Translations under genes and position numbers: made by a program
Shown: positions 1 to 64,000 of the stretch, in pieces
Layout: each line of letters begins with the position of its first letter
Numbering within the stretch: the stretch's first letter is position 1
The notes under the pieces: model-generated
The model's database searches: none
Told to the model about the DNA's origin: nothing
Seen by the model: only the letters and a program-made list of their open reading frames with translations
NCBI GenBank assembly: GCA_018655525.1
Contig: JABIJM010000002.1
Location: forward strand, 29,827-93,826
Length of the DNA: 64,000 nt
Reading direction: 5' to 3'
DNA from: Candidatus Woesearchaeota archaeon
GTDB taxonomy: Archaea; Nanobdellota; Nanobdellia; Woesearchaeales; GW2011-AR9

Positions 1-2
1 TT

Positions 3-3000
3 GGTAATTATACAAATGATTCCACAGATATTATAGATAATGGGTTAGATTGTCTCGGTGGTAATTGTACGTTTGTTAATTTTGGAAATCTTAAATATTT
101 TTTTAATGCAACAGATGTAGGCAGTTTCTTTGCAAATGCTACAACCATTTCAAATACAGCTCCAAATACTAGAGATTATTTTGTAAATGCTTCATCAACA
201 ACTAATCATACAAATGATAATATTCTTTGTTGGTTTAATGCTACGGATGATGAACATAGCCTTCTAACTGCACATTGGACATGGTACAATACTACTACTG
301 AATATACTAGTGGATCAACTGAGGTAGTTAATAACACACTTGTAAATGTTGCAAATATTACTTCAAGTACTACCAATCGTCTTGATAACTGGACTTGCCA
401 AGTATTTGCTGGTGATGGTGTTAATAATGAAACAGATCAAAGTAATTCTTCCATTTCTATTGTCGATTATACTTGTGAAGACAATATCTCGGAAAGTACT
501 ACTTTATCTTCATCTATCACTGGGTGTACTGCTAATGGACTGAATATTATAGCCAATGATCTTACTTTAGATTGTAACGGTAATACAATCTCTGGAACTG
601 GAAGTAACGGTTTATCAATTGAACATAAAAATAACCTCTCCATTCAAGATTGTACTTTTGCTAATTTTACAAATGGAACTTATTTCAGAAATGTAACTAA
701 TCTCGTAATTAATAATTCAGTGTTCTTCAACCAGACTGAAGGAATTACCATTTATGACAGTGTCAATATTACTATCTCCAATAACAATATTTCAAATACT
801 AGTTATTGGGGAATAAATGTTTGGGATAGTAATGTAACTGCAATTACTGAAAATTATCTTTATAATCTTACAGCAACGGCCTCTTCAACAGCAGGAATTT
901 ATTTAGTAAGAGTTGATAAAGGGCATGTTGACAGTAATAATTTAACTTCCTTAAATTCAATCACTGGAATAGTAAATTTTGATGACACTACCGATATGAC
1001 TAACAATTCTGGAAATGTTACCAATAATAATATTACTCAAGTTAATAATGGAACTGGGCTTGACCTTTATTCACATGAAGGAGAAAATTATCTCTACTCT
1101 GATAATTATATTTTTAATGCAAGTGTTGGTATGGATCTTGATCGTTTTGATTATGGGAACATAACAAGCGGTTTCTTTGACCAAAATACAAAAGCAATTC
1201 GTTTTGACCAATTTTACACAGTTGATATTATTGTTAAAGATAGTACTTTTTACAAGAACACATATGATATACAATCTGATAGTGGACCACATAATAATAT
1301 CACTTTTATAAATTCAACACTAAACCGTTCCACATTCTCTCTTCCTTCAGGAATTACTGCGTATGTAAAAACTGCTGTAACAGTTAATGTAAGTAATCCT
1401 TCAGGTGTTCCAATATCTGGTGCTTCAGTTGAAGTGAAAGATGTAACTGGGTTAATTGGTGATACTCAAACAACAAACTCAGAGGGTTCTTCTACTTTAA
1501 ACGCATTAACCTTTTATCATAATAACCGTATTAATTATCTCGTAAGCCCATCAACATTTACTATTTCTCTGAATAATTATTCACTTAATGTAACTACAAT
1601 CAATTTAATTAATGATACACAAAAAGAACTTAATTTTACAATAAATGCTATTGATTGTGGATCAACTGTTACATCAAATCTTCAAATAGGAGATAATTAT
1701 CTTTGTACTACTGCAGGTCTTCATTTCATTGGAAGTGCTTTTACTTTCTATGGTCAAAGTTACAATCTAACTGGAGAAAATAATGGAGATGGAATTAATC
1801 TAACATCTACGTCAAGTATGGAAATAGAAAATCTACAAGTGGATAATTTCACTAATGGTTTGTTTCTTCATACAACAAATCATTCTATATTTAGAAATCT
1901 TACAATTATCAATAATAGTTATGGGATTGTATTTAATAGATCAAATAATAATAGCATCTATGATAGCATATTAGATAATAATTCTAATTTCGCTGTTGTT
2001 TCAGAGAATGATGGAGCAACAAACAATTCTCTTGTAAATGTCTCTATTGAGCCTGAAAATGTTTCTATCACGGGAGATGCTTCAGTATACTTAAGATGGT
2101 ATGTTGATGTTAATGTTACTTTATCAAGCGGTGTTGCATTACCTAATGCAAATATTCAGGCATTCTTTAATGATAGTACTAATTTAGACCAAAGTGCCAC
2201 AAGTGGATCTGACGGGATTTTTAGAATGGAATTAGCAGAATGGAAAAAGAATAGTACAGATGTATTTTATGTGACTCCTCATAATATAAGTGTTTATTTT
2301 ACATATCAGGGAGTTAATGTTACAAATGAAACGTCAATTAACCTTTCAACAACAAATAATACTGTGGTTCAATTATCACTTGATCTAGATTGTACTGGAC
2401 CAAGTGAAGGATTACAAATATCTAGTGATACAACCTTTTGTCCAGGAACGTTTACTGGTGATATCAATGTTACATCTGATGATTTGACATTAACTTGTGA
2501 TAGTACAACTATTAACCCTTCTTTAACTTCTTCTGAATTATTAGTTATAGATTCCCGTGATAACATTACTGTTGATTCATGTACATGGGGTGATACCACA
2601 TTTGCTGTTCAAATCACAAATTCTACAAATATCACAATTGAAAACAATTCGGCATACACAAGCATTTTTGATTGTGTCAATAGCAGATTAATAACGGTTG
2701 CAAATTCAACGTGGGAACGTGCAAATTTTGAAAGTTGTAATGAATCATTAGCTATTGGAAATGAAATTGGAAGTCCAGTTACTTTTTGGGCAAGTTTTAT
2801 TGATGAGACGTATCACACAGTTTTTAGAAATAATACTTGGAATGATAGTATTAGTGCAATTTCAGTAAGTAGTGGTACAGAACATTACAACACTTCATTT
2901 TATCATAATACATTCAAAAATATTGGAAATATTTATGTAGATATTCAAGGTGGAGGATTTGTACCAAATGAAAATTATGAATGGAATACGACAGTAGGTG

Positions 3001-4229
3001 GGTATCCTCAAGGAAATAACTGGGAGGATTATTGCGATAAAGGGTCAGATACTAATGGTGATGGATTTGCAGATGCTAAATCTACTGGGAATGATGATTG
3101 GCCATTTAATGGTTCTGTTTCCACAATTTTCCGTCCAGGACAATCAATTAACGATTTTGGTCCAGTTTACCAAGTTTGTGTGACAGAAGTAGATGTAGCA
3201 ACAGGTGAAACAACCACTACTTCATCATCAACCTCTTCTACATCAGGAAGTTCAGCCGCTCCTTCAGCTGCAGCAAGTTCTTCATCTGAAGCTGGTCCAT
3301 CAGCTTCTTCCTCTATTTACAATCCTGCCGATACTAGAAAATTTCTTAATTTAGATAGTCAAACATTAGCAGCTGGTGATATTACTCAAGTACAAGTTAC
3401 CTTATCCAACACTGGTACGAAGCGAATGCTGTTAGACCCAGAACTTTTCCAAGATATAGATGACCCATTTTTCCTTGTTACTACAAAAACACTTGGTGGA
3501 AAAGATTCGTTAGCTGCGAAAATCGTCTCTATATTTTTATCCCCAAACCCTATTTCAGGAAGATTGCTTAAAGCAGAAATTGTTAATCCTGAACAAATCA
3601 CTTTAGAACCTGGTCAAACATTAGATAAAACCATAGAAATCAAATCTGGATTATCTGTTCCTAGGCAAATAAAAATTCAATTTGCATCTTCAGGAGAAAC
3701 AGTTAAAGAACAAGAAATTTCAATAAATACGAATGTCCTTACAGGGACAGCAGTTGATCTTGATACAGAAATGAAGACACTTGACCTCTACACGATAATT
3801 GTTTCCGGAGACAAGGCCAGTAAAATTCAATTAAAAGGACCAGAAAATAATGATCCTTCTCCAATCTTAAAAGTTATGAAAAAATCCCTTAATAATTTTC
3901 CGATATTAGGTCAGATTTTTGGTGATAAAGAAAAAATAATCCCAGAAACAATTAAACATTCAAATACTGAGAACACCTTAACTGGTGGTGTAGTTTCAGA
4001 TTTACCTGATGAAGATACAGTATATTATCTTGAAATTAATTTTAATAAAGGTCGCCATACAGAATTTGCTGATGTTTATGGTCCTTATTACTTAAAACCA
4101 GATCAGGTCTTTATCTTTGCACAACAATATCTTTATGAGGACATTAAAGGCGAATATGATATTGTGACTAAAGTATTCAAGGGACAAGATTTAATCATTG
4201 ATGAAGGATTTGATGTTGAGTTCAAATAA
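3..4229 (+). CDS. Large secreted/surface protein, 5'-truncated by the window edge; parallel beta-helix (PbH1/NosD-like) repeats, Ser/Thr/Ala linker, C-terminal globular region
   Basis: Frame 3 is open from position 3 to the stop at 4227-4229. The track start at 720 is internal: upstream, the same frame reads ...ANGLNIIANDLTLDCNGNTISGTGSNGLSIEHKNNLSIQDCTFANFTNG.... It has recurrent ~22-aa N/D-rich beta-helix-like repeats (ITISNNNISNTSYWGINVWDSNV, IFRNLTIINNSYGIVFNRSNNNSIYDS) and dozens of N-x-S/T sequons. A TTTTSSSTSSTSGSSAAPSAAASSSSEAGPSASSS linker is encoded at about 3208-3315. Confidence 0.7.
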   Translation, partial: GNYTNDSTDIIDNGLDCLGGNCTFVNFGNLKYFFNATDVGSFFANATTISNTAPNTRDYFVNASSTTNHTNDNILCWFNATDDEHSLLTAHWTWYNTTTEYTSGSTEVVNNTLVNVANITSSTTNRLDNWTCQVFAGDGVNNETDQSNSSISIVDYTCEDNISESTTLSSSITGCTANGLNIIANDLTLDCNGNTISGTGSNGLSIEHKNNLSIQDCTFANFTNGTYFRNVTNLVINNSVFFNQTEGITIYDSVNITISNNNISNTSYWGINVWDSNVTAITENYLYNLTATASSTAGIYLVRVDKGHVDSNNLTSLNSITGIVNFDDTTDMTNNSGNVTNNNITQVNNGTGLDLYSHEGENYLYSDNYIFNASVGMDLDRFDYGNITSGFFDQNTKAIRFDQFYTVDIIVKDSTFYKNTYDIQSDSGPHNNITFINSTLNRSTFSLPSGITAYVKTAVTVNVSNPSGVPISGASVEVKDVTGLIGDTQTTNSEGSSTLNALTFYHNNRINYLVSPSTFTISLNNYSLNVTTINLINDTQKELNFTINAIDCGSTVTSNLQIGDNYLCTTAGLHFIGSAFTFYGQSYNLTGENNGDGINLTSTSSMEIENLQVDNFTNGLFLHTTNHSIFRNLTIINNSYGIVFNRSNNNSIYDSILDNNSNFAVVSENDGATNNSLVNVSIEPENVSITGDASVYLRWYVDVNVTLSSGVALPNANIQAFFNDSTNLDQSATSGSDGIFRMELAEWKKNSTDVFYVTPHNISVYFTYQGVNVTNETSINLSTTNNTVVQLSLDLDCTGPSEGLQISSDTTFCPGTFTGDINVTSDDLTLTCDSTTINPSLTSSELLVIDSRDNITVDSCTWGDTTFAVQITNSTNITIENNSAYTSIFDCVNSRLITVANSTWERANFESCNESLAIGNEIGSPVTFWASFIDETYHTVFRNNTWNDSISAISVSSGTEHYNTSFYHNTFKNIGNIYVDIQGGGFVPNENYEWNTTVGGYPQGNNWEDYCDKGSDTNGDGFADAKSTGNDDWPFNGSVSTIFRPGQSINDFGPVYQVCVTEVDVATGETTTTSSSTSSTSGSSAAPSAAASSSSEAGPSASSSIYNPADTRKFLNLDSQTLAAGDITQVQVTLSNTGTKRMLLDPELFQDIDDPFFLVTTKTLGGKDSLAAKIVSIFLSPNPISGRLLKAEIVNPEQITLEPGQTLDKTIEIKSGLSVPRQIKIQFASSGETVKEQEISINTNVLTGTAVDLDTEMKTLDLYTIIVSGDKASKIQLKGPENNDPSPILKVMKKSLNNFPILGQIFGDKEKIIPETIKHSNTENTLTGGVVSDLPDEDTVYYLEINFNKGRHTEFADVYGPYYLKPDQVFIFAQQYLYEDIKGEYDIVTKVFKGQDLIIDEGFDVEFK

Positions 4230-4266
4230 CCATTAACTTTTTATATAATAGAATGTCATAAAACAT

Positions 4267-5343
4267 ATGAAATTTGTATATTTAACTGAAGGATCGCGTG
4301 TCTTTATAAACTCATTAAAATCACGTATCTATCAAAAGAAATACAAAGGAAATGCTCAAGATATCTGTAAAAAAGTCATAGAAGATTGTTGGAATGATCG
4401 TTATTTCCAAACTTCTTCTGGTCATTTTAGACAATTCTGGACACGAGATTTTGGATGGTGCGTTTCATCTTTAATGCAACTTGATTATGAGAAACAAGTT
4501 CATCAAACAATCCGATATGCATTAAATAGATTCAAACAATCTAATAAAATCACAACAACCATCACACCTAGGGGAAAACCATTTGATTTTCCTAAATTAG
4601 GTGTTGATTCTCTTCCTTGGTTTATTCATGCAATTAAAGTTTCTAAATTTCCTTATTACGAACATAAAGATTTCCTTAATAAAGAAATCATTAAGTATTA
4701 TAAAAAAGTAATAAATGAAGAATCTGGTCTAGTAAAACCAGATGACCATTTCTCTTCCATGAAAGATCTTGCAGTCAGAAAAAGTTCCTGTTATGATAAT
4801 ACCATGGTCGGAATGCTCGCAGAACATTTGAAATCATTGAAATTAATCAATCCATTTGAGAAGTTCAATTATCCAGACATTATTAAACGACATTTCTGGA
4901 ATGGAGAATATTTCTTTGATGATCTCTCTAAAAAAGATTATGTTGCAGGAGATGCTAACATTTTTCCATTCCTTACAGGATTAATTAAAGACCACGAAAT
5001 GTTAGAGAAATCCCTTCAAAAAATTGAAGAAAAAGAATTAGATAAACCATTTCCATTGAAATATACTGCTTCTAGAGAACATATCACATTCATCTGGGAA
5101 GAATTCTTCAATAAAGATTATGAAAGTACTGCATTATGGCAGCACATGGGCCCATTATACGTCCGTCTCGTGAAACAAGTAAATCCAGATAAAGGAAACA
5201 TCCTTATGAAAAATTATCTCACATTGATTGAAAAACACAAGAATGTTCTTGAAGTATTTTCAGAGAATGGCAAACCACATAAGACACCATTTTACTACTG
5301 TGATTCTGGAATGTTATGGGCTGCTAATTATTTGACACTCTAA
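4267..5343 (+). CDS. Hypothetical protein, possibly an (alpha/alpha)6-barrel glycoside-hydrolase-like enzyme
   Basis: 358-aa ORF in AT-rich DNA, where random ORFs are short. The FWTRDFGW motif and aromatic-rich helical segments resemble GH15/GH63/debranching-type catalytic toroids. The assignment is by eye only. Confidence 0.35.
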   Translation: MKFVYLTEGSRVFINSLKSRIYQKKYKGNAQDICKKVIEDCWNDRYFQTSSGHFRQFWTRDFGWCVSSLMQLDYEKQVHQTIRYALNRFKQSNKITTTITPRGKPFDFPKLGVDSLPWFIHAIKVSKFPYYEHKDFLNKEIIKYYKKVINEESGLVKPDDHFSSMKDLAVRKSSCYDNTMVGMLAEHLKSLKLINPFEKFNYPDIIKRHFWNGEYFFDDLSKKDYVAGDANIFPFLTGLIKDHEMLEKSLQKIEEKELDKPFPLKYTASREHITFIWEEFFNKDYESTALWQHMGPLYVRLVKQVNPDKGNILMKNYLTLIEKHKNVLEVFSENGKPHKTPFYYCDSGMLWAANYLTL

Positions 5344-5400
5344 CATCTATTCTCAACAATAACAATACATTAAAATACCTTACTGTCTTTTCAAATACAG

Positions 5401-6093
5401 GTGGTTCCAGCAATATCAATAGTTATTCCAGCACATAACGAAGAAAATTATATTCGTCAGACTTTACATTCTCTTAAAAATCAATCATTTCAAGATTTTG
5501 AAGTTATTGTAGTAGCTAATGGGTGCGTGGATAAAACAGAAGAAATTGTCAGAAAAAGAGAAAGTGAAAAATTCAAATTATTTTCTATGTCTCAAGCAAA
5601 TGTCAGTCGTGCACGAAATTATGGCGCAGATAAATCAGAATCTGAAATACTTCTTTTTTTAGATGCAGACACAACCTTAGAACAAGATGCACTCCATAAA
5701 ATTCATTCTAACTTCTCAGACCAACATACAATCCTAACTACAAAAAGCAAACCAGATAAGAACAACCTTTCATTTAAGATTGCATTTGGACTTAAGAATC
5801 TTTATGCATCTACTGGATTGTATAAAGCATGTAGTGGTGCTTTAGTATGTCGGAAATCAGATTTTGAAAAAATCAATGGATATAACCCAGAAATAATTGT
5901 AAGAGAACACCACAACTTAATATCTGAACTAAATAAACTCGGAAAATATCATTGTCTTGATACGACCGTTACTAATTCAACACGACGTTATGAACAATGG
6001 GGTGTAAGTAAATCAGTATTATTCTGGACCAAACAATGGTTTACTGAGAAATTTGGCGATTTGAAAAAGTCAGAGTATGAGAAAGTACGGTAG
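5401..6093 (+). CDS. Family 2 glycosyltransferase (GT-A fold)
   Basis: GTG start. It has the N-terminal ISIVIPAHNEENYI...SLKNQSFQDFEVIVVANGCVD signature and an LFLDADT (DxD) motif. Confidence 0.8.
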   Translation: MVPAISIVIPAHNEENYIRQTLHSLKNQSFQDFEVIVVANGCVDKTEEIVRKRESEKFKLFSMSQANVSRARNYGADKSESEILLFLDADTTLEQDALHKIHSNFSDQHTILTTKSKPDKNNLSFKIAFGLKNLYASTGLYKACSGALVCRKSDFEKINGYNPEIIVREHHNLISELNKLGKYHCLDTTVTNSTRRYEQWGVSKSVLFWTKQWFTEKFGDLKKSEYEKVR

Positions 6094-6123
6094 ATTTATT
6101 AATAACTATATATTAAAAATACC

Positions 6124-6684
6124 ATGATCATCACAATCTCAGGAAACCCAGGAAGCGGGAAATCAACAGTTGCAAAGATTCTTATTAAAAAATTGAATGC
6201 GAAACGCATTTATGTTGGTGGTATTAGAAGAGAGCTTGCAAGAGAAAAAGGCATGACTATGGAAGAGCTTAACGAATATGCACTTACACATTCAGAAACA
6301 GATATTATTGTTGATGAGAAAGCTGCTAAAGATGCAAGAGCATTAACTGGAACAGTTATCGCTGAAGGACGTGTCATGTTCCATTTCATTCCTGAATCTA
6401 TTAAAATCTACGTCAAAGTAGATCCAGACGTTGGAGCAGAACGTATTTGGAAAGATCTCCAAAAACAAGAACTTGTTGATCAAAGAAACGAAGGAAAGAT
6501 AGAATCATTAGAACAACTGAAACAGAGTGTGAGACAACGTGAAGAAAATGATTCTCAAAGGTATAAAAAATATTATGATGTAGATCAACGAGATGAAGCG
6601 AATTATGATTTTGTCGTAGATTCAACGATTCCAACAGCTGAAGAAGTCGCGGATAAAATTATTGAATTTGTTGAAAGTAAATAA
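6124..6684 (+). CDS. cmk: Archaeal-type cytidylate (CMP) kinase
   Basis: P-loop ITISGNPGSGKSTVAKIL. It also has GGIRRELAREKGMTMEELNEY, TDIIVDEK and VIAEGRV segments typical of archaeal CMP kinases, and is about 186 aa. Confidence 0.7.
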   Translation: MIITISGNPGSGKSTVAKILIKKLNAKRIYVGGIRRELAREKGMTMEELNEYALTHSETDIIVDEKAAKDARALTGTVIAEGRVMFHFIPESIKIYVKVDPDVGAERIWKDLQKQELVDQRNEGKIESLEQLKQSVRQREENDSQRYKKYYDVDQRDEANYDFVVDSTIPTAEEVADKIIEFVESK

Positions 6685-6704
6685 TCCAATTTTTGTGAGT
6701 TACC

Positions 6705-6712
6705 TTTATAAA
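6705..6712 (+). promoter_or_regulatory. TATA box (TTTATAAA), 22 nt before the ATG at 6735
   Basis: Exact archaeal TATA consensus. The spacing implies a leaderless or near-leaderless mRNA. Confidence 0.55.
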
Positions 6713-6734
6713 AAATCCTCCTAATTTAGGTATT

Positions 6735-7082
6735 ATGACAGATTATGAAGTAATTATCCATGAAGGATCAAAAGCATCCTTAGAGGATTTAACAGGAGAG
6801 AAATTTGAAACAGTTTTTGATCAAGCTTTTCCCAATCAAAAAATACCCTTGAAAGTAGATACAACTAAATGGGATGAAGCGTGTATTAATTTTGAAGATG
6901 TTGAGTATGCTTTAAAGGGAATTGCAGATCTATCAGGTCCAAGAAGATATGACGCTCTTGTTCATGTAACATATCATCCTGACTTTTCACTTCTTGCTGG
7001 AGCTTTAATAGACCCATCTAAGGCATACAATCCTGTTCACCTTCATGGTTCAGGAATCGCAGTTCGTAGAATTAAACCTTAG
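6735..7082 (+). CDS. Hypothetical protein
   Basis: 115-aa ORF. A TTTATAAA box at 6705-6712 ends 22 nt upstream of the ATG. Confidence 0.5.
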   Translation: MTDYEVIIHEGSKASLEDLTGEKFETVFDQAFPNQKIPLKVDTTKWDEACINFEDVEYALKGIADLSGPRRYDALVHVTYHPDFSLLAGALIDPSKAYNPVHLHGSGIAVRRIKP

Positions 7083-7131
7083 GTCACCAACAACAAACCT
7101 TATAAATATCCTTTCTTCTCTCACATAAATC

Positions 7132-7791
7132 ATGGAAAAGATTCAAAATAAAGATTTCATTGAAATTGATTACACTGGAAGGTTAGAAGATGGTACAATC
7201 TTTGACACCACAAAAGAAAAAGCAGCTGATGACGCTAAAATACCTCACAATCATAATAACTTAAAACCCGCAATCATTTGCGTAGGTGAAAAGCAACTTC
7301 TCCCAGGATTAGATAAGGGATTAGAAGGACAAGAAGTTGGAAAAGAATTCTTATTAACATTACAACCAGAAGATGCATTTGGAAAACGAGATGTGAAAAA
7401 CGTTGAAATGATGCCACTATCTGTATTCAAAGAACATAAAATGCAACCTAGACCAGGATTACAATTTGATGCTGATGGAAGGCGAGGAGTTATTACAAAA
7501 GTTGCAGGTGGAAGAGTAATTGTAAACTTTAATCATCCATTAGCAGGAAAAACAGTTGTTTACACATGTACAATCAACAAGAAAATCACAGATATAAAAG
7601 AACAAATTGAATCATTCTTATCTACAACCTTACGGATTGGAAGAGAACATATGGTAGCTTCTATTACTGAAGGAAAAGCAAATGTAGAATTACCTCTACA
7701 ACTTCCACCACAATTCACAGGCGCGTTAACAGAAAAATTGAAAGAACTTACGAAGGTTGATGTAGAATTTAAAGTCAAAGTTAATAACTAA
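7132..7791 (+). CDS. FKBP-type peptidyl-prolyl cis-trans isomerase (long archaeal type)
   Basis: FIEIDYTGRLEDGTIFDTT, LLPGLDKGLEGQEVGKE and VNFNHPLAGKT motifs, plus a C-terminal extension. Confidence 0.8.
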   Translation: MEKIQNKDFIEIDYTGRLEDGTIFDTTKEKAADDAKIPHNHNNLKPAIICVGEKQLLPGLDKGLEGQEVGKEFLLTLQPEDAFGKRDVKNVEMMPLSVFKEHKMQPRPGLQFDADGRRGVITKVAGGRVIVNFNHPLAGKTVVYTCTINKKITDIKEQIESFLSTTLRIGREHMVASITEGKANVELPLQLPPQFTGALTEKLKELTKVDVEFKVKVNN

Positions 7792-7824
7792 TCTCTAAAA
7801 CCACACCTTTCCAGTTTAACAATC

Positions 7825-7832
7825 TTTATAAA
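7825..7832 (+). promoter_or_regulatory. TATA box upstream of ftsZ (leadered, with an AAGGTG SD)
   Basis: TTTATAAA lies 42 nt before the ATG at 7875, and AAGGTG lies at 7864-7869. Confidence 0.5.
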
Positions 7833-7874
7833 TCTGATTCTTCTCAAAATCGTATTAAAAAAGAAGGTGTAAAT

Positions 7875-9014
7875 ATGGAAGACAATTCTGAACAATATCA
7901 ACAAGAACATCAACCTCAACAGGTACATATTCATCAAACGAAAGAAGTATCACATAATAACGTATCATCTGATGTAGATGAAGAGCTCCAAAGACTTATT
8001 GATAACCAAAAAACAAGAATTAAAGTAATTGGTTGCGGTGGTGCAGGTAACAATACTATTAACCGGATTTCTCAAGTTGGAATTAAAGGATTAGAAACAA
8101 TTGCAATTAATACGGATGCACAGGATTTATTATACACAACTGCAGATAAAAAACTTCTCATTGGAAAAGATTTGACAAAAGGTTTAGGTGCAGGATCAAA
8201 TCCTAAAGTTGGAGAAGAATCTTGTAAAGAAAACGATAAAGAATTGAAAGCATTATTAGAAGGTTCAGATATGATTTTCATCACGTGCGGTTTAGGTGGT
8301 GGAACCGGAACTGGTAGTGCACCATACATGGCACATCTTGCAAAAACTATGGGGATTTTAAGTGTTGCAATTGTAACAATTCCATTCACAATGGAGGGGT
8401 CTCATAGATATGAAAACGCATTAATAGGATTAGAAAAATTAGAACAAAGTATTAACACATTAATTGTCATTCCGAACGAAAAATTATTAGAAATGGCACC
8501 ACATTTACCTCTACAAACAGCATTCAAAGTTGCAGATGAAATTCTTACAAATGCCGTTAAAGGAATCGCAGAATTAGTGACAAAAACTGGATTAGTAAAT
8601 CTTGATTTTGCAGACGTAAAAGCAATCATGGGAGAAGGTGGTGTTGCAATGATTGGTGTAGGAGAATCAGATTCAGAAAAAAGAGCTGAAGAATCAGTTC
8701 AAAGAGCAATTGATAACCCATTAATTGATGTAGATATCTCTGATGCAACCGGTGCATTAATTAATATTTCTGGTGGAGAATCTTTAACTCTAGATGAATC
8801 ACGTCAAATCGTTGAAACTGTTTCTGAAGCATTAGACCCTAAAGCAAAAATTATTTGGGGTGCACAAATTTACAAAGATTTAGAAAAAACTATTCGTACC
8901 ATGTTGATTGTAACAGGTGTAAGTTCTGAACAAATCTTTGGAGAAGCACATCAACTTGGTGAGCTTAAGAAAAGTGCAACAGAATCAGAATTAGGCATAG
9001 AATTTATGGATTAA
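7875..9014 (+). CDS. ftsZ: Cell division protein FtsZ
   Basis: IKVIGCGGAGNNTINR, the GLGGGTGTGSAPY tubulin signature, and NTDAQDL. AAGGTG lies upstream of the ATG. Confidence 0.95.
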   Translation: MEDNSEQYQQEHQPQQVHIHQTKEVSHNNVSSDVDEELQRLIDNQKTRIKVIGCGGAGNNTINRISQVGIKGLETIAINTDAQDLLYTTADKKLLIGKDLTKGLGAGSNPKVGEESCKENDKELKALLEGSDMIFITCGLGGGTGTGSAPYMAHLAKTMGILSVAIVTIPFTMEGSHRYENALIGLEKLEQSINTLIVIPNEKLLEMAPHLPLQTAFKVADEILTNAVKGIAELVTKTGLVNLDFADVKAIMGEGGVAMIGVGESDSEKRAEESVQRAIDNPLIDVDISDATGALINISGGESLTLDESRQIVETVSEALDPKAKIIWGAQIYKDLEKTIRTMLIVTGVSSEQIFGEAHQLGELKKSATESELGIEFMD

Positions 9015-9310
9015 TTACTCAAAATTCTCTCATATAATGTTTTTGCATTCAGAATCCCTTTACGTTGTCTTTCTGTATGGGTAGGAAGCAACTCCCCGTT
9101 AAATGGATTAATACCATTTAATTGTTGATCCACGATTCCTAATTGTGCTTCAACCATTTCTTTAAAACGAAGTTCACCTATTTTAAAAGCAAGTCCACGT
9201 AATGCATTCATATCAAGTGGAATATATTCTAATACATGATTTTTAGGTAAAAATAATCCCATTGGATTTTCATAAGAAATAGATTTAGAAAAAAAATATC
9301 CTTCAGGCAT
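9011..9310 (-). CDS. Hypothetical protein (last gene of the rpoE'-spt4-rps24e-rps27ae transcription unit)
   Basis: 99-aa ORF lying 3 nt downstream of rps27ae. Its 3' end overlaps the ftsZ stop by 4 nt. Confidence 0.45.
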   Translation of the reverse strand: MPEGYFFSKSISYENPMGLFLPKNHVLEYIPLDMNALRGLAFKIGELRFKEMVEAQLGIVDQQLNGINPFNGELLPTHTERQRKGILNAKTLYERILSN

Positions 9311-9313
9311 AGT

Positions 9314-9532
9314 TTACTCTTCTTGTTTTTTAGATTTAAATTCAGTATAACCTGTTTTTCCACAGACTGTTCTATTTTTATGAACTGCCATGAAATCACC
9401 TTTAGATTTTGGTGAGAACGGATTTTTACGTACTAATTTGTCACCTTGAACCTCGTAACACTTCCATATTTGTGTTGGTTTTTTAGGTGTTCGTGCTTTT
9501 TTTCCGCCGCTTCCTTTTCCTTTCTTTGCCAT
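9314..9532 (-). CDS. rps27ae: Ribosomal protein eS31 (S27ae), Cys-depleted zinc-ribbon variant
   Basis: YEVQGDKLVRKNPFSPKSKGDFMAVHKNRTVCGKTGYTEF aligns with the archaeal S27ae core (K-x-CPxCG-x-FMAxHxDRxxCGKCGYT). The gene keeps the conserved position after rps24e. Confidence 0.75.
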   Translation of the reverse strand: MAKKGKGSGGKKARTPKKPTQIWKCYEVQGDKLVRKNPFSPKSKGDFMAVHKNRTVCGKTGYTEFKSKKQEE

Positions 9533-9537
9533 TGTAA

Positions 9538-10005
9538 TTATTCCTCTTTAGCTGGGGCAACTTCTTCAGTTTTTTCCTCAGCTACTTCTTCTTTCTTCTC
9601 TTCAACTGGAGATTCTTCAGCAGGTTTTTCAGCTTCTTTTGCTGCAGCCGCTTCTTCGTCCGCCTTTTTCTTAGCTTCTACTTCAGCAGCCTTTGCTTCT
9701 TCTGCCTTTTTTGCATCTGTTTCAGCTTTTTTTCGTAAATGTTTAGTCATTTTTTCAGTTTTATTAAGTGCTTCATTGCTCTTATATGCAACTGCATTGA
9801 ATGTTCCTTCTTGTTTACTGAATTGAGTATAAATACCTTTTACAACTACTAAACCTTGTTCTACACCTAAGCTTTTTGCAATTGCTGCAGCAACATCATT
9901 GTTACTAGGCGTAACGCCTTCAAAATCTACAGTACCTTTAAGGTCTGTACGTTCTAATAATGCATTTTCATTTTTTTGTGTAATTTCAATCTTCATTATA
10001 ATCAC
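9538..10005 (-). CDS. rps24e: Ribosomal protein eS24 with a K/E/A-rich C-terminal extension
   Basis: MKIEITQKNENALLERTDLKGTVDFEGVTPSNNDV...VVVKGIYTQFSKQEG matches the S24e core, followed by a low-complexity tail of about 55 aa. The real start may be the internal MKIEI (9996). Confidence 0.85.
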   Translation of the reverse strand: MIIMKIEITQKNENALLERTDLKGTVDFEGVTPSNNDVAAAIAKSLGVEQGLVVVKGIYTQFSKQEGTFNAVAYKSNEALNKTEKMTKHLRKKAETDAKKAEEAKAAEVEAKKKADEEAAAAKEAEKPAEESPVEEKKEEVAEEKTEEVAPAKEE

Positions 10006-10190
10006 CGTACCTTAATAGCATATTCACCTTTAACTGTTGCTTTTACATTTTGTGCAATCATGGATCGCTCAACATCAGTGATAAATAATCTTCCTTGCCA
10101 ATTGTTTGTAAAACTACTATTTTTACAAATAGGACATTGTTCTCCATCTACGAAAACTTTACATTTTTTACATGCTTTTTTCTTTGCCAC
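10002..10190 (-). CDS. spt4: Transcription elongation factor Spt4 (RpoE'')
   Basis: 62 aa with the zinc ribbon CKKC...CPIC followed by WQGRLFI. It sits between rpoE' and rps24e as in other archaea, with a 4-nt overlap with rps24e. Confidence 0.85.
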   Translation of the reverse strand: MAKKKACKKCKVFVDGEQCPICKNSSFTNNWQGRLFITDVERSMIAQNVKATVKGEYAIKVR

Positions 10191-10256
10191 TAGAAATCAC
10201 CTCTGTGATTTCTGTGGTTCCAAAAATTTTTATTTTTTGTTATCATTTTTTAAATA

Positions 10257-10817
10257 TTATTCCGCTTTTTTAGCTTCTTTTGGTTTTGCATCTTCGCTTA
10301 ACCATTCTAATTTTCCAAGACCTTCTTGTCTCATGGTTAAACCAATTTTAGGATTGTTTAAATCTTTGTAACTTACTGCAATGATTCGCGCTTTACATTT
10401 ATCGCCAACCTTCACGCTTCTATTTGTATTTTTTCCCATTAATACTTTATCTTTACTAAATGATACGAAATCATCCATACTTTGTGAGATGTGAACCATT
10501 CCTTCTACACCACCAATGTCAATAAATGCACCGAAATCTGTGATATCCCGAATTCTTCCAAACACAAGTTCGTTTAGCTCAGGTTTAAATGTTAATAATT
10601 CAAATTCTGTTTCATAAAATCCAGCTCCATCACCAGGAACAATAACACCTTCAGTTACGTTATATACATCAATAACATTCATGACGAATCCTAAATCTTT
10701 GGAGATATAATTCTCGTATGTAGCCTTCACATTTTGTAAAACTGCATCCTTTTTACTAAGGTTGAACATATGTGGTGGTACCCTGATGAAATCCTTTACT
10801 TTGACTTTATAGAACAT
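10257..10817 (-). CDS. rpoE: DNA-directed RNA polymerase subunit E' (Rpo7) with S1 domain
   Basis: MFYKVKVKDFIRVPPHMF N-terminus and an S1-like GRIRDITDFGAFIDIGGVEGMVHISQ. Confidence 0.85.
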   Translation of the reverse strand: MFYKVKVKDFIRVPPHMFNLSKKDAVLQNVKATYENYISKDLGFVMNVIDVYNVTEGVIVPGDGAGFYETEFELLTFKPELNELVFGRIRDITDFGAFIDIGGVEGMVHISQSMDDFVSFSKDKVLMGKNTNRSVKVGDKCKARIIAVSYKDLNNPKIGLTMRQEGLGKLEWLSEDAKPKEAKKAE

Positions 10818-10873
10818 ATTTTATGCCTCGTAGTATTATATTATCGTTATTTAAGCTTAATCTAAGTAGATAG

Positions 10874-10881
10874 TTTATAAA
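10874..10881 (-). promoter_or_regulatory. TATA box for the rpoE'-spt4-rps24e-rps27ae operon
   Basis: Palindromic TTTATAAA about 57 nt upstream of the ATG at 10817. Confidence 0.45.
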
Positions 10882-10916
10882 GGTTGCGGTCAAGTTAGAT
10901 AAGAAGAAAACTAACC

Positions 10917-10924
10917 TTTATAAA
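10917..10924 (+). promoter_or_regulatory. TATA box, 22 nt before the ATG at 10947
   Basis: TTTATAAA in the divergent intergenic region. Confidence 0.55.
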
Positions 10925-10946
10925 CCAAACACACCTTTCTCCTAAT

Positions 10947-11546
10947 ATGAATTTACAAGAAATCAGAAAAGAGGCTCGTTCTCTTCCTTCTATCAAGGAA
11001 AATTTACAAGATTTCCAGAAAAATTGGATCAAACCTGTGAAATCCAACACCAATAAACATTTACCTTTTCTACAAGACATGAATCCTGAAGAAAAAAAAG
11101 AACTTAATCAAAAAATGCAGAATGTTAATACCACATTAAAAAAACTTCAAGATTCAGACCTCGTCACCCAAAGATTAACATCGCATGCACGTCATCTAAT
11201 AGAATTAAAATTAACGCATTTTCAAGGAAATGAACAAAAATCAAAAATGATCACAAAAAGTTTTATTTCAGATGATGTCATGAACATTAAACGAACAATC
11301 ACAGAAGTAAAATCATTTAATGACGATATGGATGAACTCTCACAACATTATGAAGATGTGAATGAGTTACTTCAGAAATCATTATCTTTAGAAGAAATGT
11401 TATTCTTTATGGAAATGCCGCATTACAAATATCTTTCATCATTGAAAAAGACTGCAGAAAAACACAAAAAAATTGTGAGTCATATAGGAAGACACTTTGT
11501 AAAACTTGCAAAAGTTCCAATGTTAAAAAAGACACCTCATAAATAA
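10947..11546 (+). CDS. Hypothetical helical protein
   Basis: 199-aa ORF. TTTATAAA at 10917-10924 ends 22 nt upstream of the ATG. Confidence 0.5.
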   Translation: MNLQEIRKEARSLPSIKENLQDFQKNWIKPVKSNTNKHLPFLQDMNPEEKKELNQKMQNVNTTLKKLQDSDLVTQRLTSHARHLIELKLTHFQGNEQKSKMITKSFISDDVMNIKRTITEVKSFNDDMDELSQHYEDVNELLQKSLSLEEMLFFMEMPHYKYLSSLKKTAEKHKKIVSHIGRHFVKLAKVPMLKKTPHK

Positions 11547-11785
11547 TGGCAGAAATAAATTTAATCATCGGACTTCTCGGAATGCTTCTAATCCTAATCG
11601 CATTCCTTCTAGACGAATTTTCTAAAAGTATCCACCACCAGTCATGGCAATTCAACGTCTTAAACATCTTTGGATCTTTATTATTAACATACTACGCATA
11701 CACATTAAATTCTATACCATTCATGATTCTTAATGGTGTCTGGTTCGTTGCAGCGATTGTAAAATTATTTTTCATTAGCAAATAA
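11546..11785 (+). CDS. Small 3-TM membrane protein
   Basis: 79 aa with three hydrophobic segments. The start abuts the stop of the preceding ORF. Confidence 0.5.
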   Translation: MAEINLIIGLLGMLLILIAFLLDEFSKSIHHQSWQFNVLNIFGSLLLTYYAYTLNSIPFMILNGVWFVAAIVKLFFISK

Positions 11786-12598
11786 ATTTGATGTGAAAAC
11801 CTCAACATGTTCTAAATCAAAAATTACTTCTTCTACTCTTTTTTGTAAATTTAGTCCTTTTAACCTTTCAAGAGGATTTTCTTTTGTCATCATCCTATAA
11901 AGTGTAAAAAATGAATCTGGTAAATGTCCATAATGTTCTTGAATCGTAGTAATTGGTTCATCTGCAACAATATAATCTCCAAACAACAAACATTCAAGAA
12001 CACGAGCAGCACAATATGTATCCGTTAAAGGATTAATTTCATCATTTAGAAGAAATTCAGGAGAAAGAACTGCTGCTGAATTGCATTTTATTTTTTGCTT
12101 AGAGGGATATTGACAAGAAATTGCATCTGAGAAATCTAATATCTTTAAATTCATTGAAATGTCATATCCAATATTACCAGGATTAATATTTGTATGAGCA
12201 ATACCTAAACGATGAAACAAATTCAAGAATGAAGGCATTTGTAAAAGATATTTCACAATAATCTCTTTAGATATCTTTTCTCTCCAAATTAATCCGTCTA
12301 ATGTTTCATCTACTAATTCCATCACAAGATATGGTTCCGTAGGATCCTCACTATGGTCAATATATCGGACGACATTAGGATGTATAATCTGACGTAATGT
12401 GTTTGCTTCTTTTTTCACTAGATTTACTCTACCTATTGGGATTGGTTTTTTAATCGCATATTTGTGCTTCGGCGTTTCTAAGGGATGTCCAATGTAAACG
12501 CCAGTGTTACGTGTATAATATAGAATGTCTGTCAATTGATAAAATACCTTATTTACTGAAATCTGTGTGATGGGATTAGACATTTTTTTCACGTCCAT
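11765..12598 (-). CDS. Eukaryotic-like protein kinase fold, predicted pseudokinase
   Basis: YAIKK (VAIK-like), HPNVVRY, LVMELVDE, and SPEF (APE-like). The catalytic loop reads AHTNINPGN instead of HRDxKPxN, and DFS replaces DFG. The start was moved to MDVKK (12598; the alternative is 12583) because the longer ORF overlaps nth by about 90 nt. Confidence 0.6.
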   Translation of the reverse strand: MDVKKMSNPITQISVNKVFYQLTDILYYTRNTGVYIGHPLETPKHKYAIKKPIPIGRVNLVKKEANTLRQIIHPNVVRYIDHSEDPTEPYLVMELVDETLDGLIWREKISKEIIVKYLLQMPSFLNLFHRLGIAHTNINPGNIGYDISMNLKILDFSDAISCQYPSKQKIKCNSAAVLSPEFLLNDEINPLTDTYCAARVLECLLFGDYIVADEPITTIQEHYGHLPDSFFTLYRMMTKENPLERLKGLNLQKRVEEVIFDLEHVEVFTSNLFANEK

Positions 12599-13217
12599 AT
12601 TTACAATGTTCTGTAATATTACAAGAATCACAATCAGGTTTTCGAGGAGCACAAATAGATTGTCCATGCCCTACCAATAACCGGTTTACATTAATCCATT
12701 GATCTTTTGGCACAAGATCCATTAATGCAAACTCACTTTCCTTTTCATTCTTTGTAGAAATCCACCCAAGCCTGTTTGCAATCCTGTGGACATGAATGTC
12801 AACCGCTATTGCAGGTTTTCCAAAAGCATACGCAAGAATACAATTAGCTGTCTTTCGTCCAACACCGGGTAATGAAGTTAATTCCTCTAATGTGTCTGGG
12901 ACAGTTCCATTAAATTCATCTAACAACTTCTGACAAAGTAATTTTACATGTTTAGATTTCATTCTATAGAATCCACATTTAAAAAATGCTTTTTCTAAAT
13001 ATTCAATTGGTAAATCAGCAACCTCCTGAATTGTTGGATGCTTCTTAAAAAACTCTTTCACAATCGGAATCACCGTAGAATCCTTTGCACGTGCACTTAG
13101 AAGCGTCATAATCAACATCTGATGCACAGGATAATGTCCAAGCTCTTCTAGCATGGTTTCTGGGTGCGTTGATTCTAATAGAGAAAAAACCGTTTTCATT
13201 TCATTCAGTGAAGGCAT
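12576..13217 (-). CDS. nth: Endonuclease III (DNA-(apurinic/apyrimidinic site) lyase / glycosylase)
   Basis: HhH-GPD LPGVGRKTANCIL, VDIHVHR, and the Fe-S cluster loop CAPRKPDCDSCNITEHC. Confidence 0.9.
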   Translation of the reverse strand: MPSLNEMKTVFSLLESTHPETMLEELGHYPVHQMLIMTLLSARAKDSTVIPIVKEFFKKHPTIQEVADLPIEYLEKAFFKCGFYRMKSKHVKLLCQKLLDEFNGTVPDTLEELTSLPGVGRKTANCILAYAFGKPAIAVDIHVHRIANRLGWISTKNEKESEFALMDLVPKDQWINVNRLLVGHGQSICAPRKPDCDSCNITEHCKYGREKNV

Positions 13218-13379
13218 TGATATGGTATATTCTTGTTTTATTTAATATTTATGTAGGAATCTCATGTTTATTAAAAATAATTCCTTTAATTTTTTGTGGA
13301 ATAGATTGTTTATAATTCAATAAAAAGAGGGATTTTTATAGATAGATCATTTTATATAGTTATATCAAATAGATTATTT

Positions 13380-13976
13380 ATGGATTTTTTAGGATGGGTT
13401 AATGGTTTATTAAAGCGTGAAAAAAAAGAAGAAGATATAGTTACTAAAGAACTTAGGGCTGCACAAAATGACTTGAGAATAGCGGCTGAACACGCTTCTG
13501 TGTATGGGTATAAAATTCTCGCAATAACTAAGTCTAACATGTCATGGTTTGATAATAAGGTAGAGACCTCCATCAATCACCTTAGTGAATCTGATGATCA
13601 TTTAAAAGCAATTGAAAGTTTTGCTCTTGGTGCTAAAGAATTTTTACAAAGTTATCGGATACAAACAGGAAGGAGGAAGAAAGCTCTTAGTAAAACTGAA
13701 ACTTTACTTTTTAATTCTTGTTTAGGGGCTTCTAAGAAAATTGATGAGGTTATTGAAACATTAACCAAAATTGATGAGTTAGAGTGGTCTTATAATGAGG
13801 GCTATAATTTACAAACGGTAGATGCAGAATTTCAGTTTTGTAAAACATCACATTCATTTGAAGTTGGAGGCGAGTTTAAGAAAGCTCTTCATGCCCTTGA
13901 TGAATTAATAGAAAACATTTTTAGAGTTTATGATCTCCATAATAAAAAGATACTAGCTATTGAAAATTCTAAATAA
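13380..13976 (+). CDS. Hypothetical helical protein
   Basis: 198-aa ORF with no recognisable motifs. Confidence 0.5.
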   Translation: MDFLGWVNGLLKREKKEEDIVTKELRAAQNDLRIAAEHASVYGYKILAITKSNMSWFDNKVETSINHLSESDDHLKAIESFALGAKEFLQSYRIQTGRRKKALSKTETLLFNSCLGASKKIDEVIETLTKIDELEWSYNEGYNLQTVDAEFQFCKTSHSFEVGGEFKKALHALDELIENIFRVYDLHNKKILAIENSK

Positions 13977-14043
13977 CTTTCTTCATCCATTTAAAATAAT
14001 AAAGAATTCTTTCCTGGTAACTTATTCTAAAGAACAATAACAT

Positions 14044-15222
14044 CTAAACAAAAATTAGAATTAATCCAACAACTAACATCACACTACTAATCGTAACACT
14101 TACAATTCTTGCATGATATTTTGTCCATACCTGTAATTTATGAGGATTGTCGCCAGATTTATCTTCCGCAACATCTTCTAATTTTTCTTTCACAAAATGA
14201 ACAATTGCAAATAATGCAACTAAAGGAATCATTGCAATTAAAGAATAATATAAGATCATAGGAAACGCTGAAACTTTGAATGAACCAACCGTAAATAAAT
14301 TCTGTAATGTAAAATACTTATTTCCTAAATCTGGTAAACTTAAAATCCCTCCAATTAAACCAATACTAAATACACCTGTAATGGAAATAATCGCTTTTCT
14401 AAATATTTTCAAATTTTTCTTCACTTCTTTTGGAATATCTTTCAACATTACTTTATAGGATGTGAAAAATGCCTTCACGCTTATTGTTCCGTAAATAGCC
14501 GCTATCACACCAATTGTTTTATAGAAAACAGTACTTGCATTTAGTAATGTTATTCCAGAGAATAAACCAATACCAAATAATAAATGTGTAAAATAGACGG
14601 TTACTAAAAATAATACTCCTCTTTTAATCATAAGTTCTTTATTTTTTATTGTAATTAAAAGTACCATTAATAATAACAATAATGCAAGGTGTGCTTGTTT
14701 CACACTATCTTTTAACGCATCTGTTAATACATTTACTAACGTTAACGTATCAAGAACATTACTTGTTTCTCCAGGACCAACAAGTCCAATTGCATTGACT
14801 GTAGCTAAACTAGGGCATGTATTATCACCGTTAACTTCTAATCGTGCTTCAAGTAAACCTTTAATAGATTTCTCTCCAATAAAATATGTGTCGCCTGTAA
14901 ATACAGCAGGGATTTGACGAGAACTTTCTGGAATGTTATAGGACTCAAAATAATTTTTTAACATTGCAGCATTTTGTGCATTTTGATACACTTCAAATTT
15001 CTGTAAATTTAACTCTGGATTGTTTATATCAAGTTTATTGATGTACGTTGTTGTTGAAGAACAACCTGGACAATCCTCTGAAAAAAAGTAAAATATACAA
15101 TCCGCTTCTTGGTTTGTAACTTCTGCTGTAACTGTAATCTCAAGATCTTCGGCAGCTAATGCAAATGTACTTAGAAGTAAAGTTATTAATACAATAAAAC
15201 CAAGGATTCTCTTATTCACCAT
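14044..15222 (-). CDS. Membrane protein: signal peptide + thioredoxin-like CPGC domain + polytopic membrane domain
   Basis: N-terminal hydrophobic signal, YFFSEDCPGCSSTTTYINKL (thioredoxin/glutaredoxin-like CxxC), then about 6-7 hydrophobic helices. TTTATAAA lies about 30 nt upstream. Confidence 0.55.
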   Translation of the reverse strand: MVNKRILGFIVLITLLLSTFALAAEDLEITVTAEVTNQEADCIFYFFSEDCPGCSSTTTYINKLDINNPELNLQKFEVYQNAQNAAMLKNYFESYNIPESSRQIPAVFTGDTYFIGEKSIKGLLEARLEVNGDNTCPSLATVNAIGLVGPGETSNVLDTLTLVNVLTDALKDSVKQAHLALLLLLMVLLITIKNKELMIKRGVLFLVTVYFTHLLFGIGLFSGITLLNASTVFYKTIGVIAAIYGTISVKAFFTSYKVMLKDIPKEVKKNLKIFRKAIISITGVFSIGLIGGILSLPDLGNKYFTLQNLFTVGSFKVSAFPMILYYSLIAMIPLVALFAIVHFVKEKLEDVAEDKSGDNPHKLQVWTKYHARIVSVTISSVMLVVGLILIFV

Positions 15223-15296
15223 CTTTTAAAGAAGAAGAAGGGAAAATTTGTTTATAAAGCTTTCCTTTAGTGGAAAATCTATAGAGAGTCACTTTT

Positions 15297-15365
15297 GTAT
15301 ACTACCTGCAATAGGTGTATTTTTTCTTTTTTTAGAAAAAATGATCACACCGGCACGTAGTATAC
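15297..15365. repeat. Long imperfect palindrome / hairpin element with GTATACT termini (copy 1)
   Basis: GTATACTAC (15297-15305) pairs perfectly with GTAGTATAC (15357-15365). Inner pairings are GGTGT/ACACC and TTTTTTCT/AGAAAAAA. It is preceded by TTTT. Confidence 0.5.
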
Positions 15366-15475
15366 ATTTTTATGAATCTCTGGATGAAGTCATTTAAGGG
15401 AAGAACATTTCCACAAAACAAATAAACCCATTACAATTTCACTTGACATATAACACTACATAAGAGGTAAATACT

Positions 15476-15796
15476 ATGGTACAAGAATTAACAACAGAAA
15501 ATTTTAAAGAATCAATTTCAGGAGATTTAATCGTCGTAGACTTCTGGGCAGAATGGTGTGGTCCATGTAAAATGATGGGACCAGTATTTGAAGAATTGTC
15601 CTCAGAATATGAAGGGAAACTCAAATTTGCAAAATTAGATACGCAAGCACATCCAAGTCCTGCACAAGAATCAGCAGTCCAAGGAATTCCATGTTTAATC
15701 GTCTTCAAGAATGGTGAAGAAGTTGGGAGAATTGTAGGGTTTGCGCCAAAACCAATGTTGAAACAGAAAATTGACGCAGTTTTAGCAAAAGTTTAA
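15476..15796 (+). CDS. trxA: Thioredoxin
   Basis: VVDFWAEWCGPCKMMGP active site; 106 aa. Confidence 0.9.
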   Translation: MVQELTTENFKESISGDLIVVDFWAEWCGPCKMMGPVFEELSSEYEGKLKFAKLDTQAHPSPAQESAVQGIPCLIVFKNGEEVGRIVGFAPKPMLKQKIDAVLAKV

Positions 15797-15862
15797 ATAA
15801 TTCCTTCTTTTTTTATATTTTATTGAGAGTAGATAGCTGTTTCTAGAATCAAATAAAACAAA

Positions 15863-16732
15863 ATGTCAAACACACCACATACTCAAAGAACAATTGTTGT
15901 AGCACATGATTTAGATGGAACCTTAGCACCTGATACAGTACTTCATACATTAATGGGTAAATGTGGTTACAATGCAGAAGATTTCTTTAAAAAATTAGCA
16001 ATCTTTGAACAAGAAGTTGAAGATTCAGGACTGGATATGGATTTAGAACATGCATATATGAATTTTCTTTTAAAATGGGTAAATTATGAAGTTCTTCCTG
16101 CAATTGACAATCAATATCTTTTCAATGCAGGTAAAGAACATCCTTTTTTCCCCGGTGTTGTTGATTATCTTCAAAGAACAAAACAAATGGTTCAAAAAGA
16201 ATTTGGAAACCATGGTGTAACATTAGAACATCATATCGTAAGTACAGGATTACGTCAAATGATTCTTGGCAGTGAAATTGCACCGTTTGTAGATTATGTT
16301 TTCGCATCAGAATTTATGGACGGGAAACATGTTAATTCTGGTCAAACCACAATTCAATACATTGCAAAAGCATTAGGACCAACAGAGAAAGCAGATGTAT
16401 TTTTTCGTATTAATAAGGGACAATATATAGATAAATTAATTGATCATGATGACAGAATGCCTCATGATCAACGACCAGTTCCATTTCCAAATATGATGTT
16501 TCTTCTTGATGGATTTACAGATAGACGTGCTTGTGCCTTATTGTTTGATAGAGGTTCATATAATATAGCCGTACATGATCCAAATTCAGAGAAATCAAAA
16601 AAAACTGTTACAAAATTATTTGAAAATAGGCGTGTCCACACCTACGCACCAGCAAATTATTGCAAAGGAAGTGCTTTATCCGTAATTATTGATGCAAGAA
16701 TTATGCAGGTAGGGGAACGATTAGTCCGATAA
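15863..16732 (+). CDS. HAD-superfamily-like hydrolase
   Basis: N-terminal VVAHDLDGTLAPD (DxDxT motif I). The remainder is not assignable. Confidence 0.45.
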   Translation: MSNTPHTQRTIVVAHDLDGTLAPDTVLHTLMGKCGYNAEDFFKKLAIFEQEVEDSGLDMDLEHAYMNFLLKWVNYEVLPAIDNQYLFNAGKEHPFFPGVVDYLQRTKQMVQKEFGNHGVTLEHHIVSTGLRQMILGSEIAPFVDYVFASEFMDGKHVNSGQTTIQYIAKALGPTEKADVFFRINKGQYIDKLIDHDDRMPHDQRPVPFPNMMFLLDGFTDRRACALLFDRGSYNIAVHDPNSEKSKKTVTKLFENRRVHTYAPANYCKGSALSVIIDARIMQVGERLVR

Positions 16733-16763
16733 TTATTTAAACATCCCTTATATTTCTATTTCT

Positions 16764-17372
16764 ATGAACAAAATAGCCCAAGGAGCAGAAGCAATCATTT
16801 ACAAAGATGGAAATGAGATTATTAAAGAACGTCTCAGCAAATCCTACAGATTAAAACATCTAGATGATTCTCTACGACAATTTAGAACACGAAGAGAAGC
16901 GAAGGTTTTGGGTAAATTAGAAGAATTTAATTTTCCAGCACCTCATCTCAAAGAATTCTCAGATAAACGAATGTCAATTGTCATGGATTTTGTTCCAGGA
17001 GAAAAATTAAAAGATGTTCTTCAAAGAGGAGATGAATATCAACAATTTGCAAAAGATATGGGTGCAATGATTGGACGAATGCACACAAAAAATATCATTC
17101 ATGGAGATTTAACAACCTCAAACATGATTGTTCATTCAAAAACAAACAAATTACATTTCATAGATTTTGGCTTAGCACAATTCTCCGAACGTGATGAAGA
17201 CAAAGCAGTAGATCTGTTCTTATTAGAACGATCATTAGCATCTACGCATTTCAAACAACCAACATTATTTGAAGATGCAATGAAAGCTTATAAAATTTCC
17301 AATCCAGAAGCAACAGAAGTTCTTAAAAGACTTGAAAAAGTAAGAATGCGTGGACGAAATAAAGGAAAATAA
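16764..17372 (+). CDS. bud32: Bud32/PRPK-type small kinase (KEOPS subunit), standalone
   Basis: GAEAIIYKDG, IIHGDLTTSNMIV and FIDFGLA. At 202 aa it is typical of archaeal Bud32. Confidence 0.8.
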   Translation: MNKIAQGAEAIIYKDGNEIIKERLSKSYRLKHLDDSLRQFRTRREAKVLGKLEEFNFPAPHLKEFSDKRMSIVMDFVPGEKLKDVLQRGDEYQQFAKDMGAMIGRMHTKNIIHGDLTTSNMIVHSKTNKLHFIDFGLAQFSERDEDKAVDLFLLERSLASTHFKQPTLFEDAMKAYKISNPEATEVLKRLEKVRMRGRNKGK

Positions 17373-18215
17373 TTACATTGCTTGTCTAAAAAATTTCACG
17401 AAATCATCAACAGATTCAGGCCGTTCATTAGGATTTTTTGCCATTGAGAAACAAATTAAATCACTCATCTCTTTTGTAACACCTTCTCTTATTCCCACTT
17501 CAATGCGTGGAACATCTGCAAAAACAACATCTTCTAACATCTTACGAATATTTGAGTCTGCATATGCGATGTCCCCGCTAATCATTTCATATACCGAAGC
17601 AGCTAGCCCGTAAATATCTGATCTTTGATCTACCGTTCTTCCACGAAGCATTTCAGGTGAAATTGTATAAGGAGATCCAAATGCTAATCCTCCGCTTTGA
17701 TAACCAATCTCTTGAACACACCCAAAATCTATTAAAAATATCTCCCCATCCATATTATAAATTCTTCCATCAATAAAATGTAAATCTTGATTTCTAAATA
17801 ACATGTTGTCTAGTTTAACATCTAAGTGAACCATTTCACGTTCATGAAGTGATGATAACGCACTTCCAATATTTTCCACAACTGATCCAATACTATCAAT
17901 AGCTAACAAACGTCTATCCCCATAAAATTTTCCTAAGCACCCACCATCCATATAGGGAAAAATCATATCTCTTGTTCTTGGAATAACTTCAGAAGGATAA
18001 ATGATGTTAGGATGTTGTGAACCATTCACTCCTTCAAAAAAACTTGTTTCATGTACAAAATCTGAATTTTCTCTCTCTTCTAAATATCTTTTTAAAAAGA
18101 AAGAGTCCCCATTTGATATAACTAAGTAATGCTCAACACCTGATCTTCCGATATTGAAATTCTTAACAACTTCATAATTTGTTCTATTTCCTTTAACTAC
18201 ATCGCCAACTTCCAT
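17373..18215 (-). CDS. Ser/Thr protein kinase (eukaryotic-like, catalytic residues intact)
   Basis: FFLKRY (Lys), VHLDVKLDNMLF (HxD..K..N), LIDFGCV (DFG) and GSPYTISPEM (APE-like). Confidence 0.75.
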   Translation of the reverse strand: MEVGDVVKGNRTNYEVVKNFNIGRSGVEHYLVISNGDSFFLKRYLEERENSDFVHETSFFEGVNGSQHPNIIYPSEVIPRTRDMIFPYMDGGCLGKFYGDRRLLAIDSIGSVVENIGSALSSLHEREMVHLDVKLDNMLFRNQDLHFIDGRIYNMDGEIFLIDFGCVQEIGYQSGGLAFGSPYTISPEMLRGRTVDQRSDIYGLAASVYEMISGDIAYADSNIRKMLEDVVFADVPRIEVGIREGVTKEMSDLICFSMAKNPNERPESVDDFVKFFRQAM

Positions 18216-18219
18216 TATT

Positions 18220-18876
18220 TCATTCCCACTTAAAAGCTAATGTTCCAGGCCCTCTTCTTCCAACTTTAGGACCATCATCATAAAATAAACCTGCTTTACT
18301 CATGTTCTCTCTTCCAAGTCTTGCACAAGAATATGTAGCTAAGACACCACTTGATTTCATCACACGAAACATTTCCTTAAACAAATCTTCCGACCACATC
18401 TCAGGCATTGTTTTTGGTGAGAAAGGGTCCCAAAACACAACATCAAAATGTTCATCATCTAATTTTTTTGTTGTTTCCCGAACATCCCCCAACAAAACTT
18501 TTACAGAAACATTTCCTTCAACAAATGATAAATTCTCATTTGTTAATTTTTTATAATGTTTAAAAAAAGCAATCTCTGGATTCACCTCTTGAATCTTAGA
18601 AACAATTGCAGCATCTAATTCCAATCCCACAACCTCAACTTTACAATTAGGATTTTCTTCAAGTGCAACTGAAACAGCCATTGCAGAATTGTATCCCATA
18701 CCAAAGAAACAATCTAAGATTCTAATGTGACCAGACTTAGCTAATTCTTTTATTTTAGTTGGTTCAGCATACTTCTTCATCGCTTCTTCAACAGCACCTG
18801 TGTATGAATGATAGCTTTCACCAACCTCTTCATTGAGGAACGTTTCAGATTTATCTGCTGTAAGGACTTTTTTCAT
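18220..18876 (-). CDS. SAM-dependent methyltransferase, MnmC-C-terminal-like (Methyltransf_30-like)
   Basis: ILDCFFGMGYNSAMAV (SAM motif I-like) and DVVFWDPFSPKTMPEMWSEDLFKEMFRVMKSSGVLATYS, which is characteristic of the MnmC methyltransferase domain. Confidence 0.6.
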   Translation of the reverse strand: MKKVLTADKSETFLNEEVGESYHSYTGAVEEAMKKYAEPTKIKELAKSGHIRILDCFFGMGYNSAMAVSVALEENPNCKVEVVGLELDAAIVSKIQEVNPEIAFFKHYKKLTNENLSFVEGNVSVKVLLGDVRETTKKLDDEHFDVVFWDPFSPKTMPEMWSEDLFKEMFRVMKSSGVLATYSCARLGRENMSKAGLFYDDGPKVGRRGPGTLAFKWE

Positions 18877-18912
18877 ACTCTCAGAATTAAATGGATACTT
18901 TAAAAACTTAAC

Positions 18913-19596
18913 CTATACTTTTTCAGCTCTCCCCTTCCTCACTAAAAGAGCAGCAACTTCTGGAAATATTTCTGTTTCATCGCCAACCTCAAAAGGACCA
19001 TACACTTTCATGTCTTTCCACACAAAACTTGGAACAGCATGAAGAAACTTAATTTTATGTTTCTCTTCAGAACTTGTTTCTTCAGGAGTTGCAGATTCAT
19101 TAGGCTGAGAAGTTACTTCTTCTTTAACAACTGGTTTTGGAACTTCAATATTAATTTGTGGATGATCCATTCCTAAATCTGGAAGTTCTCCTTGAAACAA
19201 CTTCAACAACACACCATGTCTATAAATATCTAAATTTGCTAAAAGTTTTGTATAAAATACCTTTTCTTCCCTAAGCATAGAAGACGTATCAATAATATTA
19301 GAACCAGTTCTAGATCTATTTAACGCAATGTCAATAATCTTCTTCTCACGCTTCTCATGGATTTCTTTAAGAATTCGTTTAATACTTCTAAGCTCATACT
19401 CCAACTTCTCCTTTTCGCCTGTAGCGAACGGATTATCAGAATCTTTTTGATCTGCAAGTAATGATTTTTTTTCTCTTACATATGAAACTACGTCTACATA
19501 GAACGTACTTTCTAGTTTTTGCAGATCTTCTCGTTTTTTTTCATTACGCAGAAAATCATACAATGTTTCTAGAGTAATTTTTATTTCTTCTGCCAT
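18913..19596 (-). CDS. Hypothetical protein, possibly a GINS-family replication factor subunit
   Basis: The N-terminal LETLYDFLRNEKKREDLQKLESTFYVDVVSYV pattern and the C-terminal small domain (...GPFEVGDETEIFPEVAALLVRKGRAEKV) resemble archaeal Gins51. This is a weak by-eye call. Confidence 0.35.
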   Translation of the reverse strand: MAEEIKITLETLYDFLRNEKKREDLQKLESTFYVDVVSYVREKKSLLADQKDSDNPFATGEKEKLEYELRSIKRILKEIHEKREKKIIDIALNRSRTGSNIIDTSSMLREEKVFYTKLLANLDIYRHGVLLKLFQGELPDLGMDHPQINIEVPKPVVKEEVTSQPNESATPEETSSEEKHKIKFLHAVPSFVWKDMKVYGPFEVGDETEIFPEVAALLVRKGRAEKV

Positions 19597-19751
19597 ATAA
19601 ACCCTACGGCTTTATCATGCCCAAGGTGAGGCATTCGCTTTGCTCAACCTCACTATCGTACCAACCCCCGTATTTTCCAGAGGTTGCAGGTTTTTAAAAC
19701 TATTGTTCTTAGAGAAGATAGGTTTATTAATATAGATATTAAATCACTTAT

Positions 19752-19988
19752 ATGGATATTCAAAAACATATCTTCAATCATCTTCTTTCAATCAAAGTAA
19801 TTCCTAATGCTTCACAAACAAAACTTATAGAAGAGAACAACCAATTAAAACTTTACCTTTCAGCAATCCCTGATAAGAACAAAGCAAACATACAGCTCCT
19901 CAAATTTTTCAAGAAAGAATTCAAACTCAAAGTAGAAATCAAATCTGGTGCAAGAAGTAGGAATAAGGTCTTGAGAATTCTAGAATAA
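19752..19988 (+). CDS. DUF167/YggU-family small protein
   Basis: KVIPNASQTKL...LKLYLSAIPDKNKANIQLLKFFKKEF...VEIKSGARSRNKVLRI matches the UPF0235 pattern (P-x-A...P-x-x-G-x-AN...SG-x-x-S-R-x-K). Confidence 0.7.
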   Translation: MDIQKHIFNHLLSIKVIPNASQTKLIEENNQLKLYLSAIPDKNKANIQLLKFFKKEFKLKVEIKSGARSRNKVLRILE

Positions 19989-20062
19989 GGGATCTGTGAA
20001 CTCTAAAACATCCCTTACATCCCCATAATATATTTTAAAGGATATGTTTTCTTTGATCATAC

Positions 20063-20857
20063 ATGAAACAATATTTGGATTTGATGCAAAAAATCCTTGA
20101 TGAAGGCCAGGAAAAAACAGATCGTACAGGGACAGGAACAAAATCCCTGTTTGGATATCAAATGCGTTTTGATTTATCAAAAGGTTTTCCTCTTGTCACA
20201 ACAAAAAAGATTCATTTGAAAAGTGTAATGCATGAATTATTATGGTTTTTGAGAGGTGAAACAAACACCAAGTATCTCGTAGATAATAAAGTTCGTATTT
20301 GGAATGACTGGGCAGATGAACATGGAAATCTTGGACCAGTTTATGGGAAACAATGGCGTAGGTGGGAAGATCCTCGTGGTGGTTCCATCGACCAAATTGC
20401 TAATGCAGTTGATTCTATAAAAAATAACCAAGACTCAAGAAGGATTATAGTTAGTGCATGGAATGTTGCAGATATTCCTTATATGGGACTACCAGCATGT
20501 CATGCATTCTTTCAATTCTATGTCGCAGATAATAAATTAAGTAGTCACTTGTATCAAAGATCAGCCGATTGGTTTTTAGGAGTTCCATTTAACATCACAA
20601 GTTACGCTACTCTAACACATATGATGGCGCAAGTAACAGGAAAAGAAGTAGGAGATTTTGTTCATACTTTCGGTGACATGCACCTTTATAACAATCATGT
20701 AGAACAAGCAGAACTTCAAATCTCACGAAAACCATTATCACTACCACAAATAGAACTAAATCCTAATATTACCTCCATTGATGATTTCACTTATGATGAT
20801 ATAAGGATCGTAGATTATAATCATCATCCAAGAATAAGAGCACCAATCGCAGTATAA
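20063..20857 (+). CDS. thyA: Thymidylate synthase (ThyA type)
   Basis: [22 protein letters not shown], the catalytic [11 protein letters not shown], and DMHLYNNH. Confidence 0.95.
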
Positions 20858-20859
20858 AA

Positions 20860-21405
20860 ATGACAAAAAACCATGACTATAACTTTGAACTCATCCTCAT
20901 CGCAGGAGTTACACAGAATGGTGTAATTGGAAAAGATAATCAACTACCTTGGAAAAAACTAAAAGGAGATTTAACAAGATTTGCAGAACTTACAACACCG
21001 CATCCCGTCATCATGGGAAGAAACACGTGGGAATCTCTTCCGGAAGATTATCAACCATTACCTGACAGATTAAACATGGTTCTCACACGTAACGAAGCCT
21101 ATGAATCTCCTGGAGCTTATCTTATGCCTTCATTAGAAGAAGCCTTAGAATCAATTGAAGCAAGAGATCCATTCATAACGGGGATTAAATATGATCAAGT
21201 ATTCATCATTGGAGGTGCTCGTGTATATGAAGAAGCACTTCCATTAGCAGATAGATTAGAACTAACTGAAGTACATCGTGAAGTAGAAGGAGATACATTC
21301 TTTCCTGGTTGGGATCGGAAACTTTGGAATGAAGAAAATAGGGTTCAAGTTAAAACAAGGAAAGGAAAAAATACACATGACTTTGTGACTTATATAAGAA
21401 AATGA
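20860..21405 (+). CDS. folA: Dihydrofolate reductase
   Basis: VIGKDNQLPW, VIMGRNTWESLP and IIGGARVYEE. It starts 3 nt after the thyA stop. Confidence 0.9.
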   Translation: MTKNHDYNFELILIAGVTQNGVIGKDNQLPWKKLKGDLTRFAELTTPHPVIMGRNTWESLPEDYQPLPDRLNMVLTRNEAYESPGAYLMPSLEEALESIEARDPFITGIKYDQVFIIGGARVYEEALPLADRLELTEVHREVEGDTFFPGWDRKLWNEENRVQVKTRKGKNTHDFVTYIRK

Positions 21406-22133
21406 AAGGAACATTCGTAGTAGTAGATGGACTAGATGGTGTTGGTAAAGGTGTTTTCATAGATACTTTTGTAGAAGAAGCAAAAATAGATGGAAAACGT
21501 GTTTATGATGTAGAAGAATTTTGGAATCGTTTTGGATATTATCCTGATTTAGAAAAAGTTTCTTCCTATGATGTTGTTCTTACTTCAGAACCAACATTTT
21601 GTGGAGTTGGCGAATTAATACGTAAGGAATTAACTGCAAATAATGGACGACATTATTCTACGCGTGTTATAGCAGAAGCTTTTTCGTTAGATAGAAGAAT
21701 TCTTTATGAAAATTTTGTTCTTCCTTTATTAGAAGCAGGTACCGAGATCTATCAATCACGATCCGTATCGACTTCATTAGTATATCAACGTCAAACAGCA
21801 ATTGATGAAGGTGCAAATTTTAGTGTTGACGATATTCTAGAATTGCCAGGAAACAAATTCTGCTTCTCACATCCTATGGATCATCTTGTTATACCAACGA
21901 TCGGTGATGTCAGTGAACTAACTACAAGATTAGAACAAAGACAGAAAACAGATGATTCTGAATTTGAAGTGCCTGAATTTCAATTGAAACTAAAACCACA
22001 TTATGAATCAACTGAATTAAGAGAACTTTTTGAAAGAAATGGAACAAAAGTAACCTATCTTGATGCAGGGATCTCATTAGAATCTTCTAAACAACAAGCA
22101 CGTGAATTCTATCAACAAAATTTAAGGAAATAA
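21402..22133 (+). CDS. tmk: Thymidylate-kinase-like nucleoside monophosphate kinase
   Basis: P-loop VVVDGLDGVGKG and a DR motif (FSLDRRILYE). It has an ATGA overlap with folA. It is divergent, so substrate specificity is uncertain. Confidence 0.5.
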   Translation: MKGTFVVVDGLDGVGKGVFIDTFVEEAKIDGKRVYDVEEFWNRFGYYPDLEKVSSYDVVLTSEPTFCGVGELIRKELTANNGRHYSTRVIAEAFSLDRRILYENFVLPLLEAGTEIYQSRSVSTSLVYQRQTAIDEGANFSVDDILELPGNKFCFSHPMDHLVIPTIGDVSELTTRLEQRQKTDDSEFEVPEFQLKLKPHYESTELRELFERNGTKVTYLDAGISLESSKQQAREFYQQNLRK

Positions 22134-22175
22134 TGTTTCAATAGATTTTTAAAGGAAATCCTCTGAAATGTATTT

Positions 22176-22535
22176 ATGCCAAAATTAACTGATGTTCAAA
22201 GATCTTATATTCAAGAAAGAGGTTTTGAAGTAATGGAAGGATTTCCTGGGAACGATTTCCCTTATGTTGTGTTAGGGAGATTATCTCCTGTTAATGGTGA
22301 TTTTGCTTATTGTACATCTTTATCCACATCAATGTCACATGTTTTGGGAAGAATAAATCCAGATACAAGAGAATTTTCAAATTTAGTTAACTTAATTGAA
22401 GAAGCTGTAGGAACTTCGATGCCTCTAGATGGTAGTTGTATTTTTACCACAGAACCCGAAAGAAAATTTCCCATTTATGTAGTTGATGATAAATGGAATC
22501 AAGTTGCAGAAGCATTAGTTGCGAGATATCAATAA
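22176..22535 (+). CDS. Hypothetical protein
   Basis: 119-aa ORF. Confidence 0.45.
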   Translation: MPKLTDVQRSYIQERGFEVMEGFPGNDFPYVVLGRLSPVNGDFAYCTSLSTSMSHVLGRINPDTREFSNLVNLIEEAVGTSMPLDGSCIFTTEPERKFPIYVVDDKWNQVAEALVARYQ

Positions 22536-22862
22536 TTTTAAAATACTTTTAAAAAAAATAATAAAAAAAACAAAAATTACTCCTCTTCCTCTTTTGCTTC
22601 TTTAAAAAAAGCGTCCAGTTTTTTGCTACCTATCATAGCCTTGTAAGAAATTTTTGTCATAGGACATCCATCACCTCTTTTTCACAACATCTATCAATTA
22701 AATGAGAAATGAATGACCTATATAAACACTGTTGATGTTCAAAATATATTCTTCAAGCCGATACCACTGGGAAAAAAATATTGCAGTTTACTCGTTGAAA
22801 TAACACTATTCAAGTACTACTTTTGCAGAGGATAGTTTTCAAAACAACATTGACAAGAACCT

Positions 22863-23369
22863 TTAAGATTGGCTTACTGCATTTATTAAATCAGAACTAA
22901 TTACTTCTCCACTTGAAGCATCTATTTTTACATTTGCAAATTTCAATGTTTTAGAAATAAATGTGAAATTCCACAATGCTTTTCCTTGTAATGTTTGCAC
23001 AATTAAAAATCCATCACCTAATTGCTCGCTTCCAAATTTTTCCTTAGCAATTTCTTTAAACTTAACTACAGCATCATCAATAGAAATTTTAATCTTATCA
23101 ACATCCAAAGATTCAACTTCTGTTTGTGGTTTCTTAAACACATCATCTTCAGGCTTAATTGAAAACCCTTTCTCAATCACAGAAAAAACTGTCATCTTTT
23201 CTTTATCATAAAAACCAAGATCCCAATTTTCTTTTACTTTTAATTCAGAACTTAAAGGACAAAAGAAATGAGAAAGAATTGCATCAGGATGGTTTTTCTT
23301 CCAATCCTGAAATAATTGATCTTCACTAAGCTTTTTAAATACTTCTTGTGGAGAAGCTAACTCTTTCAT
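22863..23369 (-). CDS. Hypothetical protein (co-transcribed with tfs)
   Basis: 168-aa ORF that abuts the tfs stop. Confidence 0.5.
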   Translation of the reverse strand: MKELASPQEVFKKLSEDQLFQDWKKNHPDAILSHFFCPLSSELKVKENWDLGFYDKEKMTVFSVIEKGFSIKPEDDVFKKPQTEVESLDVDKIKISIDDAVVKFKEIAKEKFGSEQLGDGFLIVQTLQGKALWNFTFISKTLKFANVKIDASSGEVISSDLINAVSQS

Positions 23370-23678
23370 TTAATACTCTCTCCACGTGTATTCACACTTC
23401 TCACACTTAAAGAAACGTGTTTCGGGTTCGTCAGCAGCTCTTGTTTGCTGAGTCCAGTAATATGCGACCTTGTGACCACATTTATCACATTTCGTTTTAA
23501 TCTTTGGTCTACTATCTAATTTATCCATAACTTCAATCTTTTTCGCAGACTTAACAGTCTCTTTGATTGAAGCCATTTCTTCTTCTGGTTTCTTTGTGAA
23601 ACCACAGCTACAAAATAAAACCTTTTTACCAGCTTTATCCTTTGGACGTAATATTGAACCACATTTTGGACAGAACAT
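23370..23678 (-). CDS. tfs: Transcription factor S (TFS, TFIIS/RpoM-like)
   Basis: N-terminal zinc ribbon CPKCGS..CSCG. The C-terminal ribbon is CDKCGH...WTQQTRAADEPETRFFKCEKCEYTW, including the acidic hairpin. Confidence 0.85.
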   Translation of the reverse strand: MFCPKCGSILRPKDKAGKKVLFCSCGFTKKPEEEMASIKETVKSAKKIEVMDKLDSRPKIKTKCDKCGHKVAYYWTQQTRAADEPETRFFKCEKCEYTWREY

Positions 23679-23869
23679 TTTTTTATCTCACCTATTCACA
23701 GTAGGAATCAAGCCTCTCTTTAAAAGGTTTATTGATTTACGTAAGTAGTATGGAGAGTTTTCTTGGTAATAAGACAGAGCATTATTTAATTTATGAGGGA
23801 GGTTTATTTTAATAAAAAAGAAAGTTTATTTAGTAAATATTTATAAAAAAAGTTATAATTCCAAAAAAA

Positions 23870-24148
23870 ATGACAGAAGACGTAACTAATGAAGAACTTT
23901 TCAGATATATAAACGAAGAAATTCTTCCTATTATGAGGGAGATACATTCTATTATAGCTGATTGTACCGATACATTGGATAGGAATGAGAGAAGGTATTC
24001 TTGCTCTTCAATAGAAAGTAGACCTCTAGGTAGAAATCAACGTCCGGATTATTATGGTCGGGACAGAGGTGTTGATGATCGTTCTATAGATGGTGCAGTG
24101 ATAGTTGATCCTCCTGGTGCTGCTTATCGGAGAGGTAGAAGATTATAA
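23870..24148 (+). CDS. Hypothetical protein (R/D/G-rich C-terminal half)
   Basis: 92-aa ORF. The second half is compositionally odd. Confidence 0.35.
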   Translation: MTEDVTNEELFRYINEEILPIMREIHSIIADCTDTLDRNERRYSCSSIESRPLGRNQRPDYYGRDRGVDDRSIDGAVIVDPPGAAYRRGRRL

Positions 24149-24201
24149 ATTTATAAACATCTCCCTTTTTCTACCAATTCAAAAATTATCAACAAAACGT
24201 T

Positions 24202-24840
24202 CTAACGTACAATACTCACACCAAAGACTTTCATCAAATCAACAAATAGAATCTTGACCCAACCTAAATATGGGATTCTTACAACACCTTTCCCATAAAC
24301 ACGTTCCTGAGATATACTTGTTTCTTCTAAACCATTTGCAATACTATTGCTATTATGATCTCCCTTTGTTTGATACGTGCCATCTGCATGGACATCTACA
24401 ACTCTGTGGATGATTGGTTGTGCTCTATATGCTTGGAAAATTAACACATCTCCCACTTCAACCTTATCAGCTCGCCAGAGAATAATCACATCACCCTTAT
24501 CAAATCCATTTTTCAATGGAAATTCAATAAAATCTGTTTTACTAATCCCTTTATTCTGATACCAAGATCCACATAATCCCCACCAATTGTCAAAAGACTC
24601 TTGAAACTCAGGAAACGATTGCCCACAAATGACACTTTGATGCAATCCATGTTCCATACTCTCACTTACAACAGCAACGATCGGAAAATCAGTTCCTAAC
24701 GCTAAACCTAATCCGGGATACACAAGAAACTTGATAAGAATAAATGCAACAACAAGATTCAGAACCCAACTTAATGTAGAATCACTATCCCAGAAAAACT
24801 TCCATGCCTTCTTTAATTGCTGCTTATGTTTCTTGTTCAT
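24202..24840 (-). CDS. Signal peptidase I, archaeal/ER type (S26B)
   Basis: TM anchor, VVSESMEH (SxSMxP-like Ser box), HRVV, and TKGDHNSN (GDNN-like box). Confidence 0.8.
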   Translation of the reverse strand: MNKKHKQQLKKAWKFFWDSDSTLSWVLNLVVAFILIKFLVYPGLGLALGTDFPIVAVVSESMEHGLHQSVICGQSFPEFQESFDNWWGLCGSWYQNKGISKTDFIEFPLKNGFDKGDVIILWRADKVEVGDVLIFQAYRAQPIIHRVVDVHADGTYQTKGDHNSNSIANGLEETSISQERVYGKGVVRIPYLGWVKILFVDLMKVFGVSIVR

Positions 24841-24871
24841 TATCTAGAAAAGAGTTTAAACATTTAAAAAA

Positions 24872-25369
24872 CTATTGTTGATGAACTGTTTCTTGGTCCT
24901 TGATTTCAACTTGACTTGTTTCTTCACCATCAGCTGCCTTTTGTTCTTCATGCTGATTATCAAAGTGATGATGGACATCTTCTTTTTTGAAATATACTAA
25001 TAATACAATATTATAAATCAAACTGATCACAAGCGTTACAATCCCTAAGATTGCAAATAAACCAAATAATGCTAATGATACAACAAAATTTGTAAGATTA
25101 ATTAAAATTGCAAATGCTGCAATAGTCATCACTAAGAATCGTGACCATTTTTTCATTCTAAGTAATCCAATACCAGCAATAAAACTTAAAATTGATAATG
25201 TTAAACCTAATAATCCAAAAGTAACTGTGAAAATTTCATTTGAAACTTCAGATCCAAAACCTGCTAAAACGCTTGCAAAAAATAAACTTAAAACACCGCC
25301 AACCATGCCAGCTAATCCTAAAAGAATTTCTAAAATTGCAAATATTGTAACACCTTTTGGTCTTTCCAT
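24872..25369 (-). CDS. Polytopic membrane protein
   Basis: 165 aa with four hydrophobic helices and an acidic C-terminal tail. Confidence 0.5.
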   Translation of the reverse strand: MERPKGVTIFAILEILLGLAGMVGGVLSLFFASVLAGFGSEVSNEIFTVTFGLLGLTLSILSFIAGIGLLRMKKWSRFLVMTIAAFAILINLTNFVVSLALFGLFAILGIVTLVISLIYNIVLLVYFKKEDVHHHFDNQHEEQKAADGEETSQVEIKDQETVHQQ

Positions 25370-25458
25370 ATACTAAAGAATAATTTTAGTGTTTTTATAG
25401 GTTTCGTTTTTCTCTTTCTTTAGTAAAGATTTTTAAAACAATAAAATATTATACTTAC

Positions 25459-26259
25459 ATGCAACAACTAATCCTCACAATTAAACAAAAAAAAGAACTT
25501 AAAGATATTAGTGATGACTTTGTAAAAGATTATCTTAAAAAATATAAAAAAACACATAACATCAAAACATTACCTACAAATTCAAAATCAAAAGATTTCA
25601 AATTAATTGTAAAAGACATACGTGCTGAATTACGAAAAGTGTATGGATTATTTAGAAACAAAGATAATGCAAAATTACGAAATGAATTAATCAATAACGT
25701 AGATCAAAAAGATATCCATATTGAAATCTTAGAAACACATGCATCCACAAAAGAACGATTGCCATTCTACAAAGATTTGTACACACAAATTTTTAATATT
25801 ACAAAGAAACCTAAAACCATCTTAGATCTTGGATGTGGCATCAATCCTTTCTCTATCTCATTTATGGGCCATAAACCAACATATTATGCATACGATATTA
25901 ACAAAGAAGAAATTACAAACATCAATAAATACTTTAAACAACATGCCATTAAAGGAAATGCAGAACTTCTTGACATTTCTAAAACAACAAAAGTAAGCTT
26001 ATTACCAAAAGCAGATGTTGCATTCTTATTCAAAGTCTCTGCAATTCTTGACAAAGGAAAAGGACATAAAAAAACAGAAGAAATCATTGACGCAATTCCT
26101 TCAACGTATGTAGTTGTAAGTTTTCCAACATTAACCATGTCCGGCAAACCCATGACCGCTCCAAGAAGGTCATGGATGGAATGGTTATGCAAACGAAGAA
26201 ACTGGGATTACAGTATCATAGAATTTAAGAATGAAATCTATTATGTTCTAAAGAAATGA
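25459..26259 (+). CDS. FmrO-family (ArmA/Rmt-like) 16S rRNA guanine-N7 methyltransferase homolog
   Basis: THASTKERLPFYKDLYTQIF (HxSTxERL...Y..IF), ILDLGCGINPF, YYAYDINKEEI, ADVAFLFKVSAILD, YVVVSFPT and a C-terminal EIYYVLKK. This is the same block order as aminoglycoside-resistance G1405 methyltransferases. Confidence 0.6.
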   Translation: MQQLILTIKQKKELKDISDDFVKDYLKKYKKTHNIKTLPTNSKSKDFKLIVKDIRAELRKVYGLFRNKDNAKLRNELINNVDQKDIHIEILETHASTKERLPFYKDLYTQIFNITKKPKTILDLGCGINPFSISFMGHKPTYYAYDINKEEITNINKYFKQHAIKGNAELLDISKTTKVSLLPKADVAFLFKVSAILDKGKGHKKTEEIIDAIPSTYVVVSFPTLTMSGKPMTAPRRSWMEWLCKRRNWDYSIIEFKNEIYYVLKK

Positions 26260-26296
26260 GCAAATTATTTATAGTAACCCTTCTTTTATCATAAAA

Positions 26297-26503
26297 ATGG
26301 CAGAAACAATCACTATTAGAAAAGAACTTGTTGAGAGATTAATTACAGATTTTGATGAATTAGTTCATGAATTGGAAGATGAACAACTCTCTGAAGAAGC
26401 TTTACGTAGAATTAAAGAAGTTGAGGAAGGTAAAGCTAAAATGCTTACAGAAGAAGAATTTCTAAATAAGTTAAGACAGGATGGTATTGATATCTCTTTT
26501 TGA
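26297..26503 (+). CDS. Putative antitoxin of a type II TA pair
   Basis: 68-aa acidic helical ORF whose 3' end overlaps the RelE/ParE-like ORF by 23 nt. Confidence 0.5.
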   Translation: MAETITIRKELVERLITDFDELVHELEDEQLSEEALRRIKEVEEGKAKMLTEEEFLNKLRQDGIDISF

Positions 26504-26795
26504 ATTTCATGAAGATTTTTATGGTGATCTAAAAAAGCTTTCTTTAATTTTAAAGAAAAGAGTATCCTCTAAAATACGAGATATTAAGATGAACCCTAGG
26601 CGTTTTAAACATCTTTCAGGTCCAGGGAACTATTATTCTGCCCGTGTGGGAGATTTAAGAATAATTTATGGGATAAAAGAAAATAAAGTTAAGTTTTTAA
26701 TGGTAGAACAAAGAAGTAAAGTTTACCAAAATTATTATAAAAGAATTTCGCGCGTACGTGAAGCATTGGTACATTATGGAATCAACAACGAATAA
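26481..26795 (+). CDS. RelE/ParE-family toxin
   Basis: FHEDFYGDLKKL..., KHLSGPGNYYSARVGDLRIIYGIKENKVKFLMVEQRSKVY (the RVGDYRIIY...R..VY signature). Confidence 0.7.
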   Translation: MVLISLFEFHEDFYGDLKKLSLILKKRVSSKIRDIKMNPRRFKHLSGPGNYYSARVGDLRIIYGIKENKVKFLMVEQRSKVYQNYYKRISRVREALVHYGINNE

Positions 26796-27711
26796 ATTCT
26801 CACACAACCTTCTAACGTGGTACGACAAAAATCAACGTGACCTTCCATGGAGGAAAAATAATCCTCCGTATGAAATCGTTGTATCTGAAATTATGTTACA
26901 ACAAACAAATGTACCCAAGGTTATAGAAAAATTCAAAGAATTCTTAACATTATTTCCAACCATTCAAAATTTAGCAGCTGCAGAGAAATCACAAGTTATT
27001 CAATCATGGAGTGGCCTTGGATATAATAGAAGAGCCTTAATGTTGCATAAATTTGGACAAGAAATTGTAAATTATCATCAAGGAATCATCCCGCAAACCA
27101 CAAAAGAATTAATCGCACTTCCTGGCATTGGACCATACACAGCAGGTGCAATCGCATCGTTTGCATTTAACAAACCAGAACCAGCTGTTGATGTAAATCT
27201 AAGAAGAACCTACATGCGTTATTTTCATGGACAAGATCAAGCACTTCCTATGAATAAATTAGAAGAAGCAGAATTATACACACTAATAAAATCCTCAATT
27301 CCAAAAGATAAAAGTTCCTTGCTACACAACGCATTGATGGATTTTGGATCTTTAATTTGCAAAGCAAAAAATCCTTCTTGTGAATCTTGTTTTCAATCTA
27401 AAGAATGCAAATTCGCACCATTATACAAACAACATGGACAAAAAGCATTATTCGTCAAAGAAAAAAAACAAGAACCGGGAATCTCTGAAAATGGAAAACA
27501 TATCCCAAATAGAATCTTCCGTGGACGTATCGTAGAATTCATTAGAAACAATCCGGGAACAATAGAAATTCAGATACTTGGAGAAAAAATAAAAAAAGAT
27601 TTCACGAATGAACAAGAGTGGCTTCTTACATTAATTACAAAACTAGAAAAAGATGGATTTATTACGAAAGAAATTAACGAGAAGCATATTGAATTACAAT
27701 TATCAAACTAA
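26776..27711 (+). CDS. mutY: A/G-specific adenine DNA glycosylase (MutY-like HhH-GPD) with a non-canonical C-terminal domain
   Basis: WYDKNQRDLPWR, VSEIMLQQTNV, LPGIGPYTAGAI, and the Fe-S loop CKAKNPSCESCFQSKEC. The start was taken at MESTT (26776) and still overlaps the toxin gene by 20 nt. Confidence 0.8.
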   Translation: MESTTNKFSHNLLTWYDKNQRDLPWRKNNPPYEIVVSEIMLQQTNVPKVIEKFKEFLTLFPTIQNLAAAEKSQVIQSWSGLGYNRRALMLHKFGQEIVNYHQGIIPQTTKELIALPGIGPYTAGAIASFAFNKPEPAVDVNLRRTYMRYFHGQDQALPMNKLEEAELYTLIKSSIPKDKSSLLHNALMDFGSLICKAKNPSCESCFQSKECKFAPLYKQHGQKALFVKEKKQEPGISENGKHIPNRIFRGRIVEFIRNNPGTIEIQILGEKIKKDFTNEQEWLLTLITKLEKDGFITKEINEKHIELQLSN

Positions 27712-27745
27712 AACATTTAAATAAAACCACCATAATTACACAAAC

Positions 27746-28162
27746 ATGAAACCATCACACACATACATTGACCATACGGCAGATGTCCTCTTCACAGCGG
27801 AAGCAGCAACATTAGAAGAACTTTTTGCAGAATGTGGGATCGCAGTTGAAGAAACACAAATCAATTTAGATGGTGTCTCGACAACAGAAACAAAAACATT
27901 CTCAGTAGAAGCAAAAGATCAAGAATCCTTATTATTTGAATTCTTAGATGAATTACTCTTTTACAAAGATGCAGAACAATTAATCTTTAAAGAATTTAAA
28001 ATTACAATTGAAGATAACAAATTAACCTGCGTAGCTAAAGGAGAAACTATCAACAGAGAAAAACATGAACAAAAAGTTGATGTTAAGGCAATCACCATGC
28101 ATCTGTTTGAATTAAAGAAAACCGATGAAGGTTGGTTTGCAAAAGTATTAATTGATATTTAA
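27746..28162 (+). CDS. Archease
   Basis: YIDHTADVLFTAEAATLEELF at the N-terminus and VKAITMH near the C-terminus; 138 aa. Confidence 0.85.
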   Translation: MKPSHTYIDHTADVLFTAEAATLEELFAECGIAVEETQINLDGVSTTETKTFSVEAKDQESLLFEFLDELLFYKDAEQLIFKEFKITIEDNKLTCVAKGETINREKHEQKVDVKAITMHLFELKKTDEGWFAKVLIDI

Positions 28163-28587
28163 GACCCTGACACGCCTGATTGCCATAATGCTGATTCTGC
28201 CATACAAATAATTGTTCGTACTTTTTGATAATTGTTAATTATATCCTGTGCAGTTGCTAATTCTGCAAGTGTCATCCATTTATGGGTTTCATATTTCTTT
28301 GTAAGTCTTGGTTCTCCATCTTGGCATGTCAAAACATATACATCTATTTCTTTTGGAATACCATCATAATTTTGATCTGTTAGGACCATATTTAACCGAC
28401 ATTCTAATCCTAAATCCTCTTGTGTCCCTAATAATCTATCTAATTGAGAATTTCTTCTAAAATTGCCTATGGGAATTTCCCATCTCCCTTTATCTTTTTT
28501 TTTAACAAATAAATAAGAGGAGATTACATCTTTTGTAAACTCATCTTTAACTTCGTCACGTACAAAAGCAGCATAAAATCTTGTCAT
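28159..28587 (-). CDS. Hypothetical protein, possible Nudix fold with a degenerate Nudix box
   Basis: RWEIPIGNFRRNSQLDRLLGTQEDLGLE loosely follows GX5EX7REUXEEXGU but lacks the key Glu residues. Confidence 0.3.
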   Translation of the reverse strand: MTRFYAAFVRDEVKDEFTKDVISSYLFVKKKDKGRWEIPIGNFRRNSQLDRLLGTQEDLGLECRLNMVLTDQNYDGIPKEIDVYVLTCQDGEPRLTKKYETHKWMTLAELATAQDIINNYQKVRTIICMAESALWQSGVSGS

Positions 28588-28667
28588 TCAAGTAAATTCT
28601 TCTTCTTTTTTAAAAACATTTTTAAAAAAAACTCAACTTTTTTAAATCACCTTGATTTCCATACAAT

Positions 28668-29042
28668 ATGACCTTATATTCAATCGCTGAAGAGATCCGT
28701 AGATGCACTTCATGCCTGCTTTGGAAATCACGTACTTTAGCAGTGCCCGGAGATGGAAAAGGCAAAATTATGGTTGTACTCCCACCTCCAACAGATGAAG
28801 AAGACCGTCTAGGGACATCTAAATTAAAATTAGAGAATGTATTCGTAACGCATATTACAAAATGTTACGGAAATACGACTAAAGAGTACCTTAAAACTTG
28901 TAAAGGCTTGTGGTTAGATAAACAAATTCAAGAATTACAACCAGAAAAAATAATCTTGGTTGGAAAAGAAGCACAATCAGTTGTCAAAGATAAAAGAGCA
29001 ATTAATTCTACTTTAGAAGATTTAGAAAATCATATTAATTAA
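28668..29042 (+). CDS. Truncated/degenerate family-4 uracil-DNA-glycosylase-like protein
   Basis: CTSCLLWKSRTLAVPGDG matches the family-4 N-terminus. The catalytic GEAPG block is replaced by LPPPT, the PFxGxxG block is missing, and the protein ends about 60-70 aa early, before the HPS block. Compare the intact paralog at 35996-36580. Confidence 0.5.
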   Translation: MTLYSIAEEIRRCTSCLLWKSRTLAVPGDGKGKIMVVLPPPTDEEDRLGTSKLKLENVFVTHITKCYGNTTKEYLKTCKGLWLDKQIQELQPEKIILVGKEAQSVVKDKRAINSTLEDLENHIN

Positions 29043-29415
29043 ACGGGCAACTTCCACACGCAAATTGAGCAGTTCCATTTCTCCGTCCACAACATGTTTT
29101 AACCTGTATTTGTTGACTGGCATTGTACAATGAACCTGAATCGTAACTTATTTGCATATTGGTTTCCACCTATTCTTTTCTTCTAAGAGGCTTGTAACTT
29201 TTGGTTTATGATACATTTGTACCTTTCTATATAAATCTTTGATCCATATTTTATGGGACATTTCTTCAACCATCTACCTTTATTGTTTTATGTTATTAAA
29301 TATATTTCGTAGAAAACTGAGACAAATAAATCATTTAATCCTCTTATTAGCATTCTCCTCACAAACGTTTCTTGACCCAAAGCTTTTTAAAAAGAATACA
29401 ATTCAACTCTTTGAT

Positions 29416-29526
29416 AGCGAGGTGGAGCAGCTAGGAGTGCTCGCTGGGCTCATAACCCAGAGGTCGGAGGAGGTCAATAAGATACGTTCTTGTGACTGCC
29501 GAATTCAAATCCTCCCTTCGCTACCA
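29416..29526 (+). tRNA. tRNA-Met (CAU), initiator-like, with a ~33-nt intron in the T-arm (about 29471-29503) and an encoded CCA
   Basis: Cloverleaf: AGCGAGG-UG-GAGC-AGCUAGGAGU-GCUC-G-CUGGG-CUCAUAA-CCCAG-AGGUC-GGAGG-[intron]-UUCAAAU-CCUCC-CUUCGCU-A-CCA. An A1:U72 pair and three G:C pairs closing the anticodon stem are initiator hallmarks. Confidence 0.8.
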
Positions 29527-30219
29527 TTTTATTCTTTTATTATCTTTATTTTTTTCTTTCCAAATCCTAATTTTTTCAAGATTCTTTGGTTGATTTGTAC
29601 CAATAACATCTAACCATTTGATTAATTGGTGATGGCCATTCATTTCAATTCTATTAATTATACTAAATCCTTTTTTAAAACGATTATCATTAAATCTCAC
29701 ATCAAAGAACCTATTAACTTTAAACCCATTTTCTTCTAAAATTAATGAAATCTCTCTCATGAATTCTTTACACTTTGAAGAACCAGAGATCACGGGATAT
29801 TTTCCGTATCTAAGAACAATTGAAAAATCAGTATCCGCAACGCCCTTAATAAACTTAAAAAGCAATTTTCTATCAGAATAAAATATTTTTGGTATTCTAA
29901 GTGAATTTTTTGGACTTTTGGTAAGCCCTATTTCATTTAAAAGAAATTCAACAAGATTTTTAGAATACACATTTACCCCATAAGTTCCTTTTGAAAATAA
30001 TTGTGGTTTTACTGAAATATTAAATAACTCTTTAAATAAATTTTTGATAGTTCTGTTGTAAAACTCCTTTTCATCTTTTGGATTTCCTCCACAATTGACA
30101 AGGTATTCCTTTTTATGTTCTCGTATTTGGATGTATCCATCTCCAGCAAGAATTCCGCACAGATAAGCAAGATTCTCACTGAGTTTAGGGATCTTGATTT
30201 TTTTTGCTTTTCTCATCAA
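29521..30219 (-). mobile_element. Free-standing double-motif LAGLIDADG homing-endonuclease-like ORF (232 aa)
   Basis: LAYLCGILAGDGYIQI (motif 1) and LFKFIKGVADTDFSI (motif 2, degenerate G->F). The stop codon overlaps the 3' end of tRNA-Met on the opposite strand. Confidence 0.65.
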
Positions 30220-30323
30220 TTAATTATTGAGATAAGTAATATAAAAATGTTAGCCGAACTTGTCGAGTGTGTCCAGTGCTCAAATTAAAAACATTTATAA
30301 ACAAAATCTCTTTACTAAACATC

Positions 30324-31265
30324 ATGAAAAAGGGGAGAGGACGGAAAAGCAGTAGTAATAAGGCTATTCTAATCTCTTTAATTATTTTTGTCTGTCTTTT
30401 TATTATTGGAGTCCCACTTGCAATTGTCACATTCTCATTAAACACACTTCCTACTTCTTCCGTAAATATTGCAGTGATTCCAATTGAAGGTATAATAACC
30501 GGAAATGGAGATTCTGGATTAGGACAACAAGGAGTTTCTTCACAACAAATCATTGAATTTATTCAACAAGCTAATGGTGATTATACTATTGATGGTATTA
30601 TTTTAGAGATTAATTCTCCTGGAGGATCAGCAGTTGCGTCGGATGAAATTGGATCTGCTGTAAAACATTCAGAAATCCCTGTGATCTCAGTAATTAGAGA
30701 AGCAGGAGCATCAGGAGGATATTGGATTGCCTCATCTACAGATTACATCATTGCAAATCGTATGTCTATTACAGGAAGTATTGGTGTGATCTCTTCATAC
30801 TTAGAATTTTCAGGTTTAATGAATGAATATGGTGTTGGTTATGAACGTCTCGTTTCAGGAGAACTTAAAGATCTCGGAACACCTTTCAAAAAATTAAAAC
30901 AAAATGAACAACAAATCTTACAGAAAAAGATTGATGTTATTCATAATTATTTTGTAGAAGAAGTTTCAGTCAATAGAAATCTTCCAAAAGAGAAAGTTGA
31001 AAAAATTGCTACAGGAGAATTTTATCTTGGTGTTGAAGCCTTAAACCTTGGTTTAATAGATCAACTTGGTGATATGGAAACAGCAAAAGATTATTACGCA
31101 TATCTTTATGAAGTAGATGAAGTGGATTTAGTCTCTTTTAAAACAGATCCTTCTTTGTTTGACATTCTTGCAGGTATCTCTCAAGATTTTTCTTATAACA
31201 TGGGGCAAGGTATTGGATCAATGTTCACTCAATCATCTTCCTCCTCTGAACTATTATTAAAATGA
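30324..31265 (+). CDS. sppA: Signal peptide peptidase SppA (S49, 36K type)
   Basis: N-terminal TM, LEINSPGGSAVASDEI and EAGASGGYWIAS. The start is taken at MKKGRG (30324). Confidence 0.85.
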   Translation: MKKGRGRKSSSNKAILISLIIFVCLFIIGVPLAIVTFSLNTLPTSSVNIAVIPIEGIITGNGDSGLGQQGVSSQQIIEFIQQANGDYTIDGIILEINSPGGSAVASDEIGSAVKHSEIPVISVIREAGASGGYWIASSTDYIIANRMSITGSIGVISSYLEFSGLMNEYGVGYERLVSGELKDLGTPFKKLKQNEQQILQKKIDVIHNYFVEEVSVNRNLPKEKVEKIATGEFYLGVEALNLGLIDQLGDMETAKDYYAYLYEVDEVDLVSFKTDPSLFDILAGISQDFSYNMGQGIGSMFTQSSSSSELLLK

Positions 31266-34200
31266 AAAAGTATCTCTTAATCTTAGTATTCGTTTTACTA
31301 GTTTCTTCTGTTTATGCAGCTGACGTAGATCAAGAAATCTTTCAAGAATTAAACGATAATGAAACAGTTTCAGTGATCGTAGTATTAAAAGATAACACGC
31401 AAACAATCTCTCCAGACTTAGAAGATAGAAAAGAAGCAATCGAAGAAACGCAAGATGATGTCCTTGATGACCTCCTTCTTGAAAATAAAAAAGGAATTCT
31501 CGGAATTAATAATAAAGAACAAGAATTTGAATTAGAAAGGAAATATGAAATTACAAATGCATTTGCAGGAGAAGTAACGGAAGAAGGATTAGATAAATTG
31601 AAAGACAATCCAAATGTAGAAAAAATCTTTTATAATCATATTTTACATCCAACATTAACATCAAGTCTCCCACAAATTAATGCAGATGATACCCAAAATC
31701 TTTCAATCTCTAATTCAAATATTACAGGTGCAGGTGAAACCATTTGTGTTATTGATACCGGTATTGATACGGACCATACAGCATTTTCTGGTAGAATTTT
31801 AGATCAATATTGTTATTGTTCTGTAACAGACCTAGGTTCTGGTGGATGTTGTAATGATAATACCACAGAAGGAAGTACTGCAGAAGATGATCAAGGTCAT
31901 GGAACGCATGTTGCAGGAATCGCGGCAGGAAATGATTCAACATATCGTGGATTAGCATATGAAGCGGGAATCGTATCAATCAAAGTTTGTGATAATGCAG
32001 GATCTGCATCTTGTGGTACTGCTGATGTTATCTCTGCAATTGAAAGATGTACAAACAATGCTTCTGTTTATAACATCTCAGTCATCCATATGAGTCTTGG
32101 TGGCGGTGGACCTTACAATTCATTCTGCCCTGGAGATTCTGTTGCTGCTTCAATTAATGCCGCATATGCTGCAAACATTAATGTTGTTGTTTCATCCGGA
32201 AACAATGGATTTACAAACGGTATCTCAAGCCCTTCATGTATAGAAAATGCAACCCCTGTTGGTGCAGTAAATGACGCAGATAGTACTATTTACAATCGTG
32301 GAGATATATTAAAAATTCTTGCTCCTGGTGCTACCATTACATCTCCCTATCGTGGAGGTGGGACGGCTTCATTATCAGGGACATCAATGTCAGCACCACA
32401 TGTCTCAGGAGCGATTTTATTAATGCATCACTATTGGGATCTTGCGTATAATATTACACCTCTTCCAGATTTTATTGAAAATAAGTTAGCAATCACAGGT
32501 GTGAATATTGATGATGAAAGTAATTCTGGAAATAATTATTCCCGTCTTGATGTTTTAGCATTAGTTCAGCCATATCTTAATTATACGACTGATAACCCTT
32601 CAAACAATGCAGTTCTAAACACGACTTCAACAACGATTAATATCACTTCTGATGTCAATTTAACATCGGCATTATTGGAATGGAATTATAGTAACGGAAC
32701 TGTACGTAATATTACCATGACACAAAATAATGAAACCAATTGGCAATATGCTATTTCTGATTTAGCAATTAATAATTTCTCCTACAAAGTTTATGGAAAT
32801 GATTCTGCAAATCATTTTGGAATCTCTGATGAAAGATACATTCAAGTAGATAGCTCAATCCCTGTTATCACTTTTACAACACCTTCAAATAATTCTTTTC
32901 ATAATGCATTAATTACATTAAACATCACTGTAACAAACACACAACTTGATGAATCTTATTATAATATTACAAATGAATCAAATGATCTTGTAGATTCAAA
33001 TATTAATACATCCATTGGTGTAGCAACATATAATTGGGTAGACGATATTAATTTTTCAAATACAACATTTCCAGATGGAAATTATTCTCTTAATATTTAT
33101 GCAAATGATACAGTAGGTAACATTGCGACAGATTCAATAAACATAACGGTTGATAAAACAAATCCTAGCTTGTCAAATTTTAATGTTTCACCAACAACAA
33201 TTAATGTAAATAGCACCATCACCTTTTCTGTGAACATTACAGATGCCTATCTAAATACTTCATCAATTTATATTCAATCAAACTTTTCTGGTTCTGATGT
33301 AAACTATTCTTTAGTTCTTGAATCTGGTGATAAATACAATTTTACTTTCAATGGAACAAACAACCTTTCTAACCAAGAAAATGTAAGTTACGTTTTTCAT
33401 GCAATGGATAATGCTGGAAACCTTAATACCTCAGACACCTATAGTTTCTTTGTAGATAATAGAAACATCTCTCTTGCAAATATTACAGCTCCAGCAAACA
33501 ATACTGTTCTAGAATCAGGAAATGCAACAACCTTTTCTGTAACTGCAACAGATCCTGATAGTGATACTTTAACATACTCCTGGGAATTTGGTGATGGAAC
33601 AACATCAACATCCCAGAACCCTTCAAAGACATTTAACAATTCTGCAACATATACCGCTTATGTAAATGTTTCAGATTCTTATGGTTCTGTCAATACAACA
33701 AGTGTAACAATAGTTATTAATGACACCACTGCTCCAACAACATCATCAATCACTTATGAATCTGAATTACATATTGAAAGTGAAGGTGCTGATTATTTTG
33801 TAAATGGGTCATTCTTTGATTATTCAGGAATATTTAACTCTAGTTTATTTTACAATGATACTACACAAACAGACTCATGTGTAGATAGCAATACCTCTTG
33901 GGTTTGTACATGGAACCTTACAAATTTAACCGTTGGAAGTTATTCTTTTACAACTAATGTTACCGACAACTTTTCAACAAAACACACTAACTCTACTACG
34001 TATTCATTTACTGTAACCTCTTGTTCTGATAGTACAGAGAATGGTGATGAATCAGGAACTGATTGTGGAGGTTCATGCTCCGCAGCATGTGCTGTTGCTG
34101 AGTCAGGTGGTTCTGGAGGATCAGGAGGAGGCTCCGGTGGTGGCGGAGGAGGTGGCGGTGGCGCTATCTCAACATCTTCAGATATAGAATCAAGTTCAGA

Positions 34201-34921
34201 TACCTCTAGTTCAACTTCAACCTCTGGAGGAGGAGTTTCAACTGCTCTTTCAACTGAAATCCTTTCAACTGTAGGTGATGAATTAGGAACATCAAAACTT
34301 AATGTAATTGAAGAAGGAAAATCTAGTGGGTCTTCAGCAGAACTTTCTGCAGTAACTTCTGCAATTGATGCAGTTAAAGATAAAGAAAGTAAAAAAATCG
34401 TAGAAGAAATCCAACGTACAGTTGAAAAGAAATTAGTAAATAAGTTAGATGTTTCAAAAAGTCTTGTAACTTATCGTGTTGAAGATCCTGTAACAAAGAA
34501 CGCAATTTTCCGAAGTAAAACATATCTTACATTTACCGCATCTGAAGATTTATCAAATGTAAACATTATTGAAGTCATTCCGAAAGAAGTTGCAATGTAT
34601 GCATCTACCATTACTTTTCCAAATGAAAAACCCGTGATTCTTGAAGAAGATCCTGTAGTTCATTGGCACTTTGATTCAATTGCATCAGGAGAAACTAAAG
34701 AACTTTCATATATCGTAAAGAAGAAAGTTACTGAAATTACCTCTACAACCATTGGAACAACTCAAACAAAAAAATTAGAATCAGAATCTAAACCACTTGA
34801 TTTAACCTTCATTAAAGATATTGTTTCAAATAAAATTCTATGGATTGTTGTAGGAAGTATTCTGATAATTATTGCAATTATTTTTATTATTCTTAGATTT
34901 AGAAAAGAAGACGAATTTTAA
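31262..34921 (+). CDS. Membrane-anchored subtilisin-like serine protease (S8) with I9-like propeptide, Ig-like/PKD domains, Gly/Ser linker and C-terminal TM
   Basis: Signal peptide MKKYLLILVFVLLVSSVYA. Catalytic triad: VIDTGIDTDH, HGTHVAGI and GTSMSAPHVSG. It has a PKD-like TLTYSWEFGDGTTSTSQNPSKTF, a GGSGGSGGGSGGGGGGGGG linker, and a C-terminal ILWIVVGSILIIIAIIFIILRFRK anchor. It has an ATGA overlap with sppA. Confidence 0.9.
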   Translation: MKKYLLILVFVLLVSSVYAADVDQEIFQELNDNETVSVIVVLKDNTQTISPDLEDRKEAIEETQDDVLDDLLLENKKGILGINNKEQEFELERKYEITNAFAGEVTEEGLDKLKDNPNVEKIFYNHILHPTLTSSLPQINADDTQNLSISNSNITGAGETICVIDTGIDTDHTAFSGRILDQYCYCSVTDLGSGGCCNDNTTEGSTAEDDQGHGTHVAGIAAGNDSTYRGLAYEAGIVSIKVCDNAGSASCGTADVISAIERCTNNASVYNISVIHMSLGGGGPYNSFCPGDSVAASINAAYAANINVVVSSGNNGFTNGISSPSCIENATPVGAVNDADSTIYNRGDILKILAPGATITSPYRGGGTASLSGTSMSAPHVSGAILLMHHYWDLAYNITPLPDFIENKLAITGVNIDDESNSGNNYSRLDVLALVQPYLNYTTDNPSNNAVLNTTSTTINITSDVNLTSALLEWNYSNGTVRNITMTQNNETNWQYAISDLAINNFSYKVYGNDSANHFGISDERYIQVDSSIPVITFTTPSNNSFHNALITLNITVTNTQLDESYYNITNESNDLVDSNINTSIGVATYNWVDDINFSNTTFPDGNYSLNIYANDTVGNIATDSINITVDKTNPSLSNFNVSPTTINVNSTITFSVNITDAYLNTSSIYIQSNFSGSDVNYSLVLESGDKYNFTFNGTNNLSNQENVSYVFHAMDNAGNLNTSDTYSFFVDNRNISLANITAPANNTVLESGNATTFSVTATDPDSDTLTYSWEFGDGTTSTSQNPSKTFNNSATYTAYVNVSDSYGSVNTTSVTIVINDTTAPTTSSITYESELHIESEGADYFVNGSFFDYSGIFNSSLFYNDTTQTDSCVDSNTSWVCTWNLTNLTVGSYSFTTNVTDNFSTKHTNSTTYSFTVTSCSDSTENGDESGTDCGGSCSAACAVAESGGSGGSGGGSGGGGGGGGGAISTSSDIESSSDTSSSTSTSGGGVSTALSTEILSTVGDELGTSKLNVIEEGKSSGSSAELSAVTSAIDAVKDKESKKIVEEIQRTVEKKLVNKLDVSKSLVTYRVEDPVTKNAIFRSKTYLTFTASEDLSNVNIIEVIPKEVAMYASTITFPNEKPVILEEDPVVHWHFDSIASGETKELSYIVKKKVTEITSTTIGTTQTKKLESESKPLDLTFIKDIVSNKILWIVVGSILIIIAIIFIILRFRKEDEF

Positions 34922-34950
34922 GTCTACTATGTCAGGGAAAAAGTGTTTTT

Positions 34951-35030
34951 GTATACTGGCGCCCTGTCGGAGACGAGGTACACAAGGTAAACGAAGTTTA
35001 TCTTGTAGTATGTGCCGTGCCCCAGTGTAC
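34951..35030. repeat. GC-enriched hairpin element with GTATACT termini (copy 2); candidate small RNA
   Basis: GTATACTGG (34951-34959) pairs with CCAGTGTAC (35022-35030). Inner pairings are GGCGC/GTGCC and ACAAG/CTTGT. It is preceded by TTTTT and followed by a T7 run (35038-35044). The interior is far more GC-rich than the surrounding DNA. Confidence 0.45.
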
Positions 35031-35071
35031 TTATTTCTTTTTTTCCTGATATGGTATTTTAAGTCGTAATG

Positions 35072-35079
35072 TTTATAAA
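35072..35079 (+). promoter_or_regulatory. TATA box, 23 nt before the ATG at 35103
   Basis: GTTTATAAAAG. Confidence 0.55.
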
Positions 35080-35102
35080 AGAAATCTCTTGATGTTTTTT
35101 TA

Positions 35103-35999
35103 ATGGAAGCACCACTACATACAATACCTCAAAATTCTGATTTGTTAATTACAGGATATGAACCTATTATGGACAACTTACTTTTTGGAAAATATTTGAA
35201 CCCTGCACAATCTGATTTGCTTATTGTTCAAAAATTCAGAAAACCGGAACTTTCTGATATTTATGTCAACCTTTTACCTTTGATGGATCATATAGGAAAT
35301 CACCTTCCATCTAATCCTATCTCTAGAACAGAATTTTATCTTCGATGTCTGCATGATAGAAAACTTTATGATTTGAGAATGAAAGCAGAAAAAAGTCTCC
35401 AAGAAAGAAAAACCCATTCTATTGATGATACAACAGGAGATTTAACGTTATACATTAGAAAAGGAAGATTTCCTACAGATTTAGTTGATTCCATACAATC
35501 TTCAAGTAATCCACACCATTCACTAATTAGATATTTGCCTACGCAGATATATGATGAAGGTTGTGAAAAAAATTATCCTCTTAAAACTTGGGTTAATATT
35601 TTATTTAAACATGTTAATGAAAGAAGTCCAATATTTGGAGAACGTTGGTGTCGGACAATTTCTATTGAGAGAGGTTTTTTAACGGATGATAAACTCCTTC
35701 AAATAAGACAGAGAGGAAAAAAAGGGAAAAAAAGGACTCATATTGGAGATGTTGTTTCTTCATTAAGAATTATATTTGATGCTTTAAGAAAAAATCCTGA
35801 GGCTGTTAACTCTTTGGACGATATCTCACCTCTACTTCTTGCTGAAGAAACATTTGAATATGCTAAAAGACAAGCTGGACATTCAAAAGTTGATGTTAGA
35901 AATGAAATCAATAAGCAAAAACGATATCATCATTCTATTGGTGAGATTTGTTTATCTCCTTTAGAAAGACTTCATGGTGACGAATCTTTTTCAAATTAA
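35103..35999 (+). CDS. Hypothetical protein
   Basis: 298-aa ORF. TTTATAAA at 35072-35079 ends 23 nt upstream of the ATG. Confidence 0.5.
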   Translation: MEAPLHTIPQNSDLLITGYEPIMDNLLFGKYLNPAQSDLLIVQKFRKPELSDIYVNLLPLMDHIGNHLPSNPISRTEFYLRCLHDRKLYDLRMKAEKSLQERKTHSIDDTTGDLTLYIRKGRFPTDLVDSIQSSSNPHHSLIRYLPTQIYDEGCEKNYPLKTWVNILFKHVNERSPIFGERWCRTISIERGFLTDDKLLQIRQRGKKGKKRTHIGDVVSSLRIIFDALRKNPEAVNSLDDISPLLLAEETFEYAKRQAGHSKVDVRNEINKQKRYHHSIGEICLSPLERLHGDESFSN

Positions 36000-36580
36000 A
36001 ATTCACCTAGACTTTTCTGTGTTCTTTTAATATTAATATTCTCTGCAATGATAGAAAAATCATTTTTCATCTGCTGTAACATTTCAGGATTTCGTCCAGA
36101 ATATAAATATGATGCAGGATGTACGACTGGAATCACTTTAAACTCACCGTAGTTGAAGACTTTTCCTCTGATTGTCTTTATGCCCGTTTTTCCAATGATT
36201 CTATCAGTTGCAAAATTTCCAATTGTTACAATCACTTTTGGTTTCATTACTTTCAGAAGTTGATCTAACCTCTCTCTACAATTTTCCACTTCCACTTTTG
36301 AAGGATTTCTGTTATTAGGAGGACGGCATAGAATAGTATTTGTAATAAAAATGTCTTCTCTACTAAGATTAATAGATTGCAACAATTCTTCAAGAATCTT
36401 CCCAGACATTCCACAGAACGGAACACCATTTTTATCTTCATTTGCACCGGGTGCTTCTCCGATGAATAATACATCTGCATTCGGGTTCCCAGAACCAAAG
36501 ACAACTTGGATTCTTGTAGTGCAAAGTTCAGGACATTTCTTACATGTTGAGTAAAATTGTTTTAGTGTTTGGAACGGCAT
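35996..36580 (-). CDS. udg: Uracil-DNA glycosylase, family 4
   Basis: CKKCPELC...[49 protein letters not shown] and VVHPASYL. Confidence 0.85.
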
Positions 36581-36622
36581 TTTAGTTATAGATCTTGATT
36601 ACTATTTAATTCTTCCAAAACA

Positions 36623-36630
36623 TTTATAAA
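36623..36630 (+). promoter_or_regulatory. TATA box for secE-spt5, 24 nt before the ATG at 36655
   Basis: CATTTATAAATAC. Confidence 0.55.
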
Positions 36631-36654
36631 TACTTCACATCATTTACTCGTATT

Positions 36655-36843
36655 ATGGAACAAGAGCAGACGAAGTCTCAGAAGGTGAAAAGATTCATAA
36701 AAGAAGTACAACGTGTACTTAGAATTACAAAGAAACCTAATAAAACCGAATTTGCAAGTATCGTTAAAGTAACGGGCTTGGGTCTTATAATCATAGGATC
36801 AATCGGATTTTTGATCTTTGTCTTAAAACAGGTATTATTTTAA
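36655..36843 (+). CDS. secE: Preprotein translocase subunit SecE (Sec61-gamma)
   Basis: 62 aa with a basic N-terminus and a single C-terminal TM (VTGLGLIIIGSIGFLIFVL). It lies immediately upstream of spt5, as is conserved in archaea. TTTATAAA at 36623-36630 ends 24 nt upstream. Confidence 0.75.
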   Translation: MEQEQTKSQKVKRFIKEVQRVLRITKKPNKTEFASIVKVTGLGLIIIGSIGFLIFVLKQVLF

Positions 36844-36844
36844 A

Positions 36845-37315
36845 ATGGAAACAGAAACTCATTTATTTGGTGTACGAACAGCAGCTAATCGTGAAGATCA
36901 AGTTGTAGACTACTTAATTTCAAAGTTAGAACGAAAACCAGCTGGTATTTTAGCTGTAATTAGACCTCATGGTATGCGTGGTTACATTTTTATTGAAGCA
37001 ACTTCTAAAGGAGATGCAGAATCAGCATTAATGGGTGTCCCATATGCACGTGGAGTATTAAAACACGAAATTCCTTATCCTGAAATTGAGCACATGCTTG
37101 AGCAAGTTAAAGTAGAAATGAATATCCATAAGAGCGATATCGTAGAAATCATTTCTGGCCCTTTCAAGCGTGAGAATGCGAAAGTAATGAGAATCAACAA
37201 GCAGAAAGAAGAAATCGTTGTAGAACTCCTAGAATCAGCTGTACCAATCCCAATAACAGTTAAGATGGATGCAGTTAAAGTTGTTCGTAGAGAAGACGAT
37301 TCTGATGACGAATAA
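36845..37315 (+). CDS. spt5: Transcription elongation factor Spt5 (NusG)
   Basis: NGN domain (LFGVRTAANREDQVVDYL...GYIFIEA) and KOW motif (SDIVEIISGPFKRENAKVMRINKQKEEIVVEL). Confidence 0.9.
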   Translation: METETHLFGVRTAANREDQVVDYLISKLERKPAGILAVIRPHGMRGYIFIEATSKGDAESALMGVPYARGVLKHEIPYPEIEHMLEQVKVEMNIHKSDIVEIISGPFKRENAKVMRINKQKEEIVVELLESAVPIPITVKMDAVKVVRREDDSDDE

Positions 37316-37652
37316 GAATTCTCCCGTAACTTACATCGGGATTGAGCTTTTTAATTCTACAGATTATTTATGTCCTAGAATTTTCACTCATTTAAGTAAA
37401 AATCCAGGAATTATGTCAGGTACTGGAAAGATACCTTCGTCCTTACGTAGAATTTCAACCATTGTTGACAGATTAATTGACAACCATACTTCTAATCAAG
37501 ATATCGTGGAAGTTGTAGAAACAATTAGTGGCAAGTATAGTATAAGATCTAATTCATCTGTTGTAACAGCCCATTTGTACATGGGAAATCCTTCAATACC
37601 TGCAAAGATAATCCATTTAGACACATTAGGGCAGCAAATTCTATTATCTTAA
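37305..37652 (+). CDS. Hypothetical protein (in the position normally occupied by rpl11)
   Basis: 115-aa ORF from MTNKNS that overlaps the spt5 stop. It has no L11 motifs. Confidence 0.35.
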   Translation: MTNKNSPVTYIGIELFNSTDYLCPRIFTHLSKNPGIMSGTGKIPSSLRRISTIVDRLIDNHTSNQDIVEVVETISGKYSIRSNSSVVTAHLYMGNPSIPAKIIHLDTLGQQILLS

Positions 37653-37711
37653 TTTTTAATTACATTTATAAGTTTTAAAATAATTCTAATCAAAAAAGAG
37701 GTGAATTAATT

Positions 37712-37933
37712 ATGAATTGTTCAAGTGGAATGTGTAAAAAATGTCATGGTGCTCATCATATTGTTTTAGGTGCTCTTTTACTCCTAAATGCATTTGTATG
37801 GCCCCAATGGACAGATTTAACTGGTTGGATTAGTTTCGTTGCTGTATTGATGGTAATTGGAGGTTTATTAAAACTTCTACACCCATCATGTGGTCATTGT
37901 GAAACTTCTTCAAAGAAAAAAGGTAAAAAGTAA
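37712..37933 (+). CDS. Small 2-TM membrane protein with CxxCH / CGHC motifs
   Basis: MNCSSGMCKKCHGAHH...two hydrophobic helices...HPSCGHCE. AGAGGTG lies 8 nt upstream of the ATG. Confidence 0.45.
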   Translation: MNCSSGMCKKCHGAHHIVLGALLLLNAFVWPQWTDLTGWISFVAVLMVIGGLLKLLHPSCGHCETSSKKKGKK

Positions 37934-37934
37934 T

Positions 37935-38783
37935 TTATTTAAATTTTATTTTTTTATTTTTCATATCTACTTCTTCGACACAATTAGAAAATCTTTTACT
38001 AAACAAATTTCGTGCAAGCTGATATACATGGCCTGCAACTCTTAAATCTCCACATTCTTGGTTGACGAAATTTGTACCTAACTCAAAATATCTTGAACTT
38101 TCAGGAACTACATCAAATTTTCTAAAAACTCTTGTCTTGAATAAATCTTGATCTCTTTTTACATCTTCAGCTTCAGAATCCAATACTCTTGTTCCTTCAA
38201 CATCAATAACACCAAGACCATTTTTTGAAGGGACATGACCGCATTGACCTTCTTTATGATATGTAAGTAGAACTTCATTAGGTAAAAGAAAAAAATGACG
38301 TAATTGTGGGTCACCATGAATAATTCCCTCTCGTTTTAAAATTTCACTCATGATGCCTGTTAAATACATCGTTCTATTTTCAACCCTAACTTCATCATCT
38401 TTAATTTGATAATCCTTTCTACGGGATCTATCAACTTTATTAAGTGCGTTTCCTGGACAAAAAAATTGCGTAAGTACTGAAGTTCGTGATTTATTATCTC
38501 CTTTATTTCCATATCCAAAATGTGTACTTTGAGGGGAATATAATGTGAAATCGCCTTGAAGCAATCTATTATATTCTTTTAATAATTCTGAGAAGAAAAT
38601 TGTAGAGAATGCTTCATAAATTGTGCTAGAAAGGGTTCTTTCTTTAGTTTTAATAATAAGGCCTTGTGATGGTAATAATTCTACAATTGAACTTTTAGCA
38701 GATTCATAATTTAATGCTAATTTTAAGGGATCTAATTTCTGATCAATAGTTTCAATTCCAGCCTCATGCCTATAATTTGTCAT
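37935..38783 (-). CDS. Kinase-like fold protein (RIO/Kdo/APH-like)
   Basis: IIHGDPQLRHFFLLPN (HGD..N-type catalytic loop) followed about 25 aa later by GVIDVEG (DxG/DFG-like). There is no clear glycine loop. Confidence 0.4.
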   Translation of the reverse strand: MTNYRHEAGIETIDQKLDPLKLALNYESAKSSIVELLPSQGLIIKTKERTLSSTIYEAFSTIFFSELLKEYNRLLQGDFTLYSPQSTHFGYGNKGDNKSRTSVLTQFFCPGNALNKVDRSRRKDYQIKDDEVRVENRTMYLTGIMSEILKREGIIHGDPQLRHFFLLPNEVLLTYHKEGQCGHVPSKNGLGVIDVEGTRVLDSEAEDVKRDQDLFKTRVFRKFDVVPESSRYFELGTNFVNQECGDLRVAGHVYQLARNLFSKRFSNCVEEVDMKNKKIKFK

Positions 38784-38849
38784 TTTAATAAAAATAGGAT
38801 TTTTACTTTATAAACTTTTCTAGAATTTTCACTAAAAAGTGACAAAGAA

Positions 38850-39164
38850 CTAATTATCAACCATTTCAATCTCAATATTAAGACCTTCTGGAATTGGGAC
38901 TCTCATAATAAGACGTAATGTTCTTTCATCAGCAGAAACATCAATTAATCGTTTGTGGATACGCATTTCATAACGTTCCCAAGAAGCTTTCCCTTCTCCA
39001 TCGGGAGACTTACGGGTTGTAACTTTAAGTTTTTTTGTAGGTAATGGAATTGGACCACGGAATGTAACACCTGTTTTATCTGTGATCTCTTTAATATCAG
39101 TAGATACCTTGTTGATCTTGTTAATTTCCGTACTTGCTAATTTTATTCTTGCTCTTTGTGCCAT
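38850..39164 (-). CDS. rps10: Ribosomal protein uS10
   Basis: ARIKLAST..., [38 protein letters not shown]. Confidence 0.9.
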
Positions 39165-39287
39165 TGGTAATTTTTATTCATAGTGAGATCAATTCACCAT
39201 GATAAGTCTCTTTGGACCGTAGGTCCTTTATAAGCTTTTCCTCTAAATCCAAAAAGGATAAAAAAAATAAATAATAAAAACTAAGAT

Positions 39288-40589
39288 TTACTTAGCTGAC
39301 AAATCTTTCTTAACAACATCAATACACATTCCTGCTGCTACGGTTACACCGGAGTCACGGATTGCGAATCTTGACATCTGTGGAATCTCGCCGTTCTTTT
39401 CAATTACTAACGCTTGTACAGGTCGTAATCTAACAATTGCAGCATCTCCATTTCGTAAGACATCTTTGTTTTCTGTAACTTCTTCACCGGTTGCTGGATT
39501 TAGTTTCTTAACAATCTCAACAAATTGGCAAGCCACTTGTGCTGTATGAATGTGGAATACTGGTGTGTATCCAACTGTAACAACACTAGGGTGATTCATA
39601 ATTACGATTTGTGCAGTAAATTCTGTTGCAACAGTAGGAACATTGTCTGCTCTACCTAGAACATCTCCACGAGCTAAATCCTTCTTACCGAAACCACGTA
39701 CGTTAATACCTACGTTGTCTCCTGGTTGAGCTTGTTGATGTTGTTCGTGATGCATTTCAATTGATTTTACTTCTCCAGGAACTCCTTTACCTTCTCTACC
39801 TGGTACAGCCATGATTTTGTCTCCTACTTTCATGATACCTGTTTCAATTCTTCCTACTGGAACTACACCGATACCTGTGATGTTATATACATCTTGAATA
39901 GGCATTCTTAAAGGTAATTCAGTTGGTTTTTGAGGAACTTCAAATTTATTGATAGCTTCTAATAAGTTATCTCCTGTCCACCAAGGCATTTTCTCGGTTT
40001 TCTTCGCAATGTTATCTCCTGGTAAAGATGCAAGAGGTAAGAATCTGATTAAATCTGCTTTCCAACCTGCGGTTGCTGCTTCTTTTTTAACTTCTTCAAC
40101 AACTGCTTTGTATCTTTCTTCACTCCAGTCAACACCTGAAATGTCCATTTTGTTAACAGCTACTACTAATTGTCCAACTCCGAAGATTTTGGATAATTTT
40201 AAGTGCTCTTTTGTTTGTGCATTTACACCATCGTTTGCAGCTACTACTAACACTGCACAGTCTGCTTGGGAAGCTCCTGTGATCATGTTTTTAATAAAGT
40301 CTCTGTGCCCAGGTGCATCAATAATTGTGAATGAATGCTTCTCTGTATCAAACTTCTTGTGAGCTAAGTCAATTGTTACTCCTCTTTCCTGCTCTTCTTT
40401 CAAACCATCCATAACGAATGCGAATTCGAAACCTGATTTTCCTAACATAGCTGCTTTTTCTTTCAGCTTTCTCATAGTTTGTTCATCGATTGTACCTGCA
40501 TCGAATAACAAACGTCCTACAGTTGTAGATTTACCGTGATCTACGTGACCGATAAATACTAAGTTAATATGTTCTTTTTCTTTTGCCAT
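39288..40589 (-). CDS. tuf: Translation elongation factor EF-1 alpha
   Basis: [23 protein letters not shown], and NKMD. GGAGG lies upstream of the ATG. Confidence 0.97.
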
Positions 40590-40649
40590 TTTACTTTAAT
40601 TCCTCCATTTTTACGAATTATGAGTTTTACTCTCTTGGAAATTGGGTGG

Positions 40650-40657
40650 TTTATAAA
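40650..40657 (-). promoter_or_regulatory. TATA box for tuf-rps10 (leadered, GGAGG SD)
   Basis: TTTATAAA about 61 nt upstream of the ATG at 40589. The minus strand reads ...AATGGAGGAATTAAAGTAAAATG. Confidence 0.5.
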
Positions 40658-40727
40658 GCTTACGGTGATTTAGCTGTATATTAAAGAAAAAATAAGAAGA
40701 AAAAGAATCAAAAAAAGAAATTTTACA

Positions 40728-41282
40728 TTATTTTTCATAAATTTGGTCTGAGAAATCTTCTTCTCTTTGAGCAAGTCCAACCATAAATGCTATTGGACTT
40801 AAAGTTAATCCAATCATAAGGATAGGAATACAATCAATCGCATATGATTTTGGAAATAATTGACGATATGTCATTTCGGTAGCTAATTTTCCACACCACC
40901 AAGAAGTATTATTATCAACTAATTCATCTAAATCTAACTCTATCATTTCTCCTTCAATCTCATCTCTTGCCCATCTACCAACTTGATATCCTAGTCCTAT
41001 GCCTTGTAATAAACTAGCATTAAAAATTTCATAAGCATTCCTTTGTTGCGGTGATAATTTTTCTCGGATTTTTTTTGGAAGTAAATGTATCTTTTTATCC
41101 CCTTCAAAAAAATCTGGATTAATTTCTGAATTCCATTCATTATCGTACATTGCAACAACTGCACCCTGTGGATGATGTGAACAACCTACATGTTCATAAA
41201 CTTTGATGAATGTATCATAAACTTTAGGATTTTCATCAATAATCTCTCTTAATCTTTTTTTGATCTCTGTGATATCTTTCAT
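40728..41282 (-). CDS. Hypothetical protein with C-terminal TM segment
   Basis: 184-aa ORF. Confidence 0.5.
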   Translation of the reverse strand: MKDITEIKKRLREIIDENPKVYDTFIKVYEHVGCSHHPQGAVVAMYDNEWNSEINPDFFEGDKKIHLLPKKIREKLSPQQRNAYEIFNASLLQGIGLGYQVGRWARDEIEGEMIELDLDELVDNNTSWWCGKLATEMTYRQLFPKSYAIDCIPILMIGLTLSPIAFMVGLAQREEDFSDQIYEK

Positions 41283-41349
41283 AAAATAAACTCAAAAGAA
41301 TTCCTATATAAATTTAATGAAAAAATAAAAATAAAAAAAACAAAAAACT

Positions 41350-42105
41350 CTATTCTGCAAGCAACTTGTCGATTCCTAATTTAAAGACAGCAAATGGTTG
41401 TGCTCCTGAAACTAAAACTCCTTTACCATCAGATGGACCAATGATAAATCCAGGTGTTCCTTTGATTCCTGCAATTATTCCATCTTTTTTGTCTTTTTCA
41501 ATTTCATCAGCATATTTTCCTGAATCTAAACAAGTGTTGAAATTTTTAGTGTTTAAACCTAATTTTGAAGCATATTGCTTATACGCAGTAACTCCACCAA
41601 CACCACCTTCAATTTTATCTTCAAAAATCATGTCATGCATTTCCCAAAACTTTCCTTGATCCGCAGCACACTCAGCAGCTTCAGCAGCTTTTGTTGCGCC
41701 AGGATGAGCTTCTTCCCAAGGAAAATCTCTGTAAACAATCTTTACTTTTCCTGTTTTCACATATTCTTCTTCAATTTGTCCGAGTGTTTCAACGTAAAAT
41801 TTTTCACAAAAGAAACATCCAAAATCACTCCACTCAACAATTGTTACAGGAGCATTCTTATCTCCTTTAACAGCATCATCATCTAATAAACTCTTCATAT
41901 CAACTGTAGGTGCTGGTGCTTCCGGTGTTGGAGCAGCTCCACCTTCATCAGAATCACAAATATTATTACTATTCTTATCTAAACAACATTCAGCCCCAAC
42001 TTGAATGTAAGGGTCGTTACAAACTACTTCACCACCAGTACATCCTGCAATAAAAATTACAGCAGCTAGAAGTGTAATCACAAATAAAACTTTCTTCATA
42101 TTCAA
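41350..42105 (-). CDS. DsbA-family thiol:disulfide oxidoreductase, probable lipoprotein
   Basis: Signal plus lipobox-like LLAAVIFIAGCTGG. A Cys-rich spacer precedes VTIVEWSDFGCFFCEKF (CxxC) and KVKIVYRDFP. Confidence 0.7.
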   Translation of the reverse strand: MNMKKVLFVITLLAAVIFIAGCTGGEVVCNDPYIQVGAECCLDKNSNNICDSDEGGAAPTPEAPAPTVDMKSLLDDDAVKGDKNAPVTIVEWSDFGCFFCEKFYVETLGQIEEEYVKTGKVKIVYRDFPWEEAHPGATKAAEAAECAADQGKFWEMHDMIFEDKIEGGVGGVTAYKQYASKLGLNTKNFNTCLDSGKYADEIEKDKKDGIIAGIKGTPGFIIGPSDGKGVLVSGAQPFAVFKLGIDKLLAE

Positions 42106-42171
42106 AACCTCCTCGTTTTCGTTTCTGTTTGTGAAGAAGAGATGTATATAAAGATTGTGTAAGAGTTTTGT

Positions 42172-42495
42172 CTACTTGTTATTTGAAAAAAATCCAATTA
42201 CAAATGCAAAAGGTGTTCCTATTAAACCAATTGTATTTCCTACAACTGTATCTAAAGTTGCACTTATTGGAAACTCACTTCTATATCCAGAAGTTACAAG
42301 AGATTCTTGAGTCAAATTAAGAAAACAATCATCTAAATTATTATTTTGTCTAGTTTCAGAGAATTTACTTCTCACATCTTGTCCTAAAAAATAGGCATAG
42401 GTAATTGGGCTCATTGTCTCTATTCTAAGAACATCATAGGCGATTCTTGAATATATTTTATTTTTGTGGATAAAACTAGGCACATATTCTGTCAT
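42172..42495 (-). CDS. Hypothetical protein
   Basis: 107-aa ORF with a hydrophobic C-terminus. Confidence 0.4.
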   Translation of the reverse strand: MTEYVPSFIHKNKIYSRIAYDVLRIETMSPITYAYFLGQDVRSKFSETRQNNNLDDCFLNLTQESLVTSGYRSEFPISATLDTVVGNTIGLIGTPFAFVIGFFSNNK

Positions 42496-42571
42496 AAAAC
42501 ATTATATTGGGTAACACTATAAAAATTTTCTTATATGTTCTCTCATTTTTTTTAGAAAAACAGTGATTAAT

Positions 42572-42871
42572 TTATAAACCATACTCACATAATTTTAGAT
42601 CATATGTTGATCCTGGCCGTGTAATAAAGGTATAATTCTTAACTAGTACCTTTGAACCTCTAGGAACATAGTCATCTAATTTAATATATCCTTTTGCCGC
42701 ATCACCATCTTCACACCTAACGAGAAATGTAGCTTCACGACTTCCACCTCCAATCAATAAAGCATGCAGTCCTTGAAGAACTACTTTTGTTGGTTGTTTG
42801 AATGAAGAACTTTCTAATAAATCCTTTATATCCCCTCCTCTTTTGATTCTTGGTATAATGGGTTTACTCAT
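42572..42871 (-). CDS. Hypothetical protein
   Basis: 99-aa ORF. Confidence 0.4.
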   Translation of the reverse strand: MSKPIIPRIKRGGDIKDLLESSSFKQPTKVVLQGLHALLIGGGSREATFLVRCEDGDAAKGYIKLDDYVPRGSKVLVKNYTFITRPGSTYDLKLCEYGL

Positions 42872-43013
42872 AAAATAAATTTAAGATTAATCTTTTAAAA
42901 ATGTTTCCCAGAAATATCTTAATTCTCTTATGCCCAAACAAACTTCCATGTTTTATAATAAAAAATCCTTCTCCTCCCAAAACCTTTAAAAACACCAAAA
43001 TATTCTCAAACCT

Positions 43014-44045
43014 ATGCTCAATGAAAAAAATGTCACACTTTTACGAAAGGAACTAGAAACCTCTAAAAATCCTTTATTTTACTATGATGCAGATGGAGAT
43101 GGTTTAGCAGCATTCCTACTATTATATAGAATTCATAGAGAAGGACGTGGGATCAGAATAAACACTTCTAACGTAAATATTCACGGCATGAGGAAAGTAG
43201 AAGAACTTGACCCCGACAAAATATTTATTCTTGACATCCCAGTCGTACATCAAGAATTCTTGGATAAAGCAAAACGACCAGTATTTTGGATTGACCATCA
43301 TCAACCTCTTCAATTAAACAAAGTAAAATATTTTAATCCAAGAATCAAAGATCCGGATGCATACGTCCCAACAAGTAGGATGGCATGGCAAATCTCAGAA
43401 AATCCAGCAGACTTTTGGATTGCAATGGCGGGATGTCTTGCAGATTGGCACCTTCCAGATTTCACAGATGAATTTATTGCACAATATCCGGATTTATTAA
43501 AACATAAAGATTTGACAAAAGCATCTTACAAAAGTAAAATTGGAATTTTAATGAAATTCTTTTTCTTCATTCAGAAAGGACCATCTCATGAAGTTCATAA
43601 ATCTATTAAAACACTTACAAGAATTAAATCACCTTACGAAATTTTGAAACAAGAAACTGCACAAGGAAAATTCTTATGGAAACGATTTCAACATATAAAT
43701 AAAAGGTATGAACTTCTTTTGAAAGATGCAAAGAAGGGCGTGACTAGAAGTAAAGTATTACTTTACCATTACTCAGAGAACCAATGGTCTTTCACTGCAA
43801 ACCTTGCAAATGAATTAATGGCAACGTATCCAAAGAAAGTTATTATCATTGCTAGAAGTAAAGGTGGAGAAATGAAATGTAGCTTACGTGCACAATTCAG
43901 AATTTCAGATGCTTTAGAAAAAGCACTTGTAGGAATTGAAGGACGTGGTGGCGGACATCCAAATGCATGTGGTGCAGTAATCAAAGAAGAAGATTGGGCA
44001 GTATTTTTACAAAAATTCAAAGAAGAAATAAAACGAGGAACATAA
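43014..44045 (+). CDS. DHH/DHHA1-family phosphoesterase (RecJ/GAN/NrnA-like)
   Basis: YYDADGDGLAA (motif I/II), FWIDHHQP (DHH) and GRGGGHPNACGA (DHHA1 GGGH). Confidence 0.75.
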   Translation: MLNEKNVTLLRKELETSKNPLFYYDADGDGLAAFLLLYRIHREGRGIRINTSNVNIHGMRKVEELDPDKIFILDIPVVHQEFLDKAKRPVFWIDHHQPLQLNKVKYFNPRIKDPDAYVPTSRMAWQISENPADFWIAMAGCLADWHLPDFTDEFIAQYPDLLKHKDLTKASYKSKIGILMKFFFFIQKGPSHEVHKSIKTLTRIKSPYEILKQETAQGKFLWKRFQHINKRYELLLKDAKKGVTRSKVLLYHYSENQWSFTANLANELMATYPKKVIIIARSKGGEMKCSLRAQFRISDALEKALVGIEGRGGGHPNACGAVIKEEDWAVFLQKFKEEIKRGT

Positions 44046-44046
44046 A

Positions 44047-44442
44047 ATGGTATATGCATTAATATTTTCATTTACAGGAATTTTGCTAGGGTGGTTACTT
44101 GCAAAAATAGCACCTGAAGAATTAAAACACGGACAAAAATATTTTCAATTATTAAAACAAGTATTATTTATTGCAATTTCACTTGCAGGATTAATTCTCA
44201 TGTGGAAACAAAATTCATGGTTATGGTTCTTTATTATATTGATCTTAGCAATTGGATTGTACATAACAAACTTGAAACATAAATCTTTTCCTACATCATT
44301 GTTTGAATATTTGTTGTACATTTTAATCTATGCAGCGACACAGATTGAACAAGGACAATTTTTCATAGCCGCATTAATTTTCCTTTACGGATTCCCGATT
44401 GGTTTAATGATAGAAAAACCTAAACCAAAAAAGCATGACTAA
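44047..44442 (+). CDS. Polytopic membrane protein
   Basis: 131 aa with 4 hydrophobic helices. It starts 2 nt after the preceding stop. Confidence 0.5.
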   Translation: MVYALIFSFTGILLGWLLAKIAPEELKHGQKYFQLLKQVLFIAISLAGLILMWKQNSWLWFFIILILAIGLYITNLKHKSFPTSLFEYLLYILIYAATQIEQGQFFIAALIFLYGFPIGLMIEKPKPKKHD

Positions 44443-45079
44443 GAAAGATCTTGAAGATACAATCAAAGAAAAAGTAAATCCCTTACTAGAAGAAACAATG
44501 GAAAAAAGTTGGGGTGTTTCTATCCCTAAACTTGAAACAGATATCACTGCGAAACTGAAAGAATCTTCATTGAATATTTACATCCCTTTAGGAAAAGGAT
44601 TTTCTGAATCTAAAAAACAATTCAAGAAAGAATTTCTGAAACAGGAACTCCGCTTACATCTTGGAAACATCTCCCAGCTTGCAAAAGTTCTTGACATGGA
44701 CCGGAGAAGCATTCATCGTGCAATTAAAGATTTCCATATAGATATGGATGATCTTCGACAACATGAAGAAACACCTGAACATTTCCAAGAAGAAGTGGTA
44801 GATAAAAAAATCAGAACTTCTTTAGAACAATATACGGGATTAATTCAAGCAGAAAAAATGCAAGACTTCTACAGAGAATTACCAAAACTTTCTCGGAACA
44901 TTGCAAAATTCCTTCCAAAACCAGACATGACATGGAAAGAAGCAGAAGCTGAATTTGAACGACAATTCTTGAAACGAGCATTAGAGGAACATAATAATAA
45001 TATCACAAAAACTGCAAAGAAAATTGAGATCAGAGTTGAAACTTTACATAGAAAGATTAAAAAACTACACCTAAAATAA
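44435..45079 (+). CDS. DNA-binding protein with two Fis-type (HTH_8-like) helix-turn-helix motifs
   Basis: LHLGNISQLAKVLDMDRRSIHRAIKDFHI (aa ~74-102) and ALEEHNNNITKTAKKIEIRVETLHRKIKKLHL (aa ~182-213). Both follow the NtrC/Fis C-terminal HTH pattern. Confidence 0.5.
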   Translation: MTKKDLEDTIKEKVNPLLEETMEKSWGVSIPKLETDITAKLKESSLNIYIPLGKGFSESKKQFKKEFLKQELRLHLGNISQLAKVLDMDRRSIHRAIKDFHIDMDDLRQHEETPEHFQEEVVDKKIRTSLEQYTGLIQAEKMQDFYRELPKLSRNIAKFLPKPDMTWKEAEAEFERQFLKRALEEHNNNITKTAKKIEIRVETLHRKIKKLHLK

Positions 45080-45086
45080 GGATGAA

Positions 45087-45485
45087 ATGGTTCAAACAAA
45101 CCTTGCAGAAAAATTAGTGCCTCCGCCGATTGATCTAGCAGTAAGTACTGCTCCACGTTATCATGGGTCTTGTCTTGAAATAAGAGAACATGAATTACCT
45201 CAAAATCAACATTATATTGGAGCATATGTCACACCTGATCATATTGATACCGATGGGATATTCCCTTACCAAGGAAGCTTTGTTAGTACTCACTTTCCTG
45301 AAATACACCCCTCTAAAATGTCTGATTTATTAAAAGAAGTTCTTAAAAACACAGAATTATTGGGTCTTACAACTACTAAAGATACAAGTCTTGTAAATCT
45401 TAGAAAGCATGGTATAACTGAATATTTATTTCCAATATCATTTGCAAAAAGAGTTTATGATGCATTGGATTTAACTCCTACTTGA
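45087..45485 (+). CDS. Hypothetical protein
   Basis: 132-aa ORF. Confidence 0.45.
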   Translation: MVQTNLAEKLVPPPIDLAVSTAPRYHGSCLEIREHELPQNQHYIGAYVTPDHIDTDGIFPYQGSFVSTHFPEIHPSKMSDLLKEVLKNTELLGLTTTKDTSLVNLRKHGITEYLFPISFAKRVYDALDLTPT

Positions 45486-45524
45486 AAACAAAAGAAATAT
45501 AAACCAAAAAACATTTCTTAGGTT

Positions 45525-45986
45525 ATGGCAAAAAAAAGAGGTACTAGTAAAAGTTCTGTTAAAAAAAATTCAAAGAAACATAATGGACATCCAATTAAAC
45601 ATGAAAACCATCCTCGTTTTCGTCAAAATTTATCATTTGGTCAAAGAGCGGCTGATTTTATTGCAACATTTGGTGGAAGTTGGACTTTCGTAATTTCTTT
45701 AAGTTTCATATTAGTATTTTGGATGGGATTGAATGTTATTCTCTATACCAAATTTGGCAGTACATTTGATAAATATCCGTTTATACTTCTCAACCTTGTA
45801 CTTTCAACCTTAGCTGCATTCCAAGCTCCGATCATCTTAATGGCGCAAGGACGTCAAGGAGAACATGATAGGATTGACGCAAATTATGATCATGCAATCA
45901 ATAGAAAAGCAGAACGTCAGAATAGAAAGATGATGAAAGACATTGAAAGTATGAAGCGAATGATTCGCGAATTAAAAAACAAATAA
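45525..45986 (+). CDS. DUF1003-family membrane protein
   Basis: FGQRAADFIATFGGSWTF, two TMs, YPFILLNLVLSTLAAFQAPIILMAQ and a C-terminal coiled segment. Confidence 0.6.
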   Translation: MAKKRGTSKSSVKKNSKKHNGHPIKHENHPRFRQNLSFGQRAADFIATFGGSWTFVISLSFILVFWMGLNVILYTKFGSTFDKYPFILLNLVLSTLAAFQAPIILMAQGRQGEHDRIDANYDHAINRKAERQNRKMMKDIESMKRMIRELKNK

Positions 45987-45987
45987 A

Positions 45988-46470
45988 TTAATCTATTTCT
46001 AATCCATTGTTATTATTATTATTATTATTATTTGGGATAGGATCATTAGGTTTACTAGAATCATTTATTTCATTTCTCTCTTTGAGAACTTTATCAATCC
46101 TTCCAATATTAAAATCACCATTTCCAAAAATATGTACTTGGTAATCACCGCCTCTGAAATAATTAACAACATCCTCAAAAAACTTTTTACCAACTCTCTT
46201 ACCGTGTTCATGAAGACCTATTCCACGAACACTTTCACTTGAATACCATCTACGTGGAACCCTTAAGTATTTAGTTATTTCTTTATCATTTATTTCATAA
46301 TTTGAAATTGTCATATGAATTAATGAATCTGAAGCTAGAATGATTTGTAATTTATGCATATAAGGATCAATTTTAGGAGGTGATTCATAAATTCCTGGCA
46401 TATCGTGATAAACAACTCTGCCTTCTAAATCAAATTCATTTGCTGCTCTAACTCCAATTATTCGTGACAT
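45988..46470 (-). CDS. Hypothetical protein with C-terminal poly-Asn tract
   Basis: 160-aa ORF. N9 is encoded by an AAT/AAC run, the (ATT)7 microsatellite on the + strand. Confidence 0.5.
   Translation of the reverse strand: MSRIIGVRAANEFDLEGRVVYHDMPGIYESPPKIDPYMHKLQIILASDSLIHMTISNYEINDKEITKYLRVPRRWYSSESVRGIGLHEHGKRVGKKFFEDVVNYFRGGDYQVHIFGNGDFNIGRIDKVLKERNEINDSSKPNDPIPNNNNNNNNNGLEID
46006..46032. repeat. Trinucleotide microsatellite (ATT)7 within an ATT-GTT-(ATT)7 run, encoding poly-Asn on the minus strand
   Basis: Read directly: attgttattattattattattattatt. It is in-frame inside the CDS 45988-46470. Confidence 0.9.
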
Positions 46471-46533
46471 AATTATTTTTCACTTAATTGTTTTATAAAT
46501 CTTTTCTAGAAAAAATAATAAAAAAAAATAAAA

Positions 46534-48537
46534 TTAAATTAAAGTTAATCCGTACATTACGAACAATGGTGCGAACACAATTGCGAGTGTATTAATTACT
46601 TTAATTAAAGCGTTTAGAGCAGGTCCTGCGGTATCTTTGAAAGGATCTCCAACTGTGTCTCCAACAACTGCTGCTTTATGAGCATCAGAGCCTTTTCCAC
46701 CGTGGTTACCATCTTCAATGTACTTCTTCGCATTATCCCATGCTGCTCCAGCATTAGACATAAAGAGTGCTAATAATAGACCAGATAAGATTACTCCAAT
46801 TAACAATCCACCAAGAGCTTTAATTCCTAAGATTAAACCAACAAGTAGCGGTGCAACAACTGCAATCACTGCAGGAATTATCATATTCTTAATAGCAGCT
46901 TTTGTTACAATGTCTACACATTTACCATATTCTGGTTGTTCTTCTCCAGTCATAATACCTTTGATTTCTTTGAATTGTCTTCGTACTTCAATCACAACTT
47001 TGTGTGCTGTTGATCCAACTGCTGTCATTAAAACAGAAGAGAATGCAAACGGAAGTAATGCACCAAGTAATAGACCGACCATTACAAGAGGATCTGTGAT
47101 TAAGTATACAATTCCTTCTTTAAGTAATCCGATTTCTTGTGTGAATGCTGCAAACAAAGCTAATGCTCCAAGAGCCGCTGAACCAACCGCGTAACCTTTT
47201 GTTACAGCTTTTGTGGTGTTTCCAACAGCATCTAATTCATCAGTTGTTTTACGTACATCTTTATCTAAACCAGCCATCTCTGCGATACCGCCTGCGTTAT
47301 CAGTAATTGGTCCGTAACTATCTAACGCAATGATTACACCAGTTAAAGAAAGCATTGCAACAGCTGCAATCGCAACTCCATAAATTCCAGATAACATGAA
47401 TGCTGCGATGATACCGGCAGCAATGATTAATACTGGAATAATTGTGGATTGTAAACCAATTGCAAGACCCATAATTAAGTTTGTACCTGCACCAGTTTCA
47501 GAAGCTTTTGCAATCATTTTAACAGGAGAGTATTTCGTACTTGTGTAATACTCAGTTACAACATTGATTAAAACTGTGATTACCAAACCAACAAGTGTTG
47601 CTAAGAATAAGTTCAGTGAGTTTCCTGTGTATGCTACAGCAAAGTAAAAACCAATTGCGGAAAGAACACCTGATACAATTAATCCTTTGTATAAAGCACC
47701 CATGATATTTCCTGATTTTCCTAACTTAACAAACCACATTCCAATAATTGAACTAATCACTGCAATTGAACCTAAGATTAAAGGTAACTCAACCGCCATG
47801 CTAATAGTACTTGAAACAGAAGGAATTGTTGCAAGAAGCATTGCAGCTAAGATTGTAACAACATATGTTTCATACAAATCTGCACCCATACCAGCACAAT
47901 CTCCAACATTGTCTCCAACATTATCTGCAATTGTTGCAGGGTTACGAGGATCGTCTTCAGGGATTCCTTTCTCAATTTTTCCAACTAAATCTGCACCAAC
48001 ATCTGCAGCTTTTGTAAAAATTCCACCACCCACTCTTGCGAATAATGAAATTAATGAAGCTCCAAATCCTAGACCGATTAATAATGCCGGATCTTTATAG
48101 ATTGAATAAAATAAACTTACCGCTAATAATGCGAATCCAACAACAGCCATTCCTGTGACAGATCCACCTTTAAATGCGACATCTAAAGCTTCTTTTGCAC
48201 CAATCTTTGCTGTTTCTGCTGTTCTCACATTAGCTCTTACAGAGATACTCATACCTACGTATCCTGAAAAACCAGAAAGAATCGCTCCTAATAAGAAACC
48301 AGCTGCGATTGGAAAACTAAAAAGCCAATATAGTAATCCTGTGATAATCACCGCGAAAATCGCGATGGTTTTGTATTGCCTAGCCATATAAGCCATAGCA
48401 CCTTCTCTAATTGCATTTGCAATGTGCTGCATTTTTTCAGATCCTGCTTTAACTGCCAGAATTCTAAAACTCAAATATGCTGCATACGCCAATGCAACTA
48501 AACTAATAATAATTGCAATTGTACTTACTTCAATCAT
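46534..48537 (-). CDS. hppA: Membrane-bound ion-translocating pyrophosphatase (V-PPase)
   Basis: 667 aa with about 16 TMs. Motifs include [39 protein letters not shown] and [17 protein letters not shown]. Confidence 0.95.
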
Positions 48538-48650
48538 TTTTTATATATCCCCCTAAAATTCATTATATTCTCATGAAAGTTAATTGTTTATATATTTTAC
48601 TGTGCAAATAGGAGAATATTAGAAAGAACTTAAGAAATCCTTAATATTTT

Positions 48651-50189
48651 CTATATAATCAATCTTTTATTAACTCCAACTTGAATTGCTTTTGTTGGAT
48701 CTATTTCCCGTAAACCACTATATCCATACTCACGATTAATTTCAAGAAAATATAAATCTAATTTATTTGTTTTTTCATTCCATGAAGGAACAAGATCAAC
48801 TGCAAAATCTGAGGAAGGCATTAAACCTTTCTCTATAACAAATTCATCTGAGTCATAATGATCATACACTTTTTTAGCAAATTTTTTGGCTTTTTGTAAT
48901 ATCTCTTTTTCCGTTTTAGCAACTAATCCTTTTATTTTATTTTCATCAGCATTTGGTGTTCCTTTGGAATAAATCTCTTTGAGAACATGTTCAATAGTTT
49001 GGCCATGACCTCCTAATGAAATGTTAGCTGCGATACCATTATCCGATATCTTAGAATATCCTGTCACTGAAAATTCTTTTTCATAAAATACACGCTGACA
49101 AATTAAACGAAATTCAGCTCTGTTACCTTTAACAGTTTCGTAGGGGATTTCTTCTTCAATAATTGGATTTTCAAGAAATCTAAATAAATTATGAAGGATC
49201 CCTTTAGGATCTAATGGGTCGTATCCATCTACTAGTTTTTTCATATCATCAAGAATGAACTGTGATGCATTCATTTCTTTAAATTTATCATATGATTTAA
49301 TGCGTCCCTCTAAAAAATCTTCTCTTCTTTCTATCAATCTTTTAAAAGAAGGTGAATCACTTTCAATATGTGTTTCAATACCTTCTTTTCTTACTCTCAC
49401 TACTAAATATCCTCCTCCAGTTCGAGCATCTTTAATGTAAATATTTCCTTTGTGAGAATTAACGATACTATCAACTAATTGCTCTTGCTGATCTATTGTA
49501 TCTTCTCCATTATATCCCATAGTTTCTAAAGAATATTTTTTTTCAGATAGTTGACTCAAAAATGTTTCAAGTCTAAGATGAGGGTCTTTAATTTTCTTTG
49601 TATCATTATTAGCTTCTTGAACTAACGTATTTCTTCCACTGATTGTAAAACCTCCATTTTTTGATTTTCTTATACGGAACCCATCAACCATATTATGAAA
49701 TATATAGGAACGAGGTGAATCACCTTCTAACCCCGAAATAATTTCGTCGTAAGGAAAATCCGTAAAATCTTCTGGAATAAATTTAAATTCAATTTTTTTG
49801 TAAGAATCTGAAAATAATTTTCGTACATCAATATAACGGGGATTTTTGAAAATCCCAATCTCTTTACTTAATTCACGTTGACTTACTTTATCAAATGGAC
49901 TTCTTAGCTCTTCTGTTTCTTTATGTCCTTTTGCTTCTATTGAAGATTTCCTATGGTATTTAGATTTGCTAGATGCATGACAATATTCTGCATCAGGTAT
50001 CTGAGGATCAAAAAATCCAAAATATGTTGTTCCTTCTGGAATTTTAGCATTTTCGTTGAAATGGAGTTTTTCATCTAATACATTTTGAGTCATATCCCTT
50101 ACAATTGGATGTGTTACAACGACTTCATCTTTACTACCTTCATAATGATTTATTTGATCAAATAGATCTCCAATTCTTTCTTCTAACAT
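48651..50189 (-). CDS. Protein with a C-terminal ATP-grasp-like domain and a large uncharacterised N-terminal region
   Basis: The C-terminal third contains IAANISLGGHGQ and LDLYFLEINREYGYSGL, which resemble the RimK/TTL-type ATP-grasp NxxxGG and xxEVNxxPG blocks. The N-terminal ~300 aa are not assignable. Confidence 0.4.
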   Translation of the reverse strand: MLEERIGDLFDQINHYEGSKDEVVVTHPIVRDMTQNVLDEKLHFNENAKIPEGTTYFGFFDPQIPDAEYCHASSKSKYHRKSSIEAKGHKETEELRSPFDKVSQRELSKEIGIFKNPRYIDVRKLFSDSYKKIEFKFIPEDFTDFPYDEIISGLEGDSPRSYIFHNMVDGFRIRKSKNGGFTISGRNTLVQEANNDTKKIKDPHLRLETFLSQLSEKKYSLETMGYNGEDTIDQQEQLVDSIVNSHKGNIYIKDARTGGGYLVVRVRKEGIETHIESDSPSFKRLIERREDFLEGRIKSYDKFKEMNASQFILDDMKKLVDGYDPLDPKGILHNLFRFLENPIIEEEIPYETVKGNRAEFRLICQRVFYEKEFSVTGYSKISDNGIAANISLGGHGQTIEHVLKEIYSKGTPNADENKIKGLVAKTEKEILQKAKKFAKKVYDHYDSDEFVIEKGLMPSSDFAVDLVPSWNEKTNKLDLYFLEINREYGYSGLREIDPTKAIQVGVNKRLII

Positions 50190-50260
50190 AAGAAATATTT
50201 ATAATTTAGAATATTTAATCTTCTTTCATAAGGTTCTTATATTTAAGAAATAATTCGTTT

Positions 50261-50635
50261 CTATTCAACCAAAATAACTTTCTTCTTCTGACGAATTGTC
50301 AAATAAGGCTTCTTCAATCGCTTCTTTAATTCAACATCTTGTGTTAATACTAATTGACCTTTCTCTGATAATGTCACTAAGAAATCATCTACATTTCCTT
50401 CACTTTCAACAATCTTGATTCTTTTTGCATCAAGGATACTCAATGCTAATTTTGCAGATAACTTATACTTCCCTTTCTGTTCAACCATAATCTTGTGTAA
50501 CTCATCTAACACACCATCTAATACAACTAATTCATAAGGTTCATTCATTCCTCTTTCAATTGCAGAAAATACATCTAGCTTAAACTCATTAATTGCCATC
50601 AAAGCATTTGTATCTAATATAATTCTCTTACTCAT
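50261..50635 (-). CDS. PIN-domain nuclease (Fcf1/VapC-like)
   Basis: RIILDTNALMA (Asp box 1), VLDGVLDEL and LTQDVELKKRL (Asp box); 124 aa. Confidence 0.65.
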   Translation of the reverse strand: MSKRIILDTNALMAINEFKLDVFSAIERGMNEPYELVVLDGVLDELHKIMVEQKGKYKLSAKLALSILDAKRIKIVESEGNVDDFLVTLSEKGQLVLTQDVELKKRLKKPYLTIRQKKKVILVE

Positions 50636-51428
50636 TTTGCATATAGTTTATCCAAATAAGCCGCGTTATTAAAATGATTGCGAAAAATAATGCTCCTGCT
50701 GAAAAAACAGATAAAAGATTTGGTACTTCTTTATCTAATGTTAAAAATAATATGTAACCAGAACCAGCAATCAATCCATGTAACACAACAGCGATAGGCA
50801 ACGTAACATAAATCTTTTTAATAGCTTTTTCATAAAACTGTTTACACATTTTTTTCCACGATTTACCAATCAATGCAAAACCACTAACAGCAATATAATA
50901 CAATGGAATAAAGGCATATCCGATAATCCATAAATTACGAACGAAATTATTTACCTCAACATCTGCTGTAAAAATACGTGAGATATACCAATCTGCTAAA
51001 AGGAAGTATGGTAAGAATACAATCAGATTAATTCCTGCAAACCGTAACCATTGTTTTGATTTCTCGTTAAAATTAACTTTACGTTTCAAAGAATGTGTCA
51101 TAACCCATATAATGCCATTCAATAATATAAAAATCATAAAAGGAATGTAAATTGAATACCTCATATATTTCCACATTGCTTTATAGCTTTTAGAAATTCC
51201 TTCAAAGTTTTTTGCTAATTCATTTGCAGCATCAAGGTTGTCTGGACTAATATCAGAATTTTGTAAAGGTTCAATTACCTGACGTGCTTCATTGATCCCA
51301 AGAACTTGAAACGTAATTCCTGTAAGAAATATTGATAAAAAAAGAATTACCTGAATCAGAAATATACTTATAACTAATCTTTTCCTTTTTTTAATTTGAT
51401 TAAAAGTACTTTTAATAACATCTTTCAT
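50628..51428 (-). CDS. Polytopic membrane protein
   Basis: 266 aa with 6 hydrophobic helices. It overlaps the PIN gene by 8 nt. Confidence 0.5.
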   Translation of the reverse strand: MKDVIKSTFNQIKKRKRLVISIFLIQVILFLSIFLTGITFQVLGINEARQVIEPLQNSDISPDNLDAANELAKNFEGISKSYKAMWKYMRYSIYIPFMIFILLNGIIWVMTHSLKRKVNFNEKSKQWLRFAGINLIVFLPYFLLADWYISRIFTADVEVNNFVRNLWIIGYAFIPLYYIAVSGFALIGKSWKKMCKQFYEKAIKKIYVTLPIAVVLHGLIAGSGYILFLTLDKEVPNLLSVFSAGALFFAIILITRLIWINYMQNE

Positions 51429-51461
51429 AAAAAAAAGAAAGAAAGGATAGTTTAAAAACTT

Positions 51462-51662
51462 TTACTTCATGTAAAAATTCCAATGACTACCTTTCATGAT
51501 GCCATTTGGATTAACCTGACTTAGCTTTACAACGATATGACTTTTTGATGATCTGAATTCCACACTTCCAAGATTTTGATTCCTTGCCTCGGAAATCTTG
51601 TGCATGATTTCTCTCTCAGATAAATCACTCTCTTCTAAACCCAATAATTTTTTTAGGCTCAT
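51462..51662 (-). CDS. Small hypothetical protein
   Basis: 66 aa, with an ATGA overlap with the upstream small ORF. Confidence 0.35.
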   Translation of the reverse strand: MSLKKLLGLEESDLSEREIMHKISEARNQNLGSVEFRSSKSHIVVKLSQVNPNGIMKGSHWNFYMK

Positions 51663-51820
51663 AATCCTTCATCAGTAAATGCCTCATCGTATCCCTTCAT
51701 AAAACCCTCTTCTTCATATGTCATTGCCCCATCTTCTACTAGTCGCATCCGTGCTTTATTACTATAAAAAATATGGTCAAATTCATTTTTGCGGTTAAGA
51801 CCGCGGCTTCTCCGTACCAT
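51659..51820 (-). CDS. Small hypothetical protein
   Basis: The start is taken at MVRRSRG (51820), preceded by a GGGGGGTGG SD-like run; 53 aa. Confidence 0.35.
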   Translation of the reverse strand: MVRRSRGLNRKNEFDHIFYSNKARMRLVEDGAMTYEEEGFMKGYDEAFTDEGL

Positions 51821-51916
51821 TTTTTCCACCCCCCAGTGTACTATGTTACAAAACATTTAAATATAAATACATTTCCCCAATACTATATAGGGGGCATATA
51901 CATATTTGACTCGCAA

Positions 51917-52867
51917 ATGGAATATAGAAAATTAATCTCATTCGGAAAAAATAGCTTTGTTATTTCACTTCCTAAAGCGTGGATTCGCCACAGCAAATTA
52001 AAGAAAGGAGATCTTATTTACGTAGAAGAAGCTTCAGATCATTTGGTCCTTCGTCCACATCTTGCGAAAGAACAAGAAGAAGAACGAAAAATGACAATAG
52101 ATGTTGATGGAAAAACGATTCCTCTCCTTACACGCGAATTAAATGCCGCATATATAGAAAATTATCGTGAAGTTACCTTTAAAGGAAAAGAACTTAAAGA
52201 GAAATCAAAAGATATTTTAGATATGGTGCGTAAACTTATTGCACTTGAAGTATTAGAATTAGATTCTGAACATATCGTCACAAAAGATTTTTTAGATATG
52301 GATAAAGTATCCGTCAAAGATTTAATTAAAAAAATGGATATCATTGTTCGTTCAATGTTAAAAGATTGTAATGATTCATTTGATGAAGATAATGTAGAAA
52401 ATTTACAATTACGTGATGAAGATGTTAATCGTCTCAGTTTTCTAGTCTATCGTGCAATACGCCATGGATTACGAAATCCATCGCAAACATTAAAATTATT
52501 CAATTTCACAACGGTGGATTTACTTAATTATTATTGGACCACATTTCACTTAGAAGCAATAGCTGATGAAACGAAACGAATTGTACGTGCAATGGACAAA
52601 ACATCGCTTCCAAAAAATAAACAAAAAGATTTTATTACATTGCTTCAAAATGCACAAAATTTTTATCTTGATGTTATTAAATCTCATTTTGTACATGATC
52701 GTCAAAAAGCTTTACTTCTTTCAACAAGAAAAAAACCATTAGTTAAAAGTGCAAACAAATTCTTTGATGAAAATGAAGATTTTAAAAGAACATCTTATAT
52801 GGTTGATAGATATCGAAGATTAGTGGGAATTATTCACGAATTAGATCGTTTAACTTATCAGCATTAA
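51917..52867 (+). CDS. AbrB/SpoVT-domain + PhoU-domain regulator (archaeal phosphate-uptake-regulator type)
   Basis: The start is moved to MEYRKLISFGKNSFVISLPKAWIRHSKLKKGDLIYVEE (SpoVT/AbrB swapped-hairpin pattern). It is followed by helical PhoU-like repeats. Confidence 0.65.
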   Translation: MEYRKLISFGKNSFVISLPKAWIRHSKLKKGDLIYVEEASDHLVLRPHLAKEQEEERKMTIDVDGKTIPLLTRELNAAYIENYREVTFKGKELKEKSKDILDMVRKLIALEVLELDSEHIVTKDFLDMDKVSVKDLIKKMDIIVRSMLKDCNDSFDEDNVENLQLRDEDVNRLSFLVYRAIRHGLRNPSQTLKLFNFTTVDLLNYYWTTFHLEAIADETKRIVRAMDKTSLPKNKQKDFITLLQNAQNFYLDVIKSHFVHDRQKALLLSTRKKPLVKSANKFFDENEDFKRTSYMVDRYRRLVGIIHELDRLTYQH

Positions 52868-52901
52868 ATTCAATTATTTTTATACACAAATGCGCAAAAG
52901 C

Positions 52902-52909
52902 TTTATAAA
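52902..52909 (+). promoter_or_regulatory. TATA box, 25 nt before the ATG at 52935
   Basis: GCTTTATAAAAAAAC. Confidence 0.55.
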
Positions 52910-52934
52910 AAAACTTTAAAATGAGCTTTATAAG

Positions 52935-54320
52935 ATGAATGGGAGTCATTTAAGTCGTAAACCATTGAAGGATTTTACTTTAGAAGATTATAGGTCGTTA
53001 GACTGTCTTCCTAAAATTTATACCCAAAGAGCAATTATACGGGCAAATAATTCAGTATCTCCACAATCTGGTCATTCTTCTAGTGGAATTGTATATTTTT
53101 ATGGAAAGAGAAAATCTCATAGAATAAATAGAAGATTATTTGCAAAACAACACCATGTAGTAGAAGATGATTCTACATTTTATCATAGTCAACGTGACCC
53201 AAATAAATTGTTTACACGTGAGCAAAGAAGTGTGAATTGGATCAGTGAATTAGTTGGGAAAGATTTTCTCTCTAAACCCATTGCAACTGATTCTTCTCTT
53301 TTACTTCAATTCTATAGATATGTTCAATTTAAATCTGATCGTGATCGTTTAATAGAAGAAAAAAATCCTCAACGAAAACGTGCAATTAAATATGAAGGTC
53401 ATAGAAATACTGCAATTATTGGTGGTCGTTTACATGCAAACCAAAATCAATTTCCTAGTGATTTATTACAAAATAAATATACGCAAAATTATGAAATTTC
53501 TAATCTTTTAGACCAAATGCTTGTAATTGTCAAGCATGACTTAGTAAAAAAAGGGGTTGATTTACCAAATGATTCTGAAAGATTAAAAGAATTTATTAAT
53601 CAAAAATATGGATTAAATATTGTAACAGACATGGCAGAGGTGGTTGATAGTCAAATGTTCTTAGAATATGAATATGTTTTAGGTCATGGGGATAATAGAG
53701 TTCATCATCTTAAAAGTGAAACTTTTAAAAGAGGTTTTCCCCGAAGAAAAATATTTTTGGATTGGGAGCAATTTGGAAAACATAAACTTGGTCACGATCA
53801 TGTTACATATGGTAGTGCTGAAAATAATCTTTCAGATTTAGGTTTAGATGAACTTTCAACATTAAGTGGATGGATTCTTGCATACCGAAATGCCGGAATG
53901 AAACTTAATAATAAAAAACGTAGAAAATTAATTGGAGAATTAGATGATCTTGCAAGTGTAAGACGAAGTGGTATTGTTTCAAGGGTTGAGGGTAATATTA
54001 GAGATAAATTTTCACTTCAAATGTTAGCACAAGGATTAGCAGAAAATATTCATTTAGATTCAAGTAACAAACGTTATACTTCAGAACAAAGAAAAAGTCA
54101 TACTAAAGGAATTTCCGGGTGGACTGAAGAACGCATGTTGGAACATCGTTTAGAAAAAGTTAGAGAGACACTTGAATTTGCAGCAACAGAAGCCCCATAT
54201 TCAGCTGTAGAAAATCCTACTGGTGTACAAAATTACTTTAATTTATGGGCAAATCTTCTTATGCGTTTAGAACTTGTTGATGTGCCTCAAGAAACCATGA
54301 AAGTACTTAGCAAGAGATAA
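52935..54320 (+). CDS. APH/choline-kinase-like phosphotransferase-fold protein
   Basis: VLGHGDNRVHHL (HGDxxxxN-like, with N replaced by H) followed by IFLDWEQFG (IDWE-like). The large N- and C-terminal regions are unassigned. TTTATAAA at 52902-52909 ends 25 nt upstream. Confidence 0.4.
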   Translation: MNGSHLSRKPLKDFTLEDYRSLDCLPKIYTQRAIIRANNSVSPQSGHSSSGIVYFYGKRKSHRINRRLFAKQHHVVEDDSTFYHSQRDPNKLFTREQRSVNWISELVGKDFLSKPIATDSSLLLQFYRYVQFKSDRDRLIEEKNPQRKRAIKYEGHRNTAIIGGRLHANQNQFPSDLLQNKYTQNYEISNLLDQMLVIVKHDLVKKGVDLPNDSERLKEFINQKYGLNIVTDMAEVVDSQMFLEYEYVLGHGDNRVHHLKSETFKRGFPRRKIFLDWEQFGKHKLGHDHVTYGSAENNLSDLGLDELSTLSGWILAYRNAGMKLNNKKRRKLIGELDDLASVRRSGIVSRVEGNIRDKFSLQMLAQGLAENIHLDSSNKRYTSEQRKSHTKGISGWTEERMLEHRLEKVRETLEFAATEAPYSAVENPTGVQNYFNLWANLLMRLELVDVPQETMKVLSKR

Positions 54321-54387
54321 CTTTATAAATCACCTGCTTCTTTTTGTGTTTACTACTATACATCGGACACCTGTGTTAGCCAAATCT

Positions 54388-54488
54388 GCGGGGGTAGCAA
54401 AGTTTGGTCAAACGCGCAGGACTTAAGTGGAGAAATCCAAAGATATCCTGTCCTTAGTGGTTCGAGGGTTCAAATCCCTTCCCCCGCA
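54388..54488 (+). tRNA. tRNA-Leu (UAA) with a canonical 37/38 intron (54428-54444, 17 nt) and a long variable arm
   Basis: The acceptor GCGGGGG pairs with CCCCCGC, with discriminator A. The anticodon arm is CAGGA-CUUAAG[intron]A-UCCUG and the T arm is GAGGG-UUCAAAU-CCCUU. The D stem is weak (A:C mismatch). Confidence 0.75.
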
Positions 54489-54496
54489 CTCATTTT

Positions 54497-54617
54497 GCCC
54501 CTGTGGCCCAGTGGTAAGGCGTTACATTGGTACTTTACTTCAAAGATGTAAAGATCCCGAGTTCAAACACGGTCACTAGCGTTCGTCGCTTTCCGTTTGA
54601 AAGTCTCGGCAGGGGCT
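54497..54617 (+). tRNA. tRNA-Thr (GGU) with two introns: 37/38 (54533-54545, 13 nt) and T-loop (about 54568-54603, ~36 nt)
   Basis: GCCCCUG-UG-GCC..AGUGGUAA..GGC-G-UUACA-UUGGUA[intron]A-UGUAA-AGAUC-CCGAG-UUCAAA[intron]U-CUCGG-CAGGGGC-U. All four stems close only after both insertions are removed. Confidence 0.75.
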
Positions 54618-54621
54618 CTTA

Positions 54622-54630
54622 TTTTTTTTT
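54622..54630 (+). terminator. Oligo-T (T9) termination signal after the tRNA-Leu/tRNA-Thr pair
   Basis: ATTTTTTTTT lies 4 nt after the tRNA-Thr discriminator base. Archaeal RNAP terminates at oligo-T. Confidence 0.6.
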
Positions 54631-54668
54631 AAAATTATAATAAAGAAATAAAAATAAAAAAATAAAAA

Positions 54669-55289
54669 TTATTCAGTTTTTTCTTCAGAAGTTCCTTCTA
54701 CTTTAGATTCAGCTTCAGGTTTCTCTTCAGGTGGTTCACAATGACCACCGCCGCAACAGCCGTCTTTCTCCATTTTCTCTTCAGAATGAGATCCACATTG
54801 ACCGCTTCCACATCCACCTTCTTGTTCTTCTTGCATCTTCTTAAGATCTTCTTCAGAAACTTCTACAATATCAATAACCTTAATCTTAAAGTGTAATGTT
54901 TTACCAGCTAAAGGATGATTTAAATCAATTGTGATCTTATCATCAGAAACTTTTGTAATGGTTGCAGGAACCTGCTGACCATTTGGTAAACCAACTGCTA
55001 ACATCATACCAATTTTTGGTTCTTGATCTTTTGGTAATTGATCTCTTGGAACTTCTTTTGATAATTCTGCATTAATTGGACCGTAACCTTCTTCAGGTTT
55101 GATTGTGATTTCTTTTTCTTCATCCTTTTCCATGCCAACAATAGCATTATCAAATCCAGGTACAACATGACCTTCGCCAGCAATAAATTCTAAAGGTTTT
55201 CCATGAGTCTTAGAACTGTCAAAAACAGATCCATCATCAAATTTTCCTTCATATTCAACTTTAACTTTATTTCCTTTTTCTACTTTCAT
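54669..55289 (-). CDS. slyD: SlyD-like FKBP peptidyl-prolyl isomerase with Cys/His/Gly-rich metal-binding tail
   Basis: VKVEYEGKFDDGSVFDSS, VPGFDNAIVGM, an IF-domain insertion, and LNHPLAGKTLHF. The tail is GGCGSGQCGSHSEEKMEKDGCCGGGHCE. Confidence 0.85.
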   Translation of the reverse strand: MKVEKGNKVKVEYEGKFDDGSVFDSSKTHGKPLEFIAGEGHVVPGFDNAIVGMEKDEEKEITIKPEEGYGPINAELSKEVPRDQLPKDQEPKIGMMLAVGLPNGQQVPATITKVSDDKITIDLNHPLAGKTLHFKIKVIDIVEVSEEDLKKMQEEQEGGCGSGQCGSHSEEKMEKDGCCGGGHCEPPEEKPEAESKVEGTSEEKTE

Positions 55290-55415
55290 TTTAATTTCAC
55301 CCTATATTTTAATATCAACTCAGAATTCTGCTGATTTATAAGTTTATTGGATTAAAATGTGTTGCAGTGAAGGTTACAACATTTGATTATAACAATTTTA
55401 ATCTATTCAATACTA

Positions 55416-55955
55416 ATGGGAAGGAAGACGCCTGAGCAAATAAAGGGTTTAAGGTTTGAAATCTGGCTTGAAAAATTGTTCAAAGATCATTATCGTTCTG
55501 TTCGTAGGAATATTATGTATTATCATGATCAATACCTTCGTCGTCAAGTAGATGTTGAATTTAAAGATTATTTTCTTTTGAATCCTTTAATAATTGTTGA
55601 AGCAAAATATAGAAGTTCACGTAATCTCTCATTAAATTTAAGAAAATCAACGAAAAAATCTGGACAAAGGATTAAAAGAATTGAATCAGTTCTTGATGAA
55701 TTAGAAGAACGACGATTATTTGTAAAAGCACGTAAAGCTATTCTTGTTACAAATCGTGATTTTGAAAAAAGATTATATGATTCTTCAGAAAAATATTCAC
55801 GCATTATTCTTTATAATCACGATGATCTTGAAAGACTTGACAAAGATCGTGCTTCACTATTTTCATTCTTACGACAACCACAAGGTATTGAAGATCAAAT
55901 TAAAAAAATAAATTTAAGACATCATTCTTTGAAACCCTTAATTGATTATGTTTAA
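55416..55955 (+). CDS. PD-(D/E)xK (Mrr/restriction-endonuclease-like) nuclease-fold protein
   Basis: RRQVDVEFKD...LIIVEAKYR fits the D...(D/E)xK core spacing. The start is taken at MGRK (55416). Confidence 0.4.
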   Translation: MGRKTPEQIKGLRFEIWLEKLFKDHYRSVRRNIMYYHDQYLRRQVDVEFKDYFLLNPLIIVEAKYRSSRNLSLNLRKSTKKSGQRIKRIESVLDELEERRLFVKARKAILVTNRDFEKRLYDSSEKYSRIILYNHDDLERLDKDRASLFSFLRQPQGIEDQIKKINLRHHSLKPLIDYV

Positions 55956-56932
55956 CGCAATCTCTCATATTCTGCCAAATACCTAGAAGCAATAGTTTCA
56001 TCCCTAATAATTAGAATATTCTCGTCATTTCGTGAATCTCCATTTTTTGATGGATTAAATGAACCAGTTACAACTGTTTTCCCATCAATAATAAAGACCT
56101 TATGATGCATATTATTTTTATTAGAATCTTTTACAACATCAATTCCTGCAGTATCTAATCGCATAAATTGAGAATACTTGCTAACCTGCCTTGCTTCCAT
56201 CACACCTTCAACTGAAACATTATCTAAATGTTTTAATAACATGGCATTCGCAATACCTTCATGCGTAAAAGAAAATGTCATAAAATGAATTGATGTCTCC
56301 GCTTTCTGTAATTCTTCTTTGATATGATTTGCACAATGATCTTCTGGACAGAAATAATTTTCAAACATCACATCTCCAACTTTCACATTAGGATTTAATA
56401 CATTCTCACCTTTCTTGTATGTTCCATCCCACATCTCTTGAAACTCAGCTTCATAATTGTCTGCAAGCGTTGAAGATTCAATCAGAAGCAAATTATTATT
56501 ATTCTTATGTGCACCATTATTTGTAGGATTCATACTGCCTGTGCTTATTTTTTTACCATCTACAATACAAAATTTGTTATGCATTAAACCAGATCTATCT
56601 TTTCTTACAAAAGAATAATTAAATTTTTTCAAATATCCATCATCTGTTACAATTTTCACATCAATTTGTTTAGACTTCTCCAATAATTTATCTTGAATCG
56701 ATTCTAATCCAATATCAAACAACGCACAATGCAATTCTTCCTCAGCGGAATCAATAAAATTTACTAAGGCAGTTTCACATTCTTGATGTGGACAAAAATA
56801 GATTTTGATATCACCTTGATCTTCAACATACGTATCAGCAATCGTAGCACTTGTTAAACTATCTACATCACCAAAATAATACGAACCTAATGAGATCAGA
56901 ATAATAAGAATTGTGTAAATAACTTTCTTCAT
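55952..56932 (-). CDS. Phospholipase D-family protein with two HKD motifs, N-terminal membrane anchor/signal
   Basis: LMHNKFCIVDGKKISTGSMNPT and MHHKVFIIDGKTVVTGSFNPS (HxKx4Dx6GSxN, twice). The N-terminal hydrophobic segment is VIYTILIILISLGSYY. Confidence 0.85.
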   Translation of the reverse strand: MKKVIYTILIILISLGSYYFGDVDSLTSATIADTYVEDQGDIKIYFCPHQECETALVNFIDSAEEELHCALFDIGLESIQDKLLEKSKQIDVKIVTDDGYLKKFNYSFVRKDRSGLMHNKFCIVDGKKISTGSMNPTNNGAHKNNNNLLLIESSTLADNYEAEFQEMWDGTYKKGENVLNPNVKVGDVMFENYFCPEDHCANHIKEELQKAETSIHFMTFSFTHEGIANAMLLKHLDNVSVEGVMEARQVSKYSQFMRLDTAGIDVVKDSNKNNMHHKVFIIDGKTVVTGSFNPSKNGDSRNDENILIIRDETIASRYLAEYERLR

Positions 56933-56971
56933 AAAAATAACATAAAAAAAAGAACTATAAAAAACTTACTT

Positions 56972-57472
56972 TTAAAATATCTCAATGGATTTGTTATGAT
57001 TTACGGATTCTAAAGCTCCATGCAAATTTTGAAGAATATTTTTATAACATCGTAGCATTCTTTCATTATTTTCAAATAAACCAACCATTCTTACAGCATT
57101 TAAATCTGTATTAAATTGTCCTTGAAGATTATTTAATTTTGCAAAACAGTTTAGATAACCAACAATGACTCTTGAATCGCCCATGTTTTCTTGAATGTAA
57201 CTTATATCAGTATCGTAAACCATTACAACGTGTTCTTCATTTACTCCTACATGAAGTACTGGTTTAAATCCATAAAGGCCATCTCCTGCAATGAAAGATG
57301 CTGCTTTTTCAAAAGGAGAAGACTGATAGGAAGGAAGAATAATACGGGTACCTGGATCTGAAAATCCCACTCCTCGGTTATATCCAATATCCTGCAGAAG
57401 GAAAACCCCTACTCTAATCGTATCCTTTGAGGCTTCTTGTTTTTCATCATTTTCAACAATACATTCTAACAT
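56972..57472 (-). CDS. Hypothetical protein
   Basis: 166-aa ORF. Confidence 0.45.
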   Translation of the reverse strand: MLECIVENDEKQEASKDTIRVGVFLLQDIGYNRGVGFSDPGTRIILPSYQSSPFEKAASFIAGDGLYGFKPVLHVGVNEEHVVMVYDTDISYIQENMGDSRVIVGYLNCFAKLNNLQGQFNTDLNAVRMVGLFENNERMLRCYKNILQNLHGALESVNHNKSIEIF

Positions 57473-57551
57473 AAGAATATTTGACTAGAGGTTTTATATA
57501 AACTTATTTACTTCAAAAGTTGTAATAAAAAAAGTTAAAAAAAATAAAAAT

Positions 57552-58073
57552 CTATGCTTTACGCATTCCTCTTCCTTTCTTACCAGAAGATGTTTTTCCA
57601 TGGAATACTCTGCTTCCACTTCTCTTAGATTGTAACCATTGCAAGTTTTTATCAGATTTGATTACAGGATGTTTGGGATCTACCATGATAATTTCATACC
57701 AATAATAAATTCCATCTTCCATTACCCAATAAGAATTTAAAACAGTTAAGTTTACAAATTTCTTTTGAGCTCTTTCTTCTGCAATTTGCTGATAATTTTT
57801 AGATAAGTTTAATCTTGTACCATATCGTTTTGGTCTACGACCCTTTTTGATTTGTGGTCTTGTATGTCCACCACGAGGTACTCTTTGTCTTACAACTATG
57901 ATTCCTTGTTTTGCTTTATATCCTAAAGAACGTGCCCTATCAAGACGTGTTGGTCTTTCAATTCTTACTGTTGAATCTTCTTTTCTCCATGCAAGAAGTC
58001 TTTCTCTCCAAATTGGACCTAAGCCTTCTTTTGGTTTTTTCCAGATTTCTCTGATTTTAATGTATATTCCCAT
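57552..58073 (-). CDS. rpl15e: Ribosomal protein eL15
   Basis: MGIYIKIREIWKKPKE...RLLAWRKEDSTVRIERPTRLDRARSLGYKAKQGIIVVRQRVPRGG. Confidence 0.9.
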   Translation of the reverse strand: MGIYIKIREIWKKPKEGLGPIWRERLLAWRKEDSTVRIERPTRLDRARSLGYKAKQGIIVVRQRVPRGGHTRPQIKKGRRPKRYGTRLNLSKNYQQIAEERAQKKFVNLTVLNSYWVMEDGIYYWYEIIMVDPKHPVIKSDKNLQWLQSKRSGSRVFHGKTSSGKKGRGMRKA

Positions 58074-58261
58074 ATTTCTTTGCCTCCGTTGTTATGATAC
58101 TCTTACATCAGGATTCAGGCAAGCACGCCCACATTTCCTAATTTAAGTGTATTTTGAGAGGTTGTTTATAAACTTAATGGTGAAATCTTAGAAACCTGTA
58201 TCAGAACACTTAAATACTTCTATACCTTTACAAAAAGCATGTATACGGAGGTGGTATATTC

Positions 58262-59386
58262 ATGGAAATATCTTCTATTGTAAAAAACGATTTCTTAGAA
58301 TTAAATGACGAAACAAAACTATCTGAAGTAATTGGTCAGATGCGCCAATATGAAAAACGATCAGCTTTAGTGTTTAAGAATAAACGCTATCTTGGATTAG
58401 TTGAAAAGAAAAAAATCATACATACTAATGTAGATCCTTCTGAAGTAGGGATTGCAGACTTTTTACAGAGAACACCAATCTTAGATGAATCAACAAATGT
58501 TTTAGAAGCTGCTCACATCATGTTTGAACAAGATGTTAATCATTTACCTGTGAGTAAGGATAAAGAAGTTATAGGTGTTGTATCTTCATTAGATTTAGCA
58601 AACCTTGCACTTCAACTTCCACGAGTTGCATCTCTGAGAGTAGATGAAGTCAAAATTCTAAAATCAAATCATGTGACAAAAGATAATCCATTATCACAAG
58701 CAATGCATATCATGCGTGAAGATCATGTAGATCATGTCCCTGTATTTGATCAAGGAGAACTATACGGAATCTTATCATATCGTGATATTATCCGAAAAGC
58801 AATCAACTGGTCCCCACATCGTGATAAGGCTGGACATTTCAATGCTGAATTGCATTCAAAAGCAGCATCAGTTGAAACAACGCCGTTTCCTATGTTACCC
58901 GTAGGTGAGTTTAGTACAAATGATAATTTGATTAGTATAGCACCAACAGATTCATTGAAATCAGCTGTTGATAAAATGGTAAAAAAACGTGTGAAATCTT
59001 TATTGATACAAGATTCAGAAAAACTCTATGGTGTTTTATCGGTGAGAAACATTCTTGGAAAAGTTTCATCCTTAGAAAAGATCGCGAATTACGTTCTAAA
59101 CTACGTAGGATTAAACGATTGTAATCTCTCTGAACATCAAGAAAATGTTTTGTATGCAATTACAGAAAGAGAAGCAGAAAAACTTCAGCGAAAGATTGAT
59201 GAAACCTTCCGTGTAACTGTTCATCTTAAGCAAATCAACAAAGAAGGTAAACAATCTCAGTTTGACATAAAGTTAAAGATAGACCTTCCTGGAAAAATTC
59301 TCGCATCAGAGAAATCCGATTGGGATCTTGAAACAGCTTTGCATAAAGTCTTCAATATCGTTGAAAGTGAATTGCAGCGGGTTTAG
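58262..59386 (+). CDS. Four-CBS-domain protein fused to a C-terminal HPF/RaiA (S30AE)-like domain
   Basis: Four CBS-like units (e.g. VNHLPVSKDKEVIGVVSSLDL, VDHVPVFDQGELYGILSYRDI, KSLLIQDSEKLYGVLSVRNI). The C-terminus, EREAEKLQRKIDETFRVTVHLKQ...QFDIKLKIDLPGKILASEKSDWDLETALHKVFNIVESELQR, follows the beta-alpha-beta-beta-beta-alpha pattern of ribosome hibernation factors. Confidence 0.55.
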   Translation: MEISSIVKNDFLELNDETKLSEVIGQMRQYEKRSALVFKNKRYLGLVEKKKIIHTNVDPSEVGIADFLQRTPILDESTNVLEAAHIMFEQDVNHLPVSKDKEVIGVVSSLDLANLALQLPRVASLRVDEVKILKSNHVTKDNPLSQAMHIMREDHVDHVPVFDQGELYGILSYRDIIRKAINWSPHRDKAGHFNAELHSKAASVETTPFPMLPVGEFSTNDNLISIAPTDSLKSAVDKMVKKRVKSLLIQDSEKLYGVLSVRNILGKVSSLEKIANYVLNYVGLNDCNLSEHQENVLYAITEREAEKLQRKIDETFRVTVHLKQINKEGKQSQFDIKLKIDLPGKILASEKSDWDLETALHKVFNIVESELQRV

Positions 59387-59437
59387 TTTTTTTTTTCTTT
59401 TCTTGAATAAATCTCTCTTTATTTAGAACAATTGTCT

Positions 59438-59490
59438 GGGAGAGGATTGTTTATTTTTTAGAAATTTAATAAAAATGGAGGAATGTTTAT
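59438..59490 (+). repeat. Cassette-junction repeat module, partial copy (tandem GGAGAGGATTGTTTAT / GGAGGAATGTTTAT)
   Basis: GGAGGAATGTTTAT at 59477-59490 is identical to 60890-60903. A degenerate copy lies at 59438-59455. Confidence 0.6.
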
Positions 59491-59500
59491 AGAATCCAAG

Positions 59501-60739
59501 CTATGTGGTTGAAGAATTATATACAGAGCCATTCTTAAACAGAAACAATATAATTGTTCCAACAAATATGAAGACTGCCATTCCGATTAATACTTTATTG
59601 AGAGGATACAAATCCATGAATTGTCCTAAACCTACATATAATCCCGCTGTGATTAAGTTATAGATTAAACTTTTTACAGAAAGAACTGTTGCTCTATTAG
59701 ATGAAGAGATATGGCTGTTAACATAATCTTCCAATATTATTTCTTTAAATGCCATCATTGCATAAAAGATACCAAAAGAGATTAGTAAAGTTAGGGGGTT
59801 ATCTAATCCAAAAAGAACAAATACAACTGCCTGTGATAATAAAATCAATATTAATGAAGTTTTTTCTTTTATTTTTTCTTCGATTTTATGAGTAAACCAA
59901 GAAATCAATCCCCGAATAGCCATCATACCTGCCAAAATAATCCCAAAAAATTTTACATCAAAGCCATTAGATATTAATAAGGGCTGTTGCCAAAAATCAA
60001 AGAAGAATTCGATTCCAATTCCTGAAAGAAAAAAGAAAGCTATAAGCCACATGATTTGTTTATGGTTTATGGTAAAATTGAACCCCTTTACAGTTTGTTT
60101 CCAGTGAGTTCTAATATTTAATTTTTTACGTTGCTTATAAGGCTCAACCATTGTTGAGATTACAATAGCTGCAATCAAATATATCCCTCCAGTGATTATA
60201 AAACCTAGTCGTGGATTAATTAGATAAATTATTGGCCCTAGAAAAACTCCAATAATAGAGGCAATTTGATTAAACGTATTAATTTTCCCTCTAATTTTTT
60301 TATATTCTTTTTTTCTTCCTACTTTTTTTACAGAATCATATAAAAGGGCAACATCTGCCCCTGATATGAATGAGAATGCAAGACCAGCAACCACAGCAAT
60401 AATGTAAAAATGAATTGGCAAATCCATTAACCCAATGGATATAAAAACAACTGCATTTAAAACACAACCATAAATTAATGCTTTTTTTCTACCAATTAAG
60501 TCAGCAATTGCTCCAGTGGGTAATTCTAATACCACAACAACAAGGGCAAATATCATCTCATGAATTCCAATATTTGTAAAAGAAAAACCTAATCCCAAAT
60601 AATAAAGAGTATAAATCATCCAAATTAATCGGATATGGTCTATAAAAGAATAAACACCAAATTTCCAAATATTATTCCTTACATGCATACATATTTTAGT
60701 AAAGGAAGAACGCTTAAAAGAATTTCTATTAGTAAACAT
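59501..60739 (-). CDS. MFS-type transporter
   Basis: About 12 hydrophobic helices and a GAIADLIGRKKAL loop (MFS motif A-like). The start is moved to MFTNRN (60739; the alternative is 60688). The first 21 codons of the track ORF run through an intergenic repeat block (CCATCTGGAG) that is non-coding at its other copy. Confidence 0.7.
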   Translation of the reverse strand: MFTNRNSFKRSSFTKICMHVRNNIWKFGVYSFIDHIRLIWMIYTLYYLGLGFSFTNIGIHEMIFALVVVVLELPTGAIADLIGRKKALIYGCVLNAVVFISIGLMDLPIHFYIIAVVAGLAFSFISGADVALLYDSVKKVGRKKEYKKIRGKINTFNQIASIIGVFLGPIIYLINPRLGFIITGGIYLIAAIVISTMVEPYKQRKKLNIRTHWKQTVKGFNFTINHKQIMWLIAFFFLSGIGIEFFFDFWQQPLLISNGFDVKFFGIILAGMMAIRGLISWFTHKIEEKIKEKTSLILILLSQAVVFVLFGLDNPLTLLISFGIFYAMMAFKEIILEDYVNSHISSSNRATVLSVKSLIYNLITAGLYVGLGQFMDLYPLNKVLIGMAVFIFVGTIILFLFKNGSVYNSSTT

Positions 60740-60906
60740 TCCTCCCCATCTGGAGTTTTTCATTCTAATGAATAATTGGAAACTACCTTTATTCATAAAC
60801 AAAAGGGGGTTTTAGGGCATTAAAAAGTGTATATTTTTATGAATATACCCTATCACAAGAATGGACAAAACTCATTCTAATCATTTTTCGGAGGAATGTT
60901 TATAAA
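60731..60906 (+). repeat. Cassette-junction repeat module, copy A
   Basis: Ordered blocks: inverted GGGGAGGAATGTTTACT (60731-60747), CCATCTGGAGTTTTT (60746-60760), GGGGGTTTTAGGGCATTAAAAAGTG (60805-60829), ATACCCT (60845-60851) and GGAGGAATGTTTAT (60890-60903). Confidence 0.65.
60899..60906 (+). promoter_or_regulatory. TATA box embedded in the 3' end of repeat module A, 23 nt before the ATG at 60930
   Basis: GGAGGAATGTTTATAAAAAC. Confidence 0.5.
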
Positions 60907-60929
60907 AACACTTAATTATTTAAGATAAA

Positions 60930-61490
60930 ATGACTACTAAATTTCATGTATACATAAAAATTGGTTCTTTAGACTTAGAAAAATTCAAAAAAATTGTTTC
61001 ATGGTGTAATAAATATGTAAAATCACCAAGACATTCAAAGAATCTCAATTATTTGGAGGTTGATTTTTTAGGATCTAAAGTTAAGGTCCCAGTATTAGAT
61101 TTTCACGATCTTTTTCATATTAAAAAAGAAATCACTCAAGAAACATTAAAAAATTGTTTATATGAAAATTGCCCTGATGATTGGTACAAGCAAGCTCTTT
61201 ACATGACAGAAATTGTTTTTGATATTAATGGAAAAGATTTACATCTTCCAAAATGTGATAAAGGTGAGGAGTGGTATAAAGATTATATAGAAAAAACTGA
61301 TTTTTGGCGAAATAGGGAATATGAAGGTGGATTTGGTTACAATCTGTTTTTGTTTAATGATGTTATATTTTTTTGGTCAAATGCTAGAAGTGGTGGAGAA
61401 GCGTTAGTCTTTAGTAGAGACATAATTGATGAAATAAAGAAACTTGCAAAACTTGTTGATGGAGAGATAGTGGGACCGGATATATTTTAG
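60930..61490 (+). CDS. ORFan hypothetical protein (cassette 2)
   Basis: 186-aa ORF. TTTATAAA at 60899-60906 ends 23 nt upstream of the ATG. Confidence 0.5.
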   Translation: MTTKFHVYIKIGSLDLEKFKKIVSWCNKYVKSPRHSKNLNYLEVDFLGSKVKVPVLDFHDLFHIKKEITQETLKNCLYENCPDDWYKQALYMTEIVFDINGKDLHLPKCDKGEEWYKDYIEKTDFWRNREYEGGFGYNLFLFNDVIFFWSNARSGGEALVFSRDIIDEIKKLAKLVDGEIVGPDIF

Positions 61491-61496
61491 AAACAA

Positions 61497-61615
61497 ATAA
61501 TCCTCCAAATAAACACATCTTTGTTTACGGCTAGTCTTTCTCAAGAGGTATATCTGTAAACAATCACCTGTTTTTAGGGCATGAAAAGTCACCGTTTTTC
61601 TATAAACAAAGGTGC
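61497..61615 (+). repeat. Cassette-junction repeat module, copy C
   Basis: AGGTATATCTGTAAACAATCACCTGTTTTTAGGGCATGAAAAGTCACC (about 61546-61593) aligns with copy B's AGGTATATTTACAAAAAATCCCCCGTTTTTAGTCCGTTAAAAAGGTGCC. AAAAGTCACC is also shared with 62214-62223. Confidence 0.6.
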
Positions 61616-61655
61616 TAGAAAAAATTAACAAAATATTAAATCTAATTTATTCGGA

Positions 61656-62141
61656 CTATATTATAAGATTTGGAGCTTTTCGGATATCTCCTCTATATAC
61701 AACCCTAGTAGAATCTCCATAACCATTTAGAATCTCAAGTTCATTTTCTGCGGTATCCACATCTAATTTTAAATGGGCATCAGTTGAGGGTGGACTCCAT
61801 CTAATATGAGTATTAGAATCAAGAAACCCGTATTTTTTTAGTAAAGCAGGCACAAATTCTCTATCTTCTAAAAAGTAATCTCTATCTTCATCGTCATCAT
61901 CAACTGAATTACCAGCAACATATACATCTAAATAATCTGGTTTTTGAAACCTTAATAAAGCATCTTTCACCATACCTTCTAATCCATCAATATTAGCATC
62001 AACAAAATGACCAGCATAAGCTGCTTGTATTTGTTTATCATGTATAATTATACCCACACTGGGTCCTAAAGTTCCAGTATCTACTATACTTCCAGGTGGA
62101 ATGTATTCAACATCCCATAGTTTAAGTCTAATATATGCCAT
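61656..62141 (-). CDS. ORFan hypothetical protein (cassette 3)
   Basis: 161-aa ORF with its own GTTATAAATAAAAA box about 25 nt upstream on the minus strand. Confidence 0.5.
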   Translation of the reverse strand: MAYIRLKLWDVEYIPPGSIVDTGTLGPSVGIIIHDKQIQAAYAGHFVDANIDGLEGMVKDALLRFQKPDYLDVYVAGNSVDDDDEDRDYFLEDREFVPALLKKYGFLDSNTHIRWSPPSTDAHLKLDVDTAENELEILNGYGDSTRVVYRGDIRKAPNLII

Positions 62142-62210
62142 ATTAACAAATATCCCTTTTTATTTATAACTCTTTCGTCTCTTTTTAGTGAATCCAAAAA
62201 CAAGAAGATG

Positions 62211-62385
62211 AATAAAAGTCACCATCTGGAGTTTTTTACACTTGACGTTTCTGAGCCAATAGGTATATTTACAAAAAATCCCCCGTTTTTAGTCCGTTAA
62301 AAAGGTGCCTTTGTTTTTAAAAATACCCTCAGAGAAAAATCAACGATAAATAAAGATACAATTATTTGGAGTTTTTTTTACTAAA
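62211..62385 (+). repeat. Cassette-junction repeat module, copy B
   Basis: CCATCTGGAGTTTTTT (62222-62237), CCCCCGTTTTTAGTCCGTTAAAAAGGTGCC (62280-62309), ATACCCT (62323-62329) and TTGGAGTTTTTTTT (62366-62379). Inter-block spacings (58, 43, 45 nt) match copy A (59, 40, 45 nt). Confidence 0.65.
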
Positions 62386-62427
62386 GAGAGACAAAAGTTT
62401 TATAAATATAGGGTTTTGATTCTCCTT

Positions 62428-63579
62428 ATGACATCACGAATGGATAATATTGAAATAGTATGGCTTTACGAAAACCTAAATATTCTTACAGTCAATAAGA
62501 GGGGCAATAATCTCATTGAAGATTTAAACATTCCAAGGATAGAAAAAGATATTGAGATTGAAAAAAATTACTTTCTAGAAACACATTCAGAAAAAGAATA
62601 TATCACAGAATCACAAAAATCAGCTGAAAATATTTTTGAACAGTACAAAAAATTTGGAGGTCAAATTCAACGAATCCATAAGGTAATTGTTTGGTATAAA
62701 GAATTAGGGATGCTCAAAAAAGTTGCTGAAATAGGCGATTATATCCTAAGCCAATTACAACAAGATAAAGAATTATTGTGTGAAGCAAATACTCCCTCAC
62801 CTATGGAAGAATTAAAGGCCGTTGCTTTAAGTTACTATTATTTTAATGATGAAGAAATAATTGATAAATTTGTGAGCTATTGTTTTCAAGCAGGTAAGTG
62901 GTATTTTGCTTTCAGATTTATGAATCAAATTAAGAAACCTCTCTCTAATAATCAGTTAAATGAAGCGGCAAAATTCTACATGGGTAAGGAAGATTTAAAA
63001 CGTACTCTTGAGGTATTAACTTTAACTAAAAGTATGGATTTGTATGAAAAATTAGGTGAACTCTCTTTTTCAAAACTAAGAAAAGCAAATGAAAATGAAT
63101 TTATTTATATATTTATAGCAATAGCAGTTAGTTGCTACTATGCTACTAAGAACAATCAAAAATTAGAGGAATTAGAAAATTTTGTTCTTTCAGCGGATCA
63201 AGCACATATTCTTGTTGAGATATATTTACTATGTAGAGATTCTGTGGGATTAAACAAATTACTGATTTATGGAAAAAAGAAGAATGATTATTTATTAATT
63301 TTAAAATCTGCCATAGGCGTTGGAAAATTAGAAAGATATTTCAAAGAGGCTATGGAAATTAGAAAATACGCAGAAATAATTGACTTATGTAAATGGGAAA
63401 AAGAAAACAATGAAGGTTTTTTTCATATGCCAAAATTAATAGAAGAATTATTTTTAAAGTTAAATAAAGAAAAAAAATATGAGTTGCTTGAATCATTATA
63501 TTATTATTCCAATATGGAAAAAAATTATTTTAATTATTCTCCGAGCATATATGCGATAATAGAAAAAAAATTCAAATAA
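62428..63579 (+). CDS. ORFan helical-repeat protein (cassette 4)
   Basis: 383-aa ORF from ATG 62428. TTTATAAA at 62399-62406 ends 21 nt upstream. It is rich in helical repeats (TPR-like by eye only). Confidence 0.5.
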   Translation: MTSRMDNIEIVWLYENLNILTVNKRGNNLIEDLNIPRIEKDIEIEKNYFLETHSEKEYITESQKSAENIFEQYKKFGGQIQRIHKVIVWYKELGMLKKVAEIGDYILSQLQQDKELLCEANTPSPMEELKAVALSYYYFNDEEIIDKFVSYCFQAGKWYFAFRFMNQIKKPLSNNQLNEAAKFYMGKEDLKRTLEVLTLTKSMDLYEKLGELSFSKLRKANENEFIYIFIAIAVSCYYATKNNQKLEELENFVLSADQAHILVEIYLLCRDSVGLNKLLIYGKKKNDYLLILKSAIGVGKLERYFKEAMEIRKYAEIIDLCKWEKENNEGFFHMPKLIEELFLKLNKEKKYELLESLYYYSNMEKNYFNYSPSIYAIIEKKFK

Positions 63580-63626
63580 TCCACCTAAATATATTCTAAA
63601 TAATGAACATATTATCAATAAAGAAT

Positions 63627-63909
63627 AAAATAACCTCCAATTTTTTAGTTTGAGATTTTAATGAATTAGTTTACAATTCTGATAGGGGGTAGTTTTTAGC
63701 AGTTTTTTAAGATTTTGAAAAAAGGTGCCTTTTTTTACAAATCCCAATAAATCCCCCTTTTTTGAAAAACCTCCCCCTACTTGACTAAAATTCTATCTTG
63801 AATCTCAAAATTCAAAAAATAGTAAAAATCATCTAAAAGAGGGTGGGGGAGGATTATTTGACTTTAAGCCCCATTTTGGGTATGTTGTTATAATGGGAGG
63901 AATGTTTTT
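63627..63909 (+). repeat. Cassette-junction repeat module, copy D (expanded)
   Basis: GGGGGTAGTTTTTAGCAGTTTTTTAAGATTTTGAAAAAAGGTGCCTTTTTTTACAAATCCC (63685-63745), a second CCCCCTTTTTTGAAAAACC unit (about 63754-63772), and GGAGGAATGTTTTT (63896-63909). Confidence 0.6.
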
Positions 63910-64000
63910 ACTTCAAAAATTCTGTTTAATTAGTTAATTTAATATATCTCTTAAATCTATGTCTTCTTCATGTCTTTTAATTTTTGGATGAAGAAAAGAA

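Follow-up and report, generated by a model that had tools for sequence, protein, structure and literature searches.

Genes of the island

The window (the whole 64-kb stretch of DNA that was analysed) lies on a contig of a marine Woesearchaeota, a DPANN archaeon, and is identical to the reverse complement of sequence L001. Its right end holds the left half of an 8.2-kb island of eight unrelated genes, which reaches from 59.40 kb in the window to 67.65 kb (about 67652) of the parent contig and thus extends 3.65 kb past the right end, the edge to which the preliminary description saw its array run. Homology to two related genomes (L007 and L008) ends at about 59396-59401, the left edge of the island. 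In one Woesearchaeota relative the CBS-domain and 119-aa genes are separated by 172 nt and zero genes, and in a second by one unrelated 334-aa gene, so the region from 59.4 to 67.65 kb is a variable island. It is lineage-specific and accessory, and the locus is a hotspot whose gene content varies between species, which agrees with the earlier suggestion of an insertion hotspot.

Our searches of this genome covered about 72 kb, being the 64-kb window and 8.1 kb beyond it. No recombinase, integrase or transposase domain was recorded among the called genes in these 72 kb, in line with the earlier remark that none was visible, and the extension past position 64000, where the preliminary description advised looking for one, recorded none either. 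The genes beyond the window were identified from the gene table and from Pfam and NCBIfam matches. The features are collected in Table 1.

Table 1. Genes and spacers of the island, in window coordinates
Feature	Position	Strand	Description
Spacer E	59387..59500		Between convergent CBS-domain and MFS genes; left island edge; T-run after CBS stop; tandem motif copies AGAGGATTGTTTAT 59441-59454 and GGAGGAATGTTTAT 59477-59490
MFS transporter gene	59501..60688	-	395 aa, revised start; Pfam MFS_1 E=3.8e-26
Spacer A	60689..60929		Between divergent MFS and 186-aa genes; unit X_A ~60740-60895; CCATCTGGAGTTTTT 60746-60760; core GGGGGTTTTAGGGCATTAAAAAG 60805-60827; ATACCCT 60845-60851
GGAGGAATG + TTTATAAA	60890..60906	+	Putative BRE/TATA promoter of the leaderless 186-aa gene, after island-specific GGAGG
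186-aa protein gene	60930..61490	+	Unknown function, leaderless
Spacer C	61491..61655		Between convergent 186-aa and 161-aa genes; unit X_C ~61500-61655; AATCCTCC 61499-61506; AGGTATAT 61546; core CACCTGTTTTTAGGGCATGAAAAG 61565-61588; CACCGTTTTTC 61590; ATTTATTCGGA 61645-61655
161-aa protein gene	61656..62141	-	Predicted CheD/NTAN1/CNF1-like deamidase fold
Spacer B	62142..62427		Between divergent 161-aa and 383-aa genes; unit X_B ~62217-62372; CCATCTGGAGTTTTT 62222; AGGTATAT 62261; core CCCCCGTTTTTAGTCCGTTAAAAAGGTGCC 62280-62309; ATACCCT 62323
383-aa protein gene	62428..63579	+	ORFan
Spacer D	63580..63969		Between tandem 383-aa and 420-aa genes; degenerate module; AAAATAACCTCCAATTTTTT 63627-63646; core GGGGGTAGTTTTTAG...GAAAAAAGGTGCCTTTTTTT 63685-63736; CCCCCTTTTTT 63753; GGAGGATTATTTGA 63848-63861; GGAGGAATGTTTTT 63896-63909; TATA-like TTTAATAT at 63938, -32 of 420-aa gene
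420-aa membrane protein gene	63970..65232 (window extended)	+	L001 6910-8172, minus strand
Tandem Lrp/AsnC regulator gene	rest of island, to ~67652		339 aa
NikA-like ribbon-helix-helix protein gene	rest of island, to ~67652		64 aa
Lipoprotein gene	rest of island, to ~67652		179 aa

The assignment of the first gene as an MFS transporter is confirmed by its Pfam match, and its homologues of 390-395 aa place the start at the ATG at 60688. Orthologues with 73-75% identity lie in three unrelated contexts that are without the motifs described below.

The genes of 186, 161 and 383 aa had been called ORFans. This holds for the 383-aa protein, whose sole match among 1.84 billion representative proteins is a 63-aa fragment of the same gene, with no family matches and no significant PDB match (best E=0.22). 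The 161-aa protein, in contrast, has three metagenomic homologues (58, 54 and 33% identity) in unrelated contexts, and its AlphaFold model (pLDDT 90.9) resembles CheD in a Foldseek search (2f9z_C, E=1.2e-7, TM 0.67-0.70), suggesting a CheD/NTAN1/CNF1-like deamidase fold. Where the homologues share a conserved Cys (GPCVG/GPCIA), this copy has Ser (GPSVG). The 186-aa protein has no credible match in Pfam, PHROGs or NCBIfam, the best NCBIfam hit (E=0.047) scoring 13.7 bits against a cut-off of 37.3 bits; a search for a viral relative found none, and its single-sequence structure model (pLDDT 35) is unusable. The Lrp/AsnC and ribbon-helix-helix proteins are the two regulators encoded by the island, and no close homologues of the regulator were found.

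Promoters and short motifs

Gene orientation alternates in the island, and its spacers are longer than those outside (median 165 versus 61 nt, p=7e-4). With a promoter position weight matrix built from 58 non-island genes, in which the TATA box most often starts at -30 from the ATG, a separate TATA box was placed 29-34 nt upstream of the ATG of every island gene, including those on the minus strand as claimed. Matches include 60899 (score 12.8, -31), 62170 (11.6, -29), 62399 (12.6, -29) and 66385 (9.3, -34). In six of the eight island promoters GGAGG stands 4-7 nt upstream of the TATA box, a feature absent from the genome-wide promoter profile. The motif copy at 60890 runs into the TATA box that starts at 60899, upstream of the ATG at 60930, and by this position is taken as the promoter of the 186-aa gene. 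AATGTTTATAAAA serves as a promoter outside the island too, for the gene at 35103.

The 12-mer GGAGGAATGTTT occurs exactly at 59477(+), 60890(+), 63896(+) and 60734(-), with no further copy in the 72 kb. These four compare with 0.53 expected at up to one mismatch, and none of 100 shuffles reached four. Further copies of the 12-14-mer motif lie past the window at 65248-65261(-), 65326-65339(+), 66939-66952(+) and 67541-67554(-). The element is composed of GGAGG, AATG and TTTAT; the inverted complement of this sequence, (A)AACAT(T)CCTCC, lies 0-55 nt downstream of stop codons with a T-run after it, and each island gene is bracketed by a head-to-head pair. The MFS gene, for example, lies within a perfect 13-nt inverted repeat (GGAGGAATGTTTA 59477-59489, TAAACATTCCTCC 60733-60745), and 20-mers at the two ends of the island are inverted copies matching at 17 of 20 positions. 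A C-rich box with a T-run within 80 nt of the stop is present for 4/8 island genes versus 2/78 elsewhere.

These motifs are island-specific and not a genome-wide promoter or 5'UTR motif, the generic origin that the preliminary description had named as fatal to its proposal. They are present in 8/9 island spacers, so the observation of exactly one ORF between consecutive copies, although true, is trivial. Island spacers hold 11 sites like CCCCCGTTTTT in 1.8 kb, and the remaining 64 kb holds another 11. The A-tract/G-rich/T motif is found at 10 distinct sites in 8.3 kb of the island, compared with 5 in the 63.9 kb outside it, and hardly at all in the relatives. Runs of at least four G or C number 4-9 per 2 kb in the island versus about 1.7 elsewhere.

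The repeated unit in spacers A, B and C

Repeated blocks do lie where they had been reported, above chance, but the five copies of one module reduce to three homologous ones. Spacers A (60733-60906), C (61491-61655) and B (62209-62385) carry a co-oriented, collinear family of about 156 nt, unit X, with identities of 57.5% (A-B), 56% (B-C) and 49% (A-C). The 15-mer CCATCTGGAGTTTTT is exact at 60746 and 62222, and the central block GTTTTTAG-NNC-RT-KAAAAAG at 60808, 61570 and 62285 gives three matches versus 0.04 expected. The block spacing in A and B is conserved as described (59/58, 40/43 and 45/43-45 nt). The shared ATACCCT is present in both but not significant alone, with four more copies in the 72 kb. 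The core consists of an A-tract, a G-or-C pentamer and a T-tract, with oligo-T on both strands and a palindrome, TTTTTA-N6-TAAAAA.

Semi-global alignment against dinucleotide shuffles gave z 8.4 (+) and 2.4 (-) for A-B, and 12.2 (+) and 8.4 (-) for B-C. The uniform polarity claimed for the modules is thus clear for A-B and favoured for B-C, whereas copies of the 12-mer are found on either strand. Little weight can be placed on constant polarity because B and C are partly palindromic, and the argument is weakened further because an inverted 12-14-mer pair reads the same on the plus strand for either gene orientation. With nhmmer, C was found at E 4.5e-4 (+) and 7e-5 to 7e-3 (-), matching B on both strands, and B aligns with the reverse complement of itself (E=1e-6). 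The mirrored promoters of spacer B form a 32-nt inverted repeat (62161-62192 / 62377-62408, 84% complementary) with TATA boxes at 62163-62170 (-) and 62399-62406 (+). As single-stranded DNA, spacer B folds with z -3.2 and 60733-60902 in A with z -4.1, the latter because of its 13-nt terminal inverted repeat.

Unit X is non-coding, being neither an RNA nor a coding element: it has no conserved RNA structure (-1.4/-2.4 kcal/mol), no Rfam family and no shared ORF. Related loci (about 100 kb) and viral loci (2.1 Mb) were without copies, as was the remaining 68 kb. X_C fills all of its spacer, adjoining both stop codons, and subtracting the unit leaves spacers of about 85, 9 and 130 nt; convergent spacers outside the island have a median of 1 nt.

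Spacers D and E share short blocks only. D has a core variant with a longer loop (63685-63729), a 23-nt block 87% identical to B and the 12-mer; its local alignment to B reached z 4.7, the family HMM found it only at E=1.6, its motifs score 14.1-19.7 bits, and its fold is not significant (z -1.1). The 59.4-kb copy, in spacer E, has only the 12-14-mer in common with the other modules (18.3 and 22.1 bits), and its minus strand reads AAACATTCCTCCATTTTT from 10 nt past the MFS stop.

Possible functions of the repeats

The observations of the preliminary description are partly confirmed, and its interpretation is partly supported. That the similarity is chance or low-complexity matching seems highly improbable. 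At 30% G+C the sequence is rich in A and T runs, which by themselves gave one control spacer pair a z of 8.7, and D, E and ATACCCT are weak individually. However, the exact-match counts of the 12-mer and the core, the exact 15-mer pair, nhmmer E-values down to 7e-5, and raw scores of 30.5 (A-B) and 38 (B-C), where the best of 380 control pairs drawn from spacers outside the island scored 21, refute it for A, B, C and the 12-mer, which pass the comparison with a shuffled AT-rich background.

We tentatively favour, at somewhat less than even confidence, a reading in which the repeats are island-specific promoter-upstream and terminator-like punctuation together with a locally duplicated spacer unit. 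The eight genes would be separate, mostly leaderless transcription units, and a set of cis elements peculiar to the island would account for spacers that are about three times as long as those elsewhere. At the 5' ends, GGAGG-AATG-TTTAT would combine a G-rich box with an ordinary BRE/TATA promoter in one element; after the stops, its inverted complement with a T-run would be terminator-like, which puts every gene inside an inverted pair. Unit X, in copies A, C and B with degenerate pieces in D and the next spacer, could serve as a stop in both directions or as an insulator, given the oligo-T on both strands of its core, a role inferred from the T-runs alone. It may have spread by local duplication or recombination while genes were added at the hotspot. 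Several observations count against this reading: the core is present in A and in B, although divergent genes need no terminator between them; promoter or terminator function needs neither four identical 12-mers nor the exact A/B 15-mer; the 3' element is the inverted complement of the 5' element, which the reading leaves unexplained; and the X copies are co-oriented between unrelated genes of alternating orientation. The exact blocks within about 55%-identical sequence suggest a sequence-specific protein or recent sequence exchange.

Another reading is a regulon, in which the 12-14-mers and/or the core palindrome are operators for an island-encoded DNA-binding protein, the candidates being the Lrp/AsnC and ribbon-helix-helix regulators. 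The island-specific motifs, the perfectly kept short blocks, the GGAGG boxes and the two regulators favour this idea, but copies directly after stop codons are atypical operator positions and operator sites leave 156 nt of collinear homology unexplained. To our knowledge, the X core is also unlike published Lrp-family sites, and we regard this explanation as doubtful. Rather unlikely too is that X is a non-autonomous MITE/REP-like element of 156-170 nt that hopped locally into three to five neighbouring spacers and then decayed, its insertion, as part of the same reading, having brought outward promoter and terminator-like sequences. The uniform, non-coding, AT-rich unit would suit such an element, as would the terminal repeat and long hairpin fold of A, the termini of C (matching at 9/12 positions, read from the sequence), the normal size of the spacers once X is removed and the occupation by C of an entire convergent spacer; MITEs of prokaryotes lie between genes, sometimes in clusters, and can bring promoters or sequences resembling terminators with them (PMC10969869). 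On inspection, however, no target-site duplication is visible at any copy, B is without convincing terminal repeats, the 49-57% identical copies all lie within 1.7-4.6 kb, no transposase was recorded in the 72 kb, and two mirrored promoters would also account for the 13-nt repeat of A.

The preliminary description preferred an integron-like cassette array, and we consider it improbable that a cassette system, working by integron/CALIN-like capture or by shufflon-like inversion, uses the repeats as its recombination sites and has its recombinase encoded elsewhere in the genome. Unrelated single genes separated by homologous, co-oriented modules, the inverted repeats of 12-13 nt around genes and of 20 nt around the island, the variation of the locus between species and the unrelated contexts of the 161-aa and MFS homologues all speak for such a system, as does a metagenome contig (L012) that departs from the window at 61630/61631, inside module C, but that may be chimeric, since it has 1.3x coverage and cuts an ORF. 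The modules are, however, absent beside the gene homologues elsewhere, and six loci, fetched from 22 contigs carrying the 161-aa protein, match the window at 99.99-100%, contrary to the expected cassette variation. Reports of integrons and of integrase-less attC clusters from Nanoarchaeota and Woesearchaeales (PMC9668308) speak for the cassette system; the absence of both MAG accessions from that survey's archaeal integron list is weak evidence against it. The integron reading fails on core folding, since the 70-nt cores, as single-stranded DNA, fold no better than shuffled sequence (z -0.1 to -1.8) and are not stable hairpins of the attC-like kind that the preliminary description proposed to look for, as well as on the genes' own TATA boxes, their alternating orientation and the lack of a recorded recombinase in the 72 kb. 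It also fails on R boxes: attC sites of integrons have them, whereas no RYYYAAC/GTTRRRY box is present in any spacer of the island. If the punctuation reading that we favour is true, the repeats would be regulatory punctuation rather than integron-type recombination sites.

The island and its genes

The window carries genes for ribosomal proteins L15e, S24e, S27 and S10, EF-1alpha, Rpb7, Spt4/5, GINS and FtsZ at a G+C content of about 32%. Its reverse complement matches part of a metagenomic contig at 100% identity, and that contig is present in two NCBI MAGs as well. The locus L001 adds 8,141 nt past the window end (window coordinate = 72142 - L001 coordinate), extending the sequence to 72 kb.

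Relatives were sought with the CBS-domain protein among species-representative genomes, and two were found, both Candidatus Woesearchaeota, in which this protein shows 88% and 84% amino-acid identity. In the first, 172 nt separate the CBS gene from a homologue of the 119-aa gene (Table), and in the second a lone unrelated 334-aa gene lies between the CBS and 119-aa homologues. Since the relatives have zero or one unrelated gene between the same flanks, the region from 59.40 to 67.65 kb is a variable island. The gene-content hotspot suspected in the preliminary description is thus genuine, with both species-level relatives lacking the whole island.

The eight island genes encode an MFS transporter (start revised to 60688), proteins of 186, 161, 383 and 420 aa, a 339-aa tandem Lrp/AsnC regulator, a 64-aa NikA-like ribbon-helix-helix protein and a 179-aa lipoprotein, in the orientation - + - + + - + +. 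Tandem gene duplication was rejected, there being no paralogy among the island proteins. The composition is not foreign (coding G+C 0.307 versus 0.331). A viral or plasmid origin found no DNA match in PLSDB plasmids or INPHARED phages, IMG/VR holds no relative of the 420-, 383-, 186- or 161-aa proteins, and PHROGs matches are negligible.

The 383-aa protein was rightly called an ORFan, having no homologue among 1.84 billion representatives. The same label does not hold for the 161-aa protein, encoded at 61656-62141 on the minus strand, for which three homologues are known and which is confidently assigned a CheD/NTAN1/CNF1-type deamidase fold. The cysteine conserved in the three homologues (GPCVG/GPCIA) is a serine here (GPSVG), so that this copy may be inactive or altered. 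The 161-aa homologues and the MFS orthologues (73-75% identity) lie in unrelated contexts without the motifs, and a 99%-identical MFS variant (locus L257) proved to be the same strain. The structure model of the 186-aa protein is unusable (pLDDT 35), and no close homologues of the 339-aa regulator were found. In a related metagenomic contig (L014, 7762-11173), two MFS genes, one being a 75% orthologue of the island MFS, lie immediately downstream of another tandem Lrp/AsnC regulator, which shares 23% identity with that of the island; this is a hint that such regulators and transporters are repeatedly paired. In the 420-aa protein the N-terminal half is a coiled coil; a twin-arginine-like TRRKFLK motif and, after it, a hydrophobic stretch stand in the unusual mid-protein position of about residue 190, and thereafter comes an alpha/beta-like C-terminal domain.

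A family of related spacers

The preliminary description proposed five homologous modules in the island spacers, here named E, A, C, B and D from left to right, and the blocks it listed are all present. GGAGGAATGTTT occurs in four exact copies (59477+, 60734-, 60890+ and 63896+); with up to one mismatch allowed, 0.53 matches are expected and four were reached in no shuffle. CCATCTGGAGTTTTT is exact at 60746 and 62222, and the central block has three matches against 0.04 expected. The block ATACCCT is found where claimed, but this 7-mer is not significant on its own. Neither GGAGGAATGTTT, CCATCTGGAGTTTTT nor the central block has further copies in the 72 kb.

The collinear alignment of spacers A, B and C spans about 165-175 columns, with identities of 57.5% (A-B), 56% (B-C) and 49% (A-C). 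Semi-global scores are 30.5 for A-B (z 8.4) and 38 for B-C (z 12.2), whereas 380 control comparisons of non-island spacers gave a 99th percentile of z 4.1 and a top raw score of 21, the one control reaching z 8.7 being an A/T-run artefact. Single-sequence nhmmer gives E values of 0.009 (A-B) and 4.5e-4 (C-B). Judged by these alignment scores, controls and E values, A, B and C are a real family, sharing a noncoding unit, X, of which there is no additional copy within the 72 kb. Spacer D has a 23-nt block in common with B (87%) and also carries the 12-mer and a core in which the loop is longer; the copy in E shares only the 12-14-mer (the short repeat GGAGG + AATG + TTTAT). Past the window end, the spacer that follows the 420-aa gene has about 30 nt in common with C (z 4.6). 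The claim of five modules largely holds for A, B, C and the 12-mer and is overstated for D and E.

A search of the whole window against Rfam 15 at gathering thresholds returned one tRNA as the sole match, and the best hits of a permissive scan of 59300-64000 (E 1.3 and 3.8) were far under the gathering score. No conserved RNA structure was seen in A, B and C, the RNAalifold consensus reaching only -1.4 and -2.4 kcal/mol. A hidden small ORF common to the modules was also looked for and none was found. Scanning IMG/VR with 15-mers gave only single chance matches per contig and no module, and a metagenome scan with a two-block pattern retrieved the same strain only.

Positions of the spacers, repeats and other features in window coordinates, continued beyond 64000 by L001
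Feature	Left or start	Right or end	Remark
Spacer A	60733	60906	MFS/186-aa genes
Spacer C	61491	61655	186-/161-aa genes
Spacer B	62209	62385	161-/383-aa genes
Spacer D	63580	63969	383-/420-aa genes
Unit X in A	60740	60895	~156 nt
Unit X in B	62217	62372	~156 nt
Unit X in C	61500	61655	~156 nt
12-14-mer bracket, MFS (-)	59477+	60732-	
12-14-mer bracket, 186 aa (+)	60890+	61493-	
12-14-mer bracket, 161 aa			weak pair
12-14-mer bracket, 383 aa (+)	62368+	63625-	left copy GGAG only
12-14-mer bracket, 420 aa (+)	63848+ and 63896+	65248-	
12-14-mer bracket, 339 aa (-)	65326+		
12-14-mer bracket, 179 aa (+)	66939+	67541-	
420-aa gene	63970		L001 6910-8172, minus strand
119-aa gene	67653	68012	
Split RtcB	69737	71900	beyond window; L001 242-2405, minus strand
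231-aa ORF	29521	30216	minus strand
tRNA	54388	54488	plus strand
Antitoxin-toxin-like pair	26297	26795	L255 5974-6472
Non-island 3' motif	24149	24180	between convergent genes

Polarity and inverted brackets

All modules had been described as pointing the same way. Spacers A and B are co-oriented (z 8.4 versus 2.4) and, from their alignment scores, B and C are probably so as well (z 12.2 versus 8.4), but the claim is overstated: B also aligns with itself in reverse complement (E = 1e-6), and the match between C and B is found on either strand. A common orientation of three to five copies has a chance of 1/4 to 1/16 and is weak evidence.

A matrix scan showed that every island gene has a forward 12-14-mer on its left and a reversed one on its right, regardless of the gene strand. 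Flipping a gene leaves such an inverted pair reading unchanged, so the constancy on the plus strand alone is no pointer to recombination sites.

Promoters and 3' elements

In non-island promoters TTTATAAA begins at -30 from the ATG, indicating leaderless transcripts, and a promoter PWM built from 58 non-island genes has a median training score of 9.4. The copy at 60890 consists of GGAGGAATG followed by TTTATAAA, the latter starting at 60899, -31 from the ATG, with a PWM score of 12.8. By its sequence and position, which no other copy shares, it is the BRE/TATA promoter of the 186-aa gene; the other three exact 12-mers have a weaker TATA (score of 7.0 or less) or no gene at the proper distance. 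The 186-, 161-, 383-, 420- and 339-aa genes each have a TATA box between -29 and -34 relative to the ATG, those of the 161-, 383- and 339-aa genes being strong and that of the 420-aa gene a weaker TATA-like box, TTTAATAT, at -32. Palindromy is significant in A (z -4.1) and B (z -3.2) because of mirrored divergent promoters, which form inverted repeats of 13 nt in A and 32 nt in B; folding of C, D and the 70-nt cores is not significant.

An inverted element, (A)AACAT(T)CCTCC with a T-run, lies 3' of stop codons, and CCTCC plus a T-run is found at 4 of the 8 island genes versus 2 of 78 elsewhere. The core of X is an A-tract, a G-or-C pentamer and a T-tract, an arrangement which gives oligo-T on both strands. 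The elements are largely confined to the island (10 distinct sites in 8.3 kb versus 5 in the 63.9 kb outside) and almost none occur in the relatives. Being island-specific within the 72 kb, the GGAGG/CCTCC elements are not the generic genome-wide promoter or 5'UTR motif that the preliminary description had listed among the results that would refute it, and a generic terminator is weakened likewise. The island is also enriched in k-mers and G/C runs, and its spacers have a median length of 165 nt versus 61 nt (p = 7e-4); convergent spacers outside it have a median of 1 nt. Outside the island the 3' motif has a single good copy, TTTATAAACATCTCCCTTTTTCTACCAAT; a 13-mer in it, TTTTTCTACCAAT, recurs exactly in the spacer that follows the 420-aa gene.

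Other observations along the locus

Beyond the window, RtcB is apparently split: a LAGLIDADG_3 homing-endonuclease-like ORF (196 aa) precedes an 80-aa ORF, the end of which aligns with positions 1-24 of the RtcB profile, and the RtcB body of 384 aa comes last. The cause may be the decay of an intein or of a homing-endonuclease insertion, or the gene may be a split one. A lone second ORF of 231 aa has a faint LAGLIDADG_3 match. Amid housekeeping genes lies a pair resembling an Unstab_antitox antitoxin (weak) and a ParE toxin (faint). The single tRNA, of 101 nt (Rfam 44.3 bits), is missed by ARAGORN in bacterial mode and presumably contains an intron.

Several further origins for the repeats were rejected. 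ARAGORN found no tRNA fragments that could serve as att sites, the single tRNA lying at 54.4 kb. A replication origin (ORB, orc1/cdc6) is opposed by the lack of Orc1/Cdc6 in the 72 kb and of the region in both relatives; cumulative GC skew has a minimum at about 60000-62000 and rises after it, a small effect that tracks gene strand. DGR template/variable repeats are opposed by the lack of a reverse transcriptase and by copies that are noncoding and too diverged, and C/D-box sRNAs by the lack, by eye, of an RUGAUGA C box in the spacers.

Interpretation and comparison with known systems

We tentatively favour island-specific regulatory punctuation together with a locally duplicated spacer unit. 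DPANN genomes are tiny, and their accessory genes turn over quickly. Here, eight unrelated genes, several without relatives anywhere, sit inside conserved neighbours and are punctuated by island-specific short exact repeats and a duplicated spacer unit. Should the repeats prove regulatory, the locus would show how compact archaeal genomes supply new genes with promoters and insulation; should they instead be recombination sites, it would be a pointer to a new archaeal route of gene capture. Under either reading it offers concrete, testable sequences.

Integrons and integrase-less attC clusters (CALINs) have been reported in Archaea, and the list of genomes includes other Woesearchaeales (Ghaly et al. 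2022, PMC9668308); the two MAG accessions are absent from that list, a weak negative since screening of these MAGs is unconfirmed. Unrelated single genes between related, partly palindromic, same-polarity noncoding modules resemble these systems, as does a locus that differs between related genomes and, for CALINs, the lack of an adjacent integrase. However, the integron-like interpretation of the preliminary description failed its defining tests. Spacers E, A, C, B, D and F contain neither the R'' (RYYYAAC) nor the R' (GTTRRRY) consensus, and on neither strand does the island have complementary R'' and R' boxes separated by 50-200 nt. As single strands, attC sites fold into imperfect but stable hairpins some 57-141 nt long, whereas the units here measure about 156 nt and the 70-nt cores of A, B and C reach z -0.1 to -1.8 versus shuffles on both strands. 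Cassette ORFs are mostly co-oriented and promoterless, whereas the island genes alternate, have their own promoters and are surrounded by 12-14-mers as inverted pairs. Domains of tyrosine or serine recombinases or of transposases are recorded neither among the called genes of window positions 1-64000, as had been noted for recombinases, nor among those of the following 8.1 kb. Among 22 contigs examined that carry the 161-aa protein, the six loci fetched match the window at 99.99-100%, and no strain-level cassette variation was seen in them. The marine contig L012 (OREN01152598, 1,034 nt, 1.3x coverage) is identical to 61631-62537 and diverges inside module C; its positions 1-127, which have no match in the 72 kb, begin a different ORF cut at the junction in that module. 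Either the assembly is chimeric here or the contig comes from a genuine variant strain.

Prokaryotic MITEs and intergenic palindromic repeats include Correia, ERIC, RUP/SPRITE and Sulfolobus SM1-4, and MITEs can cluster and supply promoter- or terminator-like sequence (PMC10969869). X is likewise small, noncoding, AT-rich and intergenic, with terminal inverted repeats in at least one copy (read from the sequence, a perfect 13 nt in A, 9/12 in C and none convincing in B). We nevertheless consider a MITE-like element unlikely: target-site duplications in the form of direct repeats are lacking around A, B and C at all plausible boundaries, the copies are few, local and only about 49-57% identical, none is dispersed in the 72 kb and no cognate transposase is seen there.

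In shufflons and other invertible segments, e.g., R64 Rci/sfx, copies of a short site stand in inverted pairs around DNA segments, and the island similarly has several copies of one short site in inverted pairs. Unlike in shufflons, the bracketed segments are whole unrelated genes rather than alternative gene ends, no recombinase is nearby and the inverted form was seen in no contig. A recombinase acting in trans is improbable, and we regard as very improbable a cassette system of a kind not known from DPANN archaea, in which a recombinase whose gene lies elsewhere in the genome would capture, invert or exchange, at a chromosomal hotspot, single genes in any orientation that stand inside inverted 12-14-nt sites (GGAGGAATGTTTAT) and are spaced by X.

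The regulatory punctuation that we favour has a close counterpart in ordinary archaeal signals. Archaeal leaderless genes have a BRE/TATA about 26-30 nt upstream of the start and use oligo-T termination signals. In the island, the TTTAT(A) of the 12-14-mer is the TATA box at -30 of the 186-aa gene, and T-runs follow the inverted copies downstream of stop codons. Operator sites for the island's regulators are a further reading of the same elements, to which we assign a low probability. Unlike archaeal promoters and 3' ends, the GGAGG/CCTCC and A-tract/G5/T-tract elements are not typical of the other 78 genes examined, and the copies are identical beyond functional need: exact 12-15-mers in diverged sequence, set as inverted 5' and 3' brackets, are not explained by function alone.
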